From assembly GCA_947589595.1 (NCBI GenBank), contig CANQBV010000005.1:22602-86601 (forward strand): a stretch of 64,000 bases of DNA, written 5' to 3'. Every line of letters starts with the position of its first letter. Within the stretch, counting starts at the first letter, position 1. Under the pieces are notes generated by a model, which saw nothing but the letters and a program-made list of their open reading frames with translations, searched no databases and had not been told where the DNA came from. Positions 1 to 64,000 of this stretch are shown piece by piece. The translations under genes and the position numbers were made by a program. The DNA comes from an uncultured Clostridia bacterium. GTDB lineage: Bacteria; Bacillota; Clostridia; Oscillospirales; SIG627.

Positions 1-46
1 TAGAGTGGGTGTGCAAACCAATGAAATGTCACGAATTTCCTTAACG

Positions 47-75
47 ATTATAAAAGATGGCAAAAAAAATGTCAA
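47..75 (-). promoter_or_regulatory. sigma-A promoter firing leftwards out of the window
   Basis: Minus strand TTGACA-N17-TATAAT, exact consensus. Confidence 0.8.
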
Positions 76-200
76 GATTTATTCCGTTTTCTCCGCATGC
101 TTTTTTCGTTTCCCGCGTATTATGATTTTGTATGATTTCGCTCCGATCAACCTTTCCCGTTATTATGATCTGACCCGGGGAGAATAAAGTTTTTATATAG

Positions 201-229
201 AAAAGCGGCACCGTTTTGGTGCCGCTTTT
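201..229. terminator. Intrinsic terminator after the ATPase gene
   Basis: AAAAGCGGCACC-gtttt-GGTGCCGCTTTT hairpin adjacent to the stop at 230. Confidence 0.85.
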
Positions 230-1303
230 TCATACGCCGATTTCCCGGGAAATACTCCGGATCATCTTTTCCAATTTTTCAAAATTCATTGACTGTACGT
301 AGATTTTTTCAATTTCCAGATGGGCGTTGTATGCATCTTTTAAGTTGCTGACTGCTTCGCCGGAAATGGCCTGATAGCACTTTTTCAGAAAGCGCAGCTT
401 TTCTTTGTTCTCGCGAAGCGAATCCTTATCCAGAAAACGCTGCATATTGATATATTTGATTTCTTTTCCCACTGTTTCAGTCCTGGCGTCCTTTTCCCCT
501 ACTTGCAGTGCAATACCGGCCTCCGGCAGGTAAAGAGCGTTGTAGGCTTCGGGAAACAGGCAGGAATGGCTTTTTACAAAGCTATGTCCGTTTTGCGCCA
601 AAAGGCCGGCGATTTCATTTAAAAAGAGAGGAGCCGTTCCAAAGTGATCCTGGACGATAGAAACCTTTTGTGCCTTTTCCTGAAAGCTCTGGTTTGCCAA
701 ATACCCTTTGTGGCTAAAAGATGCGATCAGGCGGGTGGAGATCTGCATCGCTACTTTTTGCTTCGGAATCGACTGCACGATCCGTTCGGCGGCTTTCTTC
801 ATTTTCTCGATTTTAAAGTTTTGCAAAGCAATGCTTTGAATTTCCCGGGCAATTTCACCGGCAGCACTCAGAAAACGGTATGCCAGGCGGTAAGAACGGC
901 TTTTTTCGCGGATGGATTCCATAATTGGTAATTTGTTGGCGATCAGTTTTTCCTGGTTCCAAAACGCGCCGGTATAGAGGATCGATTCCACTGCGCCGGG
1001 ATATTTCGGATCCGTCGTATGAGGGCTGGTGCCGTCCAGAATTGCGATTTTCTTTTCCTGAATCAAAATTCCGTCCAGCGAATCCGGGTCGGAAGAACAG
1101 TAAAAATATTCCACGTGGTAACCGGCGTCTTGCGCTTTCCGCGCAATTTTGAACATCAGGCTCGATTTTCCTGTGCCGGGACCGCCTTTAATGATGTAGA
1201 TTTTTTCCAGCGAATCCGGATCGAAAATTTCCGGGAAAAAACTTTGAAATCCTTTTGAGGTATTTGCGGAAGCATAGTATTTTTCGTTTTGTTCCAAAAT
1301 CAT
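230..1303 (-). CDS. P-loop ATPase, PRK06851-like family
   Basis: IKGGPGTGKS Walker A; YCSSDPDSLDG and DGTSPH motifs typical of this Firmicutes family; second half is a degenerate repeat. Confidence 0.75.
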   Translation of the reverse strand: MILEQNEKYYASANTSKGFQSFFPEIFDPDSLEKIYIIKGGPGTGKSSLMFKIARKAQDAGYHVEYFYCSSDPDSLDGILIQEKKIAILDGTSPHTTDPKYPGAVESILYTGAFWNQEKLIANKLPIMESIREKSRSYRLAYRFLSAAGEIAREIQSIALQNFKIEKMKKAAERIVQSIPKQKVAMQISTRLIASFSHKGYLANQSFQEKAQKVSIVQDHFGTAPLFLNEIAGLLAQNGHSFVKSHSCLFPEAYNALYLPEAGIALQVGEKDARTETVGKEIKYINMQRFLDKDSLRENKEKLRFLKKCYQAISGEAVSNLKDAYNAHLEIEKIYVQSMNFEKLEKMIRSISREIGV

Positions 1304-1334
1304 AAATGCGCCTCACTTCTTCAATACTTACTGT

Positions 1335-1361
1335 ATTTTATGAAAGTAAGGCGCATTTGTT
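1335..1361 (-). promoter_or_regulatory. Mother-cell (sigma-K/sigma-E type) promoter for the ATPase gene
   Basis: Minus strand AC-N16-CATAAAAT immediately after the pcrA stop. Confidence 0.5.
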
Positions 1362-1363
1362 AC

Positions 1364-3808
1364 TTATTTTGCTTTCTGTAAATTGGCGTAGGTTGCCATG
1401 AGCTTTTTTTCGCCTGCTTTGTCAAAGCGAATTTCATAGAGCGTATCCGAGCCATAGGACTTCGCCGAAAGAATGGTGCCGTCTCCGAAAATTCTGTGTG
1501 TGACCCGCTCCCCGGGACGGAAAACTTCCGACTTCTTTGAAGTGGGCGGCGTCGCGGCGGCGGTAACCGACGAAGACCCTGCACGTTGGAAACTGACGTC
1601 TTTTTGCCGAAATTGCGAAAAATTGCTGCCTTTTGCCTGAGAAAAGCGCGGCATTGCAAATTCCTGAAAGTCCGACTGACCGAAATAGTACCCGTCGGAG
1701 AGGGAGCGTTCTTTTGATGCAATATATTCGGCGTCGACGTAAGCATCCGGCAATTCTTCTACAAAGCGGGAAACGCGGTTGGAGTTTGTTTTTCCGAAAA
1801 GCAAACGTCTTTTGCAGAAGCTGATGTAGAGCTCTTCTTTGGCGCGCGTCATCGCAACGTAAAACAGCCGCCGTTCTTCTTCCAGATCCGAAAGTCGCAT
1901 AACGGACTGCGCCGAAGGAAATAGATTTTCCTCCACTCCCGGCAGAAATACAACAGGGAATTCCAGCCCTTTGGCGGCATGGATGGTCATCAATACCACC
2001 GCGTCGGATTCGCGGTCATAATTATCCACATCGCTCACCAGGGCGATCTCCTCCAAAAAGCCCTCCAAATTGGGCGCTTCGCTGCGTTCTTCATAGAAAC
2101 GGGCAGAAGAGATCAATTCATTAACATTTTTGCGGCGTTCTTCATTTTCATCCCCCAAAAGGGTATCCATATAACCGCTTTTGTCAATAACCTCATGTAC
2201 GATCTCCGAGGGAAGGTGATCTTCAGCGTATTCACGCAAAGAAAGAATCAGCTTGGTAAAAGCAAGAAAGCTACTGCTGTTGCGGGACAATTCGCGATAA
2301 GAGGTGCAGTCGCAAATAATTTCGAAAAAGCTTTTTCCCTGTGCTTCCGCTAAGTCGGTTGCTTTTTTGATCGCCGTTTCTCCGAGGCCTCGCTTCGGCA
2401 CGTTGATGACGCGCAAAAGACAGGCAAGATTATCCGGACAGGCGATGGCGCGTAAATAGGCGATGATATCCTTCACTTCAGCGTGCTCGTAAAAGCGCAT
2501 TCCCGCCAGCAAGCGGTGCGGCACGCCGGATTTCGTAAAAATTGTTTCCAGTGCGTTGGACTGTGCCCGGGTGCGGTAAAGCACTGCGAAATCCTTATAA
2601 CGGTGTTTCCCGCGCATAACCGCTTCGGAAATATGCTCTGCAATATAAATCGCTTCTTTTTCCTGATCCTCTAAATTGCGCAACATCACTTTTTGACCGT
2701 TCTCCTGCGCGCACCATAGCTTTTTACCTCTGCGGGTTTCGTTGTGAGCGATCACAGCGTTGGCAGCTTCAATAATATTTTTGGTAGAGCGATAGTTTTG
2801 TTCGAGAAAAACCACTTTTGTATCGGCAAAGTTCTGGTCAAAATTTAAAATGTTTTCCACCGCTGCCCCGCGAAATTTATAAATACTTTGGTCATCATCT
2901 CCAACCGCCATAATATTTCCATGTCCCTGCGCGATCAATTTCAAAAGCTGGTATTGAGCGCGGTTGGTATCTTGGTATTCATCTACCAAAAGGTAGCGGA
3001 ATTTATGCTGGCACCACGTCAAGGGCTCGCTGTTGTCGCGCAGCAGTTTGACCGTTTCGGCGATCAGATCGTCAAAATCCATGGCGTTGGCGTCTAAAAG
3101 CGCCTCCTGATAGCTTTTGAAAATCTCCGCAACGACTTTTCCCTTACTGCTGTTCTGCACTTTACTCTCGTATTCTTTGGGAGAGAGAAGGGCGTTTTTG
3201 GCGTTGGAGATCTGGTTCATTACATATTTTGCGGTCAATTCCGGGGTGTCGATTTCCATTTCCTTCATTTTGGCGGCAATGATGCGTTTGCAATCTTCCT
3301 GGTCATAAATCAGGAAGTTGGAGCCATACTGCGTATAGGAGGCAAACTGCCGCAAAAGACGCACGCAAACAGAGTGAAAGGTACCCGCCCAAATTTCATC
3401 GGCTCGGTCGCCGAGCTGTTTGCGCAGTCTTTCCTTCATTTCGCCCGCTGCTTTGTTGGTAAAGGTAATGGCTAAAATATGGTAAGCGGGGCACGCATCA
3501 TCGGCAAAAGATAAGAGGATCGGTTTTAAAATTTCACGGGTGCAAATTTCGGGATGATCGCAAAAATTTCGCAGAACGGCAATTTCTTCCGCGGAAGCGG
3601 AAATTTCTTTCTGAGAATAATAGGCGTTTCCAAATTCGATCAGATGAGAAATACGATTGACCAAAACCGTGGTCTTTCCGCTGCCGGCGCCGGCGATTAC
3701 CAAAAGCGGTCCCTTTACGAGAAAAACCGCTTCCTTTTGCTTGTCATTTAAATTTTGATAATAGATCTGAAATAATTTTTGCTTGATCTGCCTTAAATCC
3801 TGCTTCAT
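1364..3808 (-). CDS. pcrA: ATP-dependent DNA helicase PcrA/UvrD
   Basis: AGAGSGKT, ITFTNKAA, VDEYQD, VGDDDQSIY, NYRS, TIHAAKGLEF, EERRLFYVAMTRA; C-terminal Tudor-like domain (VTHRIFGDG). Confidence 0.95.
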   Translation of the reverse strand: MKQDLRQIKQKLFQIYYQNLNDKQKEAVFLVKGPLLVIAGAGSGKTTVLVNRISHLIEFGNAYYSQKEISASAEEIAVLRNFCDHPEICTREILKPILLSFADDACPAYHILAITFTNKAAGEMKERLRKQLGDRADEIWAGTFHSVCVRLLRQFASYTQYGSNFLIYDQEDCKRIIAAKMKEMEIDTPELTAKYVMNQISNAKNALLSPKEYESKVQNSSKGKVVAEIFKSYQEALLDANAMDFDDLIAETVKLLRDNSEPLTWCQHKFRYLLVDEYQDTNRAQYQLLKLIAQGHGNIMAVGDDDQSIYKFRGAAVENILNFDQNFADTKVVFLEQNYRSTKNIIEAANAVIAHNETRRGKKLWCAQENGQKVMLRNLEDQEKEAIYIAEHISEAVMRGKHRYKDFAVLYRTRAQSNALETIFTKSGVPHRLLAGMRFYEHAEVKDIIAYLRAIACPDNLACLLRVINVPKRGLGETAIKKATDLAEAQGKSFFEIICDCTSYRELSRNSSSFLAFTKLILSLREYAEDHLPSEIVHEVIDKSGYMDTLLGDENEERRKNVNELISSARFYEERSEAPNLEGFLEEIALVSDVDNYDRESDAVVLMTIHAAKGLEFPVVFLPGVEENLFPSAQSVMRLSDLEEERRLFYVAMTRAKEELYISFCKRRLLFGKTNSNRVSRFVEELPDAYVDAEYIASKERSLSDGYYFGQSDFQEFAMPRFSQAKGSNFSQFRQKDVSFQRAGSSSVTAAATPPTSKKSEVFRPGERVTHRIFGDGTILSAKSYGSDTLYEIRFDKAGEKKLMATYANLQKAK

Positions 3809-3844
3809 GCGTTCTCCGAGTTGTATTCTGTATTTCTAAGTACT

Positions 3845-3873
3845 ATTTTATCGTATTTGGACCCGTTTGTAAA
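3845..3873 (-). promoter_or_regulatory. sigma-A promoter of pcrA
   Basis: TTTACA-N17-TAAAAT. Confidence 0.65.
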
Positions 3874-3910
3874 TCTAATTTAAAAATTTTAAAAAAATCA
3901 TTCAATTACT

Positions 3911-3940
3911 ATTGACAGTCAATCGAACTTATGATATAAT
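3911..3940 (+). promoter_or_regulatory. sigma-A promoter with a palindrome over the -35 box
   Basis: TTGACA-N17-TATAAT with extended -10 TG; ATTGAC-a-GTCAAT at 3911-3923. Confidence 0.8.
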
Positions 3941-3968
3941 CATTTGACGAAGAGAAAGGAGGGATTAC

Positions 3969-4556
3969 ATGACAGGAAAATTCGTACCGGGAACCGTAAT
4001 TTGCGATTCGGGAGAAAAAGGAATGTTTTCGGTTTTTCGCCCCATGATTCTGGCGACCGGCGGGCTGACGCTGGGGCAGGTATGCGCGATCACCGGACTG
4101 GAGGCTTCCACGGTTCAAAATTGGATCAAGCGCGGCTTTGTTGCGCATCCGGTGCAGAAGAAATACTACGGCAGGCAGCTGGCGCGTATTTTATTGATCT
4201 CGGCATTACGCGATTCCATGAAGATCGAATCCATCGGGGAGCTGATGGCCATGGTAAACGGCAGCGCCGATGATGAAAGCGATGATATTATTTCCGAAGA
4301 AAAGCTATACGATCATCTCTGCGAAATAATCGGAAATATTGCCGATCAGATTCCGGCAATCGGGGAAATTCCGGGCATCGTACAGAAGGCCATTTGTGAT
4401 TTTGATCCTCCGGATCCTTCTTCAAAAGAACGGCTGCAAAACGCTTTGACCGTTATGGTTTACGCCTATTCGGCGGGTAGGCTGATTCAAGCCGCCGATC
4501 AAGATTTCCAAAAAATGAAATTCAAATTTCATTCTGAAAAGGAGAAGAAACAATGA
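3969..4556 (+). CDS. DUF1836 family putative winged-helix regulator
   Basis: LTLGQVCAITGLEASTVQNWIKRG..P..KKY motif; RBS GGAGG. Confidence 0.75.
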   Translation: MTGKFVPGTVICDSGEKGMFSVFRPMILATGGLTLGQVCAITGLEASTVQNWIKRGFVAHPVQKKYYGRQLARILLISALRDSMKIESIGELMAMVNGSADDESDDIISEEKLYDHLCEIIGNIADQIPAIGEIPGIVQKAICDFDPPDPSSKERLQNALTVMVYAYSAGRLIQAADQDFQKMKFKFHSEKEKKQ

Positions 4557-5359
4557 CAACAAAAAAAATCATCAACTTCAATCTCAAAAAAATTCTGATT
4601 CCCTTGGCGATTATTCTGCTAGTGCTTGTGGTGGCGCTGAATAGCTTCACCGTAGTCGAAGCCGGTCACACCGGTGTTGTGGTCACGCTCGGCAGAGTTC
4701 AGGATACGGTTCTGCAGGAAGGAATCCACGCAAAAATTCCGTTTGTTCAGCAGGTTGTAAAAATCGACAACCGTATCCGCAAATTGGAAGTTTCCACCGA
4801 AGCTTTCTCTAAGGACTTACAGAGCGTGCAGACGGTACTGGCGATCAACTATCGCGTTGATACTGCTAAAAGCTACAGCATTTACAAAAACATCGGCGCC
4901 GATTATGAATCTGTATTGGTAACGCCCGCGGTAAACGAGGTTCTCAAAGCCATTACTTCCGCTTACACGGCAGAAGAAAGCGTTACCAACCGTACTCTGA
5001 TCTCCGAAGGACTTGTCAGCGGTTTGAACGAAAAGCTGAATGCGATCGGTCTTTATATTACCGACGTCAATATTATTGACTTCGATTTCTCGGAAGCATT
5101 TATCAATGCAATTGAGGAAAAGCAGATCGCTCAGCAGCAGCTTTTGAAGGCCGAAACCGAAAAGCAAACCGCTATTACCAATGCGGAAGCCGAAGCAGAA
5201 GCCATTCGGATCCGGGCGGAAGCCGAGGCGGAAGCCAACGAGTTGATCAATTCTTCCTTGAGCGAACAGATCATCGAAAATAAAAAGATTGAAAAATGGG
5301 ACGGCGTTCTTCCTCAAGTCACCGGTAACTCCGGTACCTTTGTTGAAATCACCGAATAA
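4553..5359 (+). CDS. SPFH/prohibitin (band 7) membrane protein
   Basis: N-terminal TM, GHTGVVVTLG, EGIHAKIPF, AEAEAEA coiled coil, IEKWDG. Confidence 0.9.
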   Translation: MTTKKIINFNLKKILIPLAIILLVLVVALNSFTVVEAGHTGVVVTLGRVQDTVLQEGIHAKIPFVQQVVKIDNRIRKLEVSTEAFSKDLQSVQTVLAINYRVDTAKSYSIYKNIGADYESVLVTPAVNEVLKAITSAYTAEESVTNRTLISEGLVSGLNEKLNAIGLYITDVNIIDFDFSEAFINAIEEKQIAQQQLLKAETEKQTAITNAEAEAEAIRIRAEAEAEANELINSSLSEQIIENKKIEKWDGVLPQVTGNSGTFVEITE

Positions 5360-5371
5360 ATTTACCGTACA

Positions 5372-5405
5372 AAAAGGAGATGTTTCCTCGGAAACATCTC
5401 CTTTT
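5372..5405. terminator. Bidirectional terminator
   Basis: AAAAGGAGATGTTTCC/GGAAACATCTCCTTTT between convergent genes. Confidence 0.85.
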
Positions 5406-5408
5406 CAT

Positions 5409-6368
5409 TTACGGGTTGCATTTCCCGCAGGGAGAATAGCCGTCTGCAATGAGTTCATCGCGGGATTTGGTGGAGGTCAACTTATTGTTTGCCGTTATTT
5501 TTTCCGCATCGGGGCAGGAGGAAGCGTGAAATTTATGGGAATGGGTATTCAGAATATAGAGAACAGTTTCACTGCCCAGTTCCTTTTCGCTGCCGTTTTC
5601 CGGAATATTTGCGGCGTCTTCCCGACTGTCGCCGGTCGCATAATCGATCCAAACACCCGGCTGATTGTTGTAGGCGTAAATACAAAAACAAATTCCTTCG
5701 CCCCGATCCTCCACGGAATAACCTTCCATCAGCACGCCGCTTGCCACCAGGTTCTCTTCAATAAAGATGGGTGTAACACGGTAGAGGACGTGGTTTTCGG
5801 TTTCCTTTACGTAGTCTGCCACCATGTTTTCAAAGGGAAGCATTCCTTCTATGTTCAAATAGCGCGTGCCGGTGATCAGATTCGAGCGGTTGGCGTTTTC
5901 GCCGGACAATTGAAAGCCGATTAAGTGGCAGCGGTTATATAAATATTTCCCGTCTACAAAATCGTACTTTACCGTCTGCCATCCGGTGGGCTTTACCTGC
6001 CCGATATCGCCGCGCTCCTCAGTGGGCATCAGATCTGTACCGATGCAGGCAACGGTAACGCCGCAGCGGCCGAGTGCGTCTAATTCCGAATAATATTCAT
6101 AAGAATCGGTGGTCAGGTCTTTTTCCGTGAAATACGGAACGTTGCCATTGATCACCGTATAGGCGCTGTTGCTGAAAGAAGGAACCTGGTTTGGGTCAAA
6201 GCCGGCGTCGTCCCCGAAAGTGGGCAGAGCCACCGAAGACGTCTCTGTTTGCGATACAGTTTCTGCGGTTGGGGAAACGGCCGGCTTGCGCAAAAGAGGA
6301 ATCAAAATCAGCCCGATCAGCACAAGAACCGCAAGGATAAGAAAGATCTTTTGCTGTTGTTTTTTCAT
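5409..6368 (-). CDS. Membrane-anchored DNA/RNA non-specific endonuclease (EndA-like) with C-terminal Ada-like Zn domain
   Basis: LDALGRCG, YNRCHLIG (beta-beta-alpha-Me His), NLITGTRYLN; KFH..SC and GYSPCGKC tail. Confidence 0.85.
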   Translation of the reverse strand: MKKQQQKIFLILAVLVLIGLILIPLLRKPAVSPTAETVSQTETSSVALPTFGDDAGFDPNQVPSFSNSAYTVINGNVPYFTEKDLTTDSYEYYSELDALGRCGVTVACIGTDLMPTEERGDIGQVKPTGWQTVKYDFVDGKYLYNRCHLIGFQLSGENANRSNLITGTRYLNIEGMLPFENMVADYVKETENHVLYRVTPIFIEENLVASGVLMEGYSVEDRGEGICFCIYAYNNQPGVWIDYATGDSREDAANIPENGSEKELGSETVLYILNTHSHKFHASSCPDAEKITANNKLTSTKSRDELIADGYSPCGKCNP

Positions 6369-6781
6369 TTAGACCATACCTCCTTTGTAATCTGCGGGTG
6401 AGAAGATCCTTCGAAATCTTTTTTTTCCTGCAGACAAAAACCAAGGGCTGAAAGATTCAGATCAAAAAACAAATCGCCGGGGTAATGACGATTCCAGCGG
6501 TAAAGAATGATTTTCTCCATTCTCTTACTATGCTCCGGCGTGATTTTCAAATCTTCCAGAAAGCAGAATTCATTTGTCCCGGCCTGCAAAAGCGCATTTT
6601 CATGGATCCTGAGAGAAGGGAAGCTCTCTTTTGGAAACAGCGATTCGGAAAACGGGCGAATCCAGAGTACGCTGTTTCCGACGGCACTGCAAATATCTTC
6701 CACCAAAACACGGTCGCGGCTTTGACGGCGATGGTTAAAGAGCATGCCGCCGCAGTCGTCGAGACAAAGAATTGCGATCAT
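6365..6781 (-). CDS. Small conserved protein, possibly DHFR-fold
   Basis: Start at MIAILCLDDCGGMLFNHRRQSRD with RBS AAGGAAG; YRWNRHYPGDLFF; stop overlaps the nuclease start (ATGA). Confidence 0.65.
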   Translation of the reverse strand: MIAILCLDDCGGMLFNHRRQSRDRVLVEDICSAVGNSVLWIRPFSESLFPKESFPSLRIHENALLQAGTNEFCFLEDLKITPEHSKRMEKIILYRWNRHYPGDLFFDLNLSALGFCLQEKKDFEGSSHPQITKEVWSK

Positions 6782-6810
6782 AGTAAAACTTCCTTTTGTT
6801 TGATAAAGGT

Positions 6811-6905
6811 ATTGTAACATATTCTTTTGGCGTTTTCAAGAATAAGAACCAAACAAGCAAAGCGGGGAAAAAGGTCTTGAAAATTTTCATCTGCTATGTT
6901 ACAAT
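6811..6905. promoter_or_regulatory. Pair of divergent sigma-A promoters
   Basis: Both read TTGAAA-N17-TACAAT with TG extension (minus 6811-6839, plus 6877-6905). Confidence 0.7.
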
Positions 6906-6960
6906 ATCTGTAACAGCCGCCGCTCCCTTTACAGAAATCAGTTTTCGGAAAGAGGATTTT

Positions 6961-7326
6961 ATGAAAATTCAAGAATCCGGCGAAATGTATTTAGAAACAA
7001 TTCTGGTGCTCTCCCGCGAAAAAGCAAACGTGCGCGCGATCGATATTGCGCTGCATAAAGGCTATTCCAAGCCAAGCGTCAGCCGCGCGATGAAGCTTTT
7101 AAAGGACGCGAACTATATCGAAATCAATGAAGAAGGGCATATAAAACTTACACCCGAAGGAAGAAAAATCGCAGAGACGATTTATGAACGCCACGTTACC
7201 CTGACAAATTATTTTGTGCAGCTCGGCGTGCCCAAAGAAATTGCTTCGGAGGATGCCTGCAAGATCGAACACGTAATCAGCGAAACCACATTTGAATCAC
7301 TGAAAAAGCAAATGACAAACGAATAG
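6961..7326 (+). CDS. DtxR/MntR family metal-dependent repressor
   Basis: ESGEMYLETI, SKPSVSRAMK, ERH, EDACKIEH. Confidence 0.9.
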   Translation: MKIQESGEMYLETILVLSREKANVRAIDIALHKGYSKPSVSRAMKLLKDANYIEINEEGHIKLTPEGRKIAETIYERHVTLTNYFVQLGVPKEIASEDACKIEHVISETTFESLKKQMTNE

Positions 7327-7364
7327 ATAAAAAGCGATCCGAAGATGCGGATCGCTTTTTATCT
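7325..7364. terminator. Bidirectional terminator
   Basis: 17-bp stem AGATAAAAAGCGATCCG/CGGATCGCTTTTTATCT. Confidence 0.85.
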
Positions 7365-7366
7365 GA

Positions 7367-8890
7367 TCACTTTCCGTCGTATTTTGAGAAAGCCTCGCTC
7401 ATGTAGTTTTTCTTCTTGAACATATCGATCATGGCAAAGTAGCGCTCGTGGCTTCTCCAGCCCTGGTCGATCGAGCCGGTTCCTTCTGTAATAATCGTAG
7501 CTTCCGGGTAGGTCGTTCTTAAAAGAGCGCGGTTTTCCGCCGACACCGACGTATGCTCGAGCCAAAGCCGTTCGAGCAGAGGAAGATCCAATATCGGTGT
7601 GATATCAGACAACCGATAATTATAGCTGATATTGAGATCCACCAGTTCCCGGCACTTTGCAAGAGGCGTCAGATCGGTAACCTGGTTCACAAAAATTTCA
7701 AAATAGTGCAGATGCGGTAAATTTGCAAGCGGGCCGAGATCGCTGACCCTGTTATCAGCCAAAATGAGAATTCTTAAATCCTTCAGATATTCGCCGATCA
7801 CCGAGATATCGGTGATCGCCTGATGCCCTAAATCAAGCGCCTGCAGATCTGTGCAGTACTTGAGCGCCTGAATGTCCTTGGTGGTCAATCGTGTATACTC
7901 ATACGTATAAATCATAACGGAAAAGGCTACGGCGTCTGTTCTCAGCGACCATTCTCCCAAATGGATGCGCCATACAAATTTGGTTTCGGGGTAGGCGTCA
8001 CGAAGCGTTTCCATTTGTTCATCGGAAAGTCCGCTGTCGCACAATTCAAGCTGCGTCAACTGATAGAAAAGCGCAATGGAATCGAAAAACCGATCGAAAT
8101 CTCTGATTTTTTTGGAATTCAGGTCAATCTTAGTGGCGTCCGTGCTGAAAACAGTATCGCCGAGGGTGATTTCCGCTCGAAAATGTACTTCCGGAAAAGC
8201 TTTTTGCAGCTCAATAAGCTCTTCGTACTTGATCCCGGTGCCGCTGAGATCTACCAGCTCCAGCTTGGTAAACGGCTTCAGCGCCTTCGCCAGATCATCA
8301 CGGACAGGGTTGCCTGAAAGATTGATTTCGGTAACGTCATCACGGAAATCTTTTCCTTCGAGAAGATAACTGATAACCGCTGAAAATTCCACCAGCGGCA
8401 AATCATTTTGCAGTTGAATAAAGGCGTCTTCTTTTATTGCGTCGTTACCGAAGCTTACTTTCTTTAAATTCCGAAAAGCGGCAAGCTCATTTTTCAAAAG
8501 TGCAAAATCATAGTCTGAGGCGCCTTCCAGATTGATTTCTTCCGCGTCTGCCGGGATCGAAAGTCCTGCAACTGATTTGTAGGGAACATATTCAAAAGTG
8601 ATCTTCGGGAATTCCCGGGAAAGCGCGTCCATTTCTTCTTCAAACATATGAAAGCTGCCAAGATTTACTCTTTTAAGGCTTTTCAGCTTTTTCAGGTTTT
8701 CCGAAAGATCGGCAATGCTGGGAATTTCTTCGCCGGAAAAAGTAATTTCCTCGGCATTTGCCCAGATCTTTTGCCCCAAAACATCAATTTTTCTGGCATT
8801 GTAAAAAAGAAACGATCCGATCAACAAAACCACCAGGACTACAGAAACAATTGAAATGATAGTCGTCCTCTTTTTCATACTTACACTCAC
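7367..8890 (-). CDS. Membrane-anchored leucine-rich repeat protein
   Basis: N-terminal TM; repeated LxxLxLxxNxVxDL units (LQALDLGHQAITDI, LRILILADNRVSDL); start may be 8878. Confidence 0.8.
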   Translation of the reverse strand: MSVSMKKRTTIISIVSVVLVVLLIGSFLFYNARKIDVLGQKIWANAEEITFSGEEIPSIADLSENLKKLKSLKRVNLGSFHMFEEEMDALSREFPKITFEYVPYKSVAGLSIPADAEEINLEGASDYDFALLKNELAAFRNLKKVSFGNDAIKEDAFIQLQNDLPLVEFSAVISYLLEGKDFRDDVTEINLSGNPVRDDLAKALKPFTKLELVDLSGTGIKYEELIELQKAFPEVHFRAEITLGDTVFSTDATKIDLNSKKIRDFDRFFDSIALFYQLTQLELCDSGLSDEQMETLRDAYPETKFVWRIHLGEWSLRTDAVAFSVMIYTYEYTRLTTKDIQALKYCTDLQALDLGHQAITDISVIGEYLKDLRILILADNRVSDLGPLANLPHLHYFEIFVNQVTDLTPLAKCRELVDLNISYNYRLSDITPILDLPLLERLWLEHTSVSAENRALLRTTYPEATIITEGTGSIDQGWRSHERYFAMIDMFKKKNYMSEAFSKYDGK

Positions 8891-9040
8891 AGATTTTTAA
8901 TATTTCCCTGATTCTAGCATATTTACAACCTAATATCAATATAAATTTGTCTTTTATGATTGTAAATTTACTTTGAATATTGAAAACCTACACCCCATAA
9001 GCTCTTTTTTTCAAAATTGATCGACAATAATCAAAATTTA

Positions 9041-9070
9041 TTGACAGTACACTTTTATTTATGATAAAAT
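9041..9070 (+). promoter_or_regulatory. sigma-A promoter
   Basis: TTGACA-N18-TAAAAT with TG extension. Confidence 0.65.
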
Positions 9071-9108
9071 GAATTGATTATTACGCGAAGGAATAAGATA
9101 GGGAAAAC

Positions 9109-12100
9109 ATGATAAAGGCATCCTTTTTTCACAAAAAAGTATATTCCTTTGGCATCTACCACGCAGGGTATTCTCTTTTTGATTCCATTCTCCTGCAAAA
9201 TCTGGAAGATGCTCCTTTGTCATACCTGAAAATATCTGTAAAAACGATTCCGAATGTAATTTTGCACGCCGAATGTGAGATTCCCTTTTTAGCTCCGGAG
9301 GGGTTCTCGGTGATTTCAGGAGATTTTATTCAGCCGGCTCCGGAAAAACTTGTCTCTTTGCGCGAAATAACAATGGTTCGGGTTTTACTTTCTGTTTCGG
9401 ATCAAGAGGGGCAAACTCTATATTCTTCCGAAAGCAGCCTGACGCTTTTGCCATACGATCATTTTGCCGGCTACCTGACCTACGCAGAATCTCTTGCATT
9501 CTTTGTAACGCCGAATCAGCCAGAGGTGCAGGAAATTTCCGCAACGCTGAAAGGACTGAACACAAATAACGCTGTGCACACCCTTTACAACGGAATCAAA
9601 GAAAAAAAGCTTACCTATGCGGCTGAGAACTATTTTGATTCCGCACCCTGCAGGCTGCGCCTGCCGGAGCTTATTTTGCAGCGCCGCGGCGGAAATGCGC
9701 TGGAGCTTTGCGTGCTTTTTTCCTCTGTCATGGAAGCGCTGGGCAAAAGCTGCGTTCTGATCAGCACCCCTAAGGGAAAGAGCTTTGTCGGGATAGAAAC
9801 CGAATCCCACCAAAATCCTATGGTAACGGTGATGACGAAGCAAAGAAAAAATCTTGATGGCTATTTGTTTTTAGACGGCAGCTATTTGGCATACGGAAGC
9901 GAGCTTTCTTATGATAACGCGATCTATCGCTCCAAGCATTTTCTGGAAATGACTGACGAAAAGCTTATCATGGTCGATCTTGCCGCTGCACGCAAAATGC
10001 ACCTAATTCCTCTGCCAAACCGTGTTTGGGAAGAAAGCGGAAGCGTTCTTTCCGCGGCAAGAGAAGGGGAGTCGAGCGGTAATTTTTCCGAGTATCTTGC
10101 CCTGATGCAGCGCTATTCCTCAGATTCCAGAATTACTTCGGTACTGACAGGGAAAAAGCTATATATCACCACCGCCAAAAATGCGCCCCTTTTTGATGCG
10201 GATTTAGACGTCAATCAGAATAAGCTGCTGAATAAAATTTTAAATTCCGATTTTACCCTGATCCGCGCACAGCACGGTACCGGTGCGACAACTTTGTTTT
10301 CCCACGCTGCGTTTTATGCGCTGAAATCCAAAAAGAACGTTCTTTACATTCCTGACGAAGGCTATAACTCTGCTGATTTTGCCAATACCTGCGCCTCTTT
10401 CTTTGATCCGGCGTTTGTGCTGGATCTGACGAGCCGTTCTTATTCCTCTGTTCGTAATGTAAAAGAAGAAGAGTTTAACGGCATTTTTGAGGAACACCAG
10501 AATATTTTTGATGAAAAAGACGCCATCCGCACCTCTTTTGAAGAAATGGATCGCTACTACGCTGCTCTGGAAGGAAGCAAAGGGATTACCTCTTCCTTTT
10601 TGGCAGCTTCCGATCGTTATCATCAGTTCCGGGACGCCAGTGCCTCGCTCGTGTTTTCACCCGAGCAGATCGGACTTTTGAATGAGAAGATGGCGCAACA
10701 GTGGTTTGCAACGCTTTCCGAAGCGCTGAAATGCGCAGAAGAAGCGGGCGGCGTTTTTGAAAATCCGCTGGAATTTATCCGTCAAAAAGATTTTTCTTAC
10801 GAATTGAAATCCAAATTGATCTCGCAGCTGGAAAACCTCCTGCACAGCGTGGAACTGATTATCGATCTCCGTGACCGTGTTTTGTCGCGGCTCGCTTCTC
10901 CGATCAAGCTGAATTCGGTTGCAAGGCTGCAAGCATTTTGTGACTTGACAAAGATTTTCCTGGAATTTGAGAGCATACCGACCGCCTTTTTTGAGAATCA
11001 GCCGGAAATTGAAGAAAATTTTCAAAAATTGACCAAGTTGATCCAGGCAAAAATCGAAAACGAGCAAATCGAAGAAATCATTTCCATCAGCTTTGAACCC
11101 ACGATTTTCGAACTTCCCGCCGAGGAAAACCACTCCCGCTGGAAAGAGCTTTCCGGCGATAAATCGCTGAAAGGAATGTCTCAGAGATATTCGCTTCAAA
11201 AAAATATCAAACGCTATTTACGGCCGAACTGCGATGTGAAAAATATCGAATACGTTCTTTCCCGTTTAGCGGCATATCAACGCAATTTAGTGCTGATAGA
11301 AGAAACGACCCCCCTCGCCCTTCACTTGACCGACGTGGACGTAAGCGTCGGGGAAGAGGAGAGGGAGCATTTAAAAGAAATCGCCGATCTGTGCTATCAG
11401 GGTTACGTCATCTTTGCCGCGAATTTCCCCAATGAAAATATCGGCATACTCATAAGCGACATTGCCTCTTACCTCAAGGATGAAGATTTTGTTTCTTCCT
11501 GCCGTGAATTGCGAAATCGGTATGAAGATTTTATTTCGAATAAGCAGTCCTTTGAATGGACGGCTCTGAACGATCTGGATCGGTATTCTTCTCGTTTCAT
11601 GACCGAAAGCGACGACTATTTTTCCTGCCTTTATGCGGAATTAACCAAAATATTCGCCGCGATGAATCGCTTAAATTCTTGGTGCGCCTGGCTTTTCCAG
11701 CGAGACGCGTGCCTCCATATCGGTCTGAAAAACGTAGTGCTGGCGTTGGAAACCGGCAGTATTTTACCGCAAGATATGAAAAAAGCCTTTTTGCGGGCGT
11801 TTTTCAAAGGCATTTGCGAATATAATTTCATTTCTCATCCGGAATTGGTGCCGGGTAAATTTGACTTTGAAGAGAAAAAAGAGATAATTCGTCAGGCAAA
11901 AGGAAGGCTTTTGGCGTTTCAAAAAGCGGAACTGGATTCCATGCTTTCCATTGAAAAGCTGAACGCACGCAATGAATTGCCCCAAAACCGAGATCTGCAG
12001 GATCTGATAGAAAATGATCCGCAAAGTTTCTGTGCGATTTACCCTTGTGTGATTGCCGATATGAAAACCGCCAAGGAATTGTTTGCGGAAAAAATCGGGC

Positions 12101-13293
12101 TTTTTGACCTGATCCTTGTCGAAAAAAGACAAAAAATCGATTTGGCCGATTTTGTTTGGTGCTTTGCGGCTTCCAAGCATCTGGCCTTTGCCGGTCATTT
12201 TTCGCAAGGGTATCAAAGCAGTGCGCGCGAAATTGATCTTTCCGGATCTGCGTTTGATTATCTGTGGCAGATCGCCGAGAAAAAGTACAGTCTTTCCGCG
12301 GTTTACGAAAACTCGCCTGCCATTACCGCAGTCAAAAGCGCACTCTGTAGAGCCGACCGTTCCGACTCCCGTTGCTATACCGTGCCCGACTCCGCGAAAT
12401 CCAAAGCGCTGCAGCTTATTTCCGTGCGTGGATTTTTTGATCAGGAAGTACCCTTGGCCAATATGCCGGAAGCAGAGGCGATCGTTGATGCCCTGATCCA
12501 AAATGCAGATATCCTGTCGGAAAAATCTGTCTCTGTAATTGCGGCGACCAAAGAGCAGAAGGAAGCGATCGTTCGGCTATTGGCGCAGAAGCTGTATCAG
12601 CAGAATTCTTTGGCGGAAAAAATGCTCGGCAGCGAAAAACACCTTTTCCTGTCTTCTTTGGAAGAAGAGATTCATTCTGCCGACATCGTCTATTTTTCCA
12701 CGGTATTTGCGGTAGACCGCAGTACCTACGGCTCGCGCTTGCCGCACCTGTTTTCCCAGTCTTTCGGTACTTTGCCGAAGGCCCAGCTTTCCGCGGTGGT
12801 ATCGGCGGCTCGTGAAAAAATCCATATTGTAACCAGCTTTTCTTCTGAGGACCTTAGTTATTCTCCGTCGATTATCAACGCCGACTCCTCGTTTGCGCTT
12901 TTCTATCAGCTTGCGCTGGCGCCGGCGTCCAATTCCAGCTATATAGCCGGTACTTCTCCGGTGGGGAGCAGCTTTGTAAAGCGTCTGGAGTCGGAATTAG
13001 TGCAGCAGGGCTATTGCGTTGAGTCCGGCGTACAGAGCGGCCGGTATTATATTGACCTTGCAGTGAAAGACAAAAGTGGCAATTTTGTACTCGGTATTAT
13101 TTCCGACCAATCGGTAATGAACCAAAAAGCGCACATTTCCGCGATCGAAATGCAAAATGAAGCTGCCTTTTCCAAGTGTGGCTGGCAAATCTATCGGTTG
13201 CGCAGCACCGATTGCTTTGACCGCTTTGAGCGAGAACTGGATCATATCCTTGCCATTTTAAACCCGCCTGCCGAAGAAATCGATTGGATCTAG
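9109..13293 (+). CDS. Degenerate DUF4011/DUF3320-family SF1 helicase-like protein (transglutaminase-like N-terminus, helicase remnants, Vsr/REase-like C-terminus)
   Basis: LAFFVTPNQPEV, RLRLP..IL, VDLAAAR..LIPLP.R, KNVLYI, YPC..FDLILV, IDLAV..LGIISD..GWQIYRL follow the family layout; catalytic residues are substituted. Confidence 0.7.
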   Translation: MIKASFFHKKVYSFGIYHAGYSLFDSILLQNLEDAPLSYLKISVKTIPNVILHAECEIPFLAPEGFSVISGDFIQPAPEKLVSLREITMVRVLLSVSDQEGQTLYSSESSLTLLPYDHFAGYLTYAESLAFFVTPNQPEVQEISATLKGLNTNNAVHTLYNGIKEKKLTYAAENYFDSAPCRLRLPELILQRRGGNALELCVLFSSVMEALGKSCVLISTPKGKSFVGIETESHQNPMVTVMTKQRKNLDGYLFLDGSYLAYGSELSYDNAIYRSKHFLEMTDEKLIMVDLAAARKMHLIPLPNRVWEESGSVLSAAREGESSGNFSEYLALMQRYSSDSRITSVLTGKKLYITTAKNAPLFDADLDVNQNKLLNKILNSDFTLIRAQHGTGATTLFSHAAFYALKSKKNVLYIPDEGYNSADFANTCASFFDPAFVLDLTSRSYSSVRNVKEEEFNGIFEEHQNIFDEKDAIRTSFEEMDRYYAALEGSKGITSSFLAASDRYHQFRDASASLVFSPEQIGLLNEKMAQQWFATLSEALKCAEEAGGVFENPLEFIRQKDFSYELKSKLISQLENLLHSVELIIDLRDRVLSRLASPIKLNSVARLQAFCDLTKIFLEFESIPTAFFENQPEIEENFQKLTKLIQAKIENEQIEEIISISFEPTIFELPAEENHSRWKELSGDKSLKGMSQRYSLQKNIKRYLRPNCDVKNIEYVLSRLAAYQRNLVLIEETTPLALHLTDVDVSVGEEEREHLKEIADLCYQGYVIFAANFPNENIGILISDIASYLKDEDFVSSCRELRNRYEDFISNKQSFEWTALNDLDRYSSRFMTESDDYFSCLYAELTKIFAAMNRLNSWCAWLFQRDACLHIGLKNVVLALETGSILPQDMKKAFLRAFFKGICEYNFISHPELVPGKFDFEEKKEIIRQAKGRLLAFQKAELDSMLSIEKLNARNELPQNRDLQDLIENDPQSFCAIYPCVIADMKTAKELFAEKIGLFDLILVEKRQKIDLADFVWCFAASKHLAFAGHFSQGYQSSAREIDLSGSAFDYLWQIAEKKYSLSAVYENSPAITAVKSALCRADRSDSRCYTVPDSAKSKALQLISVRGFFDQEVPLANMPEAEAIVDALIQNADILSEKSVSVIAATKEQKEAIVRLLAQKLYQQNSLAEKMLGSEKHLFLSSLEEEIHSADIVYFSTVFAVDRSTYGSRLPHLFSQSFGTLPKAQLSAVVSAAREKIHIVTSFSSEDLSYSPSIINADSSFALFYQLALAPASNSSYIAGTSPVGSSFVKRLESELVQQGYCVESGVQSGRYYIDLAVKDKSGNFVLGIISDQSVMNQKAHISAIEMQNEAAFSKCGWQIYRLRSTDCFDRFERELDHILAILNPPAEEIDWI

Positions 13294-13321
13294 CATAAAT
13301 TTTCATCCGCACCCATACAAT
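13293..13321 (+). promoter_or_regulatory. sigma-E-type promoter
   Basis: GCATA(aa)-N16-CATACAAT. Confidence 0.65.
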
Positions 13322-13343
13322 GCTAGCGAAAGGAGTGGATGAA

Positions 13344-13769
13344 ATGGATACGCAAAAAAAGGAAAAAAATCCGATTCAGATCCCGTTTTTATGCCTGTCT
13401 CTGGCGATTTTTATTGCCGTCTTTTTTGTGCTTCAATTGATTTTTACTTTTATACTTTCCAAAATCAATCATTATGAAAACTTTTATTCTGTTTTTTATT
13501 ACGCCAGCTATCTTTTAGCGGGGCTTCTTCTGGCCGTCTTAGCAAAACACACCAAGGAAGCGGCGTTTCTGCATGTGATCTTGCTTTCGCTTTTGAGTGT
13601 TCTGGTTTTGTTTGGCATTGGTATTTTACTCGGCGGAAATCAGTTCGATTTTAAATCTTTCGCCATCGGCGCGGTGATTTTGGTTGGTTCTGCCTGCCTG
13701 TTCCTGTTTTTGCTGGGACTCTTGAAGCAAAAGAAAAAGAAAGGAAATTCCAAATTTAAATTTCGATAA
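13344..13769 (+). CDS. Four-TM membrane protein, possibly TIGR04086/YrzE-like
   Basis: Four hydrophobic segments and a basic tail; RBS AGGAG at 13331; sigma-E-type promoter. Confidence 0.6.
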   Translation: MDTQKKEKNPIQIPFLCLSLAIFIAVFFVLQLIFTFILSKINHYENFYSVFYYASYLLAGLLLAVLAKHTKEAAFLHVILLSLLSVLVLFGIGILLGGNQFDFKSFAIGAVILVGSACLFLFLLGLLKQKKKKGNSKFKFR

Positions 13770-13780
13770 GGAAAAGAAGG

Positions 13781-14410
13781 ATGTTAAAAAAGAAAAGTCG
13801 TTCCCGAAAGATCCTTTTCATTGTGTCCGCAGTTCTTTTTGTGGTTTTCATTGCGGCTGTCGTTGTCGGCGGCGTTTGGTACTGGAAATACAGAAACGCC
13901 CAAAAGAACCCCTCAACTACGGAAAAGCCGATCGTCTATTACCCCGCGGATTATGAAAAAGATATTTTGCAGGATCAGGTGTATCTTGCCTATGACCGCG
14001 ATCTATATTATACCAACGGATCGGTTACCATGGCCTACAATGAGAACGACCGGGATATCGCTTCGGAGGAATGTCTGTTCTTTTTGGATTATTTTCATTC
14101 GGTGATTACCGGGGATTATGAATCCTATCCGTCCTATTTTGTCGCAGATTATTTTGAAATATCGCCCAAATTTACCATGCAAATGATATATGATCTGCAA
14201 GTCACCGTACATTCAATCTCCACTGTGACCCTGAACGGGACTGAAACCACGGCGTATAATTTTGTGGTTCGGTATAAAATTCATCGCAACAACGGCACTT
14301 TCCGAACCGGAATTTATTCCGATACTGCGGTACCGCAGGTTTACCAACTGGTGCGCGACGCCGAAGGGAAATATCGGATCTACGATATTCTGAAAGTCGG
14401 ATACGAATGA
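13781..14410 (+). CDS. Membrane-anchored hypothetical protein
   Basis: Basic N-terminus and one TM followed by a Tyr-rich extracellular domain. Confidence 0.7.
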   Translation: MLKKKSRSRKILFIVSAVLFVVFIAAVVVGGVWYWKYRNAQKNPSTTEKPIVYYPADYEKDILQDQVYLAYDRDLYYTNGSVTMAYNENDRDIASEECLFFLDYFHSVITGDYESYPSYFVADYFEISPKFTMQMIYDLQVTVHSISTVTLNGTETTAYNFVVRYKIHRNNGTFRTGIYSDTAVPQVYQLVRDAEGKYRIYDILKVGYE

Positions 14411-15150
14411 AGCTGAACCGAAAATCAATTGAGCTTTTTTGCCGCGAAGAAAAAATTACCGGTCTGATTTTGGAAGAAACAGAATCCACCAATCTCGTTT
14501 TGAAAAATAAAATCAAAACACACAAGCCCGTACCGGATTTTGTCGCGACTACGTTTCAGACAGCCGGCCGTGGGCGGCATGGAAAAAGCTTTTTTTCACC
14601 AAAGGACTGTGGATTGTATGTGACATTTTGCTTTCCCAGGGGGAATTTTCCTTTCCCAGAGGCTGTCACTCCCTTGGCCGCTTTGGCGTGCCGGGATGCG
14701 ATTTTGGAAACGTTTTCCGTCTCCTGCGGGATTAAATGGGTGAACGACCTGTATCTGAAAGGAAAAAAAGTCTGTGGAATTTTGTGTGAGGCAGTTGAAG
14801 ACCAAATTTTGATCGGGATCGGAGTCAATATTCTCTCTTCGCCGCAGATTCCCGCCGAGATCCAAAAAATATACGGTGCGCTGGATCCCTTGGATTGCAA
14901 GGATTATTCAAAACTCCTGAAAAACATGGATCTGGCAATCAAAAAAAGATCTCTTCAAAAAAAAGAGATCCTAATACAAGATTACACAAGGTTTTGTTTT
15001 CATATCGGAAAAAGAGTTTCCTTTTTCCATCAAGGAAAAGAAACGACCGGAATTTGCCAGGGCATTGATGACAGTTTTCATCTGATCGTTCTCTCGCAAG
15101 AGAAAGAATTCTGCCTTTCCTCCGGTGAAATTTCGATTCAAATCCATTAA
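14407..15150 (+). CDS. birA: Biotin-protein ligase without HTH domain
   Basis: ESTN, QTAGRGR, IKWVNDL..KKVCGIL, IGIGVN, SGEI. Confidence 0.92.
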   Translation: MKLNRKSIELFCREEKITGLILEETESTNLVLKNKIKTHKPVPDFVATTFQTAGRGRHGKSFFSPKDCGLYVTFCFPRGNFPFPEAVTPLAALACRDAILETFSVSCGIKWVNDLYLKGKKVCGILCEAVEDQILIGIGVNILSSPQIPAEIQKIYGALDPLDCKDYSKLLKNMDLAIKKRSLQKKEILIQDYTRFCFHIGKRVSFFHQGKETTGICQGIDDSFHLIVLSQEKEFCLSSGEISIQIH

Positions 15151-15177
15151 AAAAGCGGGCATAAGCCCGCTTTTTTT
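15149..15177. terminator. Bidirectional terminator
   Basis: AAAAAAGCGGGC-ataa-GCCCGCTTTTTT. Confidence 0.85.
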
Positions 15178-15283
15178 ATCCGAAGAAATAGGGGATTGCC
15201 TGCGCAAAAATCGTAATCACGAAAAGGAGCGCCAAAATGATGGCCATTATGCGAATAACCCACTTTTTTGTGTTGCTTTTCAT
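15176..15283 (-). CDS. 35-aa single-TM small protein (missing from the ORF track)
   Basis: AAGGAG RBS; MKSNTKKWVIRIMAIILALLFVITIFAQAIPYFFG; stop at the terminator. Confidence 0.7.
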   Translation of the reverse strand: MKSNTKKWVIRIMAIILALLFVITIFAQAIPYFFG

Positions 15284-15304
15284 GTATTTTCTCCTTTCCC
15301 TGAC

Positions 15305-16738
15305 TTAATTCAGATGGATGTTGTCCAAATAGGTTTCAAAAAGACGACTGTAGCTTTTGTAAAGATCGTCAAATTTGGCGTCGGTAGAAAGCACGCGGTA
15401 TACCAGCGTGTAGGTCGCAGCGGAATAAGTCGTTTCAATTTCCCCGAAAAAATAGGCGGGGTCATAATAGGGCACCGAAATGGCCTCTTTTAGGGTGTAG
15501 CCGGAGTTTTCATCGGTCAGGTAAGAATTTAAATATAAAGTCAAAAAGGAATCGACCACGGTGTTGTAGGAGGAAGCAAAGAGGGCCGAGGTCACAACGC
15601 CGGACATCGAAAGATTCGGCACGCCCTTCGGAATACAGGCCAGCTGATATTTCGGCTGCATATAGGAATAATAGTTCTCCTGATTGATATCCAATTTCGG
15701 CATCGGCGCAATCCCCCACGAAAAGTCGTTTGTGGTGATGCTTTCAATATCCGAAAGCGGGGCAATACAAAAGAGGATCCTTCCTTTGGAAAAGGTTTCC
15801 GCCGTACCGGAGACATTGGAGAAATAAGTTGGCGAGTGATAAAGAATATTATCCGCCTGGTCTAAAAAGGAGCGGGTCGTTTCTTGATTATAAATCAATT
15901 TCGGGCGCTGTGAATAGGTATTATCTAAAAAGCGTAAACCGCTTGCCGCCCAAAAAACAGAGCTAAGCGTTTCCTGATTGTAGGGAGAGCCAAAGCCGTA
16001 AACCTTCCAGCCATCTACACGATCCAGCGCATAGACTTCTTCACAGTAGATCAAAAAGTTTTCAAAATCCCACTGCTTATCTTCGATCAACTGGTAAAGA
16101 TCGGGAAGCCCCGCTTTTTCCAGCAAATACTGATTAAAATATAGTACAAAAATATTCGAAGGATCAAAAGTAAAATCACCGCCCAACGCATAGGTATTGC
16201 TTCCAATGGTTGTGGCGTTGACAGCGTCGGCAAAAAAGTACGGCGCGGAAAGATCTAAAAATGGAACCGAATGAAGATTATAAAGCGCATCATCGCTCAC
16301 CAAAAGCTGCACTTTATCGACCTTCAACAAAGCCAAATCACAAAAATCCGTACCCGCCAAAGCTTCCGCACGCACACGGTCGTAAATCGTGGGCAGGCCG
16401 CTGTCTTCTGCAAGCTTGATTTTGATATTATATTTTTTTTCAACGATCTGATTTCTCAGATATATTTTTTGATTGATCAAATTAGAGCCACCGGAGGGCA
16501 TGATCAAAGAAACGTCATCGGTTGCAATACGAAAATCCGCTCCGCAGAAATCCTTCTCCGGAAGGCTGTCCAACTGCGTTTGCGCGTCTTCCGAAAGCGC
16601 CGAAAGATCGGGTTTCAAAGACTCCTGCGTTTCCGGTTCTCCGGTCGTAACTTCTCTCGGCGCCTGTTCACAGGAAACAAAAGCAAACAGAGAAAAGAAG
16701 ACGGCGACCGCTAAAAGTAAAGAAATCAATTTTTTCAT
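15305..16738 (-). CDS. Extracellular solute-binding lipoprotein (sugar-type)
   Basis: Signal with FVSC lipobox; LYFNQYLLEK, QWDFENF, WGIAPMPK; no adjacent permease. Confidence 0.8.
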   Translation of the reverse strand: MKKLISLLLAVAVFFSLFAFVSCEQAPREVTTGEPETQESLKPDLSALSEDAQTQLDSLPEKDFCGADFRIATDDVSLIMPSGGSNLINQKIYLRNQIVEKKYNIKIKLAEDSGLPTIYDRVRAEALAGTDFCDLALLKVDKVQLLVSDDALYNLHSVPFLDLSAPYFFADAVNATTIGSNTYALGGDFTFDPSNIFVLYFNQYLLEKAGLPDLYQLIEDKQWDFENFLIYCEEVYALDRVDGWKVYGFGSPYNQETLSSVFWAASGLRFLDNTYSQRPKLIYNQETTRSFLDQADNILYHSPTYFSNVSGTAETFSKGRILFCIAPLSDIESITTNDFSWGIAPMPKLDINQENYYSYMQPKYQLACIPKGVPNLSMSGVVTSALFASSYNTVVDSFLTLYLNSYLTDENSGYTLKEAISVPYYDPAYFFGEIETTYSAATYTLVYRVLSTDAKFDDLYKSYSRLFETYLDNIHLN

Positions 16739-16858
16739 TGCTCCACCACTTTCCGGGATTATTTTACCAAAATAGCAGGGGAAAGTCAAGAAGGCTTTCT
16801 TGCAAAATGGCAAAACATATGATAAGATAAATTGAAGTATAAAAAACGGGAGAATCCT

Positions 16859-17623
16859 ATGACACCGCTTGAGATCAAGGCAGTTAAATTCCGCAATGCA
16901 TTATCGCGCGCCTTTCCCTCTGACAAAGCCCATCACTTTACGTCGGCCATTATCACTGCCGCGGGAAGCGGAATCCGGATGGGCGGCGTTTCCAAGCAGC
17001 TTTTTCCGATCCTCGGAAAACCCTGCATTGTATATTCGCTTTTGGCTTTTCAGGAAAGCAGCAGTATCAATGAAATTATTATAACCGCAAAACCCGAAGA
17101 AATCGAGAGGATCCAAAGAATCTGCCGGGAACACCAAATCACAAAGCTTGCTGCCGTCGTTCCCGGCGGGAAAACGCGTCAGGAATCGGTGGCGAACGGG
17201 TTTCAATATCTTCACAAAAAGAGTGAAATCGTCGCCATTCATGACGGTGCCCGTCCTTTAATTACAAAAGAGGACATCGATCTTTTGGTGAAGAAAGCTG
17301 CACGGTGCGGCGCCAGCTGCGCAGCCAATAGAATGGTTGACACCGTAAAAAAGGCCGACGTCAAAGGCTATATTACTGAAACCGTTCCGAGAGAAGAGCT
17401 GTTTACTGTGCAGACACCACAGGTCTTTCAGGCCGATATTTACCGGGTTTCTCTGGCGCTGGCAGCGCGCGATCACCTGGTGGTTACCGACGATTGTTCG
17501 ATTCTGGAACACGCCGGATTTCCCATTTTCCTGTGCGAAACCGGAAAAGAAAATATCAAGCTCACGACACAGCAGGATCTGGAACTGATCACTGCTATTT
17601 TAAAGGAGAGAAGCCATGTTTGA
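16859..17623 (+). CDS. ispD: 2-C-methyl-D-erythritol 4-phosphate cytidylyltransferase
   Basis: AAGSGIRMG, GGKTRQESV, IHDGARP, QTPQVF, TDD, NIKLTT. Confidence 0.96.
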   Translation: MTPLEIKAVKFRNALSRAFPSDKAHHFTSAIITAAGSGIRMGGVSKQLFPILGKPCIVYSLLAFQESSSINEIIITAKPEEIERIQRICREHQITKLAAVVPGGKTRQESVANGFQYLHKKSEIVAIHDGARPLITKEDIDLLVKKAARCGASCAANRMVDTVKKADVKGYITETVPREELFTVQTPQVFQADIYRVSLALAARDHLVVTDDCSILEHAGFPIFLCETGKENIKLTTQQDLELITAILKERSHV

Positions 17624-18098
17624 TTTCAGAATCGGCCATGGGTATGACGTTCACCGCCTGACAACCGGTCGAAAACTGATGCTCGGCTGTGTGGAAATTC
17701 CGTACGAGCTGGGACTTTTGGGGCATTCCGACGCCGACGTTCTTTGTCACGCCATTGCCGACGCCATGCTCGGCGCCTGTGCGCTGGGAGACATCGGACG
17801 GCATTTTCCCGATCAGGATAAAAAATTCGAAGGAGTAAGCGGCGAATTCATTTTGAGGGCTACCATGAAAATCTGTGCCGAAAAAGGATTTTCCGTAGGA
17901 AATATCGATTCGGTTATTATTGCACAAAAACCAAAGCTGGCTCCGTTTCTTATAAAAATGCAGGAACAAATTGCCGCGTCGCTCGGCATTGAGCCAAACC
18001 TTGTCAATATCAAAGCCACTACCGAAGAAAAGCTGGGCTTTACCGGCGCCGGCGAGGGAATTGCAGCACACGCCGTTTGCCTGATGAAAAAATCGTAA
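17616..18098 (+). CDS. ispF: MEcPP synthase
   Basis: RIGHGYDVH, GHSDADV, DIGRHFPD, KATTEE. Confidence 0.97.
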   Translation: MFDFRIGHGYDVHRLTTGRKLMLGCVEIPYELGLLGHSDADVLCHAIADAMLGACALGDIGRHFPDQDKKFEGVSGEFILRATMKICAEKGFSVGNIDSVIIAQKPKLAPFLIKMQEQIAASLGIEPNLVNIKATTEEKLGFTGAGEGIAAHAVCLMKKS

Positions 18099-18101
18099 AG
18101 A

Positions 18102-18138
18102 AAAGCACTTTTGACAGTTATCCTGTCAAAAGTGCTTT
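18102..18138. terminator. Bidirectional terminator
   Basis: AAAGCACTTTTGACAG/CTGTCAAAAGTGCTTT. Confidence 0.85.
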
Positions 18139-18150
18139 CTTCTGAAAGGC

Positions 18151-20778
18151 TTATGAAAAGAGTTTTTGGTAAGTGGAAAGGATATTTTCCAATGCATTCT
18201 GATAGGCTTTTAATTTATCCTTTTCACCGTTGACAACCTTTTCCGGCGCTTTGGAAACAAACTGTTCATTCGAAAGCTTTGCCACAATACGCTCAATTTC
18301 GCAGAGCGTTTTTTCTTTTTCGCTTTCCAGGCGCGCCTTTTCGGCAACAGGATCCAAAAGCTCCAGCAAAGGAATGAAAACAGAGGCGGCGTCCGTTGCG
18401 ATCGCTACGCTCTTTTCCGGGTCAAAATCACGGTCGAAATGGACTTCGCCGGCGCCGGCAAGCCGCATCAGAAACGCGGTGCTTTCTTCAAAGTCTTTTT
18501 GTGCTTCGGTTTCAATGTAAATCGGTACCTTTTTGGAGGCCGGTACATTCATTTCATTGCGGCGGTTGCGAATCGCCACGATCACGGCGATGATTTTTTC
18601 CAGGCTTTCTTCTTCCGCAGGGAAATTCAGATCCTCGCGGGCTTCCGGCCAGGCAGAGATCATAATGCTTTCGCCCTCATGCGGGAATTTCTGCCAAATT
18701 TCTTCGGTAATAAAGGGCATAAATGGATGCAGCAGCTTCAAGGTCGAGGTAAATACAAACGCCAGGGTATTCTGGGCTGCGTCCCGCGTGGGGCAGTCTT
18801 CGTCAAAAAGACGGGGCTTTACCAGTTCAATATACCAGTCGCAGAACACATCCCAAATAAAATCATAAAGCTTCGCCAGAGCAACGCCCAATTCATAGCG
18901 ATCCAGATTTTCACTGACTTCGCGGCAAACCCGATTGAATTTCGTCAGAACCCATTTATCCTCAATTGCAAGTCCGGAAAGGGTAGCAGGATCGGAAACA
19001 GTTTTGACTTTCAGGTTCATGAGGATATAGCGCGCAGCGTTCCATATCTTATTGGCAAAGTTGCGTGCGGATTCAATCCTTTCATCGGAAAAGCGCATAT
19101 CGTTTCCGGGGGAATTGTTGCTGGCAAGTGCAAATCGGAGCGCATCGGCGCCGTATTGATCGATAATCAGCAACGGATCGATCCCGTTGCCGAGCGATTT
19201 CGACATTTTTCTTCCCTTGGCGTCACGCACAAGGCCGTGGATCAGCACATCGTGAAACGGCTTTTCACCCATGTATTCCAGCCCGGAGAAAATCATTCTC
19301 GAAACCCAGAAGGTAATGATATCATACCCGGTCACAAGCGTACTGGTGGGGTAAAAGCGTTTTAAGTCTTCCGTTTCTTCCGGCCAGCCGAGCGTAGAGA
19401 ATGGCCAGAGAGCGGAGGAAAACCAGGTGTCCAGCGTATCGGGATCCTGGCGCATGGGTTTGTGGCAATGCGGGCATTCGGCGTGGTTTTCTTTGGTCAC
19501 GATCATTTCCCCGCAATCATCGCAGAAAAACGCGGGGATTCGGTGACCCCACCAAAGCTGACGGGAAATGCACCAGTCGCGGATATTGCGCATCCAGTGA
19601 AAATAGTTTTTACTGAAACGATCCGGAATAAATCGAATATCACCGCTTTCAACAGCCTCGATCGCCGGCTTTGCCAAAGGCTCCATTTTCACAAACCACT
19701 GCATGGAAACACGCGGCTCTACCGTAGTGCCGCAGCGGTAGCAGGTGCCGACGTTGTGGCTGTAATCTTCCGTTTTGATCAGAAATCCTTCTTTTTCCAG
19801 ATCTGCGACGATGGCCTTACGGGCCGCATAACGGTCCATTCCGGCGTAGGCAGGAAATTCTTCGGTGATTTTGGCGTCCTCGGTCATGCAGTTGATGATC
19901 GGCAAATCGTGACGTTTTCCGACTTCAAAGTCGTTCGGATCATGCGCCGGGGTAATTTTTACCACGCCGGTTCCAAAATCCATTTCCACATAGTCGTCGG
20001 CAACAACGGGGATCTCTCTGCCAACCAGCGGCAGAATGACTGTTTTTCCGACCGCATCCTTATAACGTTCGTCTTTGGGATTGACGGCAACCGCGGTATC
20101 GCCCAAAAGAGTTTCCGGCCTCGTGGTGGCCAATTCCAAATACCCAGAGCCGTCTTTGAAGGGATAGCGCAAATGCCAGAAGTGGCCGGCCTGATCTTCG
20201 TATTCTACTTCCGCATCGGAAATCGAGGTCAAGCAATGCGGGCACCAGTTGATGATCCGCTCCCCGCGGTAAATGAGCCCTTTTTCATAAAGGCGCACGA
20301 AAACTTCCTTCACGGCCTTGGAACAGCCCTCGTCCATGGTAAACCGCTCGCGGGACCAATCGCAGGAGGAGCCCATTTTTTTCAGTTGGGAAATAATTCT
20401 GCCGCCGTATTGCTCTTTCCATTTCCAGGCACGCTCCAAAAAGCCCTCTCTGCCGACGTCTTCTTTGGAAAGGCCTTCTTTGCGCATCGCTTCTACAATT
20501 TTTGCCTCGGTAGCAATCGAAGCGTGATCCGTGCCCGGCAGCCAGAGTGTGCAGAACCCGCGCATTCTTTTATAACGTACCAAAATATCCTGCAGCGTAT
20601 TGTCCAGCGCATGCCCCATATGGAGCTGACCGGTAATATTCGGCGGCGGGATCACAATCGTAAAGGAGGGTTTATCGCCCACGGTATCGGGTTTAAAATA
20701 TCCTTTTTCGCACCAGTTTTGATAAATACGGTCTTCAAAGCTTTTCGGATCGTAATTTTTTTCCAATAATTCTGCCAT
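18151..20778 (-). CDS. valS: Valine--tRNA ligase
   Basis: [31 protein letters not shown]-terminal coiled coil. Confidence 0.98.
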
Positions 20779-20832
20779 AGCAGTACCTCTTTCTTTTCAT
20801 ATTCCGTGTTTTGTGTGATCTGAATTCAATTT

Positions 20833-20874
20833 TCAGACTCGGTCTCTGCTGGTAACTGCTTTGATGATTTTCAT
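20833..20874 (-). other. Candidate 13-aa leader peptide MKIIKAVTSRDRV upstream of valS
   Basis: GAGG RBS and ATG just downstream of the promoter; the Val codon region is complementary to the valS initiation region. Confidence 0.4.
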
Positions 20875-20903
20875 GGTTTCCTCGATTCAAAGTGATTCGT
20901 ATT

Positions 20904-20932
20904 ATTATACTTCAAATTATCAGAAAATGCAA
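20904..20932 (-). promoter_or_regulatory. sigma-A promoter of valS
   Basis: TTGCAT-N17-TATAAT. Confidence 0.75.
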
Positions 20933-20964
20933 TAGTTTTTCAAGCATTTTCGCATTTACCCAGT

Positions 20965-20994
20965 GAATAGAAAGATTTGGTTGCCCCCATAATA
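20965..20994 (+). promoter_or_regulatory. sigma-G-type promoter
   Basis: GAATA-N18-CATAATA, matching the GHATR-N18-CATAHTA consensus. Confidence 0.6.
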
Positions 20995-21023
20995 AGAAAA
21001 AATACTTTTTTTGGGTGTGGATA

Positions 21024-24000
21024 ATGAACGCAAACGATACAAAGCAATTCCTTATTATGGCAAAACCGGATTTTGAAAAACAGGATCAGCCTGATTATTC
21101 TGAAAATAAAGTCAAAAGAAACCTGAAAACACTCTCGAAAAGTCTGGCGGATGCCCACGAAAATACGGAGGGAACCAAGTGGCTGCGGGAAAACTTTTCT
21201 TTTCTGGAAGGGATTTTGCAGGGAATCGATTTTCGCAATATTTTCCTGACAAAAAACAGCGCGCGGGCGATTGCTTCCTTAGTAGAAAACGAAAACTTTG
21301 AAGGCGGCAGGGAAGAGATTTTTGCACTTTTTCAATTTCTGGAAAAGGATGCCGCTGAGGAAGAGCTGCGCTCTCTTTTTGCGGGAATGGTTCTGGAAAT
21401 TTTTAATCAAATCACGGAAAACGCATTCTCGGACCGAAAAAAAATTCCACATTTGATCACGCTCCTGCATACGGTTTGTCAAAGCGATTTTGACGCCGTA
21501 GCGGCGGGGTTTTCTCCTCTTGAAAAGCTTTTGCGCCAGGAAGATCAGCGCGTCTATCCGAATATGACGCGGGAAACCCAGCTCCTTTATCAAAAGAAGA
21601 TCAAACAAAACGCGAAAAAGAAAAAAATACCGATCGAAACGTACTGCAAAAAACTTTTACAAGAGGCAAAAGAAAAGGACATAGCGCTCGGGGACTTGCT
21701 GTTTCCAAAGAAAAAAAGCCAATTCTATTTTCCGCTCATCCTCTTGGTTTTTTGCGCCTTTCTGACAGCGTTTTCCCTGAAAATACAAAATGCTTTTCTG
21801 ATACTTTTATTGGCGGCACCGCTCGCCTTTTTCTGCAAAGCGATCATCGATTTTATTTTTTCGTTGCTCGTTCGAAATGAACCTTTACCGCAGATGAAAA
21901 TCGACCGCATTTCAGAAAAAGAAAAAACTCTGGTCACCATTACGGCGCTGATTCTGTCAAAAAAAGATATAGATACTCTTTGCCGCAAGCTGCACCGCTT
22001 TCAGATCAATAATTCCGGCACCGACGAAAGCGTATACTACGGCCTGATCTGCGATTTCAAAGAGAGCAAGACCCGGATCGATCCCGGCGATTCCGAACTC
22101 ATGGAATATTTAAAAGAATCCATTGAAAAGCTGAACCGGGAAGCCCCCTTATATTTTGCGTTTCTGCGCGGGAGAAGCTATCAGATCGGGGAAAAGAAAT
22201 TTTGCGGCTGGGAAAGAAAGCGCGGCGCTATTGAAGAGTTGATTGCATTTGTTTGCGAAAAAAAGCAAAAAGACTGGAATCTTTTCTTTGGCGTTCAAAA
22301 CGAGCTTTTCGGAGCCAAATACCTCATTACGCTGGATGCCGATACCGACCTTTCCATTTTACAGGCAAAGCGGCTTTGCGGTTATATGGAGCACCCTTGC
22401 AATCATGCTAAAATCGACTTCAAAAACGGAAAGCCGTACCTCTTGTCGGGCTATGGTATTTTGCAGCCGAAAATTACTACTTCGCTCATGGAAAAAATTC
22501 ATACCCGATTCGGCAAAATTTATTCCAACGGAAGCGGCGAAATACCGTATGTATCCGCAACCTTTGACACCTATCAGAGCCTGTTTTCCTGCGGAAATTT
22601 CTGCGGCAAGGGAATACTCGATATCGAGGCTTATCACATTCTTTTAAAAGGAAAGTTTCCGGAAGGAAAAATACTAAGCCATGATATGCCGGAGGGGGCG
22701 ATCCTGCACGCCGGTGTTCTTACGAATGAATTTTTCAGCGATTCCGCCCCGCAAAACGCAGTCAGCCATTATAAGCGGCTGCACCGCTGGATCCGCGGAG
22801 ATATTCAAAACTGGCTTTTGTTTTCAAAACTGCACGGAATATGGCGGTATTTGCTTTTTGAAAATACCGTGCGCTATTTTTTGCCGGTGTTGGAACTTCT
22901 TTTTATATTCCTTTCCGGCTTTGTCGGCTTACGAGAAGGCGTCATTTGCGCAGCGCTGGTTTTGTTTTTGCACTTTGAGCCGCTTTTGGTAACCACCTGC
23001 TCCATGATCCTTACCGGGAATTTTGAGCATTTTAACCGTCACTTTGCCACGAAAATGCGTAATTTGGTATTAAACTCTTTTTACCAATCCGTTTTATCGG
23101 TCATGGCAATCGCTTTTGAAAGTATTTATTTTTGCGATGCGGTTTTCCGCGCGTTTTTTCGGATGTTTTTTTCAAAAAAACACTTGCTGCAGTGGCAGGT
23201 ATACCAGCCCCGTTCTTTACAAAAATATCCGCTGCTGTTCTTTTTGCCGTCGATTCTTTTGAGCACGTTTCTGCTGTTTTTCTGCCGCAATGTTCTGGCG
23301 TTTCTTTTTACGGTACTGTGGCTGATCTATCCTTTTGCCGTGCTGTATTTATCTGCCCCGTACCGCAAAAAAGACGCGATGCCGGTCAAAGAAAAGGAAT
23401 ACCTCAAGGAAGCAGCAAAGGATTCACTGCGCTATTTTCTGGATAATGTAAACGAAAACACTCATTTTCTTCCTCCGGATAACGTGCAGTTCGCGCCGCT
23501 GGAGAAAATCGCCATGCGCACATCACCCACGAACATCGGGCTCTATTTGGATTCTTTGCTATGTGGCGTAGATTTTGGTTTTTTGAATACAAAAGAGCTG
23601 GCAGACCTGCTGGATAAAAGTCTGGCATCCATCGAAAAATTAGAAAAATACCGCGGGAATCTGTACAATTGGTATGACCTGAATACCTTGGCGGGTATCG
23701 GCGAAAAATTTGTCTCCTCTGTGGACAGCGGCAATTTTCTTGCTTCTTTAATTTTACTGGTACAAGGGATCAAGGAATATGAGGGGGAGGAGCCCGCATT
23801 AAAATCCATTCGCCCACGAGTGGAAAATCTGATTCAAAATACGGATCTGAGCGTCTTCTATGACAATGAAAAAGGACTGCTTTTTGTGGGGGTTCTTCCG
23901 GACGAAAAGCGCAATTTTTCACATTATGACCTATATATGAGCGAAGCGAGGATTACAAGCTACCTTGCCATTGCGCTGGGCTTTGTGCCGCCTTCACATT

Positions 24001-27000
24001 GGAAACGGCTTTCCCGTCCCCTGCAGTCGTTTTACGGCAGGGTGGGGGTCGCCTCTTGGAGCGGAACGGCCTTTGAATATTTTATGCCGGCTCTGTTTTT
24101 GCCGGTGATCGAAAATTCACTGGAAGACGAAAGCTTGGATTTTGCCTTTCACTGTCAGTCCAAATATCAGGCAAATATCGGGATCGGCGAGCCGGTTTTC
24201 GGGATCAGTGAAAGTGGCTGTGCCCTGCGAGACTCGGCGGGGAACTACCAGTACAAAGCGTTTGGCGTACCGTATCTTTCCGTACAGAATCTGCCGTCGG
24301 ATAAAAAGGTGATTTCGCCGTATTCCTCTTTTCTGATGCTGCGGAAAGGGGAAAAAAAGATTTGGAAAAACTTACTGCGATTGCAGAAAATGGGTCTTCG
24401 TGGGCAATACGGCTTTTTTGAAGCAATCGAATTTAATTCGAATTTTCTGGATGACTATAAAATTGTCAATTCTTTCATGGCACACCACACCGGAATGTCG
24501 ATTCTAGCGATCCATAATGCAATTTTTTCCGATCGCAATCAGGAACGCTTCCTATTATACGGAGAAATCGCCGCAAAAAAAGAGCTTTTGGCAGAGCGGT
24601 TCCCGTTAGAAGGGAAAATCGCAAAAAAAGAAAAACCGTCTCTGGCGGTTTTGCCGGAGTACCATGCCGAGAGAGCGGAAGAAGAATTTTCAGAGATACC
24701 GGGAAAGGGCTTTTTGCTTACCGACGGCAATTTGAATTTTCTCAGCTTCGATAACGGCGCGATCCGCCTTTTTACTGAAAATTGCGAAATCCTATCCCCG
24801 GATAACGGCGGCATGGATATTCGCATCTATTTAGGGGAAAAGGAATACTCCTTTACCGCCCGGGATATGCACGAAAAGAAAATTCTCAATTTACCCAATC
24901 GTCTGGAATGGCTTCTTTTTGATAAAAAGATCTCGCTGTCTTTGCAATTTCTTCTCATTCCCGGCACCAATACCTTGGAAACACGTTTGGAAATCAACGG
25001 TTTCCGGGGAAAAGTGCGCGCGGAGATCGGTTTTTCCGTGTGGCTGGTTCCGTGGCAGGACGCCGTTTCCCACCCTGCATTCCAGGCGCTTTCTCTGGAA
25101 GCGGCAAAGGAGGAAAGGTATTTGACGATCACCAAACGCGGCGTAGAGGAAAAGCAGCGGGAATGGATCATTCAATCCAATTCAGAATTTCTGTTTGAAC
25201 AAAATCAGAGATCCCCTGAACTGAAGTTTTCGAAGCGAGCCATGATCACCCCGGAAGCAAGGCTGATTTTCCAGGGAGAATCGGCCGGGAACACTCGTTT
25301 CGCAGCGCTTTACACTGTTATGGAAAAACAGGCCGTTCTTCCGGATTTTTCCATGCTGGACGGAGAACTGTTTCCCAAGCGGGAAAGCCTGAAAAAAGCC
25401 GCGGGTATTTTGGATCACCTTCATCGGATTTGTTTTTACGATAAGGATTCTGCAGTCTTGGAAACCCAAATTTTAGCCGATCTGTATGCTGATAACCGCA
25501 TTTTACTCGGTGATGAAATCAAGCCGTTTCCGCGAAATCTTTTGTGGCAGTACGGCATTTCGGGCGATCTGCCGATATTGACCTTTTACCTGAAAAACGA
25601 CGAAACTGATTCTTTAAAGAAATATTTAAAAGTAGTAAAAAAGCTTTTGATTGCCGGTTTTCAGTTTGATTTTATTATTATTGAAAAAGCAGAAATCGGT
25701 TATTTTTCACCGCTGCACGCCAAGCTTTCGGAGATTTTTCAGGAGCTTACCTGCGAATTTTTGCTTGGCAAAAAAAGCGGAATTCACTTTGTAAGTCTTC
25801 CCGGATATCAGGAAATTTCCGCTTTCCGAGCAGTTTCCAAAAAAGGATACGGCTTTTCTCAGCCGCAAGAGGAGATTGAGCGAGGGAATTTTCGGCCGGT
25901 GATAGCAAAAAAAGCTGCGTTTTCAGAAAAGGATACGGTGGGAGCCATGTTCACCAACGGATATGTTCTGGAAAAGGCAGATCTGGAAACGCCGACCGTA
26001 TTTTCCCACGTCGTTGCCAATCGCAGGATCGGATTTGTCTGTAATCAGAATTCACTGGGGTTTACCTGGTTCCGGAACGCCGGGTTGAACCGCCTTTCCC
26101 GCTGGGACAATCTTCCGGAAGAAAAAGATGGAGAAAAGATATTCCTTCTGCAAAACGATACGCTTTTTGATCTTTTGCAAAGTGCCGAAAAAGTCACTTT
26201 TCTGGATCACTGCATGCAATATGAGGGAACGCTTACCGGCGGCTCCTATAAGGTCGTCGCCACGGTTTCGGAAGAGCTTTCTGCAAAGCTTGTTTTTGTT
26301 TTCCTCTCAGAAAAGCTGCGGGAAAATTCCCGGTTACTGTATTCTTTTGTTCCCTGTATTGGAAGGAATACGGACGCCAATCTCCTTTTGAAAAACGCTG
26401 AAAATGTCTATGCTCTCTACCGTTTGCCGGGCGGAGATTACCCCGGCGGCGGATATTTCACCTCAAAAGAAAAAATACTTTCTGTTGTTCTGCGAAACAA
26501 AAGACTGGAATTTGAGGTGGAATCAAAAGCGGAAAACCACTTTTTGGTGGGTGGCTTTTCCGGGGAAAAGCACTTCGCATATTTAAAAGAAAGATTTTTA
26601 AATTTGGATTTCGAAGAAGCACTTCGGGAAGAAAAAAACCGCATTCTGCCGTATTTTCCGTTAAAAAAACTAGCGGGTGTCGAATTCTGGACGTATGCAC
26701 AGACGCTTTATTCACGCTTTTTTGCCAAAAGCGGGCTCTTACAGTCGAGCGGTGCGTTTGGCTTTCGCGATCAATTACAGGATTCACTGCTCTTTTTATT
26801 CTCCAACCCCGAAATTACAAAGCAGCATTTATTGCGTTGTGCTTCCCACCAATTTGCGGAAGGAGACGTACAGCATTGGTGGCATCCATTAAAGCAAAAC
26901 GGGCAATCCGACCCGGGGATCCGTTCCCTTTGCTCCGATGACTATTTGTGGCTGGTGTATGTACTCAGCGAATACCTGAAGGCGACCTGTGATGACACGA

Positions 27001-27950
27001 TTCTGGAAATACCGGCGCCGTTTTTGATCGGAGAAAAACTGACCGGCAGTCACGACCTTTACTTTTCCCCACATCTGGGAGAAAGGGAACCATTAAAAGA
27101 GCATGCAAAACGGGCCGTTCTTTTGTTTTTAGAACGCGGCGTCGGATCGCACCATCTGCCGTATTTCGGCGCCGGCGATTGGAACGACGGAATGAACCGG
27201 ATCGACGGGGAAAGCGTCTGGCTCGGAGAATTCGGCATATTGGTATTAAACCGTTATCTGGAATTTTGTGACGATGAAGATCTCAAAAGGGCATGTCGCG
27301 AACGAATTTCAGTGCTTTTAAAAGGAGTTTCGGCTGCCTTCAACGGCGCTTGGTTTGCCCGCGGCTATTGGGGAAACGGCGAAGTGATCGGCAGCGATAT
27401 CAGTTTGGAAAAGGAATGCAGCATCGATCTGATCGCGCAAGCCTTTGCCGCCTTTGCTTTTTGTGAGACGGAAGTCGGCGCGGATAATCTTTTAGAAGAA
27501 CAAATCGATTCGGCTTTAAAAAGCGCTTATGAAATTTTGTACGATCCGAAAAATCGAATTGTAAAGCTGTTTACACCGCCGTTTTCTGAATCAAAGCCCT
27601 CACCGGGCTATATTCAGAAATACAGCGCCGGTCTGCGCGAAAACGGCGGACAATACACGCACGCGGCGGTGTGGTACGGAATCGCACTTCTTCGTTTCTA
27701 CCAAAAAACAGGAAAAGAAGAATACTTGACCATGGCAAAAGAAATTCAGCAAGTACTGGATCCTGCGCCGAACATGGAAAGAAAAAATTTCAGGCGTTAT
27801 CAACGGGAACCGTTTGTTTTATGCGGCGATATATCCGGCGCGGAAGGCGCCAAGGGGCGCGGCGGCTGGAGCTGGTATACCGGGGCGGCCGGTTGGTATT
27901 TTCGCTTTTTGCAGGAATTGAAAAAGCAAGAAGAAAAGCAGCTAGAATAA
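21024..27950 (+). CDS. Cyclic beta-1,2-glucan synthase-like protein (GT84 + cyclisation/glucoamylase-like + GH94 domains)
   Basis: GWERKRG, ITLDADT, SHDMPEG, RLHRWIRGD, TM block, TSPTNIG, SEAR, SWSGTAFEY, YQYKAFGVP, QSSGAFGFRDQLQD, GDWNDG, RENGGQYTHAA, GWSWYTGAAGW. Confidence 0.88.
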   Translation: MNANDTKQFLIMAKPDFEKQDQPDYSENKVKRNLKTLSKSLADAHENTEGTKWLRENFSFLEGILQGIDFRNIFLTKNSARAIASLVENENFEGGREEIFALFQFLEKDAAEEELRSLFAGMVLEIFNQITENAFSDRKKIPHLITLLHTVCQSDFDAVAAGFSPLEKLLRQEDQRVYPNMTRETQLLYQKKIKQNAKKKKIPIETYCKKLLQEAKEKDIALGDLLFPKKKSQFYFPLILLVFCAFLTAFSLKIQNAFLILLLAAPLAFFCKAIIDFIFSLLVRNEPLPQMKIDRISEKEKTLVTITALILSKKDIDTLCRKLHRFQINNSGTDESVYYGLICDFKESKTRIDPGDSELMEYLKESIEKLNREAPLYFAFLRGRSYQIGEKKFCGWERKRGAIEELIAFVCEKKQKDWNLFFGVQNELFGAKYLITLDADTDLSILQAKRLCGYMEHPCNHAKIDFKNGKPYLLSGYGILQPKITTSLMEKIHTRFGKIYSNGSGEIPYVSATFDTYQSLFSCGNFCGKGILDIEAYHILLKGKFPEGKILSHDMPEGAILHAGVLTNEFFSDSAPQNAVSHYKRLHRWIRGDIQNWLLFSKLHGIWRYLLFENTVRYFLPVLELLFIFLSGFVGLREGVICAALVLFLHFEPLLVTTCSMILTGNFEHFNRHFATKMRNLVLNSFYQSVLSVMAIAFESIYFCDAVFRAFFRMFFSKKHLLQWQVYQPRSLQKYPLLFFLPSILLSTFLLFFCRNVLAFLFTVLWLIYPFAVLYLSAPYRKKDAMPVKEKEYLKEAAKDSLRYFLDNVNENTHFLPPDNVQFAPLEKIAMRTSPTNIGLYLDSLLCGVDFGFLNTKELADLLDKSLASIEKLEKYRGNLYNWYDLNTLAGIGEKFVSSVDSGNFLASLILLVQGIKEYEGEEPALKSIRPRVENLIQNTDLSVFYDNEKGLLFVGVLPDEKRNFSHYDLYMSEARITSYLAIALGFVPPSHWKRLSRPLQSFYGRVGVASWSGTAFEYFMPALFLPVIENSLEDESLDFAFHCQSKYQANIGIGEPVFGISESGCALRDSAGNYQYKAFGVPYLSVQNLPSDKKVISPYSSFLMLRKGEKKIWKNLLRLQKMGLRGQYGFFEAIEFNSNFLDDYKIVNSFMAHHTGMSILAIHNAIFSDRNQERFLLYGEIAAKKELLAERFPLEGKIAKKEKPSLAVLPEYHAERAEEEFSEIPGKGFLLTDGNLNFLSFDNGAIRLFTENCEILSPDNGGMDIRIYLGEKEYSFTARDMHEKKILNLPNRLEWLLFDKKISLSLQFLLIPGTNTLETRLEINGFRGKVRAEIGFSVWLVPWQDAVSHPAFQALSLEAAKEERYLTITKRGVEEKQREWIIQSNSEFLFEQNQRSPELKFSKRAMITPEARLIFQGESAGNTRFAALYTVMEKQAVLPDFSMLDGELFPKRESLKKAAGILDHLHRICFYDKDSAVLETQILADLYADNRILLGDEIKPFPRNLLWQYGISGDLPILTFYLKNDETDSLKKYLKVVKKLLIAGFQFDFIIIEKAEIGYFSPLHAKLSEIFQELTCEFLLGKKSGIHFVSLPGYQEISAFRAVSKKGYGFSQPQEEIERGNFRPVIAKKAAFSEKDTVGAMFTNGYVLEKADLETPTVFSHVVANRRIGFVCNQNSLGFTWFRNAGLNRLSRWDNLPEEKDGEKIFLLQNDTLFDLLQSAEKVTFLDHCMQYEGTLTGGSYKVVATVSEELSAKLVFVFLSEKLRENSRLLYSFVPCIGRNTDANLLLKNAENVYALYRLPGGDYPGGGYFTSKEKILSVVLRNKRLEFEVESKAENHFLVGGFSGEKHFAYLKERFLNLDFEEALREEKNRILPYFPLKKLAGVEFWTYAQTLYSRFFAKSGLLQSSGAFGFRDQLQDSLLFLFSNPEITKQHLLRCASHQFAEGDVQHWWHPLKQNGQSDPGIRSLCSDDYLWLVYVLSEYLKATCDDTILEIPAPFLIGEKLTGSHDLYFSPHLGEREPLKEHAKRAVLLFLERGVGSHHLPYFGAGDWNDGMNRIDGESVWLGEFGILVLNRYLEFCDDEDLKRACRERISVLLKGVSAAFNGAWFARGYWGNGEVIGSDISLEKECSIDLIAQAFAAFAFCETEVGADNLLEEQIDSALKSAYEILYDPKNRIVKLFTPPFSESKPSPGYIQKYSAGLRENGGQYTHAAVWYGIALLRFYQKTGKEEYLTMAKEIQQVLDPAPNMERKNFRRYQREPFVLCGDISGAEGAKGRGGWSWYTGAAGWYFRFLQELKKQEEKQLE

Positions 27951-27961
27951 GCTGCTTTTCT
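27932..27961. terminator. Bidirectional terminator
   Basis: AGAAAAGCAGCT/AGCTGCTTTTCT between convergent genes. Confidence 0.75.
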
Positions 27962-27966
27962 CTTCG

Positions 27967-28872
27967 CTATATCTGAAGAATACGTTCTAAAATATTTTGC
28001 AGATTTTCCACCGCTTTTTCCGAAACGGATTCGTTTGCTTTGTTTTGATTTCGACAGGGAAGAAACAGCGATAAAACCGGAATCCCGGTTGCTGCGATCT
28101 CTTCCGCTTTGGTGATCTTTTTCCCGGGAACACTCCGATCAAAAGGAATTCCCGCTTCTTCTGCCGCCTTTTCCGCTTGCAAAATAAGATTTGGATCGGA
28201 AAAATGCTTACCGTCCCGGACGCCGATCAAAACTGCTTCGCTCTCGCTTTCTGCACTGCCAAGGGCAAGAGCAAGATCCGGATTTTCCCGCATGGCGGCA
28301 TTGTATTCGCTCAAAGCGCGCGGAAAGAAGCTTTGTGCAGTAAAAACAAATATCGTTTCGTTAGCGCTCTCTACGGTTTTCTTCGCGGCTTCTTCAAGGA
28401 GTAAATAAAGCGCATAGGAAGAAGCGTACTGCCCGCAAACCGTATCGCCTGTTTTTTGAAATTTGGATTTCAATTTTGCCGGAGCGCCCTGACGAGGGGC
28501 GACGGTTTCAATATAAAGATCCCGCACGGCGGCATTCTTTTCCTTTTCGGACCGCAGAAGAAAAGCTTCGCCGTTTACCAGAACGATCTCCCTGCCGACT
28601 GCTTCCTGCGCATCAAAAGTGCCGACCGGCAAAAACTTTGTTTTGCCGGCCGTATCCGGCACACAAAGAAGGCCGGACGTGTCCAGCGGGGCGAAAACCG
28701 CGATTTTTTTCTTTCCTTCGCCCTTTTTGGCAATGACGCTGTTCATGGCGTCCACCCCAACTTCCTTGCAGAAAGGAGAGAGGGCCGCCGCGGTTTTCTC
28801 TGCCAGTTTCTTTTCGCAGCCGGAAATAGCAAGTGTATCGGCCAGTTCTTGAAATTTTTGAATTTCGATCAT
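27967..28872 (-). CDS. M42 peptidase homolog lacking metal ligands
   Basis: M42 layout (SGCE, DAMNSVIA) but FAPLDT for AHMDE, YASSY for LDDR, TAQSF for QEE, no terminal H. Confidence 0.7.
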   Translation of the reverse strand: MIEIQKFQELADTLAISGCEKKLAEKTAAALSPFCKEVGVDAMNSVIAKKGEGKKKIAVFAPLDTSGLLCVPDTAGKTKFLPVGTFDAQEAVGREIVLVNGEAFLLRSEKEKNAAVRDLYIETVAPRQGAPAKLKSKFQKTGDTVCGQYASSYALYLLLEEAAKKTVESANETIFVFTAQSFFPRALSEYNAAMRENPDLALALGSAESESEAVLIGVRDGKHFSDPNLILQAEKAAEEAGIPFDRSVPGKKITKAEEIAATGIPVLSLFLPCRNQNKANESVSEKAVENLQNILERILQI

Positions 28873-29906
28873 TTTGATTTCTCCGCGTTTAAAAACTGGT
28901 AAATAGATGAAAGGGCGTTTTGCATAGCTTCCAAATCGCAAACCCTTGCGGTTGCCACAGAACCGTGAATGTACCGACAGGGAGTAGAGATATTAAATGC
29001 TTTCGCGCCGCAAACGGCTTTTTGCAGGGAAGATGCGTCATTTCCGCCGGCACAGAGAGTTTTGGTTTGGATCGGAATCTGCTCGCTCTCCAATTTTTGA
29101 AACAGCCGGTCGATCAGATCGTGATCATAGATGCTGGCACCATCCAGATAGGAAAGCACGCCGCCTTTTCCCTGGGCGCAGACACGGAAAATGCCTTCGG
29201 TCTGCGGCAGATCCGAAGCAGTTGTCGAATCCACTGCCACGCCAAAAGAAAACTTTTCGGATTCCGCCAAAGCATGGGCGCCGCGCAGGCCGGATTCCTC
29301 CTGCACGGTAAAAGCGAAGACAACGTTTTGAATCTCCGGATCGCGTATCATGCGGCAAAGATAAAAACAGCCCAGGCGGTCATCCAGCGCCTTTCCCTTA
29401 ACCGTGCTTTCGCAGGCATCCAGATAGGAAAATTCCGTATCAAACACAGCGTTGTCGCCCAGGCCTACCAGCTTTTCCGCCTCCTCCCGGCTCTGGCAGC
29501 CGATATCGATCGTAAGATCGGCATAGCTATTGGGCGTATAGCCTTTTTCTTTTCGGGAGAAGTGCACGGGGCGCGCACAGATGACACCCGGAAGTTTCTG
29601 GCTGCCGATGACAACGCGCTTGGAAGCTAAGTGCGCGGGATCGACACCCCCGAGCTGATCGAAGTGAAGGCTTCCGTCTTCGCAAATTTCCGTGATCATA
29701 AAGCCAACTTCATCCATATGCGCGCAAAAAAGCAGATCGGGATGATTTCCTTTTTCGGCAATCAGGTTTCCCATACGATCCATATATAGTTTTGTAACAT
29801 AAGGTTTGATTTCTTCAATCAGCATCGGAAACAGCGCCTCTTCCTCGCCCGTAGGAGCAAAGGCTTCGGAAAGCTTTTTCAAAAGTTCAAAGTCCCGTGT
29901 TTCCAA
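28869..29906 (-). CDS. M42 family aminopeptidase
   Basis: AHMDEVG, KALDDR, TVQEE, AVD, GGND, RYIH; TTG start after GGAGGT. Confidence 0.9.
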   Translation of the reverse strand: METRDFELLKKLSEAFAPTGEEEALFPMLIEEIKPYVTKLYMDRMGNLIAEKGNHPDLLFCAHMDEVGFMITEICEDGSLHFDQLGGVDPAHLASKRVVIGSQKLPGVICARPVHFSRKEKGYTPNSYADLTIDIGCQSREEAEKLVGLGDNAVFDTEFSYLDACESTVKGKALDDRLGCFYLCRMIRDPEIQNVVFAFTVQEESGLRGAHALAESEKFSFGVAVDSTTASDLPQTEGIFRVCAQGKGGVLSYLDGASIYDHDLIDRLFQKLESEQIPIQTKTLCAGGNDASSLQKAVCGAKAFNISTPCRYIHGSVATARVCDLEAMQNALSSIYQFLNAEKSK

Positions 29907-30948
29907 GAAAATCCACCTCCCCGTATTCAAAATTCGCTTTTTCGCAGAGAGCGATTAAAAGCTCGCTTGTTTTTTCAATATCGCCGACATACACAATCTC
30001 AGAGGGGGTGTGCATATTTTTCAGGGGAATGGAAATCACGCAAGAGGGAATGCCGCCGTCAATAACTTGAATCGCAGTGGCACTTGTGCCGGTACCGCCG
30101 GGTTCGCAGATCACCTGGCAGGGAAGAGAAAATTCCTTAGCGGTATCCAGAACCCAATTGCTCATTTTACGGGAAAGCGTATCGGTTATGGAAACGGACG
30201 GGCCTTTTTTCATCTCAATGCATTTGGATCGCTCCAAACCGGGACCGTAAGCAAATCCCACGTCCACAACGATCGCAAAATCTGGTTTTCTTTTCCGGCA
30301 TAAGCTTTTCACACCGATGGAAGTGGTTTCCTCTCCGGCAGAAAGAAGCACCAAAAGATTGCATTTTTCGCAGCTGATTTTTTGTGCGGCGTTCAGAACC
30401 GCCAAAACTCCGGCTTTGTTATCCAGTCCGCGCGCCGTCAGGAACCCACCGTTTAATGACTTTGGCTCTGCAGCGTAATGAGCGACATCGCCGACTGAAA
30501 GCACCTCTTTCATTTCTTCCAACGTTTTAAAACCGGTGTCGAGATAAATATTTTCGATTTTCAATTTTTCTTTTTGCTCTTCCGCGCTCAAAAGATGCGG
30601 CGGTTTGGCGGTAGCAATGGCGCGGCATGTTTTTTTTCCGAAAATAAAAAATTCCGTTCCGGGTAAAATTGCCGTATCCAGCCCGCCGCACGGTTCAATG
30701 GAAACAAAGCCGCCCTCCCATAATTCTTTCACGCATACGCCCACCTCGTCCATATGCGCTTCCAAAAGAACGGTGGGGAGATTTTCTTTTTTCCCTTTTT
30801 TATAAAAAAAACAGTTGCCGGCGGAATCGGTGCCGGCTTCATCAAACCCGGAGGCGTATTCCGCACACAGAAAGGCAGAGAGGGAAAATTCTCTGCCGGA
30901 AACGCAAGGGGAAGACTGCATCTTTTGTAAAGCAAAAAGAGTATCCAT
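29887..30948 (-). CDS. M42 family aminopeptidase
   Basis: AHMDEVG, GLDNK, SAGEE, VDV, KNMHTPSE. Confidence 0.9.
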   Translation of the reverse strand: MDTLFALQKMQSSPCVSGREFSLSAFLCAEYASGFDEAGTDSAGNCFFYKKGKKENLPTVLLEAHMDEVGVCVKELWEGGFVSIEPCGGLDTAILPGTEFFIFGKKTCRAIATAKPPHLLSAEEQKEKLKIENIYLDTGFKTLEEMKEVLSVGDVAHYAAEPKSLNGGFLTARGLDNKAGVLAVLNAAQKISCEKCNLLVLLSAGEETTSIGVKSLCRKRKPDFAIVVDVGFAYGPGLERSKCIEMKKGPSVSITDTLSRKMSNWVLDTAKEFSLPCQVICEPGGTGTSATAIQVIDGGIPSCVISIPLKNMHTPSEIVYVGDIEKTSELLIALCEKANFEYGEVDFLGNTGL

Positions 30949-30949
30949 A

Positions 30950-32344
30950 TCAAAGCTCCGAAACATATTTTTTAAACGTTTTGCCGCGCTCTTCAAAATT
31001 ACGGAATTGGTCGAAGCTGGCGCTGGCAGGCGAAAGAACTACAATATCGCCCGGCAGAGCTGCTTCTTTTGCTTTTTGTACCGCATCTTTTAAATCCGAA
31101 CACAAAATGACGGCAAGATTCTCTTTTTGGTATGCCGATGATTGCATCGCAGCGGTTTTGATTTTTTCCGAAGTTTGACCGCACAGGATCAGGGTTTTGA
31201 CATGCCGACAAACCGTATCGCCAAACGCGGTATAGTCCAGATGCTTATCATATCCACCGGCAATGAGGATGACTTTTTGCGGAAACGATTCCAAACAGGC
31301 AACCGAGCGGGATGGGGAAGAATCAATTGAACTGTTGTAAAACTTCACTCCATTCAGCTCCCGCACAAGCTCGATCCGGTGCTCAACACCACCAAAGGTT
31401 TTGGCAATATTGAAAATATTTTCTTTTTTCACCCACGGAAAAACGGCGGCGATGGCAGCCATGTAATTCAATATATTGTGCTTGCCGGGTAAAAGAATAT
31501 CGGAAACCGACAAAATTTCATCGGTATTTCCGTTTTCACGCAGATAAATGCTGCCGTTTTGAAAATAAACGCCGTCTTCTTCAAAGACGCCTCGCTCGAG
31601 TGAGAAGAAACGCTTTTTTCCGTTTGCGCTGCAGGCACGGGTATAAGCATTGTCCCAACCGAACACGGCAACATCATCCGCCGTCTGATATCGAATGAGG
31701 TTCTTTTTTGCGTCTACATATTCTGCCATGCCGCGGTGCCAATCCAAATGATTTTCCGCTAAATTGGTAATGACGGCAACCTCGGGGCTGAAATGACAAT
31801 TCATAAGCTGAAAACTGGAAAGCTCCAACACGGCAATCGTGTTTTCATCTTGAATCTCGGCCAGTTGACATAGCATCGCTTTGCCGATATTGCCGCCGAG
31901 CAAAACGGGAACACCGGCGTTCTCCAGCATTTTTGCAATCAGCGTAGTGGTAGTCGTTTTGCCGTCGCTACCGGTCACGCCGATGCAAGTGCAGGGGCAA
32001 AATTCAAGGAAAAGCTCGGTTTCACAGGTGATCCGCGCGCCGTTTTCCTGCGCTTTTAAAAAAGGCGCAAGATCGGGACGGATTCCCGGAGAACGAACAA
32101 TGACGTCTTCCGAAAGATTTTCTAAGTAAGTATCGCCCAAATGAATTTTGGCTCCGTCCGCACTCGCCTTTTTCACTTCCGGGTCGCTCTCTTTCTTTTT
32201 CAGGTCCCGCACGGAAACATTTTTGGCGCCGGCGTCCAAAAGAAAGCGGATCAGCGGCATATTGGAGATGCCCAGCCCAATCAGAGCAAAGCTTTTTTCG
32301 CTGCAGAAGCGGCAGAAATCAGAATAATTCTTTTTTCTCTTCAT
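30950..32344 (-). CDS. murD: UDP-MurNAc-L-Ala--D-Glu ligase
   Basis: RSPGI, TGSDGKTTT, ELSSFQL, NHLDWH, HRIE, LSPASASFDQF. Confidence 0.96.
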   Translation of the reverse strand: MKRKKNYSDFCRFCSEKSFALIGLGISNMPLIRFLLDAGAKNVSVRDLKKKESDPEVKKASADGAKIHLGDTYLENLSEDVIVRSPGIRPDLAPFLKAQENGARITCETELFLEFCPCTCIGVTGSDGKTTTTTLIAKMLENAGVPVLLGGNIGKAMLCQLAEIQDENTIAVLELSSFQLMNCHFSPEVAVITNLAENHLDWHRGMAEYVDAKKNLIRYQTADDVAVFGWDNAYTRACSANGKKRFFSLERGVFEEDGVYFQNGSIYLRENGNTDEILSVSDILLPGKHNILNYMAAIAAVFPWVKKENIFNIAKTFGGVEHRIELVRELNGVKFYNSSIDSSPSRSVACLESFPQKVILIAGGYDKHLDYTAFGDTVCRHVKTLILCGQTSEKIKTAAMQSSAYQKENLAVILCSDLKDAVQKAKEAALPGDIVVLSPASASFDQFRNFEERGKTFKKYVSEL

Positions 32345-32369
32345 AGTATACCTCGCACAATTTATGTCT

Positions 32370-32435
32370 ATTATAAATCAAACAAAAATAATATTCAATA
32401 TTTGATTTGACAAAAATGAATCCTTGCGTTATAAT
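32370..32435. promoter_or_regulatory. Divergent sigma-A promoters of murD and rnpB
   Basis: Minus TTGAAT-N17-TATAAT (32370-32398); plus TTGACA-N17-TATAAT (32407-32435). Confidence 0.8.
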
Positions 32436-32444
32436 AATATATAC

Positions 32445-32814
32445 TTATGACCAAGCGGGGCGATCGCGCTTTGATTCCGAAAGGAAAAAAGTGAGGAAAG
32501 TCCGGGCTTCATATGGCAAGGATAACGGATAACGTCCGCCGAAGGTGACTTTAGGGAAAGTGCAACAGAAAGATACCGCCGGGGTTCCGGTAAGGGTGAA
32601 AAGGCGAGGTAAGAGCTCACCAGATCCTCTGGTAACACAGGATCTCTGTAAACCCTATCCGAAGCAACACCGCAGAAAAAACAGGCCGTTTTCGGTCAAT
32701 GCCGGCCAGGCAGTTTTACAGGTGGCTTGAGGCAGAGAGTGATTTCTGTCCCAGATAGATGATCGCCGGTGCTGAATCAGCATTACAGAACCCGGCTTAC
32801 AAGCTTGGTCATAA
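32445..32814 (+). ncRNA. rnpB: RNase P RNA (type A)
   Basis: GAGGAAAGTCCGGGC, AGTGCAACAGAAA, GGTGAAA, TAAACCC, ACAGAACCCGGCTTA; P1 TTATGACCAAGC/GCTTGGTCATAA. Confidence 0.97.
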
Positions 32815-32858
32815 CATTCGGGCACATGGATATCGAGGATTGAGGAGGGAAAAGGTCA

Positions 32859-33128
32859 ATGTTCGATAATAAAAAAGGTTTCGATAAAGAAAAAACCATT
32901 ACGTACAAAGTTTCCATGGAGAGCGACGATCCCGTACGAAAAGCGCTTTTCACGGTCTACGAAGCTTTGATCGAAAAGGGGTATAATCCGCTCAATCAAT
33001 TGGTCGGGTATATCCTGAGTGAAGACCCAACTTATATCACGAATTTCAACAACGCACGCACGATCATCGGCAGAATCGATCGCGACGAACTCTTGCGCCA
33101 GCTTTTGAAGAGTTATTTGAATATTTAA
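32859..33128 (+). CDS. ireB: IreB/ReoM (UPF0297) regulatory phosphoprotein
   Basis: VYEALIEKGYNPLNQLVGYILSEDPTYIT..NAR..IDRDELL. Confidence 0.9.
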   Translation: MFDNKKGFDKEKTITYKVSMESDDPVRKALFTVYEALIEKGYNPLNQLVGYILSEDPTYITNFNNARTIIGRIDRDELLRQLLKSYLNI

Positions 33129-33142
33129 AGAAAGGCACCGCT

Positions 33143-33418
33143 ATGGCAAAGGAAATTACGGAATATACATCATATTGCGGAAAACCGCTCGTGCGGAACG
33201 GCAATATCATCTGCTACGGAAATCCGGGCAGAAAAGCGATTTTGATTTTGACGGTACTTACCAATAAGGATTTTCACGGAAAAGAAATTCCCGATATGAT
33301 TTTTATGCAGGTTCAGAATACCGAAACCGGTGAAATCGTAAAGCAATCTGAAAAATTCGGGCTTTACGAAGCCCTGGATGTCGGCAAGGTCTGGCTGGAT
33401 AGGGAACTGAAAAAATAG
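33143..33418 (+). CDS. Hypothetical protein
   Basis: RBS AAGG; GKPLVRNGNIICYG and GLYEALD motifs; followed by a terminator. Confidence 0.75.
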   Translation: MAKEITEYTSYCGKPLVRNGNIICYGNPGRKAILILTVLTNKDFHGKEIPDMIFMQVQNTETGEIVKQSEKFGLYEALDVGKVWLDRELKK

Positions 33419-33426
33419 TAGATTTT

Positions 33427-33472
33427 TCGTGCAAACGGGTAGGATTTTTGTGCCCATTTGCACGATTTTTTT
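33427..33472 (+). terminator. Intrinsic terminator
   Basis: TCGTGCAAACGGGTA/TGCCCATTTGCACGA followed by T7. Confidence 0.7.
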
Positions 33473-33484
33473 AAGGGGAACGCT

Positions 33485-33688
33485 ATGAGTATCAGATGGA
33501 AATTTTTTGTCGGCGACGTTTTAGAACTGAAAAAAGAACACCCCTGCGGTGAAAAAAAATTTATTGTACTGTTCGCAGGGAGCGATATAAAAATACGCTG
33601 CAACGGCTGCCGGCGGGAAATGGTTTTGCCGCGCGTTCAGCTTGATAAAATGATCCGCAGCGTTATTCCCGGAGAGAAAAATGATTGA
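33485..33688 (+). CDS. DUF951 family protein
   Basis: [25 protein letters not shown]. Confidence 0.85.
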
Positions 33689-34751
33689 TCAATTACAATT
33701 CACGGAAAACCGATATCTTGAAATCGAAAAAGAACTCAGCGATCCGGAAATTGCCGGAAACGCAGCGGCTTATACCGCTTTGATGAAGGAATATAAAAAT
33801 CTATCGTCGATCGTTGAAAAATTCCGCGAGCATAAAAATGCCATCCTGCGGGAAGAAGAAGCCCGGCAGATTTTAGCGGAAAAGCCGGACGCGGAAATGA
33901 AAGAGCTTGCAGAGCTGGAGCTGGCCGAAGCAAAAGAAATACGGGAGAAAAGCTTGGAGGAATTAAAGATCCTCTTGATCCCGAAAGACCCGAACGATGA
34001 CAAAAACGTCATCATGGAGATCCGCGCCGGGGCCGGTGGGGAAGAAGCCGCACTGTTTTCGAGCGTACTTTACCGTATGTATTCCATGTACGCACAGGCA
34101 ATGGGCTGGAAGAGCGAGATCATTGACGTCAACGAAACCGAACTCGGCGGGTTCAAGGAAATCTCGTTTCTGATCGACGGGGAAGGCGCCTATTCGAAAC
34201 TGAAATATGAAAGCGGCGTGCACCGTGTGCAGCGCGTGCCGGAAACAGAATCGCAGGGACGGATTCAAACCTCCACGGTAACGGTGGCGGTGCTGCCGGA
34301 GGCTGAGGAAGTAGAGGTGGAAATCAACCCGCAGGATCTGGAAATCGACACTCACAGAGCCAGCGGCGCCGGTGGACAGCACATTAATAAAACCGATTCC
34401 GCCATCCGCATTTTGCATAAACCCACCGGAATTGTGGTAGAATGCCAGGATGAAAGAAGTCAATTAAAAAATAAAGAAAAAGCCATGAAGGTACTCCGAT
34501 CCAAAATATATCAAATGGAAGCGGAAAAGCAAAATGCAGAAATCTCCAATGCCCGTAAAACACAGATCGGTACCGGCGACCGCAGCGAACGCATCCGCAC
34601 CTATAATTACCAGCAGGGAAGAGTGACGGATCACCGCATTGGGTTTACCTTGTATTCTCTGGACGCTGTTTTAAACGGCAGACTGGACGAATTAGTGGAA
34701 GCGCTCAGCACCGCAGACCGCATGAAAAAACTGGAAAGCGGGGAATTTTGA
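33681..34751 (+). CDS. prfA: Peptide chain release factor 1
   Basis: [10 protein letters not shown] (PxT), [15 protein letters not shown]. Confidence 0.97.
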
Positions 34752-35812
34752 TGCGAACCCGCGTTCTCAAATTGGATCCAAACCTGCCGGACGATTCTGT
34801 TTTGCGTCAGGCCGTCGAAGTGATCCTCAGGGGCGGGTTGGTAGCGTTTCCAACGGAAACCGTATACGGTCTCGGCGCCAATGCGCTGAACGGCGAAGCT
34901 TGTGCTCGCATATTCGACGCCAAAGGCCGCCCGCACGACAATCCCTTGATCGTGCATCTTGCCGATCCTTCGGACTATACAAAATATGCGGAGTGCGCAA
35001 ACACCGCTCTTTTTGAAGAAATCGCCCGGCGCTTTATGCCCGGACCGATCACTGTGATCCTTCCGAAAAAGAAAGAAATTCCGGATGAAGTCACGGTGGG
35101 GCTGCAAACCGTGGCGCTGCGCTGTCCTTCTCACAAAATCGCCCATCGGCTGATCGAGCTTGCCGGTGTGCCGATTGCCGCCCCCTCGGCCAATCTTTCC
35201 GGAAAACCCAGCCCAACGACCGCCGAGCATGTGATTGAAGATATGGACGGTAGGATCGATCTGATCCTCGACGGCGGCGAAAGTGCCGTCGGGGTTGAAT
35301 CCACCGTTATTTCTCTGAAAGGGGATTCCATCCACTTATTAAGGCCGGGCTTTGTGACCGCAGAGGATCTTTTTACGATCACACCGAAGGTGATGATCGA
35401 TCCTGCCGTGCTTTCGCAGCTTGAAAAAGGCGTCAAGCCCGAATCTCCCGGTATGAAATATCGCCATTACGCGCCGTCTGCGCTACTTACCATGGTATGC
35501 GGAAGCGAGGAAAAGGTGATTTCGTTTTTCCGTGAAAAACTGCAATGCGGCTGCGGGATCCTCTGTTTTGAGGAGGATATCCCGCATTTAAAGGGATTTG
35601 GCGATCCCGCCCGTGTGATCGCTTTCGGCAAGCGGGCAGATCTTTCCTCGCAGGCGCATTTGCTTTTTGCGGCGCTGCGCAGGTTTGATAAAATGAATTT
35701 AGAGCACATTTACGCTCGCCATACCGCGGAGAATGATTTAGGCCTGGCAATCTCCAACCGCTTGCTTCGCGCCTGTGCGTTTGATATTCTCGAGCTTGAA
35801 AGGGAACCATAA
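34751..35812 (+). CDS. tsaC: Threonylcarbamoyl-AMP synthase, Sua5 type
   Basis: FPTETVYGL, AKGRPHDNPLIVH, APSANLSG, SPGMKYRHYAP. Confidence 0.95.
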   Translation: MRTRVLKLDPNLPDDSVLRQAVEVILRGGLVAFPTETVYGLGANALNGEACARIFDAKGRPHDNPLIVHLADPSDYTKYAECANTALFEEIARRFMPGPITVILPKKKEIPDEVTVGLQTVALRCPSHKIAHRLIELAGVPIAAPSANLSGKPSPTTAEHVIEDMDGRIDLILDGGESAVGVESTVISLKGDSIHLLRPGFVTAEDLFTITPKVMIDPAVLSQLEKGVKPESPGMKYRHYAPSALLTMVCGSEEKVISFFREKLQCGCGILCFEEDIPHLKGFGDPARVIAFGKRADLSSQAHLLFAALRRFDKMNLEHIYARHTAENDLGLAISNRLLRACAFDILELEREP

Positions 35813-36402
35813 TGGTAGTATTGGGAATTTGCGGCTCCAGCGGCTCCGGAAAATCCAGTGTGTGCCGGATCCTGGAAACGCTTGGTGCGGAAATTTTGGA
35901 CTGTGATCAGATTTATCACCAAATTACCTCACATCCATCTCCCTGTCTGCAAGCAATTGAAAAGGAATTTGGCTCGGATGTGGTTTGCGGTGGAAGGCTG
36001 GATCGAAATAAATTAGGCGAGATTGTCTTTCTGAATCGGGAAAAAATGCAAACTTTAAACCGCCTCTCTCATCACTTTGTAAAAAAAGAGCTTGCTGATA
36101 GTATAGATCGTTTTCGCTCGGGAAAGAAAAAATGCTGCGTGATTGATGCGCCGCTTCTGCTGGAAGCCGGGCTTGATTCCTGGTGCGACCATACCATTTG
36201 CGTTACGGCCGAAACCGGCTTGAAACTCCAAAGGATCATGCAGCGCGACGGTGTGACGTTGGAGGCGGCAAAACGTCGGCTAGACTTTCAGATTTCCGAT
36301 GAGGAGCTGCGGCAAAAATGCGAATTTTGCATTGATAATAACGGCGACTTTGAAACACTGCAAAAGGAATGCCGGCGGATTGCCGGTATGTGCGGATTAT
36401 GA
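35812..36402 (+). CDS. coaE: Dephospho-CoA kinase
   Basis: GSSGSGKS, LDRNKLGEIVF, DAPLLLE, RIMQRD. Confidence 0.93.
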   Translation: MVVLGICGSSGSGKSSVCRILETLGAEILDCDQIYHQITSHPSPCLQAIEKEFGSDVVCGGRLDRNKLGEIVFLNREKMQTLNRLSHHFVKKELADSIDRFRSGKKKCCVIDAPLLLEAGLDSWCDHTICVTAETGLKLQRIMQRDGVTLEAAKRRLDFQISDEELRQKCEFCIDNNGDFETLQKECRRIAGMCGL

Positions 36403-36971
36403 AAAAGGCGCTGAAAATTTTTTTGATCCTGGTATTGCTTTTCGGACTTTTTCTTGGTTGCCGGCAGCTTTATCACAATTATATGCAAACGCAATACCCT
36501 TTGACCTATGAGGAATATGTTTCCAAAGCCGAAAAGGAATACGGAATCCCGAAAGAAACGATTTTCGCCGTAATAAAAGCAGAAAGTTCCTTTCGGGAGG
36601 ACGCGGTTTCTTCCTCCGGCGCTGTTGGGCTGATGCAGATTTTGCCGGATACGATGGAGTGGCTATGCCAAAAGCGAGGGGAAAATTATTCCGAAGAAAT
36701 GCTGTATGATCCGGCGGTGAATATCGATTACGGCTGTTTTTATCTTTCCTATCTTTACGAATCTTTTCAGGATTGGGATTTGGCGCACGCCGCTTATAAT
36801 GCCGGGCCGAATAAGGTTCGTTCCTGGATGGAAGACGAAGCATTGTTCCAAGATGGAAAACTCATTTCCATTCCTTACAAGGAAACCGAAACCTATTTGC
36901 AGCGGATTCACGATTATAAAAACACCTATATCAAATATTACGCATCGAAAGGATGGAACAAAAATGACTGA
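36399..36971 (+). CDS. SLT-domain lytic transglycosylase
   Basis: AVIKAESSF, GAVGLMQI, AAYNAG, ETETY. Confidence 0.92.
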   Translation: MKKALKIFLILVLLFGLFLGCRQLYHNYMQTQYPLTYEEYVSKAEKEYGIPKETIFAVIKAESSFREDAVSSSGAVGLMQILPDTMEWLCQKRGENYSEEMLYDPAVNIDYGCFYLSYLYESFQDWDLAHAAYNAGPNKVRSWMEDEALFQDGKLISIPYKETETYLQRIHDYKNTYIKYYASKGWNKND

Positions 36972-38367
36972 AGAAAAGACAGTAGGCAAAGAACTTTCGG
37001 AAAAGCTATCCTATGAGTCAAAATCGGCTTCCAAGCTTTTCAGCAAAGAAGAAAAAGAGGCGGCTTTTGCTTTTGCCGAACCTTACAAACGCTTTTTAGA
37101 CGCTTCCAAAACTGAAAGAGAAGCGGTTAAAACCACTCTGAAAATGGCAAAGGATCACGGCTATGAAGAGTTTTCCTATGAGAAAACCTATCGCCCCGGC
37201 GACAAGATTTATTCTATCAATCGCGGAAAAGCCATTATTTTAGCCCAAATCGGTAAAAAATCGTTGGAAGAAGGCGTGGGGATCATTGCGTCTCATATCG
37301 ATTCTCCGCGTATTGATTTAAAACCGAATCCGCTGGTTGAAACCGACCAGATCGCCTATCTGAAAACGCATTATTACGGCGGCATTAAAAAGTACCAGTG
37401 GCCGACCGTACCGTTGGCTCTGCACGGTGTTGTTGTTTTGGCCAGCGGGGAAGTCAAAGAGATCTGCATCGGGGAAGAGGAGAGCGATCCGCTTTTCTAT
37501 ATCACCGATCTGCTGCCGCATTTGGCACAAGATCAGATGACCAAAAAGGCTTCAGAGGTCATCAGCGGCGAAAGGCTGAATATTCTGGTTGGATCCTTGC
37601 CGCTTGAAGAAGATATCGAGGCAAAGGATGCAGTCAAGCTGAACGTCCTGCGACTTCTGAACGAAAAATACGGCATGGTAGAAGAAGATTTCCTCTCTGC
37701 GGAGCTGACGCTTGTTCCCGCAATGAAAGCGCGCGATATCGGGCTGGATCGCAGCCTGATCGGCGCTTACGGGCACGATGACCGCGTTTGCGCTTTTCCG
37801 TCTCTTGCGGCTATGTTGGAAACGGAAAACCCCGCTTACACCTCGGTTTTGGTATTGACCGATAAGGAAGAAATCGGCAGCAGCGGCAATACCGGTTTGA
37901 ATACAAATTATCTTTATGATTTTCTGTGTGAATTGTGCAAGGACGTCAATCCCCGCAAAGCGCTGCAAAACTCCTGGTGCCTTTCCGCCGATGTTAACGC
38001 CTGCTACGATCCGACCTTTGCTGAAGTGTATGATAAGCGCAACAGTTCCCTTCTGAACCACGGTCTTGTAATTACGAAATACACCGGCGCACGCGGAAAA
38101 TCCGGCACTTCCGATGCTTCTGCCGAATTCGTAGGCAAGATTCGCAAGCTTTTGAATGAAAATCATGTAGCCTGGCAAATCGGCGAGCTCGGCAAGGTCG
38201 ATCAAGGCGGCGGCGGTACCGTGGCGCAGTATATTGCAAAACTGAATATCGATGTTGTAGATCTTGGCGTACCGGTGCTCTCCATGCACTCGCCTTTCGA
38301 AGCCATTTCCAAGCTGGATCTTTACAGTACCTACAAGGGGTGCCTGGCATTCTTTCAGCGCGTTTAA
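36964..38367 (+). CDS. M18 family aminopeptidase
   Basis: SHIDSPR, THYYGGIKKYQW, GHDDR, DKEEIGS, GGGGT, SMHSPFE. Confidence 0.93.
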   Translation: MTEEKTVGKELSEKLSYESKSASKLFSKEEKEAAFAFAEPYKRFLDASKTEREAVKTTLKMAKDHGYEEFSYEKTYRPGDKIYSINRGKAIILAQIGKKSLEEGVGIIASHIDSPRIDLKPNPLVETDQIAYLKTHYYGGIKKYQWPTVPLALHGVVVLASGEVKEICIGEEESDPLFYITDLLPHLAQDQMTKKASEVISGERLNILVGSLPLEEDIEAKDAVKLNVLRLLNEKYGMVEEDFLSAELTLVPAMKARDIGLDRSLIGAYGHDDRVCAFPSLAAMLETENPAYTSVLVLTDKEEIGSSGNTGLNTNYLYDFLCELCKDVNPRKALQNSWCLSADVNACYDPTFAEVYDKRNSSLLNHGLVITKYTGARGKSGTSDASAEFVGKIRKLLNENHVAWQIGELGKVDQGGGGTVAQYIAKLNIDVVDLGVPVLSMHSPFEAISKLDLYSTYKGCLAFFQRV

Positions 38368-38373
38368 GATTCA

Positions 38374-39615
38374 ATGAATGAAAAAAGTAAAATGCCGGAG
38401 CTTTTAGCTCCGGCAGGTAATTTTGAAAAGCTGCGCTCGGCGTGCTATTTCGGCGCTGATGCAGTCTATCTTTCCGGAAAAGAATTCGGTATGCGCGCCG
38501 CAGCCGGAAATTTTGCGCATGATGAGCTGTGCCAAGCGGCTTCTTTCGTGCATGGTTTGGGCAAAAAGGTTTTTATAACTTTAAATACCATGCCGAGAAA
38601 TAATGAAATCAAGCTTTTGGAAGAATATCTGGAATTTTTGGGGGATGTTAAGCCCGATGCCTTAATTGTAGCGGATTTCGGTGTTTTTTCGTTGTGTAAA
38701 AAACGGATTCCGCAAATTCCGATCCATATTTCCACACAAGCTGCCAACGTTAATTTTCTGTCCTGCGGCGCCTGGTATGACCTGGGCGCGAAACGTGTGG
38801 TGTTGGCACGGGAGCTTTCGCTGGAAGAGATTATCGAAATCAAACTGAAAGCCCCCAAAGAACTGGAAATCGAAGCGTTTATTCACGGTGCCATGTGCGT
38901 TTCTTTTTCCGGAAGATGTCTTCTTTCCGAGTATTATACCGGCAGAGACGCCAATAGGGGGGAGTGTACGCAGCCTTGCCGCTGGATCTATCATTTTGCG
39001 GAGGAAAAGCGGCCGGATGATTTTCTTTCGTGCGAAATTCATCCCGAAGGAAGCTATATTTTTGGTTCTAAGGATCTTTGCATGATCGAGCATATTCCGG
39101 ATCTTGTTGCCAGCGGACTGGATAGTCTTAAAATCGAAGGCCGTATGAAAAGCAGCTACTACACGGCCGTTGTTACAAACGCATATCGCATCGCGCTGGA
39201 TGAATACCAAAATTTCGGCAAGGTTGCAACTCCGGTTTCACTTTTGCAAAAAGAGCTCAATTCTGTTTCTCACCGGCAATACAGCACCGGTTTTTATTAT
39301 CATCCGATCTCAAGCGAATCCAATTTGGCAGATAACGCCGGATATATTGGTGAAAAATCGTTTCTTTGCACAGTAGAATCCTATGATCCGAAAGAAAAAA
39401 TTGCTGTATGCCGACAAAAAAATAAGTTTGGTATTGGCAGCGTGTGTGAAATCATAACACCGGGTAAAACCGGAAGAGTTTTTGCCGTGGAAAGAATGAT
39501 GGATCTGGACGGAAATCCAATCGACGCCTGTGCACACCCGCAAATGTTATTTCAAATTTCACTCGATTTTGAAGCGCATCCGGGCGATCTGATCCGCGGA
39601 TCCGCAAATGTCTAA
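38374..39615 (+). CDS. U32 family protein (TrhP-like tRNA hydroxylation)
   Basis: PELLAPAG, HISTQ, HGAMCVSFSGRC, NRGECTQPCRW, SLKIEGR. Confidence 0.92.
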   Translation: MNEKSKMPELLAPAGNFEKLRSACYFGADAVYLSGKEFGMRAAAGNFAHDELCQAASFVHGLGKKVFITLNTMPRNNEIKLLEEYLEFLGDVKPDALIVADFGVFSLCKKRIPQIPIHISTQAANVNFLSCGAWYDLGAKRVVLARELSLEEIIEIKLKAPKELEIEAFIHGAMCVSFSGRCLLSEYYTGRDANRGECTQPCRWIYHFAEEKRPDDFLSCEIHPEGSYIFGSKDLCMIEHIPDLVASGLDSLKIEGRMKSSYYTAVVTNAYRIALDEYQNFGKVATPVSLLQKELNSVSHRQYSTGFYYHPISSESNLADNAGYIGEKSFLCTVESYDPKEKIAVCRQKNKFGIGSVCEIITPGKTGRVFAVERMMDLDGNPIDACAHPQMLFQISLDFEAHPGDLIRGSANV

Positions 39616-39629
39616 AAAATTTTGTATAA

Positions 39630-39944
39630 TTGGAGAATGTTGTGATAGAGCTTCGAAGCGAGGAATTCAATGCAAAGGTTGCATCCGGGCAGAAGCTGCT
39701 CTTATATTTTTATAGGAAAGAATCACCGTCGTGTCAGCTGCAGCAAGCTGTCTTAGAGGAAGTTGACCGTCTGATATCCAAGCCGTTTACTATTTATTGC
39801 ATCAATTCAGCACTGGAAACAGAGTTAAACCGCTTATTTGACATTCAGGAAGTACCTGAATTGATCGTAATCCAGAACAAAAGAATCTATAAGCGTACAA
39901 AGGGCTTAACACCGTATCAGGACGTTTTAAATTTATTAAAATAG
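39630..39944 (+). CDS. Thioredoxin-fold protein with SxxC site
   Basis: LLYFY..SPSC, FDIQEVP (cis-Pro), TTG start. Confidence 0.7.
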   Translation: MENVVIELRSEEFNAKVASGQKLLLYFYRKESPSCQLQQAVLEEVDRLISKPFTIYCINSALETELNRLFDIQEVPELIVIQNKRIYKRTKGLTPYQDVLNLLK

Positions 39945-39979
39945 AAACCAAAATAAATAAACAATATTCTTACATAAAT

Positions 39980-40009
39980 AAAGTCAATGGAACATACCAT
40001 TGACTTTTT
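39980..40009. terminator. Terminator, potentially bidirectional
   Basis: AAAGTCAATGG-aacata-CCATTGACTTT with T-rich tails on both strands. Confidence 0.8.
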
Positions 40010-40014
40010 CATTT

Positions 40015-40560
40015 TTTACTAAAAAGAGCGTGGAAGCATATCCGAGCTTACAAGGCTACGACAGTCTTGTGCCTAAGGGGCAATTTGACTGTATCTCTGC
40101 CATATCTCAAACAATCACTTCTCTAAATTATACAAAATTTTCATTTTGTATAATTGACACTGTCCAAAAAAGCGGGGCTTCGCCCTTGTCCCCTTTTTTG
40201 GCCGTGTTCAATTACAAGTCTCCGAAAGTTTTTTTTGCTGCCTGGGTTCTCCTTACCTTGGCAAAAAAACTTTCTCCGTTCCAAAATGATAGTATTTTGT
40301 TTGGGCTGGTGGGATCGATACCTTTTTACTTACGCCTAGGTTCCGCTACTGTCATTCTCCTTTCCGGCTCGGCACTCACCATAGCCATTTTATAGTTACA
40401 TTTCTTTCAAAACGTGCCGTTGCTTCATCGTTCGAAATTTTCCCGGTTACGGCCGTCTGGCGGTTTGGAACTGTCGTGAGAATAACAAGTATGGATAAAT
40501 GGCATGCTCTCCCTTTTGAATCAAAGAGTCATAATGGCGGTGAGAACGAAGCCTTGCGGC
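40015..40560 (-). ncRNA. Candidate large structured ncRNA, family unassigned
   Basis: Many stems, two GAAA tetraloops and G-U wobbles mainly on the minus strand, end-to-end pairing, no credible ORF. Confidence 0.45.
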
Positions 40561-40579
40561 AGATTTGAAAATTTCAAAA

Positions 40580-40608
40580 ACATATTTTTTTCTTTACAGG
40601 GTAAACTA
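40580..40608 (+). promoter_or_regulatory. sigma-F-type forespore promoter
   Basis: aCATA-N15-GGTAAACTA upstream of the small ORF and spoVA. Confidence 0.55.
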
Positions 40609-40627
40609 CCTGTGAGGTGAAAGTTGA

Positions 40628-40798
40628 ATGTTTGACATTGAATGCAGGAAAGACTGTGTTTATCGCGAAAATGAATCCTGTAAACTGAAAATTGAACCGT
40701 ATAATTCGATTTTCCCGGTGAAAAAAATCGCTTGCATTTATTACAACCAAGATTTAAAAAACCAGAAAAAGCATTACGATTTGCCACCGACTTTATAA
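40628..40798 (+). CDS. 56-aa Cys-rich small protein (missing from the ORF track)
   Basis: GAGGTG RBS; MFDIECRKDCVYRENESCKL...IACIYY, pattern Cx3Cx7Cx17C. Confidence 0.65.
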   Translation: MFDIECRKDCVYRENESCKLKIEPYNSIFPVKKIACIYYNQDLKNQKKHYDLPPTL

Positions 40799-40843
40799 TT
40801 ATAACAAAATTCTAACGAATATTCAAACGAAAAGGAGATTTGC

Positions 40844-41308
40844 ATGACGAATCAATCCTATGAAAAATATTCAAAAAAGAAAGCTAAAAAATCTCCACTA
40901 TTGAAAAACATTTGTTTTGCTTTTTTAGTGGGCGGTTTGATCTGTACCTTGGGGCAAGCAATACTGAATTGCTACTTGGCGCTCGGAATCGATAAAGAAC
41001 GCGCCGCTTCCCTGCTCTCAATTACTCTGATTTTTCTTGCCTGTCTGTTTACTGGATTTGGTCTTTTTGACCGTTTGGCAAAGCATGCCGGCGCCGGCAC
41101 TTTGGTGCCGATCACCGGGTTTGCCAACGCCATGTGTTCGCCTTCGATCGATAATAAAGCGGAAGGATATGTTTTGGGCGTCGGCGCGAAAATGTTTGTG
41201 ATCGCGGGCCCGGTAATTGTATATGGTACCTTAACCTCGATTTTACTGGGAATTGTGATATATGTATTATCCCTTTTCGGAATCGACATCATCCATTTAA
41301 TCGTATAA
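40844..41308 (+). CDS. spoVAC: Stage V sporulation protein AC
   Basis: AFLVGGLIC, AGAGTLVPITGFAN, EGYVLGVG, IAGPVIVYG. Confidence 0.95.
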   Translation: MTNQSYEKYSKKKAKKSPLLKNICFAFLVGGLICTLGQAILNCYLALGIDKERAASLLSITLIFLACLFTGFGLFDRLAKHAGAGTLVPITGFANAMCSPSIDNKAEGYVLGVGAKMFVIAGPVIVYGTLTSILLGIVIYVLSLFGIDIIHLIV

Positions 41309-41330
41309 AACATTTAATCGTACAAAAGTT

Positions 41331-42335
41331 ATGAATAGAAAAGTATTTGAATTTCAATCAAAACCCGGAATTCTTTCCTCCTGCGCGGTAGGCGGACGAT
41401 TAGAAAAAGAGGGGCCGCTCGGATCCTATTTTGACATTACGGAAACCGACACTACCTTCGGAATGGAAAGCTGGGAAAAAGCCGAAACCAAAATGGTGGA
41501 AATTTGCTCCACCTTAGCACTCGAAAAAGCGAAAGCTGCGGCAGATGAGATCGACCTGGTATTCGCCGGTGATTTAATGAACCAGTGCACCGCATCCAGC
41601 TTTGCTTTCCGACAAACGCAGATTCCTTATATCGGTCTGTACGGAGCATGTTCCACCTTTGCGCTTTCCCTGGGACTTGCTGCCATGAGCTTGGAAACCG
41701 GATTTGCCAAAAGAACAATGGCGGTTGCATCCTCGCATTTTTGCTCTGCCGAGCGGCAATACCGCTTCCCTATCGAATATGGCAACCAGCGGACTCCTAC
41801 CTCACAAAACACGGTGACCGGTGTGGGCGCTGTTATTTTAGGGGAACAACAAGGAGAACGGATCGCCGTGACAGAATTCTTGCCTGGTAGAATCCACGAC
41901 TACAAGATAAAAGACGTTAACAATATGGGGGCCGCCATGGCTCCGGCAGCCCTGTATACTCTGAAGCGCTATTTTTCCTTCAGTGATAAAAAGCCCGAAG
42001 ACTTTGACCTGATCGTTACCGGCGATCTGGGTATGGAAGGAAAAAATATTCTCATTGAATTAGGCGCTTCGCATGGCCTGATCCTGGGCGAAAACTACAA
42101 CGATTGCGGCGTCATGATCTATGATCTGGAGAATCAGGACGTACACGCAGGCGGCTCCGGATGCGGCTGTTCTGCCAGCGTTTTTTCCGGATATCTGATG
42201 GATCAGCTTCGCTGCGGAAATTTAAACGACATTTTGCTGGTTGGAACGGGAGCGCTTTTAAGTCCCACAACCGCCCTGCAAAAGGAAAGTATCCCCGGAA
42301 TTGCTCATTTGGTGCGGATACAGAGGGTAAAATAA
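41331..42335 (+). CDS. spoVAD: Stage V sporulation protein AD
   Basis: EGPLG, WEKAE, AGDLMNQC, GACST, AERQYRFP.EYG, GGSGCGC, ESIPGIAH. Confidence 0.96.
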   Translation: MNRKVFEFQSKPGILSSCAVGGRLEKEGPLGSYFDITETDTTFGMESWEKAETKMVEICSTLALEKAKAAADEIDLVFAGDLMNQCTASSFAFRQTQIPYIGLYGACSTFALSLGLAAMSLETGFAKRTMAVASSHFCSAERQYRFPIEYGNQRTPTSQNTVTGVGAVILGEQQGERIAVTEFLPGRIHDYKIKDVNNMGAAMAPAALYTLKRYFSFSDKKPEDFDLIVTGDLGMEGKNILIELGASHGLILGENYNDCGVMIYDLENQDVHAGGSGCGCSASVFSGYLMDQLRCGNLNDILLVGTGALLSPTTALQKESIPGIAHLVRIQRVK

Positions 42336-42694
42336 TGCAGTATCTCTATGCTTTTTTAATTGGCGGCGCGCTTTGTGCGATTGCACAGATCTGGATCGAT
42401 AAGACCGCTGTTACTCCGGCAAGAATTTTGGTCAGCTATGTCTGTCTCGGCGTGGTGCTTTCCGGTGTCGGGGCATATAAACCTTTGGCAGAATTTGCCG
42501 GCGCAGGCGCTACCGTTCCCCTGACCGGTTTTGGCTATGCCTTGGCAAAAGGCGTGGCAAAAGGGATTCAGGAATTTGGATTTTTAGGAATTTTCACCGG
42601 CGGACTGCAAGGAACTGCCGGTGGAATTACCGCTGCTATGCTGTTTTCACTTTTGGCGGCGCTCATTTTTAAGGCAAAACCGGAAAATTTATAA
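42335..42694 (+). CDS. spoVAE: Stage V sporulation protein AE (AEb type)
   Basis: AFLIGGALC, TPARILV, AGAGATVPLTGFG; start overlaps the spoVAD stop. Confidence 0.93.
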   Translation: MQYLYAFLIGGALCAIAQIWIDKTAVTPARILVSYVCLGVVLSGVGAYKPLAEFAGAGATVPLTGFGYALAKGVAKGIQEFGFLGIFTGGLQGTAGGITAAMLFSLLAALIFKAKPENL

Positions 42695-42762
42695 ATTCCT
42701 TATTTACAAAAATCCAACTCCATAGTATAATGATAATGAAAGATATACTTGGAGGCAACATT

Positions 42763-43881
42763 TTGATCATTCAATTAGAGCAAGCGCGCCAGCATTTGAA
42801 AGAAATGCAGCCGCAGCTTGAGGAATTGGCAAAATCGCTCAATATTTCCCAGTTGGAACAGAATTGCAAGGAATTGGAAGCGATCACTTCTGAGGCGGAT
42901 TTCTGGAATGACCCGGAGAGGTCCCAAAAAGTCCTTGGAGAATTAAAAGAAAATAAGTCCACACTGGACGACTATAAAGAATTGATGGCTCTGTATGAGT
43001 CCACTCTGGAGCTTTTGGACATGGCGATCGAAAGCGAAGATGAAAGCTTTACGGACGATATTTTAGCCGATATCAAAACGATCGAAAAGTCCTATGAAGA
43101 GCAAAGAATCAAACTGCTTCTTTCCGGTGAATACGACCGCAGCAACGCGATCGTTTCCATTCATCCGGGCGCAGGCGGAACAGAGGCGCAGGATTGGGCG
43201 GAAATGCTCTATCGCATGTATATGCGCTTTTCCGAGCGGCAGGGATTTCGCTTTAAGGTGCTTGATTATTTGGATGGCGATGAAGCCGGAATCAAGAGCG
43301 TTACCTTTATGATAGAGGGTGAATTTGCTTACGGGTATATGAAATCCGAATCCGGCGTGCACCGTCTGGTGCGTGTCTCCCCTTTTGATTCTTCCGGAAG
43401 AAGGCACACCTCCTTTGCTTCGGTGGAAGTAATGCCCGAATTTGATGATAAAATCAAAATCGAGATTCGTGAAGAAGATTTGGAAATTGAAGCGCACCGC
43501 GCCAGCGGCGCAGGAGGACAGCATATCAATAAAACAGATTCTGCCATCCGTATTAAGCACATCCCCACCGGGATCGTAGTCGGTTGTCAGAACGAACGTA
43601 GCCAGCTTCAGAATAAAGAAGTGGCTTTAAAAATGCTGAAATCCAAGCTTTTGGAAATCAAAGAGCGTGAACAGCTGGAAAAAATAGACGATATTAAGGG
43701 CGTTAAGACCAATATCGAATGGGGCGCACAGATCCGATCCTATGTTTTTATGCCCTATACCCTGGTAAAAGATCATCGTACCGGCTATGAAGACGGCGAT
43801 ATCAATAAGGTTATGGACGGTAATTTGAGCGAATTTATGAATGCTTACCTGATTTTCAAATCAGGTGAAAATAAAAAATAA
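42763..43881 (+). CDS. prfB: Peptide chain release factor 2, continuous ORF
   Basis: HRLVRVSPF (SPF), GAGGQ, WGAQIRSY; TTG start after GGAGG. Confidence 0.96.
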   Translation: MIIQLEQARQHLKEMQPQLEELAKSLNISQLEQNCKELEAITSEADFWNDPERSQKVLGELKENKSTLDDYKELMALYESTLELLDMAIESEDESFTDDILADIKTIEKSYEEQRIKLLLSGEYDRSNAIVSIHPGAGGTEAQDWAEMLYRMYMRFSERQGFRFKVLDYLDGDEAGIKSVTFMIEGEFAYGYMKSESGVHRLVRVSPFDSSGRRHTSFASVEVMPEFDDKIKIEIREEDLEIEAHRASGAGGQHINKTDSAIRIKHIPTGIVVGCQNERSQLQNKEVALKMLKSKLLEIKEREQLEKIDDIKGVKTNIEWGAQIRSYVFMPYTLVKDHRTGYEDGDINKVMDGNLSEFMNAYLIFKSGENKK

Positions 43882-43897
43882 AAAGGAGATAACGACT

Positions 43898-44260
43898 ATG
43901 AACAAAAAAACCAAATTTATTGCTGCGGTATGTCTTTTGGCACAGTCTTTTACCAGCATTGTTCTTTCCTTTGTATATGCAAACCGCAAGAAAGAACTGT
44001 CCAAGGCCTTTTTAGGTCTCGGTGTTCTGGGTGGTTTGGGCGGCGCCTACCTGCTTTATAAAGAATATGAAGAAAGCCGGGAAGAAAAGCTGGCTTGTGA
44101 AGGCGAATGGTGCGAGGACGAAGACTGCGACTGCTGCGACGATATCGATTTTGATGAACTCGACGCAGACGATATCAATTTCACCATTGCCGAAGAAGAG
44201 CAACATAATGATGATGAATCTGCCAAAACAGCAGAGAACGCAGAAACCACTGAAGAATAA
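43898..44260 (+). CDS. Small two-TM protein with acidic, Cys-containing tail
   Basis: AAGGAG RBS; two hydrophobic segments; CEGEWCEDEDCDCCDD. Confidence 0.75.
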   Translation: MNKKTKFIAAVCLLAQSFTSIVLSFVYANRKKELSKAFLGLGVLGGLGGAYLLYKEYEESREEKLACEGEWCEDEDCDCCDDIDFDELDADDINFTIAEEEQHNDDESAKTAENAETTEE

Positions 44261-44273
44261 TTCATAAAGAAAC

Positions 44274-44302
44274 AAAAGCCGACGCTAAAAGCGTCGGCTT
44301 TT
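44274..44302. terminator. Bidirectional terminator
   Basis: AAAAGCCGACGCT/AGCGTCGGCTTTT. Confidence 0.85.
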
Positions 44303-44330
44303 TGTTCTGCTTATCTGCAATTTAAGAAAA

Positions 44331-45485
44331 TCAATGAAAATCGTCTGTCAGAGCAGCAATGCAGGCAGCAAGGCGCTGTGCACCGGTACGAATGGAATCG
44401 AGCTGCACGAATTCATTGCGCGTATGACCGCCGCCACCGTAAGCACCAAAGGCGCAAACGCTGGGAACGCCGGCAAGAGTGGTGTAGCAGGCATCGGAAC
44501 CACCGCCGCGGCTGGAAGGAACAATTTCTTCAAAACCGTATTTTTGCATGACGGAATTAATAAAAGCGGCAAGCCGCAAATTGCCGTCAGTTTTTTCCAT
44601 GGGCGGCCGTTTTCCGTCAATATGTACGGTAATTTTGGTACCGGCGAGCGTGGGTTTCGAACAAATATCATAAACTCGCTGGATCGCTTCCTCCATCAAC
44701 TTAAAATTGGGAGAACGGATGTCGATCACAAAGCTGCAAAATTCCGGAACCGTGTTGAAAACGGTTCCGCCGGAAATAAGCCCGCAGTTATACGTTACTT
44801 TTTGCATATCGCTTGCACTTTCGATTTTCGGGATCAGATAGCACGCTTCTTTGATCGCACTGATTCCTTCGTCGTATTTGGAACCGGCGTGAGCGGCCTT
44901 TCCCTGGATTTTTACGGTAAGACGTGCAATTCCTTTGCGGGAGACGACGACTTTTCCGGTCGAATAGGGCTCGGTATTGATGGCGGCGAGCGCGCCGCGC
45001 GCATGCTTTATGTGCCAAGCGGCAATTTCTTCTCCGCAAAAGCCGCAGTCTTCCTCCGCACCGCACAGCAGGAATTTCACCGGTCGTTGGCACCCGGTCT
45101 CCATAAGAGCTTTCATCGCCAAAAGACCGCTCACAACCCCGCCCTTGCAGTCCTGCGAACCGGGGCCGCGCAGATACTCGCCGTCAATGCGGGCAACCGG
45201 CTTTTCATAGTCGCCGACAGGATGCACGGTATCCATATGCCCCAGCAAAAGAACAGGCTTTTCTTTCGATTCCGGGTGAGTGGATAAAAGATAGAAATTT
45301 CCCGCCGTGGAAAAGGGCGTCATTTCCACATGAATTCCTTCCTTGCGGCAAAATTCAGCAACGCCTTCCCCGCAGCGATCCACGAGTTCTTTTTCATGCG
45401 TAGGGCTTTCGAGCGTTACAAATTCTTTTAAAAAATCAAGATAGCGCGTATAATTCTGATCAATGTAATCAAAGGTAGCTTTCAT
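44331..45485 (-). CDS. M20 family metallopeptidase (glutamate carboxypeptidase-like)
   Basis: GHMDTV, GPGSQDCKGG, AEE, GKAAHAG, GGSD, HTRNE. Confidence 0.9.
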   Translation of the reverse strand: MKATFDYIDQNYTRYLDFLKEFVTLESPTHEKELVDRCGEGVAEFCRKEGIHVEMTPFSTAGNFYLLSTHPESKEKPVLLLGHMDTVHPVGDYEKPVARIDGEYLRGPGSQDCKGGVVSGLLAMKALMETGCQRPVKFLLCGAEEDCGFCGEEIAAWHIKHARGALAAINTEPYSTGKVVVSRKGIARLTVKIQGKAAHAGSKYDEGISAIKEACYLIPKIESASDMQKVTYNCGLISGGTVFNTVPEFCSFVIDIRSPNFKLMEEAIQRVYDICSKPTLAGTKITVHIDGKRPPMEKTDGNLRLAAFINSVMQKYGFEEIVPSSRGGGSDACYTTLAGVPSVCAFGAYGGGGHTRNEFVQLDSIRTGAQRLAACIAALTDDFH

Positions 45486-45489
45486 TGTT

Positions 45490-47142
45490 TTATTTTCCTT
45501 TACTGTCTTTTAATGCGACGATGCTGTTAAAAGTGTTTTCGTATTTAGTATCTTTGCAAAAGTACCCGTTGCGCACAAACTGAAAGCGATCGCCGGGTTT
45601 GGCATTTTGCAAAGAAAGCTCCAATTTGCAGCCGGTGATTTTTTTCTTGGAATCGGGATTCAGATAATCCCCATAGCTCTCACCTTCAGGCAGCGCAATA
45701 AGATTTTCCTTTTCAAACAATCTTCCGAATTCAAAAACATCGGCGTCAAAGGCATGTCTTGCGGAGAGCCAATGGATGGTTCCTTTAATTTTCCGGCCGT
45801 CGGTAGGGTTTTTGCCACCGGTTTCCAAATCGGCCTCGCAGCGAATGAGCGTGACCCTGCCATCGGCATCGGCTTCGAATCCGCTGCATTTTACAACGTA
45901 CGCGCCCATCAACCGGACTTCCCCACCCGGATACAGGCGGTGGAACTTCGGTGCTTTTTCGGGCAGAAAATCCGAGCGCTCCACGTATAGCTCCCGGGTG
46001 AAAGGCAGCATTCTTGTGCCGGCGCTTTCATCGTTGGGATTGTTGTTTTGCGGAAACAGTTCTTCTTCCTCTTCGGGGTAATTTTCAATTATTACCTTTA
46101 CCGGATCCAGTACGGCAATTCTTCTGGGAGCGGCAAAATTTAATTCATCGCGGATGCAGTGCTCCAAAAGCCCAATATCGACAATACTGTAGGCTTTAGA
46201 AATACCGGCGCGCTTAACGAATTCAAAGATGGCGGAAGGAGTGTAGCCGCGGCGTCTTAAACCGCAGAGCGTAGGCATGCGGGGGTCGTCCCATCCGTCT
46301 ACCGTTCCGGTTTCCACAAGCTGGCGCAGATAGCGCTTGCTCATAACGGTATGGGTGACGTTCAGACGGGCAAATTCATACTGATGCGGTTTTTTCTCGA
46401 AACCGATATGATCGATCACCCAGTCATAAAGCGGACGGTGATTTTCAAATTCAATGGAGCACATGGAATGCGTGATCCCTTCCAGTGCATCTTGAATGGG
46501 GTGAGCGAAATCATACAGCGGATAGATACACCACTTATTTCCCTGACGGTGGTGCGAGGTGTGCGAAATGCGATAGATCGCCGGGTCACGCAGGTTCATA
46601 TTGGGCGAAGCCATGTCGATCTTGGCACGCAGCGTACAGGCGCCATCGGCAAATTCGCCGTTTTTCATGCGCTCAAACAGAGCCAGATTTTCTTCCACGG
46701 GGCGGTCACGATAAGGGCTTTTTTTGCCGGGTTCAGTGAGCGTACCACGGTATTCGCGCATTTCATCTGCAGAGAGATCGCACACGTAAGCATCCCCCTG
46801 ACGAATCAACTGCACGGCAAATTCATAGCACTGGTCAAAATAGTCCGAGCCGTAAAACACACCGCCGTCCGGTTTGGCGCCCAGCCACATCAAGTCTTCA
46901 TAAATACTCTGAACGTATTCATCATCTTCCTTGACTGGGTTGGTATCGTCATAGCGCAGATTAAAAAGCCCGCCGTATTTTTGCGCCGAAACCGCATTGA
47001 TATAAATGGCTTTCGCACTGCCAATGTGCAGGTAGCCATTAGGTTCAGGCGGAAAGCGAGTATGAATTTTTTCCACTTTCCCCTCTGCAAGGTCTTTTTC
47101 TATAATCTCTTGTAAAAAATTGGTGTTCGTCGTTTCTTCCAT
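45490..47142 (-). CDS. glnS: Glutamine--tRNA ligase
   Basis: TRFPPEPNGYLHIG, RYDDTNP, VMSKR, GWDDPRMPT, KGTIHW. Confidence 0.96.
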   Translation of the reverse strand: MEETTNTNFLQEIIEKDLAEGKVEKIHTRFPPEPNGYLHIGSAKAIYINAVSAQKYGGLFNLRYDDTNPVKEDDEYVQSIYEDLMWLGAKPDGGVFYGSDYFDQCYEFAVQLIRQGDAYVCDLSADEMREYRGTLTEPGKKSPYRDRPVEENLALFERMKNGEFADGACTLRAKIDMASPNMNLRDPAIYRISHTSHHRQGNKWCIYPLYDFAHPIQDALEGITHSMCSIEFENHRPLYDWVIDHIGFEKKPHQYEFARLNVTHTVMSKRYLRQLVETGTVDGWDDPRMPTLCGLRRRGYTPSAIFEFVKRAGISKAYSIVDIGLLEHCIRDELNFAAPRRIAVLDPVKVIIENYPEEEEELFPQNNNPNDESAGTRMLPFTRELYVERSDFLPEKAPKFHRLYPGGEVRLMGAYVVKCSGFEADADGRVTLIRCEADLETGGKNPTDGRKIKGTIHWLSARHAFDADVFEFGRLFEKENLIALPEGESYGDYLNPDSKKKITGCKLELSLQNAKPGDRFQFVRNGYFCKDTKYENTFNSIVALKDSKGK

Positions 47143-47163
47143 GGCTATTTTTTCCTTTCGGCG

Positions 47164-48840
47164 TCATCCATTCAGCTTGGCGATCGTGTTTTGGATCCGT
47201 CGGCAGACGGTTTCTTTCCCTAAAATCTGCATGCAGGAACACAAATCCGGCGATGCAGTTTTGCCGGTCACGGCAACGCGCAATACCATGCTGACATCCC
47301 CGATATGCCCTTTATATGCTTGCGGATTTTGTTTATATTCTTTCGGTTTGGCGGCAAATCCAAGCGAAACGGCAAGCTGCGTAAGCTTTTCAAACCAAAC
47401 CGTACCGTCATCCTTCGGCGAATAGAGCGGCAAATATTGGGTCAAAATTTCTTTGATATCTTCTTTTGAAAGATTCTCCGGCATCGGGTCTTTCTCTACA
47501 AAAAGGTCATCATAGAAAAAGCCCAAATATTCACGCATTTCGCTCCAAACAGCAATATCTTTCCGAGGTTTGGCTCCGCCTCTGCCGATCGAAAGAATGG
47601 CAAGCGCTTTTTCGCGGTCGGCGCTCAGAAACCCGCAAAGCTCCGGATCAAACTCCGCCGTCCATTCCAGAACCAGCTCCAACACCTTTTCGGCGGTCAT
47701 TTTAGCAATCACGTTTTTCGAAACGTCCAAGAGCTTCATTTTGTCGAACAGAGAGCCGGCCGGGTTCATTTTCTTATATGAGAAACGAAACTCCGAAGCC
47801 GGGGTATCAGGATTGGCGCGGCGCCAGTCTTCGAAATTGGAATTTAAAATCGTAAGAATGTATTCATAGACAGCTTCCACCGGAAAGCCTTCCGCTTTAT
47901 AAAAGGTCAGTGCAAGTTCCGGGTCTTTGCGCTTGGAAAGTTTGCGCTTGCTGGTGCCATCCATTTTCATCAACGGGCCAATGTGCAGGTATTTGGGAGT
48001 ACGAAATCCCAATGCGCGGAAAAGCTGCAAATGGAACGGCAAGGTGGAAAGCCACTCGTCGCCGCGCACCACGTGGGTAGTGCGCATGAGATGATCGTCC
48101 ACGGCGTGGGCGAAATGATAGGTCGGAATCCCATCGGATTTTAACAAAACGTGATCTATATCGTTCTCCGTAATTTCCAAGTCGCCTTTAATCAAATCGG
48201 TAAAATGAATTTTGTTTTCAAGCGATCCCGTGGAACGAAAGCGCAAAACAAAGGGCTTGTTTTCAGCAAGAGCGGATTGAATATCCGCAAGCGAGGCGTC
48301 TCTCCACTTAGCCCATTTTCCGAAATAGCCGAAGTTGGCTTTTTCAGCTTCCTGCTGTTCGTGGATCGCCGCTAACTCCTCTTCGCTGCAGAAGCAGGGA
48401 TAGGCAAGCCCCTCGAGAAAAAGCTTTTTGGCATAAACATGATAAATTTCTTTCCTCAGGCGCTGGTAATACGGTCCGTAATTTCCGACTTCCCCGCCGA
48501 TAGATGCGCCTTCATCGAACTGAATACCGTAGTGACTCAGCGTTTCGATCAGCACATCAATGGCGCCGGCAACTTCCCGCTTGGCGTCGGTATCCTCCAC
48601 GCGCAGAAACAAAACGCCGCCGCTTTGGTGAGACATACGTTCGGAAGTGAGCCCCTGTACAAGATTTCCCAAATGCACAAAACCGGTGGGGCTGGGTGCC
48701 ATCCGGGAAACCACGGCTCCTTCCGGAAGGGAGCGCGGCGGGAATTTTTCTTCCAGTTCTTCGGGCGTGATTGTTACATTCGGAAACAAAATGGCACAGA
48801 GCTCGTTTCGTTCTTCGGGATTCAGAGGGCGTTTTTCCAT
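47164..48840 (-). CDS. gltX: Glutamate--tRNA ligase
   Basis: RMAPSPTGFVHLG, LRVEDTD, YPCFC, THVVRGDEW, KLSKR. Confidence 0.94.
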   Translation of the reverse strand: MEKRPLNPEERNELCAILFPNVTITPEELEEKFPPRSLPEGAVVSRMAPSPTGFVHLGNLVQGLTSERMSHQSGGVLFLRVEDTDAKREVAGAIDVLIETLSHYGIQFDEGASIGGEVGNYGPYYQRLRKEIYHVYAKKLFLEGLAYPCFCSEEELAAIHEQQEAEKANFGYFGKWAKWRDASLADIQSALAENKPFVLRFRSTGSLENKIHFTDLIKGDLEITENDIDHVLLKSDGIPTYHFAHAVDDHLMRTTHVVRGDEWLSTLPFHLQLFRALGFRTPKYLHIGPLMKMDGTSKRKLSKRKDPELALTFYKAEGFPVEAVYEYILTILNSNFEDWRRANPDTPASEFRFSYKKMNPAGSLFDKMKLLDVSKNVIAKMTAEKVLELVLEWTAEFDPELCGFLSADREKALAILSIGRGGAKPRKDIAVWSEMREYLGFFYDDLFVEKDPMPENLSKEDIKEILTQYLPLYSPKDDGTVWFEKLTQLAVSLGFAAKPKEYKQNPQAYKGHIGDVSMVLRVAVTGKTASPDLCSCMQILGKETVCRRIQNTIAKLNG

Positions 48841-49058
48841 AATAATTGCCATTCCTTCATTGTATTTCAAACTTAATATTAGCATAATTCTGGCAATAAT
48901 TCAATATCCATATCAGGAATATTTTTGGGTTCTCTATCATGATAAATTATAATTGCTATATTAAATGTTAAATAAATGTTAATTCTTTTTGAAAGCATTG
49001 CAAGAAATAAAAATTTGTTATACAATCTATTTTAATTGGGTATAGAGGAGGAGAAAAA

Positions 49059-49325
49059 ATGACAGGTTTGCCTGCATGGTTTGTGGTTCTTATGGGAATC
49101 GGAACCGTTTTTATTGGTTTATTTTTTATTATTATACTTTGCAATGGGATCAGCTTCTTTTTTAAGGAAACGGAGCCGAAAACTGCAGAGGGAAATAAAA
49201 GCGCCGCGGGCGAAGCGCCGTTTCAGAATCGCGGCGAAGTGACTGCCGCCATCTGCGCCGCAATTGCGGAAGAAAACGGTACCGATAGGCAAGGAATCAA
49301 AATTTTATCGATTAAAAAGTGCTAA
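49059..49325 (+). CDS. Na+-translocating decarboxylase gamma/delta subunit (OadG family)
   Basis: MGIGTVFIGL TM, AAICAAIA, IKILSIKK. Confidence 0.82.
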   Translation: MTGLPAWFVVLMGIGTVFIGLFFIIILCNGISFFFKETEPKTAEGNKSAAGEAPFQNRGEVTAAICAAIAEENGTDRQGIKILSIKKC

Positions 49326-49337
49326 GGAGTTACCACT

Positions 49338-49682
49338 ATGAAAAAATACAAAGTGAATGTAAACGGAACTGTTTACGAAGTTGAAATTGAATTGATGGAT
49401 GAAAATGCGGTTTCCTCTGCCTCTGCAGCTCCCGCCGCCTCTGCGCCGGTACAAACCGATACTGCCGCGGGCGAAGCCGTTTCCGCGCCGATGCCGGGCA
49501 CGATTTTAGCGGTCAATGCCACTGCCGGTCAGGACGTCAAAAAGGGAGACGTTCTTTTTATACTGGAAGCTATGAAAATGGAAAACGAGATCATGGCGCC
49601 GCGTGACGGGAAAGTGAGCGCCGTAAATGTCGCCAAAGGCGCAGCCGTGGAATCCGGCACGGTTCTCTGCTCGATTGCCTGA
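49338..49682 (+). CDS. Biotin carboxyl carrier subunit
   Basis: [11 protein letters not shown], Ala/Pro linker, LEAMKME. Confidence 0.93.
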
Positions 49683-49696
49683 TGCGGAGAAAAATT

Positions 49697-51352
49697 ATGA
49701 ACACTCTCATCAAAAAAATTGCTGTGTTTCTGCTGCTGGCAACGGTACTGTTTTCGGTGTTGGCAGTTTCCTCTTTTGCCGCAGAAATCCCCGATCCGGT
49801 TTCTATTTCCTCAGCCGAAATTCTGGAAGAAGACGGCGCTGCGAATCTGGTTATCGTATTAAAAAACAACACCTCTCAGGCGCTTTCCGGGATATATTTG
49901 TTTCTTGATCCGGTAGAAGCAGATGAAATTTTGTTTGACACATCCAGCGTATTGTATGATAACAATCAGGAAGAAGTCATTGTTGCCGGCGTATCGGCTC
50001 TTGCCGCGTATGACAGCGCAACCTTTATTTTCCCGATTGTTTCGTACACTGATCCGCACGCAAAGGTCAATTGCGAAATCCAGTTTACATATGACAGCGA
50101 AGTTTACGGCGGCCTTTCTTATAATGAAAACAACGTTGTTGATTTGGTCTTGGAAGATATCCTGACAGAAAAAACCGTTGGGATGGGACAGGCGATTATG
50201 AACTTCCTGAAGCAGACAGGCGCTTACCTGGTTGTGCAGAACTGGAAGGTTCTGGTAATGCTGCTCATCTCCTTTGGGTTGATCTACCTTGCAATTGTGA
50301 AAAAATTTGAGCCGCTGCTTCTTTTACCGATCGCCTTTGGCATGCTGCTTACCAATTTGCCCGGTGCGAACATGTTCCACGAAGAGTTGTTTGCCGAAGG
50401 ACACGTTCATTGGGATCTTTTCACCTCCGTGGGAGCAGGGCTGATTGACTATTTATATTTGGGCGTCAAGCTTGGGATTTATCCTTGCCTGATCTTCCTT
50501 GGGATCGGCGCAATGACCGATTTTGGCCCTCTGATCGCCAATCCGAAGAGTCTCCTTCTCGGAGCGGCGGCACAGATTGGTATTTTTGTAACCTTTCTCG
50601 GCGCTTCTGCGCTTGGATTTACCTCCGGGGAGGCCGGAGCGATCGGCATCATCGGCGGAGCGGACGGGCCCACTGCAATTTTTGTAACCTCCGCATTGGC
50701 AGCTCACCTTTTGGGGCCGATCGCCGTGGCCGCATACTCCTATATGGCGCTGGTACCCTTTATTCAGCCGCCGATCATGCGTCTTTTGACCACGAAAAAG
50801 GAACGCCGAATCGTGATGAAGGAACTGCGTCCGGTTTCGAAAAAAGAAAAGATTCTTTTTCCCATCGCCGTGACCGTTCTGGTCGCGCTGATTGTTCCTT
50901 CCGCAACCCCGTTGGTCGGGTGTCTGATGCTCGGAAACCTTATGAAGGAAAGCGGCGTTGTAGATCGTATCAGCAAAACTGCGCAAAATGAGCTCATGAA
51001 CATCGTAACCATTTTCCTTGGAATTTCCGTAGGTGCGACAGCGACTGCCGACGCCTTCCTTTCCTGGTCAACGATCAAAATCATGGTCATGGGCGTCATT
51101 GCTTTTGCCATCGGAACTGCAGGCGGCGTTTTGCTGGCGAAATTTATGAATTTGTTCCTGAAAAATAAGATCAATCCGCTGATCGGTTCCGCCGGTGTTT
51201 CCGCAGTACCGATGGCCGCGCGTGTTTCGCAAGCGGAAGGCCAGAAAGAAGATCCTTCGAATTTCCTGTTGATGCATGCCATGGGGCCGAACGTTGCCGG
51301 CGTAATCGGTTCTGCAATTGCAGCAGGCGTTTTGATCGCGCTGTTTGGATAA
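49697..51352 (+). CDS. oadB: Na+-translocating decarboxylase beta subunit with extra N-terminal extracellular domain
   Basis: [47 protein letters not shown]. Confidence 0.9.
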
Positions 51353-51364
51353 AGAGAGGAAAAA

Positions 51365-52789
51365 ATGTCAAAATTACAAATTACGGATACCATTTTGCGT
51401 GACGCTCACCAATCGCAGGCGGCAACGCGCATGAAAATTGAAGATATGCTGCCGGCGTGTGAAGTGCTGGACAGTATTGGTTACTGGTCGCTGGAGTGCT
51501 GGGGCGGCGCTACGTTCGACGCTTGCATGCGCTTTTTGAACGAAGATCCCTGGGAGCGGCTTCGCACGCTCCGGAAAGCGCTGCCGAATACAAAACTGCA
51601 GATGCTTTTCCGCGGGCAGAATATACTGGGCTATAAGCATTACGCCGATGACGTGGTGGATGCGTTTGTTCGCAAATCGATCGAAAACGGAATCGATGTT
51701 GTCCGTATTTTCGATGCGCTCAATGATACACGCAATTTAAAGCAAGCGATCGATTCCGCCAAGCGCTACGGCGGAATCTGCGAGGTCGCAATCAGCTATA
51801 CCACCAGTCCTGTGCACAACAAAGCCTACTTTTTAGAGCTTGCTAAAAAGCTGGAGGAAATGGGCGCAGACGTGATTTGCATAAAAGACATGGCAAACCT
51901 TTTGCTGCCGTATGATGCGTTTGACTTGGTAAAAGCGCTCAAGCAAACGGTTTCCTGCCCCATTCATCTGCACACGCATAACACCACCGGCACCGGCGAT
52001 ATGACCTATCTCATGGCGTCGCAGGCGGGAGTGGATATTGTGGACTGTGCGCTCTCTCCGTTTGCTAACGGCACTTCCCAACCGGCAACGGAATCGCTGG
52101 TGGCAACCCTGAAGGGTACCGAGCGCGACACCGGGCTGGATCTGGAAAAGCTGGCAAGCGCCGCTGCGCATTTCCGCAAAGTGGCCGAGAAAATGAAAGA
52201 AGAAAAAATACTCGATCCGAAGGTTTTGAACGTTGACACCAAAACGCTGCTCTATCAGGTGCCGGGCGGGATGCTTTCCAATTTGATTTCGCAGTTAAAG
52301 CAGCAAAACGCCGAGGATAAATATTATGATGTGCTTTCGGAAATTCCAAATGTAAGAAAGGATTTCGGCTTTCCGCCGCTTGTGACGCCAACTAGTCAGA
52401 TTGTAGGCACGCAGGCTGTTTTAAATGTGCTTGCCGGCGAACGTTATCGCATGGTGACCAAAGAATCCAAAGCGCTTTTGCGAGGAGAATACGGTCAGCT
52501 TCCCGCGCCTGTGAACGAAGAAGTCCGCAAAAAAGCCATTGGGGATGCGGAGGTTATCACCTGCCGCCCTGCTGATCTTTTGGAGCCGGAGCTTGAAAAG
52601 TACAAAGCCGAAGCCGGAGATCTGGCAAAGTGTGAGGAAGACGTTCTATCCTATGCTCTGTTTCCGCAGGTTGCTTCCAAGTTTTTAGCGGAACGAAACG
52701 CTGCAAAAATCGCTGAGCCTGTGAAAAACACTGGTGAAGATTCGAATGCGGTAAAAGAGCTTTTTGTTCTCGACTGTACACAGAATTAA
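51365..52789 (+). CDS. oadA: Oxaloacetate decarboxylase alpha-type carboxyltransferase (no biotinyl domain)
   Basis: RDAHQS, ECWGGATFD, IKDM, HTH, QVPGGM, PLVTPTSQIVG. Confidence 0.9.
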   Translation: MSKLQITDTILRDAHQSQAATRMKIEDMLPACEVLDSIGYWSLECWGGATFDACMRFLNEDPWERLRTLRKALPNTKLQMLFRGQNILGYKHYADDVVDAFVRKSIENGIDVVRIFDALNDTRNLKQAIDSAKRYGGICEVAISYTTSPVHNKAYFLELAKKLEEMGADVICIKDMANLLLPYDAFDLVKALKQTVSCPIHLHTHNTTGTGDMTYLMASQAGVDIVDCALSPFANGTSQPATESLVATLKGTERDTGLDLEKLASAAAHFRKVAEKMKEEKILDPKVLNVDTKTLLYQVPGGMLSNLISQLKQQNAEDKYYDVLSEIPNVRKDFGFPPLVTPTSQIVGTQAVLNVLAGERYRMVTKESKALLRGEYGQLPAPVNEEVRKKAIGDAEVITCRPADLLEPELEKYKAEAGDLAKCEEDVLSYALFPQVASKFLAERNAAKIAEPVKNTGEDSNAVKELFVLDCTQN

Positions 52790-52801
52790 CATTTTTAACC
52801 G

Positions 52802-52831
52802 AAAAATCTCTGCCGGTTGGCAGAGATTTTT
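52802..52831 (+). terminator. Intrinsic terminator
   Basis: AAAAATCTCTGCC/GGCAGAGATTTTT. Confidence 0.85.
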
Positions 52832-52982
52832 TCTAGTTATAAAGAATAATCGATAGGATCGAAATGAAAAATTCACTTTTTATTAAAAATGCATACATAA
52901 AAAGTTAATATTTTCCAACCCAATTCCACTATACTATTATTAGGTACAAAAATAAACATTTTGATAATAATAAGGAGCCTCA

Positions 52983-54545
52983 ATGAAAATCTGTTTTAGA
53001 AAAATCGCCTTTTTCTTAGCTGTTATTATCTGCCTGCCAATGGTGTTTTCTGCTTGTTCTCAGCAAGGGATCGATGCCGAAGCTGTGTGGAATGCAATTA
53101 TGCAGGAAGTTTCATTTGACGATGAATTGAAAAACGCAGAAGCTTCTTCGCAGCTCTATTTTTCCGATCTTCCGGAAGGAGCAGAGGTGCTTTTGTATCT
53201 GGGAAGCGGCTACCACGCAGACGAGGTGTGCCGTATCACCCTCAAGCAGGAGTCGGATTCCGAAAAGGCAATGCAAAGCGTTCATCAGCACCTGATCGAA
53301 TTGCGCAGCAATTTTGCAAATTATATTCCGGAAGAAGTCGATAAGATCAATCACGCGGTGATTTATCAGAATGGCGTTTATATTTTCATTTGTGTAACCA
53401 ACGATTATCAAAATGCCGCCGCCGTTATCGAAAAAGCGGCAAAAGCCCCTTCCACGTATCTTCCCGGTAATGATCCTTCAGAGACCGCCGACTCAAACAA
53501 TCCCTTACCGGTTCCGACAAGCAGCGACACAGATGAACCCCTGACGCAAACCGAAGACGACCCTTATGCGTTCCTCTATATCCCCGGCGAAGACTTGGAA
53601 TTAAATGGCCGCGGCTATCCGAAGCTTATAAGCAAAAGCGACGCCATTCAAAATTACGGAGTCGTGTTCCGCGTGGATAATGCCGCTTATGAAGATTTCC
53701 ACTTTGGGGAAACGACGGCTGCAAACTATGCTGCTGTTATCAACCGCGCCGCGGAGGCGCTTTCCGGTTCAACACAGGTTTACAGTATCGCCATTCCCAC
53801 CTCTTATGGAGTCACTCTGCCGGATAATATTGTTTCCGGTATGGCGAATTACTCAGATCAGTATGCCGGTCTGCAGAAGCTTTTTTCCAATTTTGCCGAT
53901 GAAGTGAAAGTTGTCGACGTTTACCCGGCGCTGATGGCACACCGCAATGAGTATATCTATTTCCGGACAGATCACCACTGGACGGCGCTGGGCGCCTATT
54001 ACGGCTACGCTTCTTTTTGTAAGGCAAAAGGGATTTCCTATATTCCCCTCTCCGAGCACCGCTCTGTGACATTTGACAATTTTCTCGGGACCTTTTATGC
54101 AAATCATTCCGGGAAAGATGCGCTTCTTTCCGCTACGCCGGATCATGTTGACGCCTATTATCCGATCAGTCCAAACGCCAGCATGACCTTTACCGATAAA
54201 AATGGAAACACTTACAACTGGAATATTATAAACGACGTTTCCGGCTATTCTTCCGGCACAAAATACAGCACCTTTGCCGCTGCTGACAACCCGTATTCCG
54301 TTCTTAAAAATCCGGATGTCTCCGGCGGAACCTGCATTGTGGTAAAGGATTCCTATGCCAATGCGATGCTTCCCTTTTTGATCGACCACTACAGCACAAT
54401 TTACGAAATCGATTTTCGCTATTGGAACGGCGATCTTGTGGAACTTGCAAATCAAGTCTCCGCGGACGATCTGATCTTTGTCAACAATCTTATGACAATC
54501 TGCACCAGCACGCAGGTGGGAAGGCTCGACGCGATCGTCAAATAA
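52983..54545 (+). CDS. Lipoprotein, DUF4358-like N-domain fused to a DHHW (AlgX/AlgJ-like) domain
   Basis: FSAC lipobox; FANYIPEE; YFRTDHHWT..GAY; KDSYAN. Confidence 0.8.
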   Translation: MKICFRKIAFFLAVIICLPMVFSACSQQGIDAEAVWNAIMQEVSFDDELKNAEASSQLYFSDLPEGAEVLLYLGSGYHADEVCRITLKQESDSEKAMQSVHQHLIELRSNFANYIPEEVDKINHAVIYQNGVYIFICVTNDYQNAAAVIEKAAKAPSTYLPGNDPSETADSNNPLPVPTSSDTDEPLTQTEDDPYAFLYIPGEDLELNGRGYPKLISKSDAIQNYGVVFRVDNAAYEDFHFGETTAANYAAVINRAAEALSGSTQVYSIAIPTSYGVTLPDNIVSGMANYSDQYAGLQKLFSNFADEVKVVDVYPALMAHRNEYIYFRTDHHWTALGAYYGYASFCKAKGISYIPLSEHRSVTFDNFLGTFYANHSGKDALLSATPDHVDAYYPISPNASMTFTDKNGNTYNWNIINDVSGYSSGTKYSTFAAADNPYSVLKNPDVSGGTCIVVKDSYANAMLPFLIDHYSTIYEIDFRYWNGDLVELANQVSADDLIFVNNLMTICTSTQVGRLDAIVK

Positions 54546-54569
54546 ATTTCAACGAACTGAGGACATAGC

Positions 54570-55973
54570 ATGGTTTTCAGCAGTTTATTGTTTCTTTTTT
54601 TGTTTTTGCCCGTCACCTTTCTTTTATATTGTCTGGCGCCGAAAAAACTGAAAAATCTGGTTTTATTGATTTTCAGCCTGATTTTCTATGCCTGGGGCGA
54701 ACCTCTGCATATTTTTATCATGCTGATCACAACCGTTTATATTTACTTTTTCGGTCGCTTTATGGAAAGGTGCGAGCTGAACGGAAAAATCAAAACAAAA
54801 AAATTCCTGCTCATACTGACACTGCTTCTTAGCCTCGGGACGCTTGCGTTTTATAAATATACGGGCTTTGTTGTTTCCAATTTACCGTTTTTAAAGCACA
54901 CCTCTCTTTCCGTGTTCAGCCCCGCACTGCCGGTTGGAATTTCGTTTTACACGTTTCAGTCGCTTTCTTATGTGATCGACGTCTATCGCGGTTCAGTAAA
55001 GGCACAGAAAAACTGGATTTGCTTTGCCATGTATATCAGTCTGTTCCCGCAACTGATCGCCGGGCCGATCGTGCGCTATGGCGATATAGAAATGCAATTG
55101 GAAAACCACCCCATGTCCTGGGAAAAGCTTTCCGCGGGAATCCAGCGTTTTCTGATCGGGCTGGCAAAGAAAATTCTTCTGGCCAATCAGATTGGGGCTT
55201 TGTGGGAAGAGATCAGCCAAAGCGGCGAGCTGACGCTTCTTTCGGCGTGGCTTGGCGTGATTGCCTTTGCTTTCCAGATTTATTTTGATTTCTCCGCCTA
55301 TTCGGATATGGCGATCGGCCTGGGAAGTATGTTTGGCTTTACTTTCCCCGAAAACTTCCGTTACCCTTATATGTCCAAAAGTATTACGGAATTCTGGCGG
55401 CGTTGGCATATCACGCTGAGCACCTGGTTCCGTGAATATGTATATATTCCACTCGGCGGCAATCGAAAAGGTGTTTTCCGGCAAATTTTGAATTTAGGCG
55501 TTGTTTGGGCGCTGACAGGACTTTGGCACGGTGCGGATTGGCGGTTTCTGATTTGGGGGCTGTATTTCTTTGTGATTCTCGTTCTGGAAAAGTTTGTTTT
55601 CCGGCATCTTACCAGGCTTCCGTCAGTTTTGCAGCATCTGTACGCTTTGCTTTTGATCTTGTTGGGCTGGGTCGTTTTTGCCTGCGAAAGCACGGAGCAA
55701 ACGTTTCATTTTTATAAAGCCATGCTGGGAATCGGAACGGCTGTTTCTTCGCCCGCTTCCCTCTTTTTACTGACTGAAAATCTCTTGTTGCTTCTGATTC
55801 TGGCAGTCGGCTGCACGAATCTTCCTTTCCGCTTTGCCGGATTTCTGAAAAAGAAACTTCCCGAAAAAGGCTTTGCCGTATTATCGCTTGCTTTTTCTTT
55901 GGGGGTACTTGTGATCAGCATTTCTTTTTTAGTAGCTGACTCTTATAATCCATTTTTATATTTCAGGTTTTAA
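54570..55973 (+). CDS. MBOAT O-acyltransferase (AlgI-like)
   Basis: MVFSS, PVGISFYTFQ, FPQLIAGPI, EFWRRWH, GLWHGA, YNPFLYFRF. Confidence 0.93.
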   Translation: MVFSSLLFLFLFLPVTFLLYCLAPKKLKNLVLLIFSLIFYAWGEPLHIFIMLITTVYIYFFGRFMERCELNGKIKTKKFLLILTLLLSLGTLAFYKYTGFVVSNLPFLKHTSLSVFSPALPVGISFYTFQSLSYVIDVYRGSVKAQKNWICFAMYISLFPQLIAGPIVRYGDIEMQLENHPMSWEKLSAGIQRFLIGLAKKILLANQIGALWEEISQSGELTLLSAWLGVIAFAFQIYFDFSAYSDMAIGLGSMFGFTFPENFRYPYMSKSITEFWRRWHITLSTWFREYVYIPLGGNRKGVFRQILNLGVVWALTGLWHGADWRFLIWGLYFFVILVLEKFVFRHLTRLPSVLQHLYALLLILLGWVVFACESTEQTFHFYKAMLGIGTAVSSPASLFLLTENLLLLLILAVGCTNLPFRFAGFLKKKLPEKGFAVLSLAFSLGVLVISISFLVADSYNPFLYFRF

Positions 55974-55982
55974 GGAGACGGC

Positions 55983-57110
55983 ATGAAAAAAATACAAATC
56001 ACGGGCGTCTTGCTTTTCTTTGCCGTTCTGATCGGCTTTGGGACCTGGCTGGTACTCTTGCGCGATATCGAATTTTCCGAAACGGAAAACCGTTATTTGG
56101 CACAAAAGCCCGCATTTTCTGTTCAGACCATTCTTTCAGGCGACTTTCAGAAAGGTTTGTCCGACTATTTGAGCGACCAAATTCCGCTGCGCAATTTTTG
56201 GATGCAGTGGAATACACAAATAAAAAAGGCGCTCGGAAAAAAAGAGATCAACGGTGTTTATTTGGGTGAGGATTCATATTATTTTGAAAAATTCACCGAT
56301 TCTTCTTATTCCCTTTCCCGTTTGCAATCTGTTTTTTCCGCTATGGATACCATGGCGGAAACCGAAGGTATTCCCTGTTCGGTGCTGCTGGTGCCGACTC
56401 CGGGAATCGTACTTTCCGAAAAGCTGCCCCGTGGCGCTGAACTGTATGATCCCGATATCATTCATGCGGAAGCAAAACGCCTTTTGAAGCACTGCGATTG
56501 GATCGATATCAAAAAACCACTTGCTGCTTCCGAGGAACAGGTTTTCTATCGCACCGATCACCATTGGACAAATTCCGGTGCGTATCTGGCCTACCGTGAG
56601 TTTTGCTTTGCCAATGATCTTGCGCCGCGCGCTTATGCAGATTTCGACCCACAAACTGTTTCCGAAAATTTTCTCGGCACGCTCCATTCGAAGATCATTG
56701 ATCCTGCCGCTGTTCCCGATTCGATTGCAGCGCCGCAGAATTTGCCGAAAGTCAATATTTTGTTTGAAGACGGCAGCAGCTCCGACTCGCCGTATTTTCC
56801 TGAAAAGCTGCAAACAAAGGATCAGTACGCCTACTTTTTCGGCGGAAATCAGGGGCGGATTCAAATTGAAACGGAAAATCATAACGGAAAAAGGATTTTA
56901 ATTTTCAAGGATTCCTTTGCCAATAGCTTTGTTCCCTATCTTTTTTCCGAATATGAAACGATCTGCATGATCGATTTGCGTTATTACAGCGGAAATATCC
57001 GTGAATTGTTTTCTGAGAATTCTTTTGATGAAGTTCTGTTTTTATATGAAACCTCCAATTTTGTCACCGATACCGGTATTTTAAAATTGGCAAGGAAATA
57101 TTTGCCGTAA
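55983..57110 (+). CDS. DHHW family protein
   Basis: FSETENR.LA, YRTDHHWT, KDSFAN, IDLRYY. Confidence 0.88.
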   Translation: MKKIQITGVLLFFAVLIGFGTWLVLLRDIEFSETENRYLAQKPAFSVQTILSGDFQKGLSDYLSDQIPLRNFWMQWNTQIKKALGKKEINGVYLGEDSYYFEKFTDSSYSLSRLQSVFSAMDTMAETEGIPCSVLLVPTPGIVLSEKLPRGAELYDPDIIHAEAKRLLKHCDWIDIKKPLAASEEQVFYRTDHHWTNSGAYLAYREFCFANDLAPRAYADFDPQTVSENFLGTLHSKIIDPAAVPDSIAAPQNLPKVNILFEDGSSSDSPYFPEKLQTKDQYAYFFGGNQGRIQIETENHNGKRILIFKDSFANSFVPYLFSEYETICMIDLRYYSGNIRELFSENSFDEVLFLYETSNFVTDTGILKLARKYLP

Positions 57111-57125
57111 ATTTATCCAGAGGTC

Positions 57126-57154
57126 TTGACGAAATTTGAAATAAACTGTATACT
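57126..57154 (+). promoter_or_regulatory. sigma-A promoter
   Basis: TTGACG-N17-TATACT. Confidence 0.75.
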
Positions 57155-57176
57155 GGAAAAAACTGAATCGTGCAAG

Positions 57177-57335
57177 AAAATACGGTTTCAAAAGTTGTAA
57201 GCTGAGTAAAGTAATTGGAAATCCGGTTCAAATCCGGAACAACCACCATTCCTGTATTTGTGAAGCGTCTTTCGGGAATTTTTTCGAAAGGTTTTTCTGT
57301 AGTTTTCTGCAGATCATTAGTCAGGCCCCTTCCGT
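57177..57335 (+). ncRNA. Cobalamin riboswitch (variant)
   Basis: GGAAATCCGGTTCAAATCCGGAAC..CC..CTGTA core, B12-box AGTCAGG; upstream of B12-uptake genes. Confidence 0.7.
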
Positions 57336-57366
57336 ATTTTCAGGTTTGTCACATGCTTTTGGTGTG

Positions 57367-57425
57367 AAGAGTGCAACCGATCAAAGGCTTCAATCGGCTT
57401 TTGAGCTTGCGCTCTTTTTGTTTTT
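57367..57425 (+). terminator. Riboswitch expression-platform terminator
   Basis: AAGAGTGCAA/TTGCGCTCTT stem with long U tract before the first RBS. Confidence 0.65.
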
Positions 57426-57449
57426 GTTTAAAAGAAAAGAGGACAAACA

Positions 57450-58268
57450 ATGAAAAAACTACTGGCTCTTTCTTTCTCACTTCTCATGGCACTTGCACTT
57501 CTCAGCTTTTTTGTATCTGCCGCCGGAGGCCGTACCGAAGTATGGGTTACCATTGCGGACGAAAACGGAAAATTAGCATTGGTACAGGAAAAAATCACCG
57601 TTTCCGACGTGGATGGGGACGGCGCGCTGACGATCAACGACGCGCTGTATCTTGCCCACGAAGCAAAATTTGAAGGCGGCGCCAAGGCCGGATATTCGTT
57701 TTCTACAACCGCTTTCGGTGTTTCGCTGGAGAAACTTTGGGGCGTTGCCAACGGCGGCAGCTTTGGTTACTGTGTGAATAACAAATCAGCATGGAGCCTT
57801 TTGGATCCGGTTCAGAACGGAGATTTTATCAATGCCTATATTTATACCGATCTGACAACCTGGTCCGATACCTATTGCTATTTTGATGTTCAATCGGTAA
57901 AGGCAAATGCCGGAGAGAAAATTACGCTTACTCTTTTCGCGTCCGTTTATGATACGAATCTCGGTGACATGGCGGTAGTGCCGGTGAAGGATGCGATCCT
58001 CACGCTGAACGGAGAGCGGACAAATTTCAAAACTGACAGCGAAGGAAAAGTTACCTTCACCATCGCTTCTGACGGTGAATATGTAATCAGCGCCGCTTCC
58101 GATTCACAAATCCTGGTACCTCCCGCCTGCACTGCCACGATTTTGGCTATCGAGTCTCCTCAAACCGGCGATAACGCCTTTCTATGGATTCCGACGCTTC
58201 TGATTGAACTGTCTTTTATTGGGGGGATGATATGCTTTATCGGGAAGAAATCAAAAGAAAATGAATAA
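57450..58268 (+). CDS. Secreted, probably sortase-anchored protein (DUF4430-like + Ig-like domains)
   Basis: Signal peptide; KLWG..FGYCVNN..VQNGD; SPQTGD + TM + basic tail. Confidence 0.7.
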   Translation: MKKLLALSFSLLMALALLSFFVSAAGGRTEVWVTIADENGKLALVQEKITVSDVDGDGALTINDALYLAHEAKFEGGAKAGYSFSTTAFGVSLEKLWGVANGGSFGYCVNNKSAWSLLDPVQNGDFINAYIYTDLTTWSDTYCYFDVQSVKANAGEKITLTLFASVYDTNLGDMAVVPVKDAILTLNGERTNFKTDSEGKVTFTIASDGEYVISAASDSQILVPPACTATILAIESPQTGDNAFLWIPTLLIELSFIGGMICFIGKKSKENE

Positions 58269-60120
58269 AAAAGGGATCTCATTTTTCCTGCTTCTGCTTG
58301 CAGTTTGTCTTTTGCTGGCCAGTCCAATGCCGGCCTTTGCCGCCGGGAAAGACGATACCCAAACAAAAGCGCAAAGCCTGTATGAGGAGCTGCTTTCCTA
58401 TAAACTGAAAGCTGCCGGAAATTCCTCTGTACAGGAATGGATCTCCGGTCAGCTATCTGCCGAAGCCGGTATTACCGCGGAGTGGTATGTTTTTGCACTG
58501 AGCCAAAATGGCAATTATAACTTTTCAGCTTATCAAAGCGCGCTGAGTCATTATCTATCCAAAAACACGGTTTACGCAGCGACTACTCGGCAAAAATATG
58601 CGCTTGCTTTTATTGCTGCCGGAAGCCGCGACTCCTATATTACCAGTGTTATGGAGGATTCGATCGGCCAGCAGGGCGTCATGAGCTGGATATATGGGCT
58701 GCATTTATGCAACAATGGTTACACCAGCAGCAAAATTACGGCGGAAGAAATCAAGCAAAAACTTTTGTCTCTGCAGCTTTCCGACGGCGGCTGGCTGGTT
58801 ACCGGAACCGCCGGAAACGGCGATCCCGATGTAACCGCTATGACACTGCAGGCGCTGGCGCCGTACTATCAAAAGGATGCACAAGTAAAAAATGCCATTG
58901 ACCGTGCTCTTTTGCTTTTGTCCGAAAGACAGCTTGCAGATGGGGATTTTTCCGATATCAGAGCCCTTCCGAACTGCGAGACGACCGCACAGGTCATCAC
59001 CGCACTTTCTGCGCTCGGCATTGATTTTGAGAAGGATGCCCGGTTTATCAAAAACGGCCACACCTTGCTGGATGGGATACGTAAATACCACTTAGCGGAC
59101 GGCAGTTTTTGCCATACAATTGGCGGCTCTGCCAATGAATCGGCATCTTCGCAAGCGTTTTATGCGCTCGTGGCGGCTATTCGCATGACAAAAGATCAGG
59201 GCAGCCCTTACGTCTTTGATCATCGGAATCCCCCGGCACAACAACCACCGCAGGCAACAAAAACGCCGCCGGTTTCCGCAAAACCCCAGCAAAATACTCA
59301 AACGCCGGCTGCAACAAAGGCAGAGGAACAGCCATTGCCTCTACCCTCCCAGAATGCGACTTCTGAAAACATTTCTCCAAGCGCTGCCCTTCCCATGGAG
59401 CCCGAATCCTCAGAAATACCGGATTCAGAAGAAGCGCCTGTAGAAACAGAAGCTTTGTCGCGAGTCGAACCGGGCAAAGAGCATGCCGGCTATAAAGTTT
59501 GGGTCTCACTGGGAATCATTGCAATTGCCTGCGGAATTACCGTCTTTTTGGTGCTTGCAAAAAAGCGCGGCCGCAAGGATCTGATCTTCATCTGGATCAT
59601 CGCCGCTGTTGCCGTGCTGATCGTTATTCTCACCGACTTTCAAAGTACGGAAAGCTATTACCAAACAGAGCCCGCTGAAACTTCCAATGCTATCGGAACG
59701 GTCATGATCAGCATTCACTGCGATGCGGTACTAGAACATTTGGATCAGTTGGACCCGGCGCTGCGTTCGGAAGAATGGATTCCGGCAGACGGTGTGATCC
59801 TGGCTGAAACTTCAGTCGATCTTTTTGAAAACGACAGTGTATATGACGTTTTAGAACGGGTCTCCAAGCGTTATAAAATACCAATCGATGCCCAGGGGGA
59901 CGGCGCCGCTTTCGGAAATGTATACATTCAGGGAATTCAGCACCTCTATCAGTTTTCCTGCGGTGAGCTTTCCGGCTGGATGTACTACGTGAACGGGGAG
60001 TTTTCTTCCGAAAGCTGCTCACAGTATATTCTGCAAAACGATGACAGTATTGAATGGGTTTATACCTGCGATCTCGGTCAGGACATCGAAAGAGACGTCG
60101 GTGAAGGAGCACAAAATTGA
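58261..60120 (+). CDS. Prenyltransferase/squalene-oxidase-repeat barrel + two TM + DUF4430 (transcobalamin-like) protein
   Basis: QLSDGGW, QLADGDF, HLADGSF repeats; Pro-rich linker; SGWMYYVNG..IEWVYTCDLG. Confidence 0.8.
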   Translation: MNKKGISFFLLLLAVCLLLASPMPAFAAGKDDTQTKAQSLYEELLSYKLKAAGNSSVQEWISGQLSAEAGITAEWYVFALSQNGNYNFSAYQSALSHYLSKNTVYAATTRQKYALAFIAAGSRDSYITSVMEDSIGQQGVMSWIYGLHLCNNGYTSSKITAEEIKQKLLSLQLSDGGWLVTGTAGNGDPDVTAMTLQALAPYYQKDAQVKNAIDRALLLLSERQLADGDFSDIRALPNCETTAQVITALSALGIDFEKDARFIKNGHTLLDGIRKYHLADGSFCHTIGGSANESASSQAFYALVAAIRMTKDQGSPYVFDHRNPPAQQPPQATKTPPVSAKPQQNTQTPAATKAEEQPLPLPSQNATSENISPSAALPMEPESSEIPDSEEAPVETEALSRVEPGKEHAGYKVWVSLGIIAIACGITVFLVLAKKRGRKDLIFIWIIAAVAVLIVILTDFQSTESYYQTEPAETSNAIGTVMISIHCDAVLEHLDQLDPALRSEEWIPADGVILAETSVDLFENDSVYDVLERVSKRYKIPIDAQGDGAAFGNVYIQGIQHLYQFSCGELSGWMYYVNGEFSSESCSQYILQNDDSIEWVYTCDLGQDIERDVGEGAQN

Positions 60121-60674
60121 AATCGTTTGAAAGCTATCATCCGTTTTCCCTCTTCGTGTATTTCCTTTTTCTTCTGCTTGCCGCGATGTTTCTTTCCAAC
60201 CCCGTGATCGCAGTCATCACGCTTTTAGGCGGCCTTCTGGCGCGAAAATCTTTGCAGATAAAAGCCAAATCCTTTTCAGAAGTTATTTTCTATTGGCTGC
60301 TGCTGATTTTGATCGCCCTTACCAACCCGCTTTTTTCCCATAACGGCGCTACCGTTTTATTCTTTCTGAACCGAGCTCCCATTACGCTGGAAGCGCTCGT
60401 CTATGGAGTTGTGCTTGGCGTCACGGTAATCGGCGTGTTGTTCTGGTGCCAGTGTTATTCACGCGTCTTTACGAGCGATAAATCCCTGTATTTGTTTGGC
60501 CGAGTGATTCCAAAGCTCTCCCTGGTGCTGACCATGGCGCTTCGTTTTCTGCCGCTTTTAAAAAGGCAGGCAGAAAAAATCAGCATGGCGCAAAAGGCGA
60601 TGGGGCTATATTCTTCTGAAGGATTTGCAGACCGGGTTCGCGCCCATTTTCGGGTAATGACTGCGGTGCGGTGA
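60117..60674 (+). pseudogene. ECF transporter T component, C-terminally truncated
   Basis: YHP, LTNPLFSHNGAT, ITLEAL.YG, MALRFLP; ends before the second conserved ARG helix. Confidence 0.75.
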
Positions 60675-61093
60675 CCGCATTTGTGGTGATCGCGGCGCTG
60701 TATTTCGGTCCGGAAGCAGGATTTATTGTCGGAGCGCTGAGCGCTGTGATTTCAAATTTTTATTTCGGTCAGGGCCCATGGACGCCGTTTCAGATGGCGA
60801 CCTGGGGATTTCTTGGCCTGATCGCGGGAATATTTTCCGCGCCTTTGAAAAAAAACAGAATTCTTTTACTCCTCTACGGCGCTGTTTCCGGCGTTCTGTA
60901 TTCTTGCTTTATGGATCTGTGGACAGTGCTTTGGGCAGATGGAACCATTCTTCTTTCCCGCTATTTTGCGGCACTGATCAGCGGACTTCCTTTCACAGTT
61001 CTCTATGCGGTTTCCAATGTGGCGTTTCTGTTTTTCCTTGCAAAACCGATCGGTAAAATACTGGAGCGAATTCAAACAAAATACGGCCTATAA
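60671..61093 (+). pseudogene. ECF S component (CbrT-like), N-terminally truncated
   Basis: VTA..FGPEAGF.VG..SNFYFGQGPWTPFQM; no RBS and no N-terminal helices. Confidence 0.7.
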
Positions 61094-61128
61094 AAAAATC
61101 TCTCTTTGAAACCAAAGAGAGATTTTTT
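61093..61128. terminator. Bidirectional terminator
   Basis: AAAAAATCTCTCTTTG/CAAAGAGAGATTTTTT. Confidence 0.85.
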
Positions 61129-61141
61129 CATTCTTACAAGC

Positions 61142-64000
61142 TTATTTGAAATAGCGAACCGCAGATTCAAACATGCGGATATTGTAGTTTCCGGGAACGT
61201 TCCGATACAACCCGCTGCCAATTCGTTCACTGTGCCCCATTTTACCGAAAACTCTGCCGTCAGGCGAGGTAATCCCCTCAATCGCAAACATAGAATCATT
61301 GGGGTTAAAATGCACGTCTGCTGTGGCATTGCCGGTCAGGTCTACATATTGCGTGGCAATTTGCCCGTTGGTGGCCAATTTTCGGATCCAATCCTCACTG
61401 GCAAGGAAGCGTCCTTCGCCGTGCGAGATAGGTACCTGGTAGATTTCCCCGACACGGGTGAGCTGCAGCCACGGTGATTTGTTGGAAGCAATGCGGGTGC
61501 TTACTATGCGGGACTGATGGCGCGCAATGGTATTAAAGGTCAAGGTTGGGCAGGTTTCATCCGTATCGATAATTTTACCGAACGGAACAAGCCCCAGTTT
61601 GATCAGCGCCTGAAACCCGTTACAGATCCCGCACATCAAGCCGTCGCGTTTTTCCAAAAGCTCGGTGACGCCTTCTTTGACGGCCGCATTGCGGAAGAAA
61701 GCGGTAATAAATTTGCCGCTGCCGTCCGGTTCATCGCCGCCGGAAAAGCCGCCGGGAATGAAGATGATTTGCGATTCCTGGATCTTACGGGCGAATTCTT
61801 CCACACTCCGGGAAATTCCGGCAGAGGAAAGGTTATTGATTACCATGATCTCAGCCTCAGCGCCGGCGTCGGACACAGCTTTGGCGCTGTCGTATTCGCA
61901 GTTGGTGCCGGGAAAAGCAGGGATCAAAACCTTTGGCTTTGCCGTTTTTACTGCCGGGGCCGGGTAAGAAACAGCGGAATAAGAAAAGTTCTCAATGCGG
62001 GATTCTCTTGCGGGAATGTTGCAGCTATAAACGCTTTCAAGCTTATTCTCGTAAAGTTCCAGCACGGCATGGGTATCTAGACTTTCTTTGCCGTAAGTGA
62101 AAAGGCCGTCCTGCGTTACGGTACCAAGCAGTTTGCCGCAATCGGGCTGCTCTGCAACTTCTAAAAGGAAAGACGCGTAGTGATAGCCGAAAAGCTCGGA
62201 AAGACTGATATTTTCAAAGAAAGTAAAACCAAAATCATTACCGAACGCCATTTTCATAATCGCTTCCGCCACACCGCCGATTCCGGGCGTATAGCAGGAA
62301 ACCGCTTTTTTGCTCCGTAAAAGAGCGGTTACTTTTTCAATCGTCTGCAAAAGCGATTTGGTTTCCGGCAGACCGTTTTCATCGTATTCCGGCTCCAGCA
62401 TAACAACGCGGTTTCCTGCAGATTTGAATTCGGGAGAGACAATATCCTGCGTTTTCTGCGTGGTGACGGCAAAAGAAACCAACGTGGGCGGCACGTCCAG
62501 ATCTTCAAACGATCCGCTCATGGAATCTTTTCCGCCAATGGAAGCGACTTTGAGGTTTATCTGCGCTTTATAAGCGCCCAAAAGCGCCGCTAATGGCTTT
62601 CCCCAGCGCTTTCCGTCCCGACCGGGCTTTTCAAAGTATTCCTGGAAAGTCAGATAAACGTCTTCAAAATCCGCACCGGTCGCAATCAGCTTGCAAATCG
62701 ATTCCACCACGGCAAGATACGCGCCGTGGTAAGGACTCTTTTCGCTGATAAAGGGGTTGTAGCCCCAGGACATGAGCGAGCAATCATCAGTATGTTTTTT
62801 CTCAACCGAAATCTTCTGCACCATGGCCTGGATCGGCGTCAATTGCTTTTTGCCGCCAAACGGCATCAGTACAGTTCCGGCTCCGATCGTAGAGTCAAAG
62901 CGTTCGGAAAGACCGCGTTTGGAGCAAACATTCAAATCCGCAGCCATTTTTTTCAAATTTCCGGTAAAAGTACCGCTGACTTCTTTTTGGAAGGACTGCG
63001 GTTTTGCCGGCGTAATGGCAATGTGCTTTTCTGCGCCGTTGGAATTTAAAAACTCACGGCTGATATCGACAATTTTGTTGCCGTTCCAGCGCATCACCAA
63101 CCGCGGTTCGGCTTTGACAACCGCCACGGGGCTGGCATTCAGATTTTCGGCGTTTGCAAGCTTCAGGAAAGCCTCAACGTTCTCCTTTTCCACCACAACC
63201 GCCATTCTTTCCTGCGATTCACTGATGGCAAGCTCTGTGCCGTCCAAACCTTCGTATTTTTTTGGAACGGCATTCAAATCGATTTCCAGACCGTCCGCCA
63301 ATTCCCCAATGGCAACCGAAACACCGCCGGCGCCAAAATCGTTGCAGCGCTTGATCATGCGGCAAGCCGTTTTATTGCGGAATAGCCGCTGCAATTTTCT
63401 CTCTTCCGGTGCATTTCCTTTTTGCACTTCCGCACCGCAGGTTTCCACAGAGTGCGCGTTGTGGGCTTTTGAAGATCCGGTAGCACCGCCGATTCCGTCT
63501 CTGCCGGTGCTGCCGCCGAGAAGAATGACAACATCCCCCGGCGTTGGTACTTCGCGGCGCACATTTTCTGCGGGGGCGGCAGCAATGACCGCGCCGATCT
63601 CCATGCGCTTGGCCGCATAGCCGGGATGATAAAGCTCATCTACCATGCCGGTAGCAAGACCGATCTGGTTGCCGTAGGAGGAATACCCGGCGGCAGCCGT
63701 GGTAACCAGTTTTCTTTGCGGCAATTTTCCGGGGATCGTCGCGCTCACGGGAACGGTCGGGTCGGCCGCACCGGTAACGCGCATGGCACCGTAAACATAG
63801 GATCTGCCGGAGAGCGGATCGCGGATCGCACCGCCGATACAAGTGGCGGCGCCGCCGAAAGGCTCAATTTCCGTGGGGTGATTGTGCGTTTCGTTTTTGA
63901 AAAGCAGAAGCCACGGCTCCTTTTTCCCGTCCGCTTCCATTTCGATCTTAACCGTGCAGGCGTTGATTTCTTCGGATTCGTCCAGTTTCGGCAAAAGTCC
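61142..64000 (-). CDS. purL: Phosphoribosylformylglycinamidine synthase (fused type); 5' part outside the window
   Basis: ETHNHPTEIEPFGGA, DFGAGG, SESQERM, PGTNCE, GGFSGGD, GICNGFQ, KMGHSER. Confidence 0.96.
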   Translation of the reverse strand, partial: GLLPKLDESEEINACTVKIEMEADGKKEPWLLLFKNETHNHPTEIEPFGGAATCIGGAIRDPLSGRSYVYGAMRVTGAADPTVPVSATIPGKLPQRKLVTTAAAGYSSYGNQIGLATGMVDELYHPGYAAKRMEIGAVIAAAPAENVRREVPTPGDVVILLGGSTGRDGIGGATGSSKAHNAHSVETCGAEVQKGNAPEERKLQRLFRNKTACRMIKRCNDFGAGGVSVAIGELADGLEIDLNAVPKKYEGLDGTELAISESQERMAVVVEKENVEAFLKLANAENLNASPVAVVKAEPRLVMRWNGNKIVDISREFLNSNGAEKHIAITPAKPQSFQKEVSGTFTGNLKKMAADLNVCSKRGLSERFDSTIGAGTVLMPFGGKKQLTPIQAMVQKISVEKKHTDDCSLMSWGYNPFISEKSPYHGAYLAVVESICKLIATGADFEDVYLTFQEYFEKPGRDGKRWGKPLAALLGAYKAQINLKVASIGGKDSMSGSFEDLDVPPTLVSFAVTTQKTQDIVSPEFKSAGNRVVMLEPEYDENGLPETKSLLQTIEKVTALLRSKKAVSCYTPGIGGVAEAIMKMAFGNDFGFTFFENISLSELFGYHYASFLLEVAEQPDCGKLLGTVTQDGLFTYGKESLDTHAVLELYENKLESVYSCNIPARESRIENFSYSAVSYPAPAVKTAKPKVLIPAFPGTNCEYDSAKAVSDAGAEAEIMVINNLSSAGISRSVEEFARKIQESQIIFIPGGFSGGDEPDGSGKFITAFFRNAAVKEGVTELLEKRDGLMCGICNGFQALIKLGLVPFGKIIDTDETCPTLTFNTIARHQSRIVSTRIASNKSPWLQLTRVGEIYQVPISHGEGRFLASEDWIRKLATNGQIATQYVDLTGNATADVHFNPNDSMFAIEGITSPDGRVFGKMGHSERIGSGLYRNVPGNYNIRMFESAVRYFK

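Follow-up and report, generated by a model that had tools for sequence, protein, structure and literature searches.

What becomes of transcripts of a housekeeping gene that run on into a sporulation gene lying directly behind it? The question is raised by a junction on the minus strand of the 64,000-nucleotide stretch of DNA analysed here (the window), where pcrA, a co-directional unit able to read in, ends 60 nt upstream of a gene for a P-loop NTPase. A sequence-only reading of this junction had proposed that pcrA transcription runs on unterminated, and that a hairpin, in which the spacer of a sporulation promoter serves as anti-Shine-Dalgarno sequence, would keep the read-through mRNA untranslated but not a transcript starting in the loop. 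This interpretation is partly supported by the results described below.

Genes flanking the junction and the host genome

The product of pcrA matches TIGR01073 (PcrA) with an E value of 1.3e-225 and 751 bits, under the equivalog cut-off of 911, and carries the Pfam domains UvrD-helicase, UvrD_C and PcrA_UvrD_tudor (the last at residues 766-812). For the downstream product the best model is NF005320 (E 2.9e-60, 204 bits, residues 4-354), the score again being below the equivalog cut-off (556); its P-loop, GGPGTGKS, is invariant in the alignment of the NTPases. Members of the PRK06851 family have been named "dual-wield NTPases", and the Clostridioides difficile member is CD3298 (PMC10949312). 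CD3298 is described as required for the accumulation of CaDPA in C. difficile spores (PMC10949312, PMC10449524), and it is lower in a sigE mutant and listed with a sigE promoter (PMC3789822, Table 2).

A canonical terminator lies 3′ of the NTPase gene (Table 1). It was read from the sequence, the simple terminator scan having failed to list it. The gene is therefore monocistronic, and it needs either a promoter of its own or read-through from pcrA.

The host assembly measures 1.43 Mb and is 85.65% complete; the named relatives are MAGs of Oscillospiraceae, Acutalibacteraceae and Ruminococcus. The genome encodes Spo0A (above cut-off) and SpoIVA, a SigK of subfamily NF004471 (270 bits, above the cut-off of 252) and a SigE-like protein scoring 328 bits against a cut-off of 339. 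SpoIIID, DpaA and SpoIID were not found with NCBIfam models, which in an assembly of this completeness is no evidence of absence.

Table 1. Features of the pcrA-NTPase junction and its flanking genes (positions in the window)
Feature	Sequence	Position	Strand	Basis
pcrA, 814 aa, upstream, co-directional		1364..3808	(-)	stop TAA 1366-1364
Putative -35 element of a sigma-K-type promoter, 16 nt 5′ of CATA	AC	1359..1360	(-)	sequence
Hairpin 5′ arm, identical with the promoter spacer (anti-SD)	AAATGCGCCTTACTTT	1343..1358	(-)	sequence, fold, covariation, spacer shuffle
Putative -10 box of a mother-cell (sigK/sigE-type) promoter, in the loop	CATAAAATA	1334..1342	(-)	sequence, orthologs
Inner 5-bp helix with 5-nt apical loop; predicted TSS (about 1328) inside	AAUAC/GUAUU	1323..1337	(-)	MFE structure
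Hairpin 3′ arm, holds the SD and ends at the start codon	GAAGTGAGGCGCATTT	1304..1319	(-)	sequence, fold, accessibility
U-rich stretch after the stem base, possible terminator tail	AUUUAUGAUUUUGG	1293..1306	(-)	includes ATG 1303-1301
PRK06851-family P-loop NTPase ("dual-wield NTPase", CD3298-like), 357 aa		230..1303	(-)	NF005320
Canonical terminator 3′ of the NTPase gene	GCGGCACC-AAAAC-GGTGCCGC, then TTTT	201..225	(-)	read from sequence

A long hairpin covers the ribosome binding site

In the order of the minus strand, the stop codon TAA of pcrA is followed by GTAACA, AAATGCGCCTTACTTT, CATAAAATA, the remainder of the loop, GAAGTGAGGCGCATTT and the ATG of the NTPase gene. The two arms pair in the minus-strand RNA (1358-1343 with 1319-1304) as 16 contiguous pairs, 14 of them Watson-Crick and two U-G; read on the plus strand, the two U-G pairs are C-A mismatches. 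The SD core GAGG stands at 1314-1311, and the 3′ arm extends to the ATG. The stem, the strand dependence of its two non-Watson-Crick pairs and its extension over the RBS as far as the start codon are thus as the sequence-only reading had described them.

The RNA of positions 1375-1290 (minus strand) folds with -28.1 kcal/mol, at z -6.46 against 200 dinucleotide shuffles (mean -11.56, sd 2.56), of which none equalled the native value. The plus-strand RNA folds more weakly (-23.8 kcal/mol, z -5.85). In the MFE structure an inner helix pairs 1337-1333 with 1327-1323 and narrows the 23-nt loop to an apical loop of 5 nt. Rfam gave no family match for the hairpin, the best being a miRNA precursor at 25.5 bits, where the gathering score is 60, that is, a generic hairpin.

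Complementarity between the upstream region and the SD was compared with that of 546 control genes, taken from rough gene calls on the same genome and restricted to those that have a good SD and an upstream region that is intergenic. In these whole-upstream duplex tests the upstream window ran from -100 to -23 and the SD window from -20 to +3, positions -22 and -21 being omitted. The locus ranked second, at z -5.85; the first-ranked gene of the 546 is an apparent terminator beside a false start. A local shuffle of the spacer at the locus gave p = 0.0025. Raw genome-wide duplex energies were dropped, since they are confounded by GC-rich coding sequence and by false starts from the crude gene calls, and z-scores on genes with intergenic upstream regions were used in their place.

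The two transcript isoforms were also folded. Opening of positions 1319-1301 was computed to cost 21.3-22.4 kcal/mol in RNAs that start at 1453, 1403 or 1366, as against 6.2-6.8 kcal/mol in RNAs that start at 1330-1324, a difference of about 15 kcal/mol between long and loop-started RNAs. Within the limits of the folding model, this accessibility gap is the computed basis for a selective silencing of long transcripts, and it agrees with what the sequence-only reading would lead one to expect of the two isoforms.

The hairpin is conserved and covaries within the genus

In a search of 41 related genomes the NTPase turned up in 34. Among the 30 NTPase loci returned, pcrA lies directly upstream in 16, namely the 15 loci of the genus (the window's own included) and L019. 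The NTPase proteins of the genus are just 38-45% identical to that of the window. The same hairpin fold is present in all 15 intergenic regions of the genus, with energies from -23 to -32 kcal/mol.

RNAalifold returned 12 consensus pairs for these 15 loci, four of them with compensatory double changes, counts which overstate the number of independent events since the genus sequences are related. Column pair 15/61, for example, is CG in seven loci, UA in two, AU in two and GC in one. The outer helix (helix 1) comprises the 12 pairs, and 95.6% of its cells are paired. Its covariation score of 0.208 compares with 0.148 after shuffling, none of 500 shuffles scored as high, and every slid register scored below the true one. 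In the MAFFT alignment (A3), L001 and L002 are 1-2 columns out of register, an error that lowers the pair counts and does not raise them. The covariation between spacer and SD that would be expected of a selected pairing was accordingly found in the orthologous intergenic regions.

The 180 cells of helix 1 include 30 G-U and three A-C or C-A combinations. Over the 30 loci, inside and outside the genus, that have significant spacer-SD pairing, the sense duplex is stronger than the antisense duplex in 27. The covariation and the G-U excess indicate that the structure is selected in sense-strand RNA and not in DNA or in antisense RNA. The inner helix is paired in 83% of cells across the 15 orthologs and has no double changes; its sequence and that of the loop are strongly conserved in the genus.

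A putative mother-cell promoter has its -10 box in the loop

The element AC-N16-CATAAAATA matches the sigK pattern, with AC at -35, a spacer of 16-17 nt and CATAnnnTA at -10. The 5′ arm of the hairpin is exactly the 16-nt spacer of this element, a coincidence pointed out already in the sequence-only reading. CATAnnnT[AG] occurs at the loop position in 15 of 15 genus orthologs, and by manual count AC stands 16-17 nt 5′ of CATA in 12 of them and GC in the other three. Outside the genus, 75 of 92 distinct orthologs have a [CA]ATAnnnT box 28-62 nt 5′ of the start, those with a hairpin and those without alike.

Two promoters of the same genome bear on the identity of the box. Upstream of spoIVA stands GTCATA-N-CATACATT, a textbook sigE-type pattern, and sigK is preceded by GCATATACTG, with the box CATATACTG. 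From the boxes of spoIVA and sigK, CATA boxes are taken to be mother-cell -10 elements of this organism. The spoIVA promoter (L124 2990-3050, minus strand, contig C6) offers an internal standard against which other mother-cell promoters of the organism can be compared.

The sigK consensus used here follows PMC3789822 in part. In C. difficile, sigE and sigK have a common -10 and differ at -35, with ATA for sigE and AC for sigK (PMC3789822). The AC at -35 would favour sigK over sigE at this locus; in contrast, the C. difficile ortholog is listed as sigE-dependent (PMC3789822). The promoter may also be one for sigE.

Alternatively, these bases match the sigma-A consensus TTGACA-17-TATAAT at 9 of 12 positions (GTAACA-17-TAAAAT), which would make a weak promoter of that type. 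The invariant CA before TA appears to fit sigE/K boxes better than sigma-A. TTGACA-like -35 boxes occur in several distant orthologs and, together with the sigma-A reading, speak against taking sporulation-specific initiation as certain. We infer a start site near 1328, inside the loop, placed by the -10 to +1 spacing that we take to be usual.

The hairpin has features of a terminator

The sequence-only reading had seen no terminator after pcrA. This stood in so far as a simple scan (loops of 3-8 nt) gave no terminator-like site between the two genes on the minus strand, so that no separate canonical terminator was called. It did not stand for the hairpin itself, which has an A-run before it, a GC-rich stem base (GCGCC/GGCGC) and a U-rich tail after it. 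The 23-nt loop is beyond the usual terminator range, but would be reduced to an apical 5 nt if the inner helix forms.

A T-run of at least 4 directly before the ATG is present in 13 of the 15 genus loci, where it is 4-7 long, as against 7.1% of the 546 control genes. At L007 a T6 run is kept though the upstream bases cannot pair with it. The window's own copy, TTT-ATG-ATTTT, has the second weakest T-run of the genus, for which reason termination in this copy may be poor, and its U-tract is interrupted by the start codon. Of the 30 loci with significant spacer-SD pairing, 20 have a co-directional ORF that ends no more than 71 nt upstream; 16 of these have the T-run of at least 4, as against 1 of the other 10 (Fisher p 4e-4). 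By this pattern the hairpin looks like a terminator in those compact loci that have no room for a separate one. Since the hairpin is terminator-like, and clearly so in relatives, read-through may be partly stopped and not just silenced.

A covariance model of the hairpin recovers the orthologous elements of L045, L040, L062 and L099. The same model matches, with 25 bits, a canonical bidirectional terminator in the window at 61089-61135, the stem of which (TCTCTCTTT/AAAGAGAGA) resembles the arms of the genus hairpins. It was rejected as a specific detector of the hairpin, as canonical terminators match it too. The terminator at 61089-61135, AAAAAATCTCTCTTT-GGTTT-CAAAGAGAGATTTTTTT, lies between convergent ORFs.

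Recurrence of spacer-SD pairing outside the genus and elsewhere in the genome

With the whole upstream region shuffled, the upstream/SD duplex was significant at p<=0.05 in 38 of 108 orthologous loci and at p<=0.01 in 23. For the non-genus loci the same test gave z<=-2 in 23 of 92 and z<=-3 in 9 of 92, compared with 43 and 12 of the 546 controls. With shuffling confined to the spacer, p<=0.01 was obtained at every one of the 15 genus loci; outside the genus this level was reached by 8 of the 75 loci with a box, and p<=0.05 by 15 of the 75. In about 10-20% of the more distant orthologs, then, spacer and SD of the same locus pair with each other. The remaining 60 boxed loci show no significant pairing, and 17 further non-genus loci have no recognisable box. 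As most distant orthologs are without significant spacer-SD pairing, the device is not essential to the NTPase family.

Cognate spacer/SD pairs reach -15 kcal/mol or lower in 14.7% of cases, as against 1.2% of 1110 non-cognate cross pairs. The arms of the strong non-genus cases are quite unlike one another in sequence, and the genes upstream are likewise varied: acetate kinase (L040), GalT (L088), a PBP (L062), a sigma factor (L027) and an unassigned ORF (L045). At L024, L019, L064 and L020 a separate canonical terminator lies upstream, and the spacer-SD pairing is still there without a T-run. From the variety of upstream genes and arms it follows that the module belongs to the NTPase gene, SD occlusion being its common element. 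Whole-upstream duplexes with z<=-2 are associated with a co-directional ORF that ends within 120 nt: they are found in 15 of 41 such loci and in 8 of the remaining 51 (p = 0.02, one-sided Fisher test).

The gene directly upstream at L027 (481-1398, plus strand) is that of the sigma factor, a member of the sigma-70 family in which regions 2, 3 and 4 are all present, and no separate terminator stands there ahead of the NTPase promoter hairpin. At L064 (2549-2606) and L110 (2555-2612) a hairpin is seen 3′ of the NTPase gene, arranged as A-run/GCCTCTGCC...GGCAGAGGC/T-run with CATA in the loop and followed by TTG. It is probably the terminator of the NTPase gene, and possibly another promoter-in-hairpin module.

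In the window's own genome, spacer-SD pairing at p<=0.01 was found at 3 of 21 CATA-box genes and at 3 of 525 controls. A whole-region shuffle had seemed to back the rule that all CATA-box promoters of the genome carry anti-SD spacers (median z -1.2 vs 0.07, Mann-Whitney p 9e-6); the spacer-only shuffle leaves just these 3 of 21, and the rule was rejected. Spacer/SD pairing is a recurrent device and not a rule.

The second case in this genome lies in the window at 13294-13346 (plus strand), directly behind a 1394-aa ORF that ends at 13293. The SD AAGGAG is at 13330-13335 and the ATG at 13344; the elements are TTCATCCGCAC (13302-13312), CATACAATG (13314-13322) and GAGTGGATGAA (13333-13343), and the local shuffle of spacer against SD gave p = 0.01. 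The third, L116 (outside the window, contig C6, 15872-16560), precedes a 178-aa ORF without NCBIfam match that starts at C6:16408 (minus strand). There AC-N-CATAGAATG stands upstream, and GGGAGGCGGGG, at the SD, is the pairing partner of the spacer CCCCGCTTTCCC (z -4.1; p 0.01 in the local shuffle). Sigma-A-like promoters with a spacer or -10 flank complementary to the SD were observed at L120 (C14, start 21536, minus strand) and L121 (C13, start 35422, plus strand), one of the two being TTGACA-N17-TACACT before a QueG-like gene and the other having TATAAT in the loop before a D-Ala-D-Ala carboxypeptidase gene.

Comparison with known systems

In Bacillus subtilis a large read-through hairpin is described for sigG (spoIIIG), and transcripts started at the sporulation promoter of sigG itself are unable to form it (PMC5942855); the analogy drawn in the sequence-only reading agrees with this description. 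The logic is the same at the pcrA-NTPase junction, again with a sporulation gene as target. The two differ in that the target is a sigma factor gene in B. subtilis and an NTPase gene here, with a sigF/sigG compartment in the one case and a mother-cell-type box in the other. Unlike at sigG, a housekeeping gene of vegetative growth lies upstream, the 5′ arm is exactly the spacer of the promoter, the -10 box lies in the loop, and a U-rich tail suggests an added role as terminator. The support also differs, that for the NTPase hairpin being comparative, through covariation.

IS10/Tn10 is protected from external promoters, the subject of a 1985 paper by Davis, Simons and Kleckner, by a fold-back inhibition of read-through transcripts: RNAs that enter from outside reportedly pair a segment of their upstream part with the region of the translation start, and the element's own transcript, which starts inside this structure, is said to escape. 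The gene there is the transposase gene of a mobile element and here a chromosomal developmental gene, and no homology is implied. By analogy, the pcrA-NTPase hairpin would be a further member of the sigG/IS10 class of read-through-silencing hairpins.

The hairpin resembles intrinsic terminators in its A-run, GC-rich stem base and U-rich tract. It departs from them in its loop of 23 nt, closed to 5 nt just by an inner helix with internal loops, in holding a putative promoter -10 box and an RBS, and in a U-tract that in the window's own copy is split by the start codon. Compared with sigK and sigE promoters (AC or ATA at -35, CATA-type -10), the putative promoter fits the sigK pattern, and the C. 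difficile ortholog is listed under sigE.

Explanations of the hairpin

On balance, the hairpin is probably a read-through insulator of the NTPase gene that combines occlusion of the RBS with probable termination and carries a mother-cell promoter in its loop. RNAs begun upstream, by read-through from pcrA, would carry both arms and form the long hairpin, which would bury the SD, reach the AUG and leave these RNAs poorly translatable. With the GC-rich base and U-rich tail, part of them would probably be ended at the start codon or shortly after it. In sporulating cells transcription would be started in the loop, at about 1328, by a sigma factor of the mother cell (sigK by the -35, with sigE as a possibility). 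As the 5′ arm is absent from such an mRNA, it would neither terminate nor hide its RBS.

A hairpin that blocks ribosome binding only, under unterminated transcription from pcrA as the sequence-only reading had it, would explain why the window's own copy has a mere TTT before the ATG, why the simple scan called no canonical terminator and why opening energies differ by so much between long and loop-started RNAs. Several distant orthologs, moreover, pair spacer and SD without a T-run, some of them (L024, L019, L064 and L020) behind a separate terminator, by which SD occlusion is the feature common to all. Yet the GC-rich stem base is followed by a T-run of 4-7 in nearly all genus members, far above the frequency in control genes, L007 retains its T6 without a pairing partner, and T-runs track the compact arrangements that lack room for a terminator; a pure translational silencer is therefore unlikely. 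The opposite simplification, an ordinary intrinsic terminator of pcrA that, in a compact genome, happens to be overlaid by the promoter and RBS of the next gene, with an occlusion that has no selected role, is more doubtful. It would account for the A-run, GC-rich stem and T-run, for the match of the covariance model to a canonical terminator with a stem like the genus arms, and it suits a small genome (1.43 Mb at 85.65% completeness). Against it, the module accompanies the NTPase gene behind five different upstream genes, the pairing is kept at L024, L064 and L019 despite a separate terminator before the promoter and without a T-run, and the stem continues through the SD to the start codon.

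The strong conservation of the loop sequence and of the inner helix could be that of a regulatory leader in the native mRNA, with a TSS upstream of 1358 and CATA as a loop motif, where a sporulation signal or protein opens the hairpin or prevents termination. This we consider improbable: the [CA]ATAnnnT box precedes most non-genus orthologs with or without a hairpin, like boxes precede spoIVA and sigK in the same genome, Rfam gave no family match, and the sequence just upstream of the hairpin is pcrA coding sequence. Least credible of all is an inverted repeat acting at the DNA level, as operator of a dimeric regulator or as cruciform. In plain coordinates the arrangement is indeed symmetric, both arms flanking the -10 box and the expected TSS, but the arm sequences vary while their complementarity is retained, and the G-U excess (30 cells against three A-C) and the stronger sense duplexes (27 of 30 loci) point to sense-strand RNA and not to duplex DNA or a protein site. 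The insulator with both occlusion and probable termination is the explanation that we retain.

Significance

The hairpin provides a comparative, covariation-backed case of a promoter spacer doubling as an anti-SD sequence, a device for which experimental cases, such as sigG and IS10, have so far been few. Its notable points are this comparative support and the overlay of a terminator-like element, a putative promoter and an RBS in 60 nt. Such an overlay is relevant to the annotation of operons and promoters in uncultured gut Clostridia, and to the design of compact insulators. The results predict selection against expression of the CD3298-type NTPase in vegetative cells.

Different lineages have the design behind different genes (pcrA, acetate kinase, GalT, an unassigned ORF). 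We suggest, tentatively, that small-genome Oscillospirales may possess a portable "promoter-inside-terminator" cassette of about 60 nt that travels with certain mother-cell sporulation genes, in which one hairpin would terminate the upstream vegetative gene, silence read-through and house the promoter. If this were true, a developmental gene could be inserted directly behind any housekeeping gene.
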